A DNA stretch of 63,265 bases, filler included, from Reclinomonas americana ATCC 50394 (Eukaryota), in assembly GCA_048213135.1 (NCBI GenBank). It is 5 parts of 4 records of this genome, joined end to end, with 100 filler letters (N's around TTAATTAATTAA, not from the genome) between each part and the next. Parts side by side here need not be neighbours in the genome. Positions count along the whole stretch, not along the records: positions 1 to 22,006 come from PS015071.1; 4 more parts are not named here. The stretch is one strand, 5' to 3'. Shown one piece after another: positions 1-63,265 of this stretch (the first letter of the stretch is position 1; each line of letters starts with the position of its first letter). The notes beneath the pieces were generated by a model. That model was not told the origin of the DNA. It worked only from the letters and a program-made list of their open reading frames with translations, and ran no database searches. A program made the position numbers and the translations under genes.

Positions 1-401
1 CTCTCGGCGAGAACGGCCTGCCGCTGCGGCTCTTCCTCACGGCGGACTCGGCGGCGGTGGTCGACGAGTTCCGCCGCCAACTACCTCCCGACGTGCTGCT
101 CTACCTCGACAAGGAGATTGTGTACACGGGCGCCGATCCAGGCAGCCACTCCTCGTCGCCACAGAACTCCATGTACACTGCAACGGGCGGCGAAGAGACG
201 CACCTCGATCGCAACGTGGCCGATCTCTTCCTGCTGGCCTCCACGCAGGTGCTGCTGTACACCACCGACTCGCCGTTCGGACAGCACGCGGTGGCCGTGG
301 CACGAGCCATTCCGCGCCTGCAGCCCGTGCAAGCGTACCCGCTGTCCACCACAATACGAGGCGAGCCGCCACCCGTGTGCCCCGCAGTGTACAAGTCATG
401 A
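1..401 (+). CDS. Fucosyltransferase-like (GT-B, GT23/GT37-like) C-terminal fragment; probably the 3' end of the minus-strand gene at 633-2753
   Basis: Open from position 3: LGENGLPLRLFLTADSAAVVDEF...VADLFLLASTQVLLYTTDSPFG...; TGA at 399-401. FL(T/A)xD and DxxLL...SxFG are motifs II/III of inverting fucosyltransferases. Confidence 0.6.
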   Translation, partial: LGENGLPLRLFLTADSAAVVDEFRRQLPPDVLLYLDKEIVYTGADPGSHSSSPQNSMYTATGGEETHLDRNVADLFLLASTQVLLYTTDSPFGQHAVAVARAIPRLQPVQAYPLSTTIRGEPPPVCPAVYKS

Positions 402-632
402 TTGGTTTATGAAGGCCTAGGGGAAAGGGGGCGAGGGATTCGAANNNNNNNNNNNNNNNNNNNNNNNNNNNNNNNNNNNNNNNNNNNNNNNNNNNNNNNN
501 NNNNNNNNNNNNNNNNNNNNNNNNNNNNNNNNNNNNNNNNNNNNNNNNNNNNNNNNNNNNNNNNNNNNNNNNNNNNNNNNNNNNNNNNNNNNNNNNNNNN
601 NNNNNNNNNNNNNNNNNNNNNNNNNNNNNNNN

Positions 633-2753
633 TGTCGCCATGTGCGGCCGAGTACTCCTGGTAACAGCGCAGGAAAAGGGCGACGGCGGCGGCGGGTGAC
701 TCGGCGGAGAGAGTTTGACTGCGCACTTGCATGCCGACGGCTGTCGAAAAGGGGAGGGTACTTGAGCGGAGGAGGACGGGAAGTGCAGTGCGTTGCGACT
801 CAACTGTACGACTCGTCCATGCGCCTGCGCAGACGCGACATGACTCGCTGAATGTGATTCGACGGTCGCAGCAGAGCGCCAATACTGCGAAAAGAATAGA
901 TGCATGAGGATCGCTGACGTGTCCTTGCATGCACGCATGCCAGCGTCGACGCAACATGCGGCCCGTGTCGAGCAAGGCACCACTGAGACGATCGCGCTGC
1001 ACCAGTGCGCGGGTGAGCATGGCCAGTGAGGCACGCGAGCGAACCGTAAGCATCGGCTGCAGGGCACTGTCGCCGTGCTGCAGCGCCAGCGCGCTGACCG
1101 CAAAACCTGCAGTGAAATGAGTAATCCTTGCTCCGTTATGCCACACTCCACTAACACGCACCTTCGTGGTCCAAATCGAGCGACTGGGAGCCGATGGTGA
1201 AGCAGAGGCGCGACTGAACGTCACTGAGCTCGTACGGTCGCATCAGGGGCACAAAGAAGCGATCGAACGACGCCGGCGGTAGCCAGTCGATCACCAGCAG
1301 ACGGTGGGTGAGTGCTGCAAAATTCACCGCGTCGGCCAGCTGCTCCATGCGCCGACCAATGCCTGTGCGCGGGTGGTACGGAGTGAACAACTCTGTCGAT
1401 GGGGATCGATCTTAACCAGCACCCTCACCTCCCACCGGCTGCCAGATGAGCACTCGCGGCAAGCAGCCACGCGTCTGTGTCACCAGCTCCCGCTGCCAGG
1501 CGAAAAACGATGCCACCAGCTCCGACTCTGCGGTCGGCGAGTGCCACGCGGAGAACTCGAATGGTCTCCACTCGGTTTCTACACTCGAGTCAGTGGCGTA
1601 GAAAAACGGTGGTCCACATCGCTGCCGCTCACCAAACAACACGTCGTAGAATCGCCTCTGTGGTCGTGTGGGCGACAAAAGCAAGTCGACCTCCACGTTC
1701 TCGTAGTGCATGCTGTTGGACTCCTCGATCTGCACCCACACCGCCCACACGAGCAGTGCCAGTGCAACAGCAAGTGTGGCCACGAGAAGAATTCGCATGC
1801 ACCAGTCACTCTGCAGAGCGATGCAGAAGCACAGTTGTTATCACAAGACGAGCGCCACAACCACACAAACGCCCCCAACTCCACGCACCTCGCGACGCCG
1901 CCGCTCCTCCGCCTCCCGCTGCTTCTGCTGCTCCTTGGCGATGCGTAATCTCAGCAGCGATTCGGCTGCATTGGAGACTGGACCGCGTCTACCTGGCGCT
2001 GGTGAGGAAGCAGTAGCAGCAGCAGCACTAGCAGGTCGCCGCCCAGCACCAGCCACCGCCGGTGCGTTGTTGACAGACTCTGTCATTGTCGAGATCGATC
2101 CACCACCAAACACTCCAGCACCATCATCCGCGTACTGCAGACGCCGCCGAGTGCTGCCTGTCGCTCGCGTATCGCGTCGCGGAGGTGGCTCGGTGCGAGT
2201 GGACAGCGCACTCACCAGAGGCTACAACACCAACACCAATCAGTTCAACATCATCGTCATCAATCATCATCATCTGATCTCGCATTTCGCGCCCAACCTT
2301 GCCACGCACAGTCTCGGCGGTCACTGCCAGTGGGCGTGCGTTCTGTGACGGCGCATCGCCCTCCGCCATGAGATCATGCAAGAGGCGCTGCCAGTCGGCC
2401 TGCGACGATGCGGTGGAGGAGGCGGTGGAGGAGAGAGATGACGTGGATGTGGCGGTCTCTCCTCCTTGATGCTGCTTGATGCTCCACGGATGCCGCTCTG
2501 TCACACCAGACGCTCCTCCTCGTGCTGCTACCGCTGCTGCTGCTGCTTCATTGCGCCCCGTGCGTGTGAACGACCATGCCCGATCGTACAGGTACGATGC
2601 GCCACCGTCATCGTCCTCGTCATCGTCATGATCGGCGGGTGGCACTGGCGAGTGATACGAGGTGGGTGTGACGAGTGGAGAAACGTCGGCACTCGGTGGC
2701 GCCAGGTACAGCTCCGAGGCCAGCACCGGTGGGGCCACAAGGCGCCGGCGCAT
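633..2753 (-). CDS. Type II membrane fucosyltransferase-like glycosyltransferase, multi-exon, 3' end runs into gap
   Basis: Likely ATG at 2753 and a low-complexity N-terminal tail. TM segment RILLVATLAVALALLVWAVW (~1798-1740). GGIGRRM...AALTHRLLVIDW resembles the GLGNR...A..T.R.LvidW motif. VGMQVR (motif I, xGxHxR-like) lies near 730. GT-AG introns. Confidence 0.6.
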
Positions 2754-3586
2754 GCGTGTGTGTCGGCAGTCAATGTTCGCAGCGATCGACAAATTGATCG
2801 GGTTGTCAAACGCATGCGCAAGCTTGCAAGCCCTGCGATCTGCAGACGTAGTACTAGGGAGGTGTACGAGGATCCGACCGAGCAGCAAGAAGTTGCAGCA
2901 CGCTCGTATGTTGCAACTGAGAAACAGGATTTTCCCATTGTCGCGACCTCGAATTCGAAGCAAGATAGCCGCCAAGGTTGCTGACCTGTTTCCCGATTCA
3001 GCCACGGCCCCCCAACTCACGGGTTCAGCTTTTCGCCCAACTCAACTGCAACACAGCAACAGATATTGATACTGTACATCGATTCGAACCGAGCACCCAG
3101 CATTTGACGACAGGATCGCAGCCAGCGGCGCGCATCCTCACTCTACTTGTCCAGATCTTCTCGTTCTCTCCTTCTATGCATCACCATGGCAAGCAGTGAT
3201 CCTCTACGCGCCATGATCGCAAGGAAGATCCTCCACTTCAAAAAGATCCTCACATCAGCCACCACTCGCAATTGACGCCGCACTCGACTCGGTGGTCGTC
3301 ACATGCTGCGCCACCGTGTCGTTGATGCGTGCGATCAGATGCTAGCAGCGTGTGGTGCAGCGGCCGACCCAGGGTGTGTGTCGGGCAGGCTGCAGCGGGC
3401 GGTGCGCACTCGAGCGAATGAATTCGAATTCCGCGTGTTCAAAATCAATCCTCTGACGGAAAAACTCGATATCAGACAACCCTCCTTCCCCACCCTCTTT
3501 CGCTTTATCTGCGGAGCAAAGACCACCACCTCCCTCTCTATCGCTCTATTGCTTCATTGCTCTCTCTCTTTCTCTCTCTCTCTCTC

Positions 3587-6500
3587 ATGAAACACGCTTC
3601 TCTTCTGCTCGTGCTGCTGGGGCTCGGCCTCCTGCTGGCATGTCTGGCCAGCACTGCTCGTGGTTTGTTCACCCCCCTGGACATGCCCTCTGCATGCGCA
3701 CGTTGAGGGCTGTGATTGACACTAAGATGCCCGTTCTCTCTTGTCTCTTCTGCAGCTGCCTTTTACGAGGATGCCTCGCTCGGTGAGTCGAACAAACCAA
3801 TGTGCGTCCGCACAGCACATTGTATTTATCGTTTGTGACTGCTGCAGAGGATGATGGCGAGGAGGGCATCCTGAAGGCCATCTGCACGCCGAACGGTGGC
3901 GAATGCAACCCGAACGTACGTCTCCTTGCCTACTGCTTCACCTCGTCGTCGGTGAAAATCACTTATCTCGATTGCGCAGGGCCAATGCAAGAAGGGCAAA
4001 TGCGAGTGTCACTACAAGTTGCGTCTCTCCCTCTTCCTCTCACACTCTTTCCTATCTGTTATTAACGAACGCGTTGCGCGTGCAGCTGCTTCAACTTTGG
4101 TGGAAACGACAATCGATGTGACTAGTTGCGCATATTGGTTTTTCCGAGTGGATTCTCCCGCTTGCCTAATCTGTTTTGTTGTCGACTGGTGCAGCTGGAA
4201 GGGACCGAAGTGTACGTGCCACAAGTACGCCACTTGGTGAGTGCAGAGTACCATCGTTGCCGCAGCAGCAGCACGCCATCCGCTGACTGCGTTTTTCACA
4301 GTTCGAGCCACGGACACTGCGATTCCAGTATGTTCGAGTGGGCCGCATTATTTTGTGAGGTTTTTGATCCGGTTTCTCACACTGTGAGAGCACAGACGGC
4401 CTCTGTGTCTGCGACAAGGGCTACTATGGACAGAAGTGCAACAAGAAATGCAGCGTTGCGTCTCTCCTCCTCCCATGTTACGTGCTGCCGGTTCGACTGC
4501 TGAGAATCTCTTGCTTTCCGCAGGATGAAAACTCGTGCAGCGGTCACGGCTTCTGCAACGCCAAGGGCGGCTGCACGTGCGAGAGCAACTGGGCTGGGGT
4601 GTGTGATTGCCAAGCTTCTATCGTTTGTGTGCAGAGATTCTGTTGCTTACCTTCCTCTCGCCTGACGCAGCCCGAATGCGAGAAGTGTGCTCCGAACTAC
4701 TACGGCGACCAGTGCAAAGTGTTCTGCTCGGTTCGTGCTTGTGGTGTAACCTTCCTCCACGCCAGGCATCTGCTCTCATTGCTTGCGCCCTGCACACAGG
4801 ACAAGAAGACATGCAACGGGCATGGCAAGTGCAACAAGCACGGTACGTGCGATTGCAAGGAAAACTTCTACGGCGACAAGTGCGACGTGTTCTGCTCGGT
4901 GAGTGCGTGGTGTGTCACGCAGTTTGCATCTTCTGCCCCTCATGGATCCTCGCACGCAGGAGAAGAAGTCGTGCAATGGGCACGGCAAGTGCCAGGACGA
5001 CGGCTCGTGCGATTGCAAGGACAACTACTACGGCACTCACTGCAGTGTGTTCTGCTCGGTTTGTGCACACGGCACTTCTCTCTACTGCACGCATGCTGCT
5101 GGCTCACACACTCTCAACGCAGGACAAGGACACTTGCCACGGACACGGCAAGTGCAAGGACGACGGCTCATGCAAGTGCAACGAGAACTACTACGGAGAC
5201 AAGTGCGGCGTATTCTGCTCGGTTTGTGCAAACTGCACTTCTCTCATCTGCTTCCATATGCCGGTGGGCTCACACCCTCGACGCTCGCAGCCTCACGACA
5301 CGTGCAATGGACACGGCAAGTGCAAGAACAATGGCTCGTGCGACTGCGAAGACAACTACACTGGGGTTCGTTTGCGGAGTCTCGGTTTGCCAACACGTCC
5401 GTACGTGTGTGCTGCAGCAATTTGTGCTCACCACTGCCACTGGGTTCCTGTGCTATAGGACTCGTGCAACAAGTGCGCCGAGGGATTCTCGGGTCCGAAA
5501 TGCACCAAAAAGCCCCACCCCGACAGCTGGCGAAATGGCATTCGCAGTCGCGGCAACGCCGACGGCGCTGGCACTGACTGCACCAACCCGGTGGGCGGCG
5601 GTGTCACTGGCTCCGAGGCCGTGTGCAAGATCGCCTGCAATGTTGCGTTTTTGTTGTGTGCAGCACGCACGCATGTGTGCGGGGGAGAGAGGAGGAAGCT
5701 GATGTGTGGACACAGGCGACTTTAACGTGCAGTGGAAACGGCGAATGCCTGCCCGATGGAGGCTGCAACTGCACGTACGGCTGGGCTGGGGTGCGTGCCA
5801 TTGTATGCACGCAAGCAGTGCTCAGTGTCAACAGTCGATAACTTAGTGTTCTCGTGGTCACACAGTTGCACTGCGACCAATGCGCTCACCTTCACTGGGG
5901 CCCGAACTGCACCTTCTGCGAGGTACGTGTATGTCCCTTCCTGCATGGCAACAGTATTCCCACTCACCTATGCAACTCACAGCCGAACATCACCTGCAAC
6001 GGCCACGGCACATGCAGCACTAATGGAACCTGCGAGTGTACCGGCAACTTTAACGGGGTACGCTGCTTTTGTGGAGGCTGTGCTCAACACTGCATAAGCT
6101 CATCAACACACATTTGCAGGCCGACTGCTCCACCTGCACTGATGGCTTTTATGGTCCCGACTGCAACGTCACCTGCAGTGTTCGTCCATCGTCTCTTTGT
6201 TGACAGTCGCTCGCTCTCTCGACTGATGGCACCTCGACTGATGCACAGGCCAACACCACTTGCAGCAACAATGGAGTCTGCAGCAACACCACAGGAAGGT
6301 GCCTGTGCGACTTTGGCTGGGATGGGGTTCGTGCTTTTGATCTGTGACCGTGATCTGACGTGCGCCACCGCCCTCACCACTCTCGTCGTTATGCAGGGTG
6401 ATTGTGCTAGTTGCGCTGCTGGTTTCCTCAACTTTAATGACTCTTGCCAGCCGTTCTGCAACGTTGCGTGCTCACAAGAACGTCATCAAAGAAGACTGTT

Positions 6501-7350
6501 GACTCAAATCTCTTCTCCGATATCACAGTCGACTGGCGACTGCAACAATCACGGCACGTGCACCAACGGCACATGCGAGTGCGAAACCCTGTGGGCTGGA
6601 GTGCGTCACTTGCACCACTGCCTGCCAGTCACTGCCTGTTGTGCATTGACTCCTGCGTGCACACACTGCAGGTCCACTGCGAGAATTGCGCTCAGTCCGG
6701 ATTCTTCGGAACCAACTGCAGCGTTCAATGCGACGTTGCGTGCGCTCGCTGTGCAGGCAGGCCTGGTGTTGCACACCATGCTCACACAATATGTATATCT
6801 CTTAGGCGGCCACCAACTGCACCAACCACGGACAGTGCAGCAGGAACGGATCATGCACCTGCAACGACGACTTTACCGGAGTGAGTCTCACTCGCCTCTA
6901 CTCCTCGAGCTCTGTTGCAGTTCCTGTTATTGACTGTGAGTATACGCACAGCCCAACTGCGCCAACTGCACGGAGAACTATTACGGCGACAATTGCGCTG
7001 TCTTCTGCGAGGTGCGAACTGATTATCATTATTGTTACATTTGTTTGTGACTGCTGACACACTTCTCTCCTCCATTCTCGTGATCGCCACGCAGGCCAGC
7101 GTCACGTGCCTGGGCCGCGGCACATGTGACGGCAACGGCACTTGCGTGTGCAGCGGCAACTTTGCCGGGGTAAGTGCAGTCGTCAGCAGTCGCCACTGCA
7201 AACAACACCCACTCTCACTCGTTACTCCAAATCGAGCAGCCATACTGTGAGCTTTGCAAGTACGGCTTCAGCGGCGACAATTGCACGGAGCGGGAGAACA
7301 ACTGTGATGTTGCGTCGGCGCCCTTGAGCACAACCATTGGCCGCATCACA

Positions 7351-7439
<89 letters not shown>

Positions 7440-8168
7440 CCCGCCGTCAATTGCACGGGCAACGGAATCTGCTGTGTTGACGGTACTTGTGCCTGCAATG
7501 CGAACTGGACTGGGGTGCGTCTGCATGCAGTTCTTGCACTCAACACCCGCTCGCACTACGCTTCTAACCCACATTCCTGTACACAGCCTCACTGCGATCA
7601 GCCGGCGAAGAACAACACCAACACGACGTGCTCTGTTGCGTACTCCCGCAGTGTGCTTCGTGCCACGCCTGTGTCGGGACTCACCTCGCTGTTCCTCTTC
7701 GCAGTCCAACTCCGATTGCAACAACCACGGCAATTGCACCAACGACAAGTGTGAGTGCAATCCGGGTTGGTGCGGCAAGACGTGCCAGATCCCCGTCACC
7801 AACAACTCTACCTGCCAGACTGGTGAGTTGTGTGTGACAACAAGCGCGCTATTGATGTAATCACTCATCTGCTGCAAAGACAACGACTGCCTCGCCCAAA
7901 CCCTCGGTGCGAGGGCCGGCAATGGCGGACTGATTGACGGTGGGCGGTGTGTGAACAACGTATGTGAGTGCGTGTCGGCCAATCCGGGCCTGCACTGCCA
8001 GTGCCGCGCAGGTCAGTCAGTGAGCGCACCATTTCCTCTGAGCATCCCCTGTCCCTTACCGAGCGAGCACACGCAGACTCGATTCTGTGCCCGGCGATCG
8101 ACGCGCGTCTCGCCGTCTTTGACTGGCACACCGGCAATTTCCTCGGCTGTCTCGACGTGTGCCAGTAG
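3587..8168 (+). CDS. Secreted tenascin/laminin-type EGF-repeat protein, ~30 short introns
   Basis: Signal peptide MKHASLLLVLLGLGLLLACLASTA. Many CxGHGxCxxxGxCxCxxxYYGxxC units rebuilt by splicing. No TM segment; ends CLDVCQ-TAG at 8166-8168. Confidence 0.9.
7354..7438. repeat. (CA)n microsatellite in an intron
   Basis: Perfect CA run inside the intron starting at 7309. Confidence 0.95.
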
Positions 8169-8530
8169 TAATGCCGCCCACCCTCCCCCACAGCCTTTCG
8201 TTTTAGAGCCTGCTCGTGACCGGTTGTGCATGCATGCTGGTTCGTAGCGAGCGGCGGTGATGGTGGAAAGAAGAAGAAGAACAAGTGAAAGAGAACAACA
8301 TCAAATCTGTTCTTCAACAACAGTTTCTTCATTTTTCTTGCGTCCTCCTCCTCTCCAACCACACACCAGTCATCTTACTTTGGCAACACACATACACACA
8401 CAAGTATTCATGGGCAGGAATTACTGTGGCTGCAGCGCAATAGTGGCAAAGAGACTGGCGCGGCCGCGAAACACAACCAATGACAGGCATATGTCACGCG
8501 GGCATGGGCATGGGCATATTATGGAGCGTG

Positions 8531-11118
8531 TTAGAGGGTGCGATCGACACCCCATCGAGCGCGATGCAGTTCCTCAATAAAGGACAGCAGTGTCTTGCGC
8601 TCTCCCATGCGCGAGAGACCCATGTCCTTCAGGTCGGCCTCGGTGAGCACCGAGATGGCCTCCAGGCGGCTGAAGCCGTTCTCCTCCAGAACCTGCAGAA
8701 TGCTGACTGGCATCTTGCAGTGCTTCATGATCCAGTTCTCGACTGTGACGACAGAGTGCATTGGAGTCAGTTGTCTGCATGAAACCAGGCCGTGGCAATC
8801 GATATATGCGCACTCTCACCTGACATGCTCAGCAGACTGCCGCCGGGTGCGGCGGTTGCGCGAGGCGACGCTGACGAACCCTGCGAATCCTCAATGGTGT
8901 CCGAGTTGAGACTGTAGCCGTCGCTGCTGTCGCGATGCGCTGCCGCCGAGGAGCCTGCCGCACCACCGGCCGCTGGTTTGGCCTTGGCCACCTTTTTGAC
9001 GATTTTTCTGACAATGCGCTTCTTCGGCTTTTGTGGATTGTCACCACCGCCGCCACCGTCCGCGGCAATCGACCGCTGGCTGCCAGCATACGGGCTGGAC
9101 TGGGCGCTCGGCGACGAACTGCCGGCAGGCGCAGCGAAAGCGGTCGCAGAGCCGGCGATTATTGGGCGGGGTGCCGCCACAGGCACGGAAATGGCGGGCG
9201 GGCGGGCGCGGGACAGCATCACGGGCGATGCTGCGCCGGCGTGGCCGTAAGGTTTCGGCTTGATGGCGGTCGGCGACAGTGCGCCCTCAATCGACGGGCT
9301 GGTGGCCTCCGGGGACGACGCAATCGGCGTAAATGCGACCACATGGGGTGGCGATGACATGGGTAGCGGGCGCGACGGCTGTGTCGGCGCGGCAGCCACA
9401 GCAGCAGCAGCAGCCTTCTGGTGCTGTTGTTGCTGTTGCTGCTGCTGTTGTCGCTGCTGCAGGTGCTGCTGATGATGCGCGGCCATGGTGGCGGCCGTCA
9501 CAGTCACCATGGCAGAGGTGGTAGTGGTGGCGGCGGCGGCGGCGTTCGCTGTTGGTGTGGTCGCCTTGGTCGTCGTGGAGGACGAGGTCGGCGTGGTGGC
9601 GGTCGACGATGCCTCACGACGACTCTTGGAGGGAGTGACGGCGCGCGAGACGGCGGGCGTGTTGCGGCGCGAGGTGCCGGTGACGGGTGTGGTGGCCCTC
9701 GACTTGCTGTTGCGACCAGAGGCACTGTTGTGCAGGCGCCACACGCGACCGAGATCGCCGTTGCCAGCCAGGTCGGCCAGCGAAGTGCTTTCGTCGACCT
9801 GCAAAGCCAGCAGTGTTGAGTATCATCAAGAAGGCCAAAAAAAAGGAGTGCACGACGGATCGCGTGTACTCACCTCCAGCTCCTGGCCGTAGAACTGGTT
9901 CTGGAAGGGAATGCGTGTGACGGCAGTGATGCGGTCCTTCAGATCGCGCACAGTCATCATGTCGGCGTCTTGCGGATCGCGGTCGATGCGAATCGCGTGT
10001 CGCGGCCCCAGCAACACATGCCAGCCGCTCCAGCCCTCCGGCATCAGCGCCAGATGAGAGCCCTCGACCACACCCTGGTCGAGGAGCGACAGGTTGTCTT
10101 TCAAGTTGAGGTTGCCGAGGCGCATCGGCATGGCGTACACCGGAATGGAGAGCTGCTCCGTCAGCGCCCAGCGCAGCGAGTTGACCGAGTCCGACAACTC
10201 GGTGCGCACCGATATGTCGGCGCCGTTTGGCAGGCGGAGGGTGATGCTGGCCGAGGTGCTCTCGGCCTCGTGCTGGTTCTCCAAGCGGAAGCACGCACCC
10301 TGTGCCTTGGCCGGCAGCAGCGTCTGCAGCACCTGGTCGTCCGACTCGCCCGCCAGCGGCACACCGTACCGCTGCGTCGCGCCCGAAATGCCCGTGACCT
10401 CGGTCACACGACGACGCAGATCGCCAATCGTGGGCAACACTGCGGTTTGTCATCGAGTCAGGAGGGAATGAACCGATATCGATCGATCATGCAATATGCA
10501 AACTTCACACAAACCGTTTGTGGCAGTGTCGATTCGCACTGCTTTTCGCGGTCCATACAGCACCCAGTAGCCCAGCGGGCCCGTGGCTGCCATGTGCACC
10601 ACAGAATCGCGCGCAATGCCACAGTCGCGGAGTGTCCGGCCGTCGGCCAATGCCTTGCCGGCGCGAACCAGTCGCATGGTCTGCATTGGTGGGTGCGCAG
10701 TGTGATCAGCACGACCACAGGAAGAATCGCGACGGGTGGCGCGTGTGTGCACAGGCTGAAAGGATGAGAGAGGGAGCGAAGGAGAGGAGAGAGAGAGAGA
10801 GAGAGTGAAGAGGGAGTGAAGTGTTGTGCACGCGTGGTTGACAGTGTCGTTCGATCGCTATATCGCTCGTATCGCGTTTGTGCAGTGGAGGTGGTTGTGG
10901 AACGCAACAGTAGGCACCACCGTGTAGTCGTACGGCCCCTGTGTGCACGCACAAGAGAACAAACGTCAAAAATCCGACTGATGCACAAGTCGAACACTAT
11001 ACACACACACAGACGCAACAGACTCCGACATCATCCACTTGATCGTGTCGACACACTCGTCAGGATCCACTTGCAGCTGGGCCTCACCCAATGCCGTGCG
11101 CACAGTCAAGCATATCAT
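8531..11118 (-). CDS. Protein with four tandem ubiquitin-like domains, a low-complexity/polyQ linker and a C-terminal SAM domain
   Basis: MICLTVRTALGEAQLQVDPDECVDTIKW...LVRAGKALADGRTLRDCGIARDSVVHM (Ubl); TIGDLRRRVTEVTGI; LKDNLSLLDQGVVEGSHL; TVRDLKDRITAVTRIP. Last exon VENW...LEENGFSRLEAISVLTEADLKDMGLSRMGERKTLLSFIEEL is a SAM domain. Confidence 0.8.
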
Positions 11119-11248
11119 CACGTCGCGTCGAGTGGAAGAGGAATACCCTTGCTCGCACAACAAATCAAAATCGGTTGTATACGGTTTACTGGATTTTTTC
11201 AAGCGTCGTGCGAGAGAGAGCGAAAAGACAACTGTTTCTTTTTTTCTC

Positions 11249-14200
11249 ATGGACGACGGAAGGTTTCACGTGACTGTGAAGCTCGACAATCGCCGTGCAT
11301 TCCCGTTCCACATTGATGGTGTGTGCTTGCGTGTGTGTGTTCGCGTGTCTGCTGGTGTGATAATGAGTGATGCATGCCTCATTCGGTCGGTGTCACATCA
11401 TCATCATCATCGCAGAGACAACAACCCCGTCCGACATCAAGTGGGAGATTGCGGATGTGGCCAATGACGTGCTTGTGGTGCCACCGGTGAGTGTGCTATG
11501 GGTGACTCTGATGCAGAATTGTGGTGGCCTCCAACACACACACGCGCCCGTTTCTGTTTTCTGTGCAGACCATGAAAATCATTCGCGCGGGCAAGGTCAT
11601 GGGCGACGGCACACCCATCATGGACACCGACACCACCTCCGGTTCTGTGCTGCACATGACCGCCACGGGACCACTTGGCATTTGGGTCCGCTATGGTGAG
11701 CATTCTGTGTGTGAACCCGTTTTCCGTTATTTCGCTCCAGCACATCGTATTAATATTCCCCAAAAACAGGATTGCGAAAAGCACATCGGCTGGATACACG
11801 ACCTGCTGATAGTTGCGTCGCCTGCACATGTACTCTTAAAGGAAGCTTTGTTGGAGGGCTGGATTTCCTCCACTTATTGTGTGATTCTAAATTGTCGTTT
11901 ATTCTGACCCTTTGCCCTTTCCTCTATCCTTCACAGTGGAGAAGCTCACGGTCGGCGACCTGAAGCGCACGATCACGCAGCTGACGGGCATTCCCGACGC
12001 GCAGCAAGAGTACGCAGCGCCGTTGAATGTGCCACGCATTGCGCAGCAGGATGCGCTGCGACTGGCCGACTTGCTGCCGACGGGTGCCTACGGCGCCATG
12101 TTTACGCTCATTGTCAGCAACCCGGAACTGGTCGACGTGCCGGCGGTGGTCCGCGTGCGTACCACCAATGGCTCCGATGCGGTGGAAGTGCAGACCGAGT
12201 GTTGCGTCAATGCGCAAGAGTGCATGTCGTGGTTGCTTGCTCATATCTCCCTCTCTTTCTTTTCGTGGTCGGTATCAGTGACGGAACCTGTCTCCAACCT
12301 CAAGTGGGCCATTTGCTACAAGACTGGCTGGGCGGCCTTTGCCATTCCGCTCTGCAAGGGCAACAAAGTCCTCAAGGACAACTTGAGGTGCGGGCGTGTG
12401 ATCATTGTTTCGAATTCCGAGCTGCAACTCACCCGCAATCCTCGCAGTTTGATGGAGCAAGGCGTGTGCGACGGCGACGAGCTGTGTGTGTATTCGAGTC
12501 AGTGGCCCGGCATGTACGTGATGACGAAGCATCGCACGGCGATCCGTCTCGATCCGCACCCGAGTGACACGGATCGCCTGACGGTGTTTGACATGAAGCG
12601 CATCACGATGGAGGAGACTGGAGTGCCGATGGAGAGCCAGGTGGGTGCAGTAGCGCCTCCCTCTACAGTCTCGATGTTCGCACTGTGGCTGACCTTTTGC
12701 GTGCCCACAGTGGTACGCTGGACTGGACGGAGTGCACGAGAGCACGCTGCTGGCCAGCCTGCTGATGGGCGACAACATTGGCTGCGTGTTTGTGCTGCAG
12801 ACAGAGCCGCCGGCTGGCTACCGTGCCCGCTCGCCTACTCGCGCACGCTCTCCGTCTCGCGCTCGCTCCCCAACGCGAGCGCGGTCACCGACCAGCTCCT
12901 CCCGACAACATCACGGTCACCACCGCAGCAACAGTGGTGGTGGCGGCAGCGGCGGCGGTGGTGGAAACGGACAAGCTCCGAGCACGCCCCGTGGCAGCTC
13001 GATTATCGAAGCGCGCGACCGGCAGCGTCAGAGCATTGGCACCCCGCGACAGCGCCACTCGCGCAGTCACATGGATTCGCCGCGCATGCAACGCCCGGAC
13101 ACGGCCACGTATCTCGAGTCGCCGAGCACGCCGCGCACACCTCGCGGCAGCGCAGCTACTCGCACCGTCGACTCACCGTCGGCCTACTCGGACGCGAGTT
13201 CGTACATGGAGGCGCCACTGACGCCACGCAACCACTACCATCCGACACCAGTGCAGCAGCAACCGCCGCCGCCACCGCCGCAGCAGCAGCTGGCTCACCC
13301 GCAGCCGTACCGCCCGCAGCCTGTAAGACCACAGCCGCAGCAGGCTCACGAGCCACCTCAGTCGCCACGCATGCGTCGCTCGAACAGCATCTCGCAACTC
13401 GACCTGCAGTACCAGCAACATNNNNNNNNNNNNNNNNNNNNNNNNNNNNNNNNNNNNNNNNNNNNNNNNNNNNNNNNNNNNNNNNNNNNNNNNNNNNNNN
13501 NNNNNNNNNNNNNNNNNNNNNNNNNNNNNNNNNNNNNNNNNNNNNNNNNNNNNNNNNNNNNNNNNNNNNNNNNNNNNNNNNNNNNNNNNNNNNNNNNNNN
13601 NNNNNNNNNNNNNNNNNNNNNNNNNNNNNNNNNNNNNNNNNNNNNNNNNNNNNNNNNNNNNNNNNNNNNNNNNNNNNNNNNNNNNNNNNNNNNNNNNNNN
13701 NNNNNNNNNNNNNNNNNNNNNNNNNNNNNNNNNNNNNNNNNNNNNNNNNNNNNNNNNNNNNNNNNNNNNNNNNNNNNNNNNNNNNNNNNNNNNNNNNNNN
13801 NNNNNNNNNNNNNNNNNNNNNNNNNNNNNNNNNNNNNNNNNNNNNNNNNNNNNNNNNNNNNNNNNNNNNNNNNNNNNNNNNGCGCTGCTCCAGCAGCAAA
13901 TGTTCGAGCAGCAGCAGCAGGCGCAGGCGCAAGCGCAGCTACAGGCGCACAAGCAGGCGCAGCTGCAGGCGCAGCAGCAGGCACAGGCACAGGCGGCCGC
14001 GCGCAGTCTGATGCCGCAGCCACCGATTCCACGCGATCGGCAACCGTCGCCCAACTCGGCGAGTCTCGCCGACTCCATGTCGCCGCATGGGCTCTACAGC
14101 TACGACTCGACGGGCGAGTGGTCGTCGGGCGCCTCGCCACGCATGCCCGCCGCGTCGGCATCGCACGGACGGTCGCACAAGCGGCACGAGAGTGCGATTG

Positions 14201-14565
14201 TGGCGACGACCGGTATGCAGCAGGCGGTGTACGACAATGGCGTTGGCAAGGCGCGCAGCAACGGCGGTCGCGCCTCGTCGGTAATGTCTGCCGAGTACCA
14301 GGTTCCCATGTCGGTGCCGACGTCGCGTGCCGGCTCGCCGGTGGCGGACTCGGGACTCACGCGAGGCATGTCACTGATGTCGATGATGTCGTCGGGCGGC
14401 GTTGGCGGCGCCGACTCGGCCACCGCCTCCGTGACCAAGAAGAAGAAGAAGCGCGTGGTGGTCGTGCGCAAGCGCATCATCAAGAAGAAGAAGTCGTCTG
14501 CCGCCTCCGACATGGGCATGTCCGAGACGCGCACAGTGTCGTCGGTCGGCGGCGAGCACGTATGA
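11249..14565 (+). CDS. Paralogue of the preceding gene: four ubiquitin-like domains plus an RS/P/Q-rich tail (interrupted by gap 13422-13881)
   Basis: MDDGRFHVTVKLD...DIKWEIAD...TMKIIRAGKVMGDG...SGSVLHMTATGPLGIWVRYG; LTVGDLKRTITQLTGIP; LKDNL(S)LMEQGVCDGDEL; LTVFDMKRITMEETGVP. Basic motif KKKKKRVVVVRKRIIKKKK; TGA ending at 14565. Confidence 0.8.
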
Positions 14566-14781
14566 GCCCCTCCTCACAGTTGTCAACCACAACTTATTTT
14601 TTTGGTGCCGCTTNNNNNNNNNNNNNNNNNNNNACCCCGGCCTGCCTCTCTCTTTCTCTCTCTGTTTTTGTTTTGCTTTCTTTCCTGGGGTTATGAACAA
14701 TGCGTCCAGGCGTGTAGTAATGAGAATGAACGAAAAGAGAAAACAACAGCCAGCCAGTGTTCATCAACAAAAACAAGAGAG

Positions 14782-16235
14782 TCAGTCGCCGAGAACGTCG
14801 TCCAGCCAGGCCTCTAGTTCTTGCACGTCGGCGGTGGTGGACTGGAAGGGAGGGCAACGGGATAGTGAGAGTGCAGAGGGAGAAGGAAAGGGGGAGGAGG
14901 GGAGAGGGGGGAGAAGGGGAGAAGGGGAAAGGAAAAAGATAGTGGAAAGAGTGGCAGAAGTGAAAGGGAGAGGGAATGGGAGAATGAGTGGAAACGCAAG
15001 GAAGAGAAAGAGAGAAAGGAGGGGAAGTGGAAGCAGAGAGGAAGGACAAGCTGCTGGTCACAGGAACGGGAACAGTGACGTGAATGGAACGAAGACGTCA
15101 AAGGAAAGATGGCAAAGCACGACGAGGAGGATGGAGGGAGTGGGCAACGGGAAAGGGGAACAGAGACAAACGGAACGGCGCAACGATGATAGATAGGCAA
15201 GGAAGAGGAGGGAAGAAGCAGTGAGCAAGGAAAACCTGCTGGCAACAGGAACAAGAACATCGACGAGAATGGATAGATGAATAGAACGGCAGCAAAGCAC
15301 GATAAAGGGGAACAGAGACAAACGGAACGACGTAAACGATGAGAGGCAAGGAAGGAAGAGAAAGAGGAAGGAAAAGCTGCAGGAACCGGAAACAGAGACG
15401 AGAAGGGAACGATGAAAAAGGCCAAAGGAATTGCGGCAAAGCAAGAAGAGCAGGATGGAGGAAGTGGGCAGCAGGAAAGGGGAACAGAGACAAACGGAAC
15501 GATGTAAGCAAAAGGAAGGAAGAGGAGGAAGTGGAAGCAGAGAGGAAGGAAAAGCTGCAGGAACCGGAAACAGAGACGAGTGGGTAACAGGAAAGGGGAA
15601 CAGAGACAAACATAATGCCGTAAACGAGGAGATGTAAGGACGCAAGAGGGGCAGGAAACATTGAAAGAGGTCAAAAGGAAAGACGGAAACAGGGCTGAAC
15701 GACGATGTGGGATGAGCAGCAAGAGCCAAGCAGAGGCACTGTTTGGAAGAGAGAAACGGGAACTGCAAAGAGAGAAGAAGGCTCACAAGATCAGTGGAGG
15801 CAGCTGTGCACAGGCTTGCATCTAAGTCTCTCTCTTGTTCTCTTTGCCTGTCTATCTGCTCTGCTCTCCCTCTCTGTGCTCTTTCTTGTTCTCTTTGCCT
15901 GCCTTTCTCTTCTCGTTCGCGCGGTCTGCTCTGTTCTCTTCTCGTCTCTCTCTCTCTCTCTTCTCTTCTCTCCCTTATTCACTCACCGCCGACACCTCCC
16001 CCACTCCACTCCCCTTCTCCTCCTCCTCCTTCTCTTCCCTCTCCTCCCTCTGTGGCAGTCGTCGCTGAGCAGGTCGCCTCCTTCCAGAGGCCACAAACAC
16101 TCCACCACTGCTGCTGCTGTTGTGATCATCAGAAGCAGTGCTGCGTGATGGCGTCCACGAGAGGCGCTGCTCGGCAGAGGGACAGTGTGTGCGCACGAGA
16201 GTGCCGAGGGCGTTCAGGTCGAGTGACACGGCCAT
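14782..16235 (-). CDS. Small Aven/CER16-like protein (tentative)
   Basis: Exon MAVSLDLNALGTLVRTHCPSAEQRL...EVSA|GTGAGT splices in phase 0 to a final exon STTADVQELEAWLDDVLGD-TGA. The SLDLxxL...xxRL motif and terminal LExWLDxxL resemble Aven-family motifs as I recall them. Confidence 0.4.
14870..15780. repeat. Degenerate purine-rich tandem duplications (intron of the minus-strand gene)
   Basis: Recurrent AAGGGGAACAGAGACAAAC and AAAAGCTGCAGGAACCGGAAACAGAGACGAG blocks. Confidence 0.8.
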
Positions 16236-16885
16236 CTCACCGACAAACAACGAAGAGAGAAGGACACGGGACCGAGACTCTTGCATGAAGTTGTTCCCAG
16301 AGGCAGAAGTCCTTTTCTGAAAGCAAAAGAAGACCCAACAGGTATCGGGTCGCCTGATTATGAAGTCAGATGAGCGCTTAAATGACTTCGAGAGCTTCTG
16401 GGTGAGCGATCCGATCGCGAATTTCGTAGAGTCGCTTGTTTGCAAGTACAAGCGCATCGGCACGTTGGCAAGCTCGGCAACTTCCCGCCACTGTTCCAGA
16501 AACAAATGCACGCGGTAAAGGCCTCGCAAACGTCTGGCAGGATTGCCACAGCTGCCGATGAGAATGAACAGCCGCGCCTGCAAAGACCTCGAATGCACTT
16601 GATGGCTCATCGGTTTCCATTGCAGACCAGGTCACTGTGTTCAAAGTGTTCCTGCCGCACTTGACGATAGCCGATGCGTTGTCGATGCGCGATCCGTGAC
16701 AGCTATGAGAGCAGACGTCGCTTGACTTGTTTCCGTCACCTGCTGCCATACAACAACAAAGCTTCTATCGAGGCACTTACCGCCTCCCATCATCCTCTCG
16801 TTGCAAACGATACCTGCCAACACGGTTCACTGTCGCTCTGTCGGTGTTGCGTCGGCCTCTCTCATTCTCTCTCTGTGTGTGTGGC

Positions 16886-19800
16886 TCACACGCGCACTGT
16901 TGATGCCCAGGCTGGGTATGCGGCGTACAGGTGGTCCACAGTCTGGTTGACGTCGTGGCAAAGGCCCTCGATCTCGTGGCCCCAGGCGGAGATGCTGTCG
17001 CGGTCTGTGTGGGGAGGGCATGTGGTGAGCAAGGCGTGCAAGAGGCGAGCGGCGGAGGTGATGATGAGAGATCAAGAATTTACAACCGCATGTGTACACA
17101 CACAGTGAGACAGAGAGAGAGAGAGAGTGTGTGTGAGAGAGAGCGAGAGCGAAACAACGACAGTGAACAGTGCACTTTCACCAGAGAGAGAGAGAGAGAG
17201 AGAGAAAGAGAAAGAGAGAAAGAGAGAGAGAGAGCGTGATGGATGAACGAGGGCCGAAGCCGCCCGAATATGAACGCGGCCACGCAAACACACATGCTCA
17301 TCACTCGCATGCAGCCAATCTAACGCTGTTTTCTCTCTCTCTCTCTCTCTCTCTCTTGCATTCACTCAGTCACTCGCTGATCTTGTAGACTGCCAACAAC
17401 AACACTTCTGATTCTGAGTCATCAGGACGCACGGTCGCATAGCTTCTCACCCTGCCCACCCTCCGCTTCACCTCTACAATACCCCTATTCATCGCGGCGC
17501 CTTCCCTCTTCCTTCATCACCCCTCTCCTCACCAACCCTCCCCCTCCTTCTCCTCCACCTCCTCCACTCACCGAGATCAAAGTTGATGACATTGTCGATC
17601 TGGTCAATGGTGGCATGCAGGCGATTCTCCACAATCATGCGCGACGCAATCTTCTCCGCTCGCCTCGGCTCAATGTCGAGCAGGCGGCCGAGCTCCGCCA
17701 CCGTGATGTTGGAGTAGATCTTGCTGGCTGAGAGCAAGTTGTGCTCAATCACGGCGCGGTCGAGCACGGTGGTATTGTCGGCCAGTTTTGCCTTGTGATG
17801 CTCGTCGAGGTGCTGCTCAAAGGCGATCTTCTCCTCGGCCGACAGAATTCTCTCCATGTACATTTTCTGCGTGCGCAGCGATGAGAAAAATGATGGGAAG
17901 CAAAGGAGGGGGCGCGAAACATATGCACACAAACCTGCAGCACCGAGAACACTTCGAGTCTTGCTGACCGTTCGTCCTTGTACAGCATGGCCAGCAGACG
18001 TGAGCGCTTTGGTCCGGCCTGTGGGAGGGGGAGAGGGAAAGGTGGGAAGGATGAGAAAGAGAGGGCGAGGAAAGCATGAGAAAATGCAGAGAACACGAGG
18101 GTGACAAGGATGAGAAGGAGAGAGCAGTAAAAGATTCTGTTTCATGCACAGATGCAGAAGCATTAATACGGTTTCTCCGTCTCACGACGCATACACGAAA
18201 TCTCACATACAAGATGCGCTCTCCCTCACTGTGACACACGGGCACTATCGCCACTCGACTGCTCGTGTCGCTGAACGAACAGCTTTCAAACTCTTTTCTC
18301 TCATCGCGAATGGGTGGACCCCTTCACACACGTGATTAAAATCTTCTCAATCTCCTGCAAGAACACCCTCTCGTGCACACTCACAGCAACCACAGGTCGT
18401 CCTGTAGACCCTGCTCTATATTAACACACACAAACGCACGTAAATGCGACTTATTGTCTCGCAACGATGATCATATTCTCTCTCACTCGCTCTCTGTGCA
18501 GAAATTCCCTCTCGCACACACACACACACAGCAACCACAGGTCGTCTTGCAGATCATTCTTGTTCTCCAGAGACGCATGCACACTCTTTGTCTCGAAATG
18601 ATGGTCAGTCTCTCTCTCTCTCTCTCTCTCTCACTGTGCAGAAACACTCTCTCGCACACACATATAGCAACCACAGGTCGTCCTGCAGATCATCCTTGAT
18701 CTCCACATACGTCATGATCCTACTCCCTCTCTCTCCCTTTCCCCCCTCCCCCCTCTCCTCACCTTCGCCAACACCGCACACACAATGGCCTTCTCCAACG
18801 CCTGATCCTTCTCCGTTTCCAACATGATCTTCGGCAGCAGTCTATAGTACGACATGGAGGCCTCGTAGAACTTCTTCTTCGAGTCCTGAATGCGCGCAAA
18901 GTTGGTCCAGTAGCGCAAGTCCACCAGATACTCGCCACGGTCGCTGAGCTTGAGCTCGGGCACAAAGGCGGCGGCGCGGTGGTTGTACGACTCGGCTTGC
19001 ACGGCGTCGTCGTCCATCAAATAGTACAGCGCGATGGTGACGTACGTCTTGGCCTTGTAGGCGGCGGTGTAGGAGCTGGGGAAGGGAAAGGGAGGGAAAG
19101 GGAGGGAAAGGGAGGGGAGGGGGAAGGGAAGAGCGAAGGATGGTGAGATAGCTGCCTGTGCGTGAGACATGTAAAGAGAAGAGAACAATAAGAAGATGCT
19201 CGAGAGACATCCGAGATCTGGTGAGGAGGATGGGAGGGAGAAGACAATTCACGAGAATCACAGAAACAGCATAGACTCAGAGGTCATTGACCATTCCGCA
19301 AAGGGCACAACAACGGCAGCAGCATCGGGTACACCACAGAAACAACACTAACACCGAGTTTCTCGACCTTCTCACAAACACAAGTGCACCACGAGTGACA
19401 CGAGGGTGGAGACTCTCCATTGCACACAAAGAAGCACCCATGAGACATACCACAAGTGACAAGACATATCACACAACAAGCACAGAAACGAAGACAGGGA
19501 ATACCCCGCTTGAACAAAAGGAGAGTGAGCAGACAACTGACCATGACAAGGGCACAGCACAAGCGCAAAACGCTCCAACAAAAAAGACACTGGGGAAAGA
19601 GGTACTCACCGATGACCCGTGTCCAACGCAATCTCCGACAACACACGCGCCGCTCCACGGAAGTTTCCGAGTCCCTCGTGCGCCTTGGCCAGTGACTCAC
19701 GCAGTTGTGTGGCGAGATCCTCGTAGGCGCTCGTGCGCAGCGCAAAGGCCTCGAGGAAAATGCGGCCGGCCACCACTCGTCGGTCGAGATCGTGCAGGCT

Positions 19801-20099
19801 CTGCAGTTGTGCGACGGCGAGGGCGAGCACCTCGCGAGCGTCTCCCGCAATGGAGCCGTCCTCGACGACTGTGGAAAGGGGGAAAGGGAAAGGGAATAGG
19901 GGAGGTGAGGAGGAAAAGTGAGTGAGTGAGTGAGTGAGTGAGTGAGTGAGTGAGTGAGTGTATGTGTGTGTGTATGTGTGAGAGAGGGAGGGAGAGGGAG
20001 GGAGGGAGGGAGGGAGGGAGGGAGGGAGGGAGGGAGAGAGAGAGAGAGGAGTCTGCGAGGATGCAGATCACGGCACTTCATGGCATGCTCTCTCTCCTT

Positions 20100-20130
<31 letters not shown>

Positions 20131-20219
20131 AGTGTGTGCGCGTGTGAGTGTGAGTGTGAGTGTGACTATGTAAATGCAGTGGACAAGTGACTTGAGGAAA
20201 TCTCTCTCTCTCTCTCCTC

Positions 20220-20266
<47 letters not shown>

Positions 20267-20527
20267 GAGCATGCAATGAGCACACACTCTTCCGCACACC
20301 GGCAGACAACAACACTGAAAATATCTTCACACACACTCTCATTCCTCTCTCTTCCCCCTTCTACCTCTCTCTCACTCACTCTCACTCTCTCACTTAACGC
20401 AACAGCTGACGAGGAAGGCGGAGAGTTCCGCGTCACGAGACGGGTCGGCCATCATGGCCTCCAGCGCCCCCAACGCCAAGCGCTGACGCGCCTCTCCTGT
20501 GCTCGCCGACTTGACAGATGCAAACAT
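16886..20527 (-). CDS. COPS4: COP9 signalosome subunit 4 (PCI domain)
   Basis: [98 protein letters not shown]...[22 protein letters not shown]. Last exon [15 protein letters not shown]...; the start codon is approximate. Confidence 0.95.
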
Positions 20528-21588
20528 GGAAAGGTACGCGAGTGCACTCAGACACAGAAGAAGATGGGATGAGATTGCGTGAGAGTGGACAGTCCCGCTG
20601 TCCTGGCAAAGAAAAGTTGCAATGTTCTGCGCACGCTTGAGCAGGTTTCTCCATGTGCAGCGGGCAAGAGTAACTGTGCACGTCGCCGCCACTATGCCAG
20701 TGATTTTCTTTCGTTTTCGACGCTTGATGAATTGGCGAAGTTGCGCAAAACTTGACGAATAGCCCTCCGTTCACTGCATCCGCAATTACAGGGTGAATAC
20801 CCACACGGCTCTTAGTATAGATGCACATTAAAAGCTGCTAGGGTGCGCGCTAAACTGCTCCAGCACGCTCTCTTTGAAATCGACAAGTCGCTTAGAAATT
20901 CGAAAAGTCCTNNNNNNNNNNNNNNNNNNNNNNNNNNNNNNNNNNNNNNNNNNNNNNNNNNNNNNNNNNNNNNNNNNNNNNNNNNNNNNNNNNNNNNNNN
21001 NNNNNNNNNNNNNNNNNNNNNNNNNNNNNNNNNNNNNNNNNNNNNNNNNNNNNNNNNNNNNNNNNNNNNNNNNNNNNNNNNNNNNNNNNNNNNNNNNNNN
21101 NNNNNNNNNNNNNNNNNNNNNNNGTCCACAATTACATAACGGATGCCCACAAGCTTCTCAGCACCGGTGCACATAGATAACAGCTCGCTGCGAGTGCGCG
21201 CCAGACAGCTGCAGTCAGCTTTCTTTCGAATTCGATAAAATCGCGTAGAAATTCGAAAGCCTTCCGTCCATCGCGGTCACACTTCCAGGGTGAGATTGCC
21301 AGTCGCTCAGTACCGATCCACAAGTTAACAGCTTGAACGCTTGAAACACAGCTGCATACGCAGTCACGATCAGGCGATCGCGAAATCGAAATATTGATCA
21401 CTTTGTATATTCGATACATGGCCAACTGCGCATGCATGCAATGCACATGTCAAACTCGAGTTGTAATCCAAAGCCCTACACGCCTGCTTTACTGTGTTAC
21501 GCAGGGAGTGTCTGCATTCGCGCTTTTCGTGCGCAACTTCGACTCAAAATTTCACTCTCTTTCTCTCTCTTTGTTGTGTTGCAGCAAA

Positions 21589-21737
21589 ATGTCGTCTGCG
21601 TTTACGTTTGCCGAGAAGCGCGACATTGCGAATGCGCTGACGCGAGCAAGTGGACCGGCACTGGCCGAGGTGATGATGATGATTGTCATGTTGGATCCGA
21701 TGGTGCGTTCGAAGCAGAAAGAGAGAGGAGGGAGGAA

Positions 21738-21768
<31 letters not shown>

Positions 21769-22168
21769 TGTGTGTGCGAGAAGGAAAGCGTGTGTGTGCA
21801 TCTGATCATCTTTTCTCCGATCATCACTTGCTCTCGCAGTCTCTCTCTCACTTGTGCAGTCTCTCTCTCTCTCTCACTCATTCTCGCCCAATCACTCTCT
21901 CACTCTCGCAAAGTCGCTCTCTCACTCTCGCCCAGTCGCTCCCACTCTCACAATCGCTCTTCCACTCTCGCAATCGCTCTCTCACTCACAGTCTCTCTCC
22001 CTCCCTNNNNNNNNNNNNNNNNNNNNNNNNNNNNNNNNNNNNNNNNNNNNTTAATTAATTAANNNNNNNNNNNNNNNNNNNNNNNNNNNNNNNNNNNNNN
22101 NNNNNNTCCTCCTCCTCCTCCTCCTCCTCCTCCTCCTCCTCCTCCTCCTCCTCCTCCTCCTCCTCCTC

Positions 22169-22229
<61 letters not shown>

Positions 22230-22380
22230 ACACTGCGCCCCTCCCTCCCCTTTCTCCACACAGGCAGGCAGCGCCGGCGCACAACTCAGTGTCGACGTGG
22301 ACGGTCTCGACGACCACACACTCTTCCGCATTCGAGACGTGCTGATGCGAGACGGCTCACTCGCCCCGCCTCCGCAGTGA
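21589..22380 (+). CDS. Stand-alone extra-terminal (ET/NET) domain protein, ~76 aa, 2 visible exons
   Basis: MSSAFTFAEKRDIANALTRASGPALAEVMMMIVMLDPM|AGSAGAQLSVDVDGLDDHTLFRIRDVL...TGA matches the BET/YEATS ET pattern (T.EEKR.L...I..L....L..V..II...P...EIEIDxxxLxxxTL..L). The intron contains an assembly linker. Confidence 0.7.
22051..22062. other. Artificial assembly linker TTAATTAATTAA flanked by Ns (also 45841-45852, 56551-56562, 61768-61779)
   Basis: The identical 12-mer, with stops in all frames, is centred in a ~100-nt N block at four places. Confidence 0.97.
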
Positions 22381-22473
22381 TCTCCTCTTTTTTTGCACCA
22401 TTCATCATCAATAGACGCGGACCTTCGTATACATCTACCGTGCTATACATTCTTCTTCTCCTTCTTCGTGTCG

Positions 22474-25400
22474 TTAGCCAGCGCAGTCCTCTTGGTATGA
22501 GCCGTCTTGCAGCATGCGCTCGACCTTGGCTCGCCCACTGTCCATGTTGACGAGCGATGCATTGGCGGAATCGCGCTCTGCCAGCAGCCATGCGACTTGC
22601 TCGCGGATGCTGGGGGCGAATTGCAGGAGGCCACTGTGGAGGGAGGTTGAGAAGGAGAAGAGAGTTGCACAGACTGTTCGATTTCTATTCGTGCTTTCTT
22701 TCTTTCGCTCCCTCACTCTCTCTCTCTCTCTCATCTCTTCCTCCCTCCCCTCCCCTTCCCCATCCCCTTCCCTTCCCTTCCCCCGAAACTCACCCACACA
22801 CATACACATGCGCGCCACCACGCTCAAGCATGTCCGTCAGCGGCTCACGCCAGGTGGTCATCAGGTCGCTGACGAACTCGGGCTTTTGCGGCGGGTAATC
22901 CGAGTATGCCACCAGCATCTTGGTGAGCGCACCGCATTCGAGTGCACGCGCCGTCAGTTCGTGGTGGGTCAACAACTGTGGCGCCCGCACGCCCCACAGC
23001 AGCCACGCCGGTCCCAGCTCCACGCCCTGTGCTCGCAAGCGTGATGAGCATGACAATCACACACCCTCACTCCCTGTAGACTCCCCCCTCTCCGCACCTG
23101 CTCACGCATCAGGATGCGTTCCTGCAAAAAGCCGGCGTGCGGGGCAATGCCGGCTCCGGCCGCCACCTGGATAATCGGGCGCAGCGGATCTGTCGGCAAG
23201 CGGAAGGTGGAGGGTCGCACAAAGACCCAGCTGCGATCGCCGGCGCGCAGGCGGTGCAAGTAGTCGGAGCAGAAGCCGTGGAAACCGACTTGCGGATTCG
23301 ACAGGCGCTTCGAGGTGAGCGACACAATGTTGGGGTTGACGCGCGACGACGACGAGATGGAGTAGAAGCGCGGCTGGATGACGGCCAGGGTGTCGAGGAA
23401 GAGCGTCCACGGGGTGAGTGCGGCCAACTGCGGGAACTGGCGCAGCACGGAGAGGGAGGACTGGTGCGGAGCACGCACGAGCGTCTGATACGCATCCTGC
23501 GGGAGGCACATAACGGTAAGCTTGTGGAGAAACACCGAGGCACACANNNNNNNNNNNNNNNNNNNNNNNNNNNNNNNNNNNNNNNNNNNNNNNNNNNNNN
23601 NNNNNNNNNNNNNNNNNNNNNNNNNNNNNNNNNNNNNNNNNNNNNNNNNNNNNNNNNNNNNNNNNNNNNNNNNNNNNNNNNNNNNNNNNNNNNNNNNNNN
23701 NNNNNNNNNNNNNNNNNNNNNNNNNNNNNNNNNNNNNNNNNNNNNNNNNNNNNNNNNNNNNNNNNNNNNNNNNNNNNNNNNNNNNNNNNNNNNNNNNNNN
23801 NNNNNNNNNNTCAACACGCAACGCCCGTCATCAGCTCCAATTGCTGACGCTCGGCACACAGGCCGTGATCCGCGGCCACCGCAGTCAGAAGGCGCAGCAG
23901 CTGACGGGAGCACGGACCGTGCAAGTCGAACACGTGCGTTAGTGCATACGACAGCGTGACACCGGCGTCGTGGTGCAGTACGGCCTTGATACGGGCGGCG
24001 GGATCTGCAGACTAATGTATGAGACACGGAGGTGTGTGTGCACACACTGAACAAGGTGACGCAACTGCCGGGCACCTCACGCACACGCAGTGCCGCCGAT
24101 GGCGACGCCTTTAGCAGTTGCAAGCATTCCTCGACCTCCACCGGCGAGTTGGTGCCAAACACGCCCAGATGGTCACCGGTTTCGTACCGACAGCGCCCCG
24201 CCGTGTGCCGCACCACGTCGAATTCGGTGTGCGTGATCACCTGGCCGGAGCCGGCCGGCAGTAGGTTGAAGGAGCGCGTGACGGCGGCCAGACCCGGGTT
24301 GCGCGCATCGAGACCGGAGCAGTCTGAGAGTGGGAAGCGAGCGGTAATGTCGTTCAGCGGCGGACTGCCGCACGTCTTGACGGCCTCGATGGAGCAGTGA
24401 GTGCTGACATGGGGAGAGTGAGTTGAGAGAGTGGGTGGTGGGTGGGGGACTAATGTGCTCACCGGAACTCATCGAGTGCAGACGTCTTCTTGCCGGCCGT
24501 CGTTGCAGCGGAGTCGGCGGGCGCAGCAGCGACATCAGCGACGCCACCACTCACGGTGGCCTTGTAGGCCTTCCAGAATTGTTCTTCCCACGCCATGAAG
24601 TCGCCTTCGAGACTGCACGGGTGAATGTAGGTCAGCGACGCTGCGTGTCACTCGCTTTGTGGTGGCCCCTCGCTTGTCGCTCTGTGGTGGTGCTCCACGC
24701 TTGTCGCTCTGTGGTGGTGCCCCTCGCTTGTCGCACTGTGGCGGTGCCCACTCACTTGTCGCTCTGCGGATGGTGCCCACTCGCTGGTCGCTCTGTGGCG
24801 GTGCCCACTCGCTGGTCGCTCTGTGGCGGTGCCCACTCGCTGGTCGCTCTGTGGCGGTGCCCACTCGCTGGTCGCTCTGTAGTGGTGCCCACTTGCTGCG
24901 CTCTGTGGTGGTGCCCACTTGCTGCGCTCTGTGGCGGTGCCCACTCGCTGGTCGCTCTGCGGATGGTGCCCACTCGCTGGTCGCTCTATGACGGTGCCCA
25001 CTCACTTGTCGCTCTGTGGTGGTGCCCACCCGTGTGCCCTGCGACGGTGCCCCCCTCGCTGCGCTCTGTTACGGTGTGTCGCTCTGTGGACAGTGCCCAC
25101 TCGCTTTTCTGCCCACTCGCTGCCCTCAATGACTGCTTCCTCATTGTTTGCTCTCTGGTGTCATTCTGCGACAGATCCACTCCGCTCCTCTCCCGTATCT
25201 CCCTTGTACGCAACTCGCTGCCATCATCGCCCTCGCCACGCGGCAGCATGGGCGTCGCCCCCAGCTCCGTCAATCGGCGCTCCAGTGCCTTGCCGACCAT
25301 CTGGTACCGCTCCGGGAACGTCATCTTGTTGCCGAGACCAAAGATCTGAACATGCAAAAGTCAGTTGTCTGCAGTCACACACTGCCTCTCAAACAAAAAC

Positions 25401-25971
25401 TCACCGCATAACGCAGACTCGACAGCGACCCAGGTGTCAACCGCGGCGAGTTGAGCAACCAGTTGAAGAACGGCTTGGCATTGTCGGTGGGCTCGCCGGC
25501 GCTACAGCACCAATTAAAAAACGATCGAAATGCACATGTACTACACGACCAATCAATCACACACTCACCCATAACACGCGACGACAAACACACAATCGGG
25601 CGGTGTCGCAGAGCCCAGCAGCTCGCTCTCCCACTTGAAGTCCTCCAGATCAACCACGTTGGCCTTGGCCGGCGCCGGCACTCGTGTGCGCGCTCCGTCA
25701 CCCAAAACATCAGCAAAACCCTACTCATGATCACACGAGTGAGACGCGATGAAGACGTGTGCGCGTCTGTGTGTGCATCTCAGCGCAACATGAGCGTTGC
25801 CAGTCTGCGATCCAAACAGAATGCGTAGTGGCCGCACTGTGGGGAGAGAGAGAGAGAGAGAGTGAGCATGACATGCGCACAAGAGCTGGGCCTCATGATG
25901 GACTGACCAACAGCTGCTGTGGAGGAGAAGCATCGCGCACCACTCGCAACTGACGCCAATGCACGCAGCAT
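22474..25971 (-). CDS. Diflavin oxidoreductase (flavodoxin + FAD/NAD(P)H, cytochrome P450 reductase-like) with a putative mitochondrial presequence
   Basis: MLRALASVASGARCFSSTAA; ILFGSQTGNA; ACYGAGEPTDNAKPF; IFGLGN; GEGDDGSDLEGDFMAW; YETGDHLGVFGTN; QPRFYSISSS; GFCSDYL; FRLPTDPLRPII..GAGIAP; HVYVCG; YQEDCAG-TAA. Confidence 0.92.
24645..25125. repeat. ~25-28 bp minisatellite inside a reductase intron
   Basis: Tandem copies of GTGCCCACTCGCTGGTCGCTCTGTGGCG with variants and no spacers. Confidence 0.9.
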
Positions 25972-26373
25972 CTTTGTCTGTTCTCTCTCCTTGTCTCGTC
26001 ACAAACACGCAATCTCCCCAAAAACTCATGCTGAATCTTTTTCGCATCTCCCCACAATGAACCTGAAAACTCTTCCTTTCTTGGGGGCACACGGCTCGAA
26101 CTCTCCGCGTTCAGAAACTCTGTGGCGAAGCTCTCTTCACTCACACTTTGTGAGAGTGGCGACAGCAAGCTTGGCGCTGCACGCGCGTCGCATCTGCGCA
26201 GGGGGGCGGTTCCCAGCGGGGTCAACTGCCAGCAGATGCGGACTGTTGACCATTCGGGAAAGAACAAAATATGAGCCGAGATGCGCATCGCGTGGGATTG
26301 GCTGGAATCACTCGCCTACTCTCCTTTTCTCTCTGTCGTTTGGAGCGCAGACCACCCCACGCACACTCGTTGC

Positions 26374-28833
<2,460 letters not shown>

Positions 28834-28919
28834 ATCGGCAGCTGTTGGCACCACACCAATCAATGCACGATACCCATAATATGATGAAAATGCAAGCCGC
28901 TTGTACTCATTAGTGACAT

Positions 28920-31900
28920 TCATCGCAACGCCAGTCGGCGCTTGGGAGTGAGAACGGCATAGTAGATCCACACAGAGCAAAGGCCGTGAACGTAGGGGAA
29001 GAGGCGGACGGCCACAGAGAACTTGGCCTCGCGGTGTGCCACCGTATGCAGCTGCGTGTCCTCGATGCCACGCAAGATGTGTGCGTCCCAACCCTGACGA
29101 GTTGCGCAAGTGAGTGAGTGCACGCAGTGAAGTGAATGATGGGTCGAGATCAAACACGCGCACACACCTCTTCCCGCAAGAGTCGGAGATTGAGTTTAAA
29201 GTTGAGTGGGAAGCCCTCAATGTCGTAACTAGCGCGACGAATGCTCTCGAGCGCCGCGTCGTGCTCCTCCTCGGCAAACGGCCGTCCGCATCGCTTCTCC
29301 TCAAACAGGCGCAGCAAGTCGGAGAACACAGTGGAACTGTGTCAACAAGAATAAGCGATCTTCCTCTTCTCTTCTCGACAGGCACTGCTCGTCGACGCAA
29401 CTCGTGCCAGTTGGTGGCGCGAATGTGGTAGCGCAGTTTGACAACGAGATCGTGCACGGACTCTTGCAGCAGGAACCGCGCATCCTCCACCAACAGCTCG
29501 TCAATGGACTCGTACACCAATGGTGCTTGCACTGTGGACACGACGCCGGGTTTTGGGCGTTGCAAGGTGAACAGCGGCTGCCATGCACGCCAGTCCGACA
29601 GGTTGTAGGTGATGGTGGAGGGCGAGGTGGTGTCCTGAATGTTGGCCCACACATTGTCTTCGCTGATAACGCAGCCAATCGACTTCAGCGGGCAGTGCGG
29701 ATCCAACACATTGAAGACACGACCGAGGCCGGCATCAATCAGCTGCGACAAGGCGGATGAGAATACGGCGATGGGAGGCGATGCGGAAAAACCTTCTTGA
29801 AAAATACCGTGACAGTGCCGCCAGGCTGTCGCCACAGCACGTACGCCGTGGTGCCGGCGGGAACCGAGTGGCCCAACACAAGGCGCACATCCTGCAAACC
29901 GACGAAGCAGTTACACATCTCACATCTATTGCGCTATTCACAGAGAGAGATACGAAACCTCATTGAGGGCAAGCATGAAATTGCACAGCAGAATGGCGTG
30001 CTCCTCCTCGTCGCCGGCGAGCAGGTCAAGGAATTCCTGCAACGAGAGATGGTGAGGGGGCATGGATGGAAGGTACGTATGCGAATCAACGCAACTTGCG
30101 ATGTGGTCCACACATCCGACCGATCGTAAAACGTCAAGTAGTCCTCCACAAACGGGATCAATGACACGAAGCGCACCAGCAGCGAAATGTCTTCCATGCC
30201 CTCTGGTGGCGATTGCGGAGTGATGTATCGGCACACCAAGTCGGCTTCGCCATCCAAGTTGCCGACGAGCACACGGATCATGCGATCGCGGTACTGCTGA
30301 CTGAGCGACTGCTCCCAGTGCAGCAGCATGGCGTGCAGGCCATCGTCGAGACGAGATTCACGCTGTTTGTGTGTGCGCGCAAGGGTGAGGTGAGTATCGC
30401 TGATAATTGGTGCGAGGAGGAGAAGCGACAACACCACCCACCATGTCGGCTGCAGAGGACGGTTTCGGCAGGTTGGGATCCAGACTGACGTACAAGGAGA
30501 GCACCGACGGGGGCACTTGTCCGCGTCGCTGTACGCGCCCCACTGCAGTCTCCCAGCGACTGGCGGGCGCATCGGCACTGGCACGCCCACTGCACACACC
30601 GATCGCAGTTATTCATCACCACAGGCCGAGGTGCTGCCGACAACTTTGTGAAAAAACGCAACACCGACTGCTGCGACTGCGGTGACCATGGCGCGCCGGG
30701 GCGTCGCGACGATGAGCGACGAGCAGCTGGCGGCGACAATGGCCGATCGCGATCGCGACTCCGTCGCAACTCCTCGAGTTCCTCGATACGACGACTCACC
30801 AGTGCTGGCGTGTAGGCGACGTTCACTGGTGGTGTGTCGACGATGAAGGCGCCCTCCACCTGGGTGGAGGAGGAAGGGGGAGAGGGTGAGGGAGAGGGTG
30901 AAGGAGAGGGGGAGGAGGAGGAGAAGGGAGAACGGAAAGGGAGAGGGAGAGGGAGAGGGAGAGGGAGAGGGAGAGGGAGAGGAGAGGGAGGAGAGGAGGG
31001 GAGAGGGGAGAGGGGAGGAGGGGAGGAGGGGAGGAGGGGANNNNNNNNNNNNNNNNNNNNNNNNNNNNNNNNNNNNNNNNNNNNNNNNNNNNNNNNNNNN
31101 NNNNNNNNNNNNNNNNNNNNNNNNNNNNNNNNNNNNNNNNNNNNNNNNNNNNNNNNNNNNNNNNNNNNNNNNNNNNNNNNNNNNNNNNNNNNNNNNNNNN
31201 NNNNNNNNNNNNNNNNNNNNNNNNNNNNNNNNNNNNNNNNNNNNNNNNNNNNNNNNNNNNNNNNNNNNNNNNNNNNNNNNNNNNNNNNNNNNNNNNNNNN
31301 NNNNNNNNNNNNNNNNNNNNNNNNNNNNNNNNNNNNNNNNNNNNNNNNNNNNNNNNNNNNNNNNNNNNNNNNNNNNNNNNNNNNNNNNNNNNNNNNNNNN
31401 NNNNNNNNNNNNNNNNNNNNNNNNNNNNNNNNNNNNNNNNNNNNNNNNNNNNNNNNNNNNNNNNNNNNNNNNNNNNNNNNNNNNNNNNNNNNNNNNNNNN
31501 NNNNNNNNNNNNNNNNNNNNNNNNNNNNNNNNNNNNNNNNNNNNNNNNNNNNNNNNNNNNNNNNNNGGGTGAGAATCTCGTTGGGTGCCAGACGATCCAT
31601 CTGAGTTTGCACACACACCGCTGTCAGCTCACTAGCATGTGGTCCCCCCAGCACTGCATGAACGCAACAGCTGTGGTCGACGACTCCTCCACGACAATCT
31701 CGTCAAACAAATTGATGTCGATGCTCTCGTGGATGCGCTGCACATCGTGTTCCTCATCGGATCCCCACGCGAGCGGAATCTGCTCGTAACGCCCACAGTA
31801 AGCAAAACATGTGATGACATCAGAGTACCGACCATTCACAAACCTCAAACTGCAGCTGCAGGCTCTCGTTGAAGATCGGATCGGGTCCGCGCTGCGTTGC

Positions 31901-34900
31901 CGTCCACTGCACCTGATCGCGGAAGCGCACCTCCACCATGGGAAACACGGCATTGTCAAAGTCGAGCAGTGCTTCGGGATCTCGTCGCTCATCATAGTCC
32001 TCCTCATCGTCGTCTTGCGCATCCTGCCTGTTTCGCGCGCCTCTCTCCTCCTCCTCGTCTTCCCCTTCCTCCTCCTCAGCATTCTCGTGGCCACCATCGC
32101 CACCCTGCTCCACGTCGGCTCGCTCACTGCCACGTCTTCCTTCCGCTTCTTCTTCACCTCCCTGCAGCAGTCAATCAAGTCAGCAGTTGCCTTCACGACG
32201 ACAAACGCGCATCACAACACGCAACTGCTGCGGATGACCGTGATCGACGCACAGCAGCCCGCGATCTGTGTCGCGTGGCAGAAATTGTGAGCACAACATG
32301 CATGCAAAAAATGCAGCTCCACGACACGCAACTGACTGCCGTCCTGCTCAACGCCAACGCCCGCAGCCTCCTCCTCCTCGTCGCCCTCGTTGGAGTTGCG
32401 AGCTTTGCACGCAAGAGTCATGTGAGCACGCACAACCGTTAGTCTACTAAACAACTGCACACACAACTGAAACTTTCCAAGAGGCCCGTTTGCGACCCCG
32501 AGCGATTCCGGCTGCGCACGACGACAACGGTCAGCGAGACAACAGGAATGCGATACGCATTCACAAGCACGAAACGTAAGTGGTGGCCGTTGATCGCCAC
32601 TACCACCACCATCACCACCACCACGGCCACGGCCACGGCCACGACCGCCACCTCTACCTCCACCACGCCCCCTTCCACGCCCTGGTGGACGAGGCGGCCG
32701 TTCACCATCGTCCAGCGACCGCCGCAACTGTCGCTGCTGTTGCGCCATGCGGCGACCACGACCATAATATCCTGGTCCACCGCCACGACCTCGACCACGG
32801 CCCCGTCCGTCTCGCTCATCGTACTCCTCCTCGTCCTCCATTTCACGCCGCCTTCGCGCATTCTGCGTCTCCTCACGTTGCTCCAGAAATGAGCGTCGAA
32901 TCGGGAGGTGGTATCCGCGGTTGATTTGCACAATGAGTCGGCAGTACTGTGGCACAATGTCGACTTCGGAGCGCGCAAAGCGGAACGGCTTGAGCGGGCG
33001 GCGAGGCAGGAAAAAGTTGCGAATGCCCTTCGAGACGAGATGAGACGAGACGAGCTTGCTTGGCCAAAAACGCATTGAACGCTGAAGCAAACCTGCCACA
33101 GTGCAGTGACATTGGGGAAGCGTGGTTCCACCACAAACTCCGACGAGGCGTGGGTGCGCTTCCGTCGTGTCCGCAAGGCGAGGTGGTGACGACGCACGTG
33201 GCGGATCTGTGCCGAGTAGTCTTGCAGTTGTGCCTCCTCTTGCAGCGTGCGCTTCGAGCGGCGCAGCATCCATGGCGTGACGTCGCTGCGTCAGGGAGAG
33301 GAGAGAGAGATCGATAAAGAGAGACAGTGAGCAATGAGAGAGAGAGAGAGTGATAAAAAGAGAGAGTGTGTGTGATAAGGAAAGAGAGAGAGAGAGTGAG
33401 GGATAAAGAAAGAGAGAGTGAGAGAGTGACAAAGAGAGAGAAAGAGAGAGAGAGAGAGAGACATTGTGAATGTACAAGTGTAATGGTAGAAGAACAGTGA
33501 CAGTGAGCGAATATACGAGGCAGAAAGGCAAACCTGTCGTGCATGGGCACTGGTCCACGATACTCGCACATGCCACGAGATTGCATTCGCGACAACAATT
33601 GTCGTCGTGTGAGTGGTACTGCACCGTGGCGCTGTTACACCAGTGGATACGACGTGAGGTGACTCGTTCCAGAATGCCAGCTCACACGGACACGCACCAC
33701 CAGTTGCATGTCCTGCTTGACAATGTTGCTGATGGAAAAGCCCGAGTCGATCAGCTGTTCTGGATCGAGGCCTTCCAGGAGGTCGTACAAGGCCGCATTG
33801 GCGGGGTCATTCGGATCCAACTCGGCGCCGTCAAACATGTTCTGTGGCAGACACGTTAGAGTGGAGAGAAACGGAGAAAGAGAACAAGATAAAGTTCGCG
33901 CACCCGCAGCTCCTCCATTCCCAACAGCGTCTGCAGGGGGTTGGCGGGTATTCTCCGGCGCCTGCAAAGAGGGAAGGAGGGGTGAGTGGTAAAGGACAAA
34001 GGATGGGGAAGCAGGGAACAGAGGTGGAATGAGTGGGCTAGAAAAGAGAGGGGGAAGTAAAAAAGAAAAAGGAAAGGCAAAAGGAAATTGAGAGAAGCGG
34101 AATAGATTAGGACGAGAGGCGGCAGAGTGGAGAAGAGAAGCAGAGAATGTCGAAGTAGGGGATAGAGGTGGAATGAGAGAAGGGATGAAGCGGCGCAGAC
34201 ATGAGAAAGGATTGGAAAGTGAAGGGGGAAGACATCGATGAGAAAGACAAGAGAGGCGCAACGGAGAGAAGCAAGAGTGGAGGAAGCTGAATGAGAGGGG
34301 AAAGAGAAATAGAGAGGAAAATGGGAGAAAGGGCAGAGGAAAGCAAAGTGAATGATGCGCCAATGCAGAGATGAATATGAACCTTTGCTGTCGGCCAAAG
34401 GGAATCGCCAGCGCCGAAGTAGGTCCCTCATCCTCCGCCTCGCCGCTGCCCTTGACCGCTGCTCCAGTCGTGGCACCACTCGAGCGTGCATTGCCCTACA
34501 TCGGCACACAACCAAATCAGTTGATCGTCGCAGATACAGCACAGTGCCACCACTATCACGACGTTACCGGCTTCATCCAGCGAATGGTGGTGGCCAGCAG
34601 ACCCGTGACACGGCGCGGTCCAGTGATGCATGCCAGCTCCAGCGCCGACGGCTTGTCGTTGCGCAGCCGAGCAATGACAAGGCCCTGTGAAGGAAGGAGA
34701 CGGTGAGAATAGCCGCGGAGGAGAGTTCATCTCCTCCTCTGCAACGAACGCACGGCGAAATACTGTGGATTGTGCGACGCTCGCGGCTCAAACGTCAATC
34801 GGTCCTCGAACTCGACCATGGTCTCCTTGCCCCACGACCGGTCGTCGTCCAGTCGAATACGCCCAGATCCCACACACCGACTGGAAGACGTCTATGCACA

Positions 34901-37594
34901 CAAGCAGAATAAGGAGGCGAAAAGCAACAAAAAGAGAAGAAAGAGCGAAACACAACTCGCTCAAACACCGCAAAGTGCAGTTCCTCGGGCGGCGAGAAGA
35001 ACTGAATCGAGATAATCTCCTCCAGTCGACACTGGAGCAATGAATTCAGCTGGCCAAGTGACGATGCAGCAACCAGTGACGCGCGGCCAGGAATGAAGAA
35101 ACGGACATCCAGTTGCAGCTGTCGCAGGTGCTGTCGTCGCTTTTGTTCCTCCTGTGGTGCACGAATCAGTCAGCCCATGTGCGCAGCGACATCAAAGGCT
35201 CTCGACCACAAGCCGACGCAACGACATTGGCCAACTCGGCCTCCAGTGTAATGTCGGAGCCAGTAACCGAGGGAATGATGATGGGTTCGTTCTCGGGGCG
35301 ATGGCAAGAGTCCCAGTCCTTGGGCGCACCATACTGTTAGCCTCGCAGCGATAGAATGACTCAGTATGTGCGACAAAAAAACCTCCTCAACAATCCGCAA
35401 AACGTCGTCCTCGTCAAAGGTCTCCGCAGCAAATGGCGGCGGGACTGGACGGCCGGCTTGCAGACTGCGCGATGTGACGTCAGTGGCGCGAGTGAAGATG
35501 CTGCGAGGAACACAGACGCACCAGTGCAATGTCTCCAGGTCGTGCTCGTGTCGTGCGAGACCCATTTCTGCCTCCCACAAATCGCGTTCCTCGGCCAGGG
35601 TTCGCGCGACTTCCTCGGCACGGGATTCTCGGCGCTGCGGGTAAAAGGGGAAGGGATAAGAGGGAAAGAAGGAGGAAAAGCAGGGGGACACGGGAAGAGA
35701 ATAGGAAGGGGACACGAGGGGAGGAGAAGAGGGGGAGACGATTAAGAAGCAGATAGATGAGTGGGGAAAGGAAGTGATGGAGAGGACAATATCGTAGGGC
35801 AGTGGAGAATTGTTGCAAAACAACGAGTAGAAGAGAGAGAGAAACGCACACACACACACACACAGAAGCAATGGTGATGGAAAAATGCAGCACTCAAGAA
35901 AAAGGCTATGAGAAAAGAGAGAAAAATCAAACTCAACACTGATGATCTTGAGAGATAAGCAGGCAAAACAGGCGGGGCAGGACGATGGAGAGACAGGCAA
36001 CCGTCGATGGAGAAACGATATACGGCGACAGAGGTAGAAGTTACTTGGCGAATGCTGAGGGAGATGCACGTGCAGAACAAGGGAACAGGCATGAGTGGCA
36101 GAGAAAAGAACACACACACAGGCACGCAGACAGACAAGCAGACAACATACAAACATACAGAAACGGACAGACTGGCAGTCTGAGAGATAGAGAATGCGTA
36201 TGAGTGTTTGAGAGGATGTGAAAAAGGCAACAGTCACACGGTGTGAAGTAAGTGGATATATATGCGGAGCCACAAGGAATGATTGTGACAGGGAGAGACC
36301 AGAAACATTAACACGGTGAAAGTGCGGTGAAGCAAGACATACCGCCACCACGTCGGGTGCCGGACGCATGGCAAACTGCACGGCGAGTGCACAGGCAGTG
36401 AATTGCTGACGAGTGCGCAGCTCCTTGACGGCCTTCCACAACGAAATGATGCGCTGCACGAGTTGCCACTCGCGTGCACTTGCGTCGTCCTGCACAGCGC
36501 ACAGAGGTCACTCACGATCCGCGCGTACGTGACACAAGATGACACTATGGCACTCACTCGCTGGCGACGCATGAGGGCTATCTCTCGCAACAGATTGCGC
36601 CGCTGCTTCAGATCGCGCCACCGCTCCTCGCAGTCGCCGAGTGTGGCCGGTGGCAGCTGGTCAAACGAGTGGCGCAGCGACTGTCGCACACAGTTTTGTT
36701 ATCGTTTAGCACTCGTGATGTAATCACCATGCAGAGAACTGCAAACCTCCACGCGCTGCTCCAAATACGACGCCTGCTCGCCCTTGTGGCACACCTGGTA
36801 CTCGTCCCACGATGCCACAATCTCTAAACACAACACCGCCTCGGCGCATATCAGTGGATGGTCGAGCAGCACCACTTCGCGGAGATCCAAGTCGAGCTGG
36901 TAGACTGAGGGCGTGCTTGGTGTGTGGTCTGTGGGGAGGAGAAGGGGGCGTGAGGAGAAGGCAGGGAGAAAGAAGGAGGGAGAGAGGCGAAGAGAAATAA
37001 AGGCAAAGTGCAAGACTCAAAGAAATGCGATTATGACAAGTGAGGAAAGGAGAAGCGGATTAAAAGGAAAGAGTCAAGCAAGAAAAAACAAACAAGGAGA
37101 TATCACAGAAACGAGAAGGAGCGATAATGAGAGCAGAACAAAGATGAGCGGCAATAAAGGCGAGAAATATCAGACAGAGGTTGATAAATGCGAATGAGTG
37201 TAAGTGAGAAAGTGAGAGGGAGAGCAGCAGGAAGGAGCACGAAGAACACAATGGTGAGCGATGGAGATACAATGAAATATGTAAGAGTATACGAGATACA
37301 GAGCAAGACCGTGAAGCACGAAGGAGTGATGCAAGCGAGAAAGGGGAAGCGAGGAAACAGGAGATACAGAGTGAGCGATGGTAAGAGAGTGAAGAACTTC
37401 CGGAAGCGTAATGCACGCGAGAGAGGAGAACAGAGTAAACAGGAGATACAGAGCGAGACCGTGAAGCACGAAGGAGTGATGCACGCGAGAGAGAGGGAAA
37501 GAATGAACGAGAGATAGTAAGATGCAGAGCGTGCGATGGAGAGACAAGTGCAAGCGAGAGGGGAACAGCACAGCAGACAAATATAGACGGATAC

Positions 37595-37651
<57 letters not shown>

Positions 37652-38492
37652 NNNNNNNNNNNNNNNNNNNNNNNNNNNNNNNNNNNNNNNNNNNNNNNNN
37701 NNNNNNNNNNNNNNNNNNNNNNNNNNNNNNNNNNNNNNNNNNNNNNNNNNNNNNNNNNNNNNNNNNNNNNNNNNNNNNNNNNNNNNNNNNNNNNNNNNNN
37801 NNNNNNNNNNNNNNNNNNNNNNNNNNNNNNNNNNNNNNNNNNNNNNNNNNNNNNNNNNNNNNNNNNNNNNNNNNNNNNNNNNNNNNNNNNNNNNNNNNNN
37901 NNNNNNNNNNNNNNNNNNNNNNNNNNNNNNNNNNNNNNNNNNNNNNNNNNNNNNNNNNNNNNNNNNNNNNNNNNNNNNNNNNNNNNNNNNNNNNNNNNNN
38001 NNNNNNNNNNNNNNNNNNNNNNNNNNNNNNNNNNNNNNNNNNNNNNNNNNNNNNNNNNNNNNNNNNNNNNNNNNNNNNNNNNNNNNNNNNNNNNNNNNNN
38101 NNNNNNNNNNNNNNNNNNNNNNNNNNNNNNNNNNNNNNNNNNNNNNNNNNNNNNNNNNNNNNNNNNNNNNNNNNNNNNNNNNNNNNNNNNNNNNNNNNNN
38201 NNNNNNNNNNNNNNNNNNNNNNNNNNNNNNNNNNNNNNNNNNNNNNNNNNNNNNNNNNNNNNNNNNNNNNNNNNNNNNNNNNNNNNNNNNNNNNNNNNNN
38301 NNNNNNNNNNNNNNNNNNNNNNNNNNNNNNNNNNNNNNNNNNNNNNNNNNNNNNNNNNNNNNNNNNNNNNNNNNNNNNNNNNNNNNNNNNNNNNNNNNNN
38401 NNNNNNNNNNNNNNNNNNNNNNNNNNNNNNNNNNNNNNNNNNNNNNNNNNNNNNNNNNNNNNNNNNNNNNNNNNNNNNNNNNNNNNNNNNNN

Positions 38493-38523
<31 letters not shown>

Positions 38524-40248
38524 AAAAGAACAACATACGAGCACACGTCTATGCTCGCACTTCAACACAAAGTGACCCACCATGACCGCGTGCCAGATCT
38601 GCAATCGCCTTTCCACCAGCAAAGTGTGGGTCTTGTTGATACACAACAATGTGGTGTCGCGTCTGTGCACGCTCGTGAGCACCGAGTGCATATCAGAATC
38701 CTTCCACCTGCACATACCAGCGCCAGTCGACCTCCCGGCGGCATCAACATCGACTGAAAGTAGCTGCGCAACAAGCGCGTGTCACGATCCAGCGGTTCCG
38801 GCAGCGAGTCGAGGATGGGTTTGAGCAGAAAACGATCGGCACTGCTCCAGCCGAAAATGTGAGGACACATCAAACAACGGAATACAACCAAGCTGTGACA
38901 AACCGTTCCGCCTGCAACAAGTGGTGCTCGAACCACGCCTGCTTGTTCAGACGAGCGTAGAACGGCAGCGGATCCTCGTAAATGCCTTCTGATTCAAGCT
39001 GCAAGGCGCCTTCGTGTAAGCGCTCGACAGAGAGAAATCGACATGGAGTTGATGTAACAACGAAACATGCGAGCGATCCTCCATGCCCGGAAACGGACGG
39101 CGCTCCCACGCAGTGGCCATGTCTTCCAGTGCCTGCACCAGCTCGCGTACTTTCTCGTCCATCATGGCATTGCCTTTCGTGCGCAATACTTGCGCTCGTC
39201 GTCGCCAATGCTCAGACACGGAGACGAGTGCGCCGTTGGAGCCCTCGGCCGGTGGACGCTCCCCTGTAAAGTAGTACAAGCGGGCGTCCTGTGCGGGCAA
39301 TGGCGCGGAGTGAGTGCGTGGAGTCAGCAGGCGACGGCGGAGTTCACGCAACGACCGCTGCTTGGCGATCCCAGTCAATGCACTTGGCGTTGGCGACGAG
39401 AGCCACCGCCATGCGATCGCGCTCCCAGTCTTGGTGAGCGAGTTCGCGCTCGAACTCTGTGTCGAGGAGGGTGGCCTGGGGAAGGATGGAGGGGAGGGGA
39501 AGGAGGGAAGGGAGGGGAAGGAGGGAAGGGAGGGGAAGGAGTGAGATAGAGATCTAGACAGCAGCGGGAAAGAAAAGTCATGTTTCCGCACAATGGATTT
39601 GAGAGCAACAAAGTAAGGGAGGACAGAGAGCACTCAATGTGACTGAGGAAGGCGAATGCCGCGAGTGATTAAATGATCAACTCAAATGACATTGGCAACG
39701 ACGCGGAGAGCAAGGAAAGAGAGCACTGAATGTGACAGAGAAGGCGAACAACGCGAGTGTGTGCAAGGGAGCATGGGCGTCATCTCAGTTGGTAACGACT
39801 AGGATAGAAAGCGAAGAGTGCACTGAATGTGACGGAGGAAGGGCGAACGCTGCAAGTGATTAAATACGAGAATGGGCATCAACTCAGTTGGCAACCACTC
39901 GAAGCGTCAGGGGAAGAGAAAATTGAACGTGACAATGTGCACGCATGTGTAACAACATGCCATGCAGGTGACAAAGATTGTCGCATCGTCTCACCTCCTG
40001 ACCAAGCTCCGGATCTGCTTCCACGCCCTCCTGGTCGGTCCCCACCTCATCTTCACCCGGCTCATCCTCCGGCTCCTCAAATTCGGGCTCGTCGTCCTCG
40101 CCGTCACCGTCCTCATCGTCATCGCCATCGCCTCGGTTGTTTGAGTCCTCCAGTCGTGATTGCTGTGTATTACATGAGAGAAGGACGACATGGAGTGATG
40201 CGTCCGAATTCGAAACGAAACTTGGAGGGTGGTCGACAGTGGCAGCAT
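28920..40248 (-). CDS. CC2D2A: Ciliary transition-zone protein CC2D2A/MKS6 (coiled coil, C2, CEP76-like transglutaminase-like domain), many exons, two gaps
   Basis: LDPNDPANAAL; FFLPRRPLKP; LIVQINRGYHLPIR; GPDPIFNESL; INLFDE; LLVRFVSLIPF...[47 protein letters not shown]; C-terminal AVRLFPY...SVWIYYAVL. The start position is tentative. Confidence 0.88.
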
Positions 40249-40559
40249 TCCACGACCACGACCGACGACGCGAGAGGCGAATATCTGCACGGGATGTGCG
40301 GGTGAGGGTCGAGTCACGTCAGGCGTTGCGAAGAGGAGGATCACACATGATGAACACAGCGACGAACGGTGAAAACCAAGCGATAAAAAACGCAAGAAAT
40401 GAGACTGTCGTCGTTCTCAATCCTCGACACACATTCGATGTTCAAAGAACGAGGAATGGCTGCGGTCTCTTCTCCCACGCAAAATGACGAACAGTGATGA
40501 CCAAGGCGATAGAGGCAATCCTCGGGTCACAACAGGCGATGGCAGCGGTCTCTTCTCGA

Positions 40560-40857
40560 CTAATCAGCACGATGACGACGAACAGCGAGCGATGTGCAAG
40601 CGACAGAGTGACAGACAAAGCAAAGTGGACACATGTTCGCACGGATGCGGTCCCTTCTCACAAAGCACAGCGAAATCAGCACAATGGCGACGGACAGCCA
40701 TGTACAAGCGATAGACGAGGCAAAGCAATGAGTCCGTTCTCGCTCTCCATCCTCGAGACACAAGGTGTTGCAATGGCTGCGTTCTCTTCTCATGCAACGA
40801 TCGTGTCCTTGACACACGCGCATTGCGTCAACAAGCACACAGCGCAATGCCTCTCAG

Positions 40858-40896
<39 letters not shown>

Positions 40897-41790
40897 TGAT
40901 CGCGCAACTGGCTCCCCCGTCGACAACTGCGGCGACAAGACCGATCGCGGCGACGGCGAAGGCGACACATGCTGCGACGGTTGCTGCGGAGAAGGCGCAA
41001 AGAGTGCCGCACTGCCTCGTCCAAGCCCTCGACCAGAGGCCGCTGAGCGCGAAACAACACACAGTAAGAGAGAGAGAGAATAGAGAGAGAGAGATTAAGA
41101 GTGTGTGATCAGTGCGATCGCAACTGCCTGCAAAGAGCGCCATCTGTGATCGCGCAAGTCGATCGACACTGCTTTCACTCTCACTGGGAGAGAGTCGCTC
41201 TGCAGCGCTGGCATCGAGTGCCTGATCGATCAGTGTGTGAGTGAGTGAGTGGCGGGAAAACGGACATTGTATCGTTTTTTCGTGTGAGTGTGTGAGTGAA
41301 TGTGTGTGCGCGTTTGACTGACCGAGAGTGGAGGCAGTCCACGGCCACGGCCAAGCATGTGTGAGCTGTGTGCTGCGAGAGACACAGAGAGAGCGCTTGA
41401 GATGACAAACTGCCGATGCGCGAGCACATCCGAACACCATGACATCGCGAGGCTGGAGCGTACCTCGTTGAACAGAGGAGCGTGAGACAGAGGGTCTGTT
41501 GATGAGCTTTGCTGTTGGCGTTGTCGGCGATTTTTGTCGTGATCGTGGTGGAGAAATCAACGTCGAACGTCGACGTTGACATTCCATGCCCAGCTGGCGA
41601 GCTCGAATGCTAACGACTTTGCTTCACGAGGAGCATGCAAGCGACAACAGCGTACCTTGCTCATAGATGGCAATGAACGCTGCTTGCTCAGCGCTTTGAT
41701 CGGCTTCGACGTCGACTTCTCCGCGACGTTGACCGCCAGCTTGCATCTGCAGCCCGACCAGCTCACCGCAGTACACAGGATCCTTCATCC
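40560..41790 (-). CDS. Possible small multi-exon membrane protein (unresolved model)
   Basis: One exon-like block ~41045-40909 is bounded by CTCAG and GTTGCGC and encodes a hydrophobic stretch TVAACVAFAVAAIGLVAAVV. The other exons were not resolved. Confidence 0.25.
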
Positions 41791-42043
41791 AGTCATTCTA
41801 CACATGCACAGTTCCACTGCATCCCCTCGCGCACGCAGGCCGGACAACTCAAAGTTCTCTATCTTTTCTCCGTGACTCTTTCTCTCTCTCTGTGAACACA
41901 CATCCTCCACCTCCACCACTGCTTATTGCAGATCGACGTCGCTGTCTACTACGCTGCCCGGTCCTTCTTCTTCTCCATCTCCGATGAGCAGGACAATCGG
42001 GGGTCATTGTGCCATCAAACACACCGACAGTCAAACGAAACCA

Positions 42044-45000
42044 ATGCGCGCGCTTCTCGTTTGCTTTGCACTTCTCAGTGCGTGCATTGTGCTCGCCAAT
42101 GCACACATTTGTGTGATTGAGCCGCATCAACGCGGGTGCGTGCAGACAGAGAGCAGTCTCTCTCTGTTGGTTACCAAGACTCACTCTTGTGTCTCTCTCT
42201 CGTGACTCAGAAAGCTGAACTTGGGTGATGGTGAGTGTGATTGTGAAAGCGTCTCTCTCTTTGTGTGTGTGTATCAGTGAACTGATGCACGTGTGTGTGC
42301 AGGAGGCGATCGTTGCGTTCATGGGCGCTTTTCGGAGAAATGCAAGAATGGAAGAGAGAGAAAGAGAGAGAGAGAGAGAACAGAAGCAGGAGCTGTTGTT
42401 GCATTATGCTACTCTTTCCGTCTCCTCTCTCACCCTCCCAACCACAGCATCGTGCTTCCGCCACGGAGCGCCCTGCGGCGGTCAGCCGAGCGGCCCGGTT
42501 GTTCGCTCGCTGCGCTCTGGCTCGCGCTACACTGTGACCTGGCAGCAGAGTTGCGTGCACTCCCTTGCCTCCTCTCCTCCCTCTCTACCCTTATGACCCG
42601 CTTGCAGACTACAACCACTTCACCGTCGGCGACGCCGGTTTCATGGATGTTTCGTGGGCCGCTGGTCCCAACCCCGCCGACGCCGATTTCAGTCTCCTCG
42701 GAGCTGTGCCGTTGCGTTGGGAACGAAACGTGGGGAGGTCGCCAACCGTGCCTCACATCTCTCGCCACAGGGACAACAACTCGCACTGGCAGGGCTCGCA
42801 GACGAACTACACGCTGACAGTGACGCTGCCGAACTCGAACTGCCCGCAATGCGTGCTGCGCTTCCGCTACGTGCCGCACAGTTCCGTCAGCACCTCGCAC
42901 AGCCTCCCTGTCAAGTCGTGCTCACATTGGCGCAGAGCCCGGAGAGGACATCTTCTACCAGTGTGCCGATGTGTCCATTACGCCGAACGGCGAGGAGCAG
43001 CCGCTGAAGGACCGCTCCCCCGCAGAGTTGGTGCCGGTGGCGCCCGGTGCGCAACCGTTTGTGCCCAAGGACGGTGTGAAGCGCGAGAATGTCAACCTCT
43101 ACGGCATTGCGTACAGCCCGTTTGACGATTTCAGCGAGTTTGTCAAGATCGACCCCACGACGGGCCAGATGATTACGGTGTCAACGCTGCCGTTTGTCGT
43201 CCGTGATGGTGCGCGGTGGCCGAGGGGGGAGGAGATGGTGGTGGTGGACCGTCGCACTCACTCATTGGTGTGCAAAAAAACAGGTGTGGGAGTGGGCTCG
43301 CCGCTCTCCGATCTGAATGCCCTCGCCCGTCTCGATGCCTCGGCGTTTATTGCGGATCAGACGGGTACCGTTGACAATGGTCGCGGCATCGTGTTTTACC
43401 TGGCGTCGCTGAACAACACGCTGGGTGAGTGGCAAAGAAGGGGCAAGGAGGGAGGGCGAAGAGGGAGAAGGGGGAAAGGAGGCAAAGAGAGAAGGGGATA
43501 GGAGTGAGGGAGAGGTGGAAGGGGAGGGACAGAGTTAGTGAGCGAATGCGTGAGTGTCAGTTGTTGACTTTCGAAGCTCGAAGAGTGAGCGCATCGAAAT
43601 ACTTCTTGCTGCTGTCAAGGCTGTCACTGTGCACTAGTCAGAAGACATCAGCTGTTTTTATGATCCTGTTTATTGGGGGGAATTCGTAGTCGTCGTCATT
43701 GTTGTTGTTGTCGCTTTAATTAGAGACAACTGCAAATAATAGTGAGGGAGTGCAGCGACAAGAGAGTATGCGAACGTGAGTGAGTTTGAGTTGTGCGGGA
43801 ATGAATGTGACTTATACAGCTGAACAGGCAACTCGCCCAACCTCTTGCTGTCGGTGACGCACATGGATGGCAAATTTTCGGTGCTGCGCCTGCCCGACAG
43901 CATTCTGCCCATCAACGCCATCAACTATAACCCGCGCGGTAACAAGATTGTGGGACTGAGGTGAGAGAGAGGGGAGAGATGGGGGAATGAGAGGGCAAGA
44001 GGACACTTCGTTCTAGGTGCATTACTCTTACTGTTAATTCACGAACGATACAGCAGTGTGCCATCTTCTGCGTTCTCCCTTTTCGTCACTGTGTCACGAG
44101 TGTCTCTTTCATGTTGATTTCTCTGCGCCGTATCTGGAGTACCGGTCTTCCGATACCCATTCCTCCAAATGCAGCACTCGTCCGGTTGCTGGCAAGCCTG
44201 GTTTCTTCCAGAGCTTCGTCTACAGCATCGATGTTGCCACCGGTGCCGCCTCCCAGATTGCCACGTTCGGCCCCGACGACACCTACATCAACTTCCAGTG
44301 GTCGCTGATTGATGAGCCGCGCGGCATTTACTACCTGCTGATGGGCAACGAGAACGACGCGCCCGGACTGACGGCCAAGTTGCGGGCGAACAGCACATCA
44401 TATTCTCTCTTTTCCTGACTCATTTCTTGCCTTCACGAGCAGGCTGTTCACCATTGATCTGCTCACCAACACCATGGTTCGCGTGGTCGACGTCGATGTC
44501 TCCAAGTTCACCATCGCCTCGATGGAGGTCGACACGCGTGGCGCGCTCTTCACGTACTCGCCAGGGCTCACCACTGACGCGACCGTCGTGTGGACATTTG
44601 TCAAGCTGGACCCGACGACTGGTGCGTGTATATATATGTTTTTTCCCTTTCAACCTCTTCATTGACACTGACAGTGATGTCATTATTGCAGGCGCCATCA
44701 CGCCCCTTTACCAGGTCGGCAACGCCAACTCGTTCGAGCGCTACTACGGCGGCAGCGTGTACGGCTGGGATGCGGCGAACCATGTCTTCTTGTATGCGAT
44801 GCGCAGTGGCAGCGACAATTCCAGCACTGTTGCGTCTGTGAGGGAAGGGAGGGGGAGAGTGGGAGAGGGATAGAGAGGGAAACAGTGGAGAGGGATAGAG
44901 AGAGGGAAACAGTGGAGAGAAGAAAGATAGTGTGAATGATTGTGGGTGAGTGCATGCACATGTGCGTATGGTGGATATGTGTGTCTTCGTGCGCACTCAT

Positions 45001-45123
45001 GCCTTCGCCTCTCCCTTCTTCCAGATTGCCTTCTCGGATCCGGAGGCCTCGGGCCCGACCTTCTCGCCGCGCATTCAGCTGCGCCACGTGCACAATCTGG
45101 CCATTATCAGCCTTCGCCAGTGA
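42044..45123 (+). CDS. Secreted N-terminal-His (LPMO-like, putative copper) domain protein with a C-terminal beta-propeller-like region
   Basis: 20-aa signal peptide ending ANA|H, then HICVIEPHQRG-KLNLGD-GGDP-SCFRHGAPCGG...TVTWQQNYNHF...CPQCVLRFRYVPHKPGEDIFYQCADV. Downstream repeats FVKIDPTTG, VYSIDVATG, FTIDLLT, FVKLDPTTG. TGA at 45121-45123. Confidence 0.75.
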
Positions 45124-46233
45124 GAACACGCGAAAACGACAACAACAAGAAGAAATACACGGCTTTTCGCGACTTGTCGGCACTCGCAAAACATTCGTTG
45201 TGCCGCGTCACGTACGTTAACGATTGCGTATATTCACAGGTCGTCTTGGCGTCGGTCGACCACCACCAGGTGCTGTACGAAGTCGTCCACGTGCCACTGA
45301 TGACGGCTGATGCTCCATGACGAAGAAGATTGCAACTGGAGAACTCACACGCTGCCTGGCTCTGCTGGTCTCTCTATGACTCACGGTACCAACGCCACTT
45401 GTTCTTTCTGCATTCCTGAAATACATGCGTTGTTCCAGCATCACATTTCGATCACGACTCTTTCTTCTGTTTCCGCGATGTCTCAGTTTCTGATGCTGCT
45501 CACTCAAGATGGCAATCGTCATGCAGCTGATGATGCTGTTTGGGCCAGCAATTTTGTAACTTGCAAGTGTAGACCCCCGACGCGGGAAGCCAGCTGATCA
45601 GCCGGACCGTGGATTCAAGATTCGTCCGCATCTTTGACAAGCAGCGCATATCGCTGCGCCTGCAAACCACACGGTACGCATCCAAACACAGACACGCACA
45701 CACACGCACACACAGACGCATCCACTCACGCGTCCTTCGTGTGCGCCATGGCTGACATGTCTCCTCGCCTTCTCCTCCCTCTCTCACTCACTCACANNNN
45801 NNNNNNNNNNNNNNNNNNNNNNNNNNNNNNNNNNNNNNNNTTAATTAATTAANNNNNNNNNNNNNNNNNNNNNNNNNNNNNNNNNNNNNNNNNNNNTGTG
45901 TGTGAGAGAGTGAGTGTGAGAGCAGTGACATAACACACACACACGCGCGCGCAGTACGCAACGAAGACGTTCAATGGCCATCCGCTTAAGCGGGTCCGGC
46001 ATAATGGCCGGAGGGAAGAGCATTCTCCAACGAGAGACGACAAATGAAGTGAGAGAGGACGCAGGTCGAACGTCGGGAAGAGCTCTTCTTTTTCATTGTG
46101 GATACAGGCAGCGACCGCGCTGTTGCATCCCTGCCTCCATTCTCCCCTCACTATCCTGAAAAATAATAGCACGCTGTCGAAGTTTATTTCATATCGATAT
46201 CTTTGGCAGCCCGCGTACTGCCTGCCACTCCCC

Positions 46234-47784
46234 TCACTGACCTCGCGAGTGACGCAGCTCCAGCAGACGGCACTCCTCGAACACAAAGCAGCGGAGGACC
46301 AACGACGGCAGCGGCTCGCCGTCGCGCTCCGAGTCCGCTCCCTCCACGCGCAAGCCGTCGACAGCACGGGCCACCGACTCAAGCTCGCGCTCGGCAAACC
46401 ACAGTGGGATGTGCGGGGCGAGTGCACGCTCGTCGAGCAGCTTGACACCTGAGGCAAAACCGATGCTGCTGACGCCAATGCGGCCGCACGCGGGCGACAG
46501 GTCGATGCCGGTCATGCGTTTCGCACCGGGAACGACAATGGGCTCGGCCTGCGGATCGCGCATGTTGGCAAATGCGATGCCTTCGTCTGCCCACGCGCGC
46601 ACGGCAAAGTCAGCACAACTGACAGACAAGACACAGACTCGTGGGATCTCACCTGCGGCGTACACCAGATGCGTGCCACTTGGCGAAAAGGCGGCGTTGC
46701 TGCGAGTTGGGATGTGCTGGCGAACCGCGCCTGTGCTCACATCGACCAGCTGGACCTCGTCCGCGTACATACCGCCAATGGCGAGTATGGCGTCGTCCGG
46801 CGACACGTCCAGGTGTCGACCTATGCGTTCCGACATTGACAGCTCCTGCAGCTGCTCGCCGGTGACCAAGTTGTAGATGAGCACCGCATTCGGCGCCGAC
46901 TTCTTACGCCCGCCCACTCGCAGCGCCATCAACCGCTGCTGGTCGTGGGCCAGCTGCAAATCCACGATACTCGCACCATTCGGCAACGTGTGAATCAGTT
47001 GTCCTCGATTGCGCATGTGCGCCGCGTCGCCCACCACGGTGGCTCGCCACACTTGCAGCGTGTTGGGATTCGCAAAGGGCCCCGACGACGTCACCACCAG
47101 GCACTCGTCGCCCTCGCGGCGGAACTGCATGCAGCGAATCGAGGTGAACTCGCGATAGTCATTTTCGTCGTCCTCCTCCTCCTCCTCTTCTTCCTCCTCC
47201 TCTTCTTCCTCGTCGCCGTCCGGCACCGGCACATTGTTGGCCTCCGGATCCTCATCCGCCGGCGTCATGACCAGCGCAGCCACGCGCGACGCCGTGTCAA
47301 ACACCTGCCAGTCGGTCTCCACCGTCATGCTATCCAGCATCGCCGTCGTCCACACCAGCACGCGGCCACGATCCGTGCTGCACGCCATCAATGAGCCACA
47401 CTCCGAGAACGAGACGCTCGTAATGTCGCGCTTGGCCATGGCCACACAGCCGCGGAATGCATCGCCGTCCACGGCCAAGGCATCGAACAGGAAGAGCAGA
47501 CTCACGTACGGCTCCGACTCGTCCTCATTCAAGTCGCGCTTGTCCATCTTCGGGTCGATGCCATCGCGATCGGCATAGTGCAGGCGACGCACTATGCGAT
47601 GGTCGTGCTCGAGGGCGCCAACAATGCCACGGCCGCCCACCCAAATGTCGGTCTTGCAAATGGGATTGATGGTGACGAGGTGGCGACCGTTCGGCGACAC
47701 AACAGGCGAGTACGAGTGGATGTCGATGCTGCCGGCGATCAGACGCCGAGGAGGCGCGTAGGATCGAGTGAGAGGAACAGCCAT
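46234..47784 (-). CDS. WD40/beta-propeller protein with an acidic insert
   Basis: 516-aa ORF (possibly one in-frame intron ~46651-46588). Contains VSPNGRHL, ITSVSFSECGSLMACSTDRGRVLVW, VLIYNLVTGEQL, LDVSPDDAILAIGG, AAFSPSGTHL and a poly-E tract. Confidence 0.75.
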   Translation of the reverse strand: MAVPLTRSYAPPRRLIAGSIDIHSYSPVVSPNGRHLVTINPICKTDIWVGGRGIVGALEHDHRIVRRLHYADRDGIDPKMDKRDLNEDESEPYVSLLFLFDALAVDGDAFRGCVAMAKRDITSVSFSECGSLMACSTDRGRVLVWTTAMLDSMTVETDWQVFDTASRVAALVMTPADEDPEANNVPVPDGDEEEEEEEEEEEEEDDENDYREFTSIRCMQFRREGDECLVVTSSGPFANPNTLQVWRATVVGDAAHMRNRGQLIHTLPNGASIVDLQLAHDQQRLMALRVGGRKKSAPNAVLIYNLVTGEQLQELSMSERIGRHLDVSPDDAILAIGGMYADEVQLVDVSTGAVRQHIPTRSNAAFSPSGTHLVYAAGEIPRVCVLSVSCADFAVRAWADEGIAFANMRDPQAEPIVVPGAKRMTGIDLSPACGRIGVSSIGFASGVKLLDERALAPHIPLWFAERELESVARAVDGLRVEGADSERDGEPLPSLVLRCFVFEECRLLELRHSRGQ

Positions 47785-47860
47785 GGCGCACAGGAAAGAG
47801 ACTGCAAGTCACCGATGTCCCGCGCGGTCGTGTTCGTTCGTTCGCCTGTCACTTGTCACA

Positions 47861-48920
47861 ATGGAGGCCACGTCTGCGTTTCCTCCACCTCCACCCTTCT
47901 GGATGCAGTTCCGATCACAGGGGCCGCCTGTGCAAGTGACTGACAGGCGCGTGTGTCTTTGTGAGCGAGGGTCTGAGTGGCGTGTTTAACTTGAGTGTGT
48001 GGCGTGACAGTGATGGCGAGGGTCGTGTGAGGCGACGATATGCGGGTCTGTTGCCGCCAGTGCCGCCGAGTGCTGATGATCAGTACCGCTTGCTGGGTCG
48101 CACATACGCAGTGGTGAGTGTGCATGAGAGAGCGCATTCATCTCCATCAGTCTCTCATGTGTGTGCAGGCGGAGACTGTGGAGGAGGACCTGCGTGCGTC
48201 GGGCGTGGAGGTGCTGTTTGACGAGTCGCCCGAGGCCAGTCGCGTGGATGAGCTGCACAAGCTGAATCGGCGACTGGTGGCCACGTTTCTCGAGCTGTTG
48301 GACGCACTGGTGGATCCACCAGAGGTGGTGGCGGGAGGTGGCGCTGGTGCAGATGGTGCGTCGCCGAGTGAGGCCACACCCGTGACTCCAGCAGCAGCTG
48401 CAGCAGTGGAACCGCCGCTGTGGCACACCAAGGGCACGCACATTGAGACCATTCTCCTCAACATGCACTACCTGATCAACACGTTCCGGCCGCAGCAGGC
48501 GCTGGCGCACTTGCGCAATCTCATGATTCAGCAGACGGCGCGGAAACAGGAGGCGGCACGTGCTGTGCAGCTGTTGCGTGCGTGTTGCGCCACAGCTGTC
48601 ACGTAATGATGTCACTCATCATTGGTGGAGCGCAGTGCACGACACGAGTGCGCGGCCGAGATCCATGCAGCGTGCATGGAGTTGCAGGCCTACTTGGACA
48701 GAACAGTGGCCGTGAAACCGCTGGTCATGGGAGAAGACGGCGACAGCACAATGGCGATTGCTGCCACGCAGGTGCGATCGGCGAGAAATCATCATTCGTC
48801 ACAGCTACGCTTTCGCATTCTCACACGCTGCTGGATCCACAGTCATCGAGCCCTGCGCTCAGCATCTCCAAGAGCGAACTAGACAATCTCCAACGACTGG
48901 CCACCGCCGACGACACATGA
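47861..48920 (+). CDS. MED7: Mediator subunit 7
   Basis: MEATSAFPPPPPFW; PPVPP..YRLLG; ELHKLNRRLVATFLELLDALV; IETILLNMHYLINTFRPQQALAHLRNLM. TGA at 48918-48920. Confidence 0.9.
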
Positions 48921-49023
48921 ATAGAGGAGAGGAGCTGCAAAAAATAAAAGAAGCACCCACTCGCTTGTTGTTCTTCACTTGGGCGTGCGTGACTGCGTGC
49001 GTCTGCACCCATCCAACAGCGAC

Positions 49024-49698
49024 CTACTGGCCCTCGTAGAAGCTCTTGAGGAAGGGCGACATGGTCTGCTGCTCCCCGTGGAGATGCTGTGGAATGCGTG
49101 GCCCTTGTTCTGTCGACTCGAAGTACGCTCGCACGTGCGCTGTGTGTGCATCAAGTGGGGGAGTGAGCGACAACGACACGCGCAACTCACTGCGCAACAC
49201 AACGACGCAACTGGCCGACTTCCACTGCATCAACAACTCATCAATATCCTGCTTGCCCTTGAACACCAGCAAGTCGACGACATCAGGATCCTGATCGACC
49301 AAACAGTCAGAGAAGATGCATGTGGCACATTGTGCGGAGAGTGGTTGCTGACCTTGACATCGGCGTGCTTTGCAAAGTGCGACTTGATCACCGACTTGAC
49401 GCGCTCGTCGGGGTAGTCGAGTGAGTAGTACGACTTGATCAGAGGAACCGCGCGAATGTAGTCGCGGTACAGTGAGCGCGCGTGTCGCGATGCAGCGGCC
49501 AGTGAGCCTGAGGTGTGCGTGGCAAGAGGTGCAGACTGCGTTGTGTGTGTGAGTGAGTGAGTGAGTGAGTGAGAAGAAAGGAAACGACAGTCATGGCCAT
49601 CTCCGCCCCACTGCCGACGTGGAGCTGCCCGCTCGCTCGCACAACGATAGACACGCACGCATACACTACGCACACAGTCGTGCGTCAACACTTACCAT
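49024..49698 (-). CDS. NDUFA6: Complex I accessory LYR subunit NDUFA6 (B14)
   Basis: ATG-only first coding exon, then ARSLYRDYIRAVPLIKSYYSL...F.KHADVK|DPDVVDLLVFKG...QWKSA|THVRAYF...SPFLKSFYEGQ-TAG. Confidence 0.92.
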
Positions 49699-49749
49699 TG
49701 CGCGTCGGTGTGATCGACTTGTGCGGGACACTTCTTGTGGGACTTTTTT

Positions 49750-62786: not shown

Positions 62787-63265
62787 GTGAGTGCGATGAT
62801 AGTTGTTTCTTCCTTTTTTTCCATTGCACTCTGTTGTTGATGTCTTTTTGCCTTGTTGTTGGTGATCACCTTCCCCCATTCCTTGCTGCTCTTTCTCTCC
62901 GCTTCCGTTTCCTTGTTCTGCACTTATACCTCTCCATCATCTCATCCGCCTTTTTGCGTGTTCTGCTTCATCATAATCATCGTCGCTACATTCTCCTTGG
63001 CCAGGCGCTAATTCTTTTTATTTTTCCTTCTCCTTCCCTTCTTCTACTCTTCTACCACTTTATCATATCATCCGCCATTTACATTCCTCTCGCTTCCTTC
63101 GAATTTTTCTTGCCCATCATCGCCACCATTTTCTTGGTCTTGTGCTTTGTCTCTTCTCCCCTCTCACCTTCCATTCACTTATCTTCCATCCCTCCTCCTT
63201 CCCTTTATCTTCTCTTCCCCCCCCCCCCCCCCCATCGCCCTCCTTCTCCTTCTCACCCCCGTCAC

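Follow-up and report, generated by a model that had tools for sequence, protein, structure and literature searches.

Why do introns that occupy one and the same position in a series of repeated protein units begin with two different donor sequences? The question is raised by a gene of Reclinomonas americana ATCC 50394 for a secreted protein with multiple EGF repeats, which lies on the plus strand of the window (the whole stretch of DNA analyzed, 63,265 nucleotides with filler included). Donor recognition is usually described in terms of one degenerate consensus, one U1 5' end, and rare displaced registers. The reading favored here, with a probability of roughly 0.65, is that GTTGCGT, or on rare occasions GTTGCGC, serves ordinary GT-AG introns across the window as a second 5' splice-site consensus, used where the exon ends in a base other than G.

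The coding sequence of the multi-EGF gene (3587..8168) specifies 784 aa with a signal-peptide-like N-terminus and is interrupted by 31 introns of 57-131 nt, all 31 with GT-AG ends. Its spliced translation is open throughout, from the ATG at 3587 to the TAG at 8166-8168; at the repeat introns described below, acceptors were chosen as the sole in-frame, stop-free candidates that preserve the repeat pattern. The EGF identity of the units is indicated by EGF_Teneurin (PF23106) matches in three single-exon units, with E values from 6e-8 to 2e-6. With EGF repeat profiles, the exons 4800-4898, 4960-5058, and 5123-5221 score 28.4-33.0 bits, above the curated cut-off of 24.3, and each match to EGF_Teneurin or EGF_2 (PF07974) falls within a single exon of the gene. 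Thirteen of the introns are homologous: all are in phase 0, at one position after Cys-X, and the linker from the last Cys of one unit to the first Cys of the next measures 5 residues at 13 of 13 predicted junctions. Since these introns share position, phase, and linker, one origin followed by later changes of donor type is the simplest reading.

Along the gene, the donors at this position follow the order S C C C C S C C S S C S S, where S stands for GTTGCGT and C for an ordinary donor, and all 13 donor strings cited in the preliminary description are present in the sequence. The six GTTGCGT donors come after AGC (Ser, phase 0; 4455..4461, intron 4455-4523), AAT (Asn; 5642..5648, intron 5642-5715), AAC (Asn; 6463..6469, intron 6463-6528), GAC (Asp; 6735..6741, intron 6735-6805), GAT (Asp; 7309..7315, intron 7309-7439), and TCT (Ser; 7635..7641, intron 7635-7704). 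The ordinary donors are TCG/GTTCGT (4731..4736), TCG/GTGAGT (4899..4904), TCG/GTTTGT (5059..5064 and again 5222..5227), GAG/GTACGT (5923..5928), GTTCGT after AGT, with T as the last exon base (6180..6185), and GAG/GTGCGA (7012..7017). All lie on the plus strand, at junctions predicted with the help of the Cys linker. Intron 7309-7439 also contains a long (CA)n run.

The last exon base (-1) separates the two forms sharply. Among the 13 homologous introns, G precedes none of the six GTTGCGT donors and six of the seven ordinary ones (Fisher p=0.0047). Two further predicted donors of the class, both on the plus strand, in phase 2 and after A, are GTTGCGT following CAA in the non-repeat N-terminal part (4018..4024, intron 4018-4085) and GTTGCGC following CTA (4125..4131, intron 4125-4194); over all 31 introns of the gene, the -1 G count becomes 0/8 for GTTGCG-type against 18/23 for ordinary donors (p=1.6e-4). 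The switch is nevertheless not obligatory after a non-G base, as five ordinary donors of this gene follow one: 3916 (C/GTACGT), 4328 (A/GTATGT), 6180, 6601 (A/GTGCGT), and 6881 (A/GTGAGT). The preliminary description allowed for a single exception, at 6180, which is correct for the homologous position; gene-wide the exceptions were undercounted because that position alone had been considered. The residues before the six GTTGCGT donors include Asn (AAY) and Asp (GAY), whose codons cannot end in G, so that a residue change can force the identity of the last exon base.

One explanation would dissolve the contrast altogether: the junctions could be misplaced, with the real donor at the GC three bases downstream or at the heptamer's second GT, and the seven bases themselves being something else. 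GC-AG introns are present in many eukaryotes, which lends the idea some plausibility. However, moving the donor three bases downstream would lengthen the six GTTGCGT units, and no others, by one residue and break the linker that is uniform in 13/13 cases, and the second GT adds 5 nt, shifts the frame, and has no common sequence after it. Furthermore, the heptamer stands exactly where open frames end, also in three unrelated genes. Misplacement is accordingly judged very unlikely; the uniform 5-residue linker places the EGF junctions at the first GT of GTTGCGT and not at the downstream GC, and the predicted junctions are probably the real ones.

The gene models outside the EGF gene were predicted here with a crude finder, which let GTTGCGT through its donor filter from the start, and at least one of them is wrong, a 216-nt "intron" (29958..29743) being really two introns and an exon. 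On the minus strand, A/GTTGCGT donors are predicted in a flavoprotein-reductase-like gene (24059..24065, intron 24065..24005) and in a CEP76-like gene (30089..30095, intron 30095..30037). Positions 4-77 of the FAD_binding_1 profile fall in the exon before intron 24065 and positions 93-135 begin at residue 13 of the next exon, while the first residue of the exon 3' of intron 30095 corresponds to position 8 of the CEP76 peptidase-like profile; the Pfam profile coordinates are thus compatible with both junctions. On the plus strand, a secreted-protein gene with its ATG at 42045 carries predicted A/GTTGCGT (42550..42556, intron 42550-42607) and C/GTTGCGT (42711..42717, intron 42711-42770) donors, both supported by the reading frame and by the finder. 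Retention would break the frame for 11 of the 13 GTTGCGY introns predicted outside the EGF gene. Two other approaches to intron calling were discarded: a gene finder without a donor model recovered 28/31 EGF-gene donors but ran the entire window together into giant genes, and a local intron score computed at every GT was swamped by GT..AG pairs within long exons. Protein queries from the window returned no close relative, the best being 40% identity to assorted reductases and the other queries matching nothing; an Atlas search produced generic WD40 clusters only, and a metagenome scan with a WD40 frame matched 596 stretches, none of them a relative.

In the predicted genes outside the EGF gene, G at -1 precedes 0/13 GTTGCGY and 21/42 ordinary donors (p=7.8e-4), which brings the combined figures to 0/21 and 39/65 (p=2.8e-7). 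G before GTTG is already scarce window-wide (85/628); relative to this background the 0/21 is marginally lower (p about 0.05), and relative to a 25% baseline it is clearly lower (p=0.002). Across the window, G stands immediately 5' of GTTGCGT in only one of 39 occurrences. The coupling between exon end and donor type is real. It was proposed in the preliminary description and holds in the homologous introns, in the whole gene, and in the other predicted genes, but its presentation there as a property of EGF repeats proved too narrow, given that both GTTGCGT and the -1 contrast extend window-wide. If the gene models are correct, the related seven-base donors GAG/GTTTCGT (29958) and TTG/GTTTCGT (52116) do come after G.

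The heptamer itself is markedly overrepresented: the window has 39 copies, where dinucleotide shuffles give 11.6, none of 100 shuffles reaching 39, and a second-order Markov model predicts 11.2. Its copies are oriented with the strand of the local genes. For 29 of the 32 GTTGCGT sites outside the EGF gene (3 were excluded for N runs), the best acceptor score 50-100 nt downstream has a median of 4.3, compared with 2.2 over the full set of 6853 GT sites (Mann-Whitney p=4e-4) and a median of 1.9 when the motif is taken antisense. GTTGCGT-type donors seem to make up some 20-25% of introns. No paper describing GTTGCGT as a splice signal was found in the part of the literature covered.

Apart from the donor, GTTGCGT and ordinary introns look alike. 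Median length is 69 nt in both classes; a branch-like motif (YTNAY, last 50 nt) occurs in 18/21 GTTGCGY and 53/65 ordinary introns, and a CAG acceptor in 20/21 and 59/65, respectively. Pyrimidine share (0.62 and 0.59) and GC content are also similar, and neither donor pairing with the intron's own sequence nor overall intron folding differed between the classes. With their terminal GT and AG, a degenerate branch motif, and a pyrimidine-rich stretch, these introns have the features of the U2 type. What sets the class apart is confined to seven bases: positions +1 to +6 are invariant in 21/21 introns and +7 is T in 19/21 (GTTGCGT 19, GTTGCGC 2), and positions -4 to -1 and +8 to +11 have no consensus (n=21). 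The bodies of the GTTGCGT introns are mutually unrelated (mean z 0.56, maximum 4.2 over 15 pairs), which argues that constraint, and no recent copying, maintains the heptamer. The sole alike pair is formed by the ordinary introns at 5059 and 5222 (body z 9.2), the former being a recently copied twin of the latter. A match between the bodies of introns 6463 and 7012 (z 6.0) was dismissed, as it consists of branch site and pyrimidine tract alone.

These properties also bear on whether the association is an accident of lineage, all GTTGCGT units descending from one duplicated unit that had a non-G exon end by chance, so that the coupling would carry no functional meaning. Units U02-U04 are evident recent copies, and an AU test does not reject a single clade of all GTTGCGT units (p=0.281). 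Such an origin is nonetheless scarcely credible: the -1 contrast repeats in unrelated predicted genes (0/13 against 21/42), the two donor forms are interleaved along the EGF gene, and the GTTGCGT intron bodies have nothing in common except the heptamer. A tree of the repeat units, suggested in the preliminary description as a means of counting independent switches, was built for the 13 units. It has 0 starred branches, its best version needs 3 changes where shuffled labels need 4.5 on average, and independent switches are not countable from it; among the EGF units they may number anywhere from 1 to about 5.

How such donors could be recognized was approached through duplex energies calculated with ViennaRNA, with the register left free, for the human U1 5' end taken from PMC4856993, which may not be that of this organism. 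With this human-type U1, 18 ordinary donors after G average -7.2 kcal/mol and ordinary donors after non-G -3.2 kcal/mol, while the 8 GTTGCG donors of the EGF gene average -0.3 kcal/mol (-1.4 to +0.5) in any register, with almost no predicted pairing to the conventional (human) U1 5' end. This result weighs on the proposal that conventional U1 reads GTTGCGT one base displaced, either shifted, with the +1 G replacing the -1 G, or with a U bulged at +2/+3, the exon base and the extra T co-evolving so that U1 binding is kept. Several facts make the proposal attractive. An exon G followed by an ordinary donor, GGTGCGT, is one letter away from GTTGCGT; a one-base insertion turns GTTCGT or GTGCGT into GTTGCGT; and shifted and bulged registers have been experimentally proven in human cells (Tan et al. 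2016, PMC4856993). Yet no stable displaced duplex with human-type U1 is predicted, the best value of -1.4 kcal/mol not being clearly better than pairing in the normal register. Moreover, +4 G and +5 C would face two pseudouridines in that arrangement; these positions vary in ordinary donors here but are invariant in 21/21 members of the class. Other common donors displaced in the same way (GTTGAGT, GTTAAGT, GTTACGT) are not enriched in the window, and neither is GTTTTGT. The frequencies also differ: in humans such registers account for about 1.5% of donors, and a bulge at +2/+3 for 54-68 of 201,541 (PMC4856993), against about 20-25% here. Displaced reading by conventional U1 is therefore regarded as unlikely. 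The view of the preliminary description that exon base and intron register co-evolved, instead of the introns having separate origins, survives in part: the coupling and the shared position, phase, and linker speak for it, whereas the register shift finds no support in U1 pairing.

Under the favored reading of a second donor consensus, ordinary donors would be exon-anchored, combining G at -1 with a loose GTNNGT and pairing well with the conventional U1 5' end. GTTGCGT donors would instead be intron-anchored, with seven intron bases fixed and an exon side devoid of signal. The class would then be an extreme local case of a trade-off already known to exist between exon-side and intron-side donor signals, with an intron-side motif that would be one base longer than the usual one and different from it. 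The heptamer would probably be read by a protein or through contiguous pairing with some RNA that is not a conventional U1 5' end. Introns may pass between the two forms over time, for instance when a single inserted base turns GTTCGT into GTTGCGT and the last exon base changes as well; such passage would account for the presence of both forms at one EGF-repeat intron position.

A stronger version, possible but doubtful at present, posits two recognition systems for otherwise identical GT-AG introns, in which conventional U1 would serve G/GTNNGT and a dedicated RNA partner would pair seven contiguous bases with GUUGCGU in some 20-25% of introns. A variant U1, or a different snRNA region complementary to the heptamer, could fill this role; Rfam found no snRNA genes in the window. 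If true, this arrangement would parallel, within the major spliceosome, the U11/U12 solution, with introns moving between systems by a one-base insertion. A genome in which many introns used a discrete, invariant donor, longer by one base and confined to exons without a terminal G, would offer a natural system for studying the trade-off between exon-side and intron-side signals, and for asking by what means besides conventional U1 pairing a 5' splice site can be defined. Within a single transcript, the EGF repeats provide matched introns of either state and hence ready minigene material. In practical terms, gene finders trained on just one donor model would get roughly every fourth or fifth junction of this genome wrong.

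Several known systems resemble the GTTGCGT class without coinciding with it. Shifted and bulged registers between 5' splice sites and U1 were reportedly described by Roca and Krainer in 2009; as there, the ordinary consensus here seems displaced by one base with cleavage still at GU, but their donors are predicted to pair better when displaced and those described here are predicted not to pair with human-type U1. U12-type donors have a long, almost invariant, intron-side motif without exon-side consensus, and in this respect the two are alike. The motif is nevertheless GTTGCGT (19/21) or GTTGCGC (2/21) and not RTATCCTT, and the U12 combination of a conserved TCCTTAAC-like branch box, placed 10-20 nt before the 3' end, with no pyrimidine tract is absent. 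The 21 GTTGCGY introns have only degenerate branch motifs of the CTGAC, CTCAC, or TTGAC type, as in ordinary introns, and their branch-like motif, pyrimidine tract, and length match those of the ordinary introns in this window. Introner elements are intron families spread by transposition and similar along the whole intron; here, too, many introns share an extended donor sequence, but nothing past the seven bases is shared.

The nearest parallel lies in the two classes of 5' splice site whose U5 and U6 interaction potentials are anticorrelated, described by Parker et al. 2022 (PMC9803359), and in the left- and right-handed sites of Kenny et al. 2025 (PMC11842720). As between the AG//GU (U5-strong, left-handed) and GURAG (U6-strong, right-handed) classes, exon-side and intron-side strength are anticorrelated here, and donors lacking the exon-end G have the stronger intron motif. 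The intron-side motif, however, is GUUGCGU rather than a GURAG matching the U6 ACAGA box. In those systems GURAG keeps to the normal register and each class is degenerate, whereas the present class has a fixed GUUGCGU that exceeds it by one base and follows G in 0/21 cases. Exon-anchored and intron-anchored donor classes are thus already known, and the fixed heptamer form is what would be new here.

The multi-EGF gene lies on the plus strand, from an ATG at 3587 to a TAG at 8166-8168, and encodes 784 residues, opening with a signal-peptide-like stretch that leads into a long series of Cys-rich units. Its 31 GT-AG introns measure 57-131 nt; all those from 4455 onward are in phase 0, and 13 share one place, one codon past the last Cys of a unit. 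These junctions are predicted from reading frames and repeat spacing, and single exons match EGF_Teneurin and EGF_2 above Pfam cut-offs. Introns 4455-4523 (69 nt), 4599-4670 (72 nt) and 4731-4799 (69 nt) are divisible by three and free of in-frame stops, so their retention would add residues without truncation, and one open frame spans 4368 to 5702. Three single-exon units of 33 aa each (U02-U04, 4800-5221) apparently arose by a recent tandem triplication. Compared with the 45-aa units they are missing some 12 residues and the intron in mid-unit; introns 5059 and 5222 can still be aligned to each other. The only intron of this gene above 100 nt, at 7309-7439, consists mostly of about 50 (CA) copies (7340-7437), and (GA)n/(CT)n heptamers are very abundant in the window, with counts above 420 against 38-53 expected.

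At the homologous position, all thirteen donor strings listed in the preliminary description match the sequence. Once acceptors are chosen that preserve both the reading frame and the repeat pattern, five residues separate the flanking cysteines at 13/13 junctions. This uniform linker means that the GTTGCGT introns begin with the first GT of the heptamer, and it excludes a GC donor lying three bases further on, which would extend the linker in the six GTTGCGT units only. Those six donors all follow C or T. The other seven belong to the loose GTNNGT type, with G preceding six of them and T the remaining one (6180); the proposed tie between donor class and the last exon base (-1) holds at these introns (Fisher's exact p = 0.0047). 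Position 6180 had been called the one exception, which is correct for the homologous position but not for the whole gene, where five ordinary donors follow a base other than G. Two further heptamer-kind donors, at 4018 and 4125, are each preceded by A, and over the entire gene -1 is G in 0/8 heptamer-kind against 18/23 ordinary donors (p = 1.6e-4).

The heptamer donor is a property of the genome, seen window-wide, and not of EGF repeats. The window contains 39 copies of GTTGCGT, where dinucleotide shuffles give 11.6 (0/100 reach 39) and a second-order Markov model predicts 11.2; GTTGCGC is slightly over-represented (23 vs 16.4). The GTTGCGT sites group by strand together with the local genes. 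Acceptors were scored at 29 of the 32 sites outside the EGF gene, leaving out three that adjoin N runs, with a matrix trained on the EGF gene only and the best score taken 50-100 nt downstream; the median is 4.3, compared with 2.2 at all 6853 GT sites (p = 4e-4) and 1.9 for the antisense motif. Runs of N (445-632, 13422-13881, 23547-23810, 31041-31566, 37652-38492 and others) account for 2942 positions of the window; one of them lies immediately past the GTTGCGT at 23822, so that its intron is hidden. G precedes the heptamer at 1/39 sites, 13232 on the minus strand, where the donor chosen by the gene finder lies five bases on (13227, C/GTGGCGT, the slash marking the exon end), so this GTTGCGT may not be a donor.

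That gene finder, a small purpose-written one, did not look at the -1 base. Its predicted introns were filtered for a length of 50-140 nt and a gene score of 60 or more, with the EGF gene left out; among them, -1 is G in 0/13 GTTGCGY, 14/21 GTnnGT and 7/21 GTnnGV donors (GTTGCGY vs ordinary, p = 7.8e-4), in models that include errors, such as a 216-nt 'intron' that in fact consists of two introns plus an exon of 84 nt. Retention would break the frame for 11/13 of the predicted GTTGCGY introns. Pooling these predictions with the EGF gene gives 0/21 against 39/65 (p = 2.8e-7), and the heptamer class makes up 8/31 introns in the curated gene and about 13/68 in the predictions.

Pfam profile fits support two predicted heptamer junctions in other genes. 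One is the A/GTTGCGT donor at 24065, in a minus-strand gene that resembles flavoprotein reductases: the FAD_binding_1 match (4-77) stops six residues before it and picks up (93-135) at residue 13 of the following exon. The other lies in a CEP76-like gene, also minus, where the first residue after the GTTGCGT intron 30095..30037 aligns with position 8 of the CEP76 profile. The same gene has, within 29743-29958, an 84-nt exon flanked by the predicted donors GAG/GTTTCGT and ACG/GTATTT; other donors of seven-base type, and donors lacking +5 G, therefore seem to follow G. In a secreted-protein gene from 42045, the reading frame continues across the donors G/GTGCGT, G/GTGAGT, C/GTTGCGT, A/GTTGCGT, C/GTTGCGT and A/GTTCCGT. 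A possible 9-nt micro-exon, GAGGCGATC, lies at 42303-42311, with an ordinary acceptor before it and GTTGCGT as its donor; the predicted mature protein of its gene starts with His after the signal peptide, reminiscent of copper-binding secreted proteins, and no exon has a Pfam match. At 53509-56550 (minus), a 1013-codon open frame encodes fibronectin-III/PhoD_N-like repeats with near-identical internal copies.

The 21 GTTGCGY donors are identical from +1 to +6 and carry T (19) or C (2) at +7, and no consensus exists at -4 to -1 or +8 to +11; the -1 base is A, C or T seven times each and never G. Heptamer introns are seen in each of the three phases. They have the same median length as ordinary introns, 69 nt; 18/21 contain a branch-like motif (ordinary introns, 53/65) and 20/21 end in a CAG acceptor (59/65), and GC content and pyrimidine share are similar. 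No special pairing between a donor and its own intron was found. U12-type identity was rejected, the class not being U12-like, as was an introner family: GTTGCGT intron bodies are unrelated (mean z 0.56, 15 pairs), and the only recent-copy pair is the ordinary 5059/5222 (z 9.2). We assign the GTTGCGT class and its -1 rule a probability of roughly 0.65. Since G precedes GTTG in just 13.5% of cases across the window, the count of 0/21 firmly establishes that heptamer donors lack the usual -1 G preference and speaks marginally for active avoidance of G (p about 0.05).

The homologous introns had been attributed to co-evolution after one intron origin. The coupling is real, but the switch is not obligatory, and none of the branches is supported in the tree of repeat units suggested for counting switches. 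On the best tree, 3 changes are required (bootstrap range 3-5; shuffled labels 4.5), and the AU test does not reject a single clade of all six GTTGCGT units (p = 0.281). Because the 13 introns share position, phase and linker, they are most simply read as having one origin, with the donor type changing later. Asn or Asp accounts for 4/6 residues ahead of GTTGCGT, and their codons never end in G; a residue change can thus force the exon base, after which the donor type would follow. The unsupported tree, the non-obligatory switch and the rarity of G before GTTG make this a weaker 'natural experiment' than hoped.

As to mechanism, the heptamer resembles the common G/GTGCGT moved by one base, a likeness that brings to mind the shifted and bulged U1 registers proven in human cells (PMC4856993). 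The numbers do not fit. In free folding with the U1 5' end from that source, which is human-type and may differ from the organism's own, eight GTTGCG donors yield -1.4 to +0.5 kcal/mol, near nil, whereas ordinary donors average -7.2 kcal/mol after G and -3.2 after non-G. The displaced register would set +4 G and +5 C opposite positions that vary freely in ordinary donors, yet both never vary, and the window shows no excess of the corresponding displaced forms of further common donors (GTTGAGT, GTTACGT, GTTAAGT, GTTTTGT). U12-type donors are the known case of an invariant donor arising from contiguous base pairing with a dedicated partner. Seven adjacent fixed intron positions beside a bare exon side bear the signature of such pairing, which suggests that introns of a single kind are recognized in two ways. 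In the exon-anchored mode, conventional U1 would serve the donors; in the intron-anchored mode, the putative reader could be a protein, a variant U1 or some other snRNA region. That a dedicated RNA partner reads the heptamer seems doubtful to us. No snRNA was found within the window.

The literature search returned no paper with the heptamer as a splice signal, and papers beyond it, including the organism's genome paper, may describe it; the protein and metagenome collections searched yielded no relatives. A trade-off between exon-side and intron-side donor recognition is established in plants and animals, as AG//GU versus //GURAG with anticorrelated U5 and U6 interaction potential (PMC9803359), and different LUC7 paralogues serve left- and right-handed donors (PMC11842720). 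Compared with those classes, the intron motif here is GUUGCGU instead of GURAG; it is one base longer and invariant, serves a high share of introns and lacks predicted U1 pairing.
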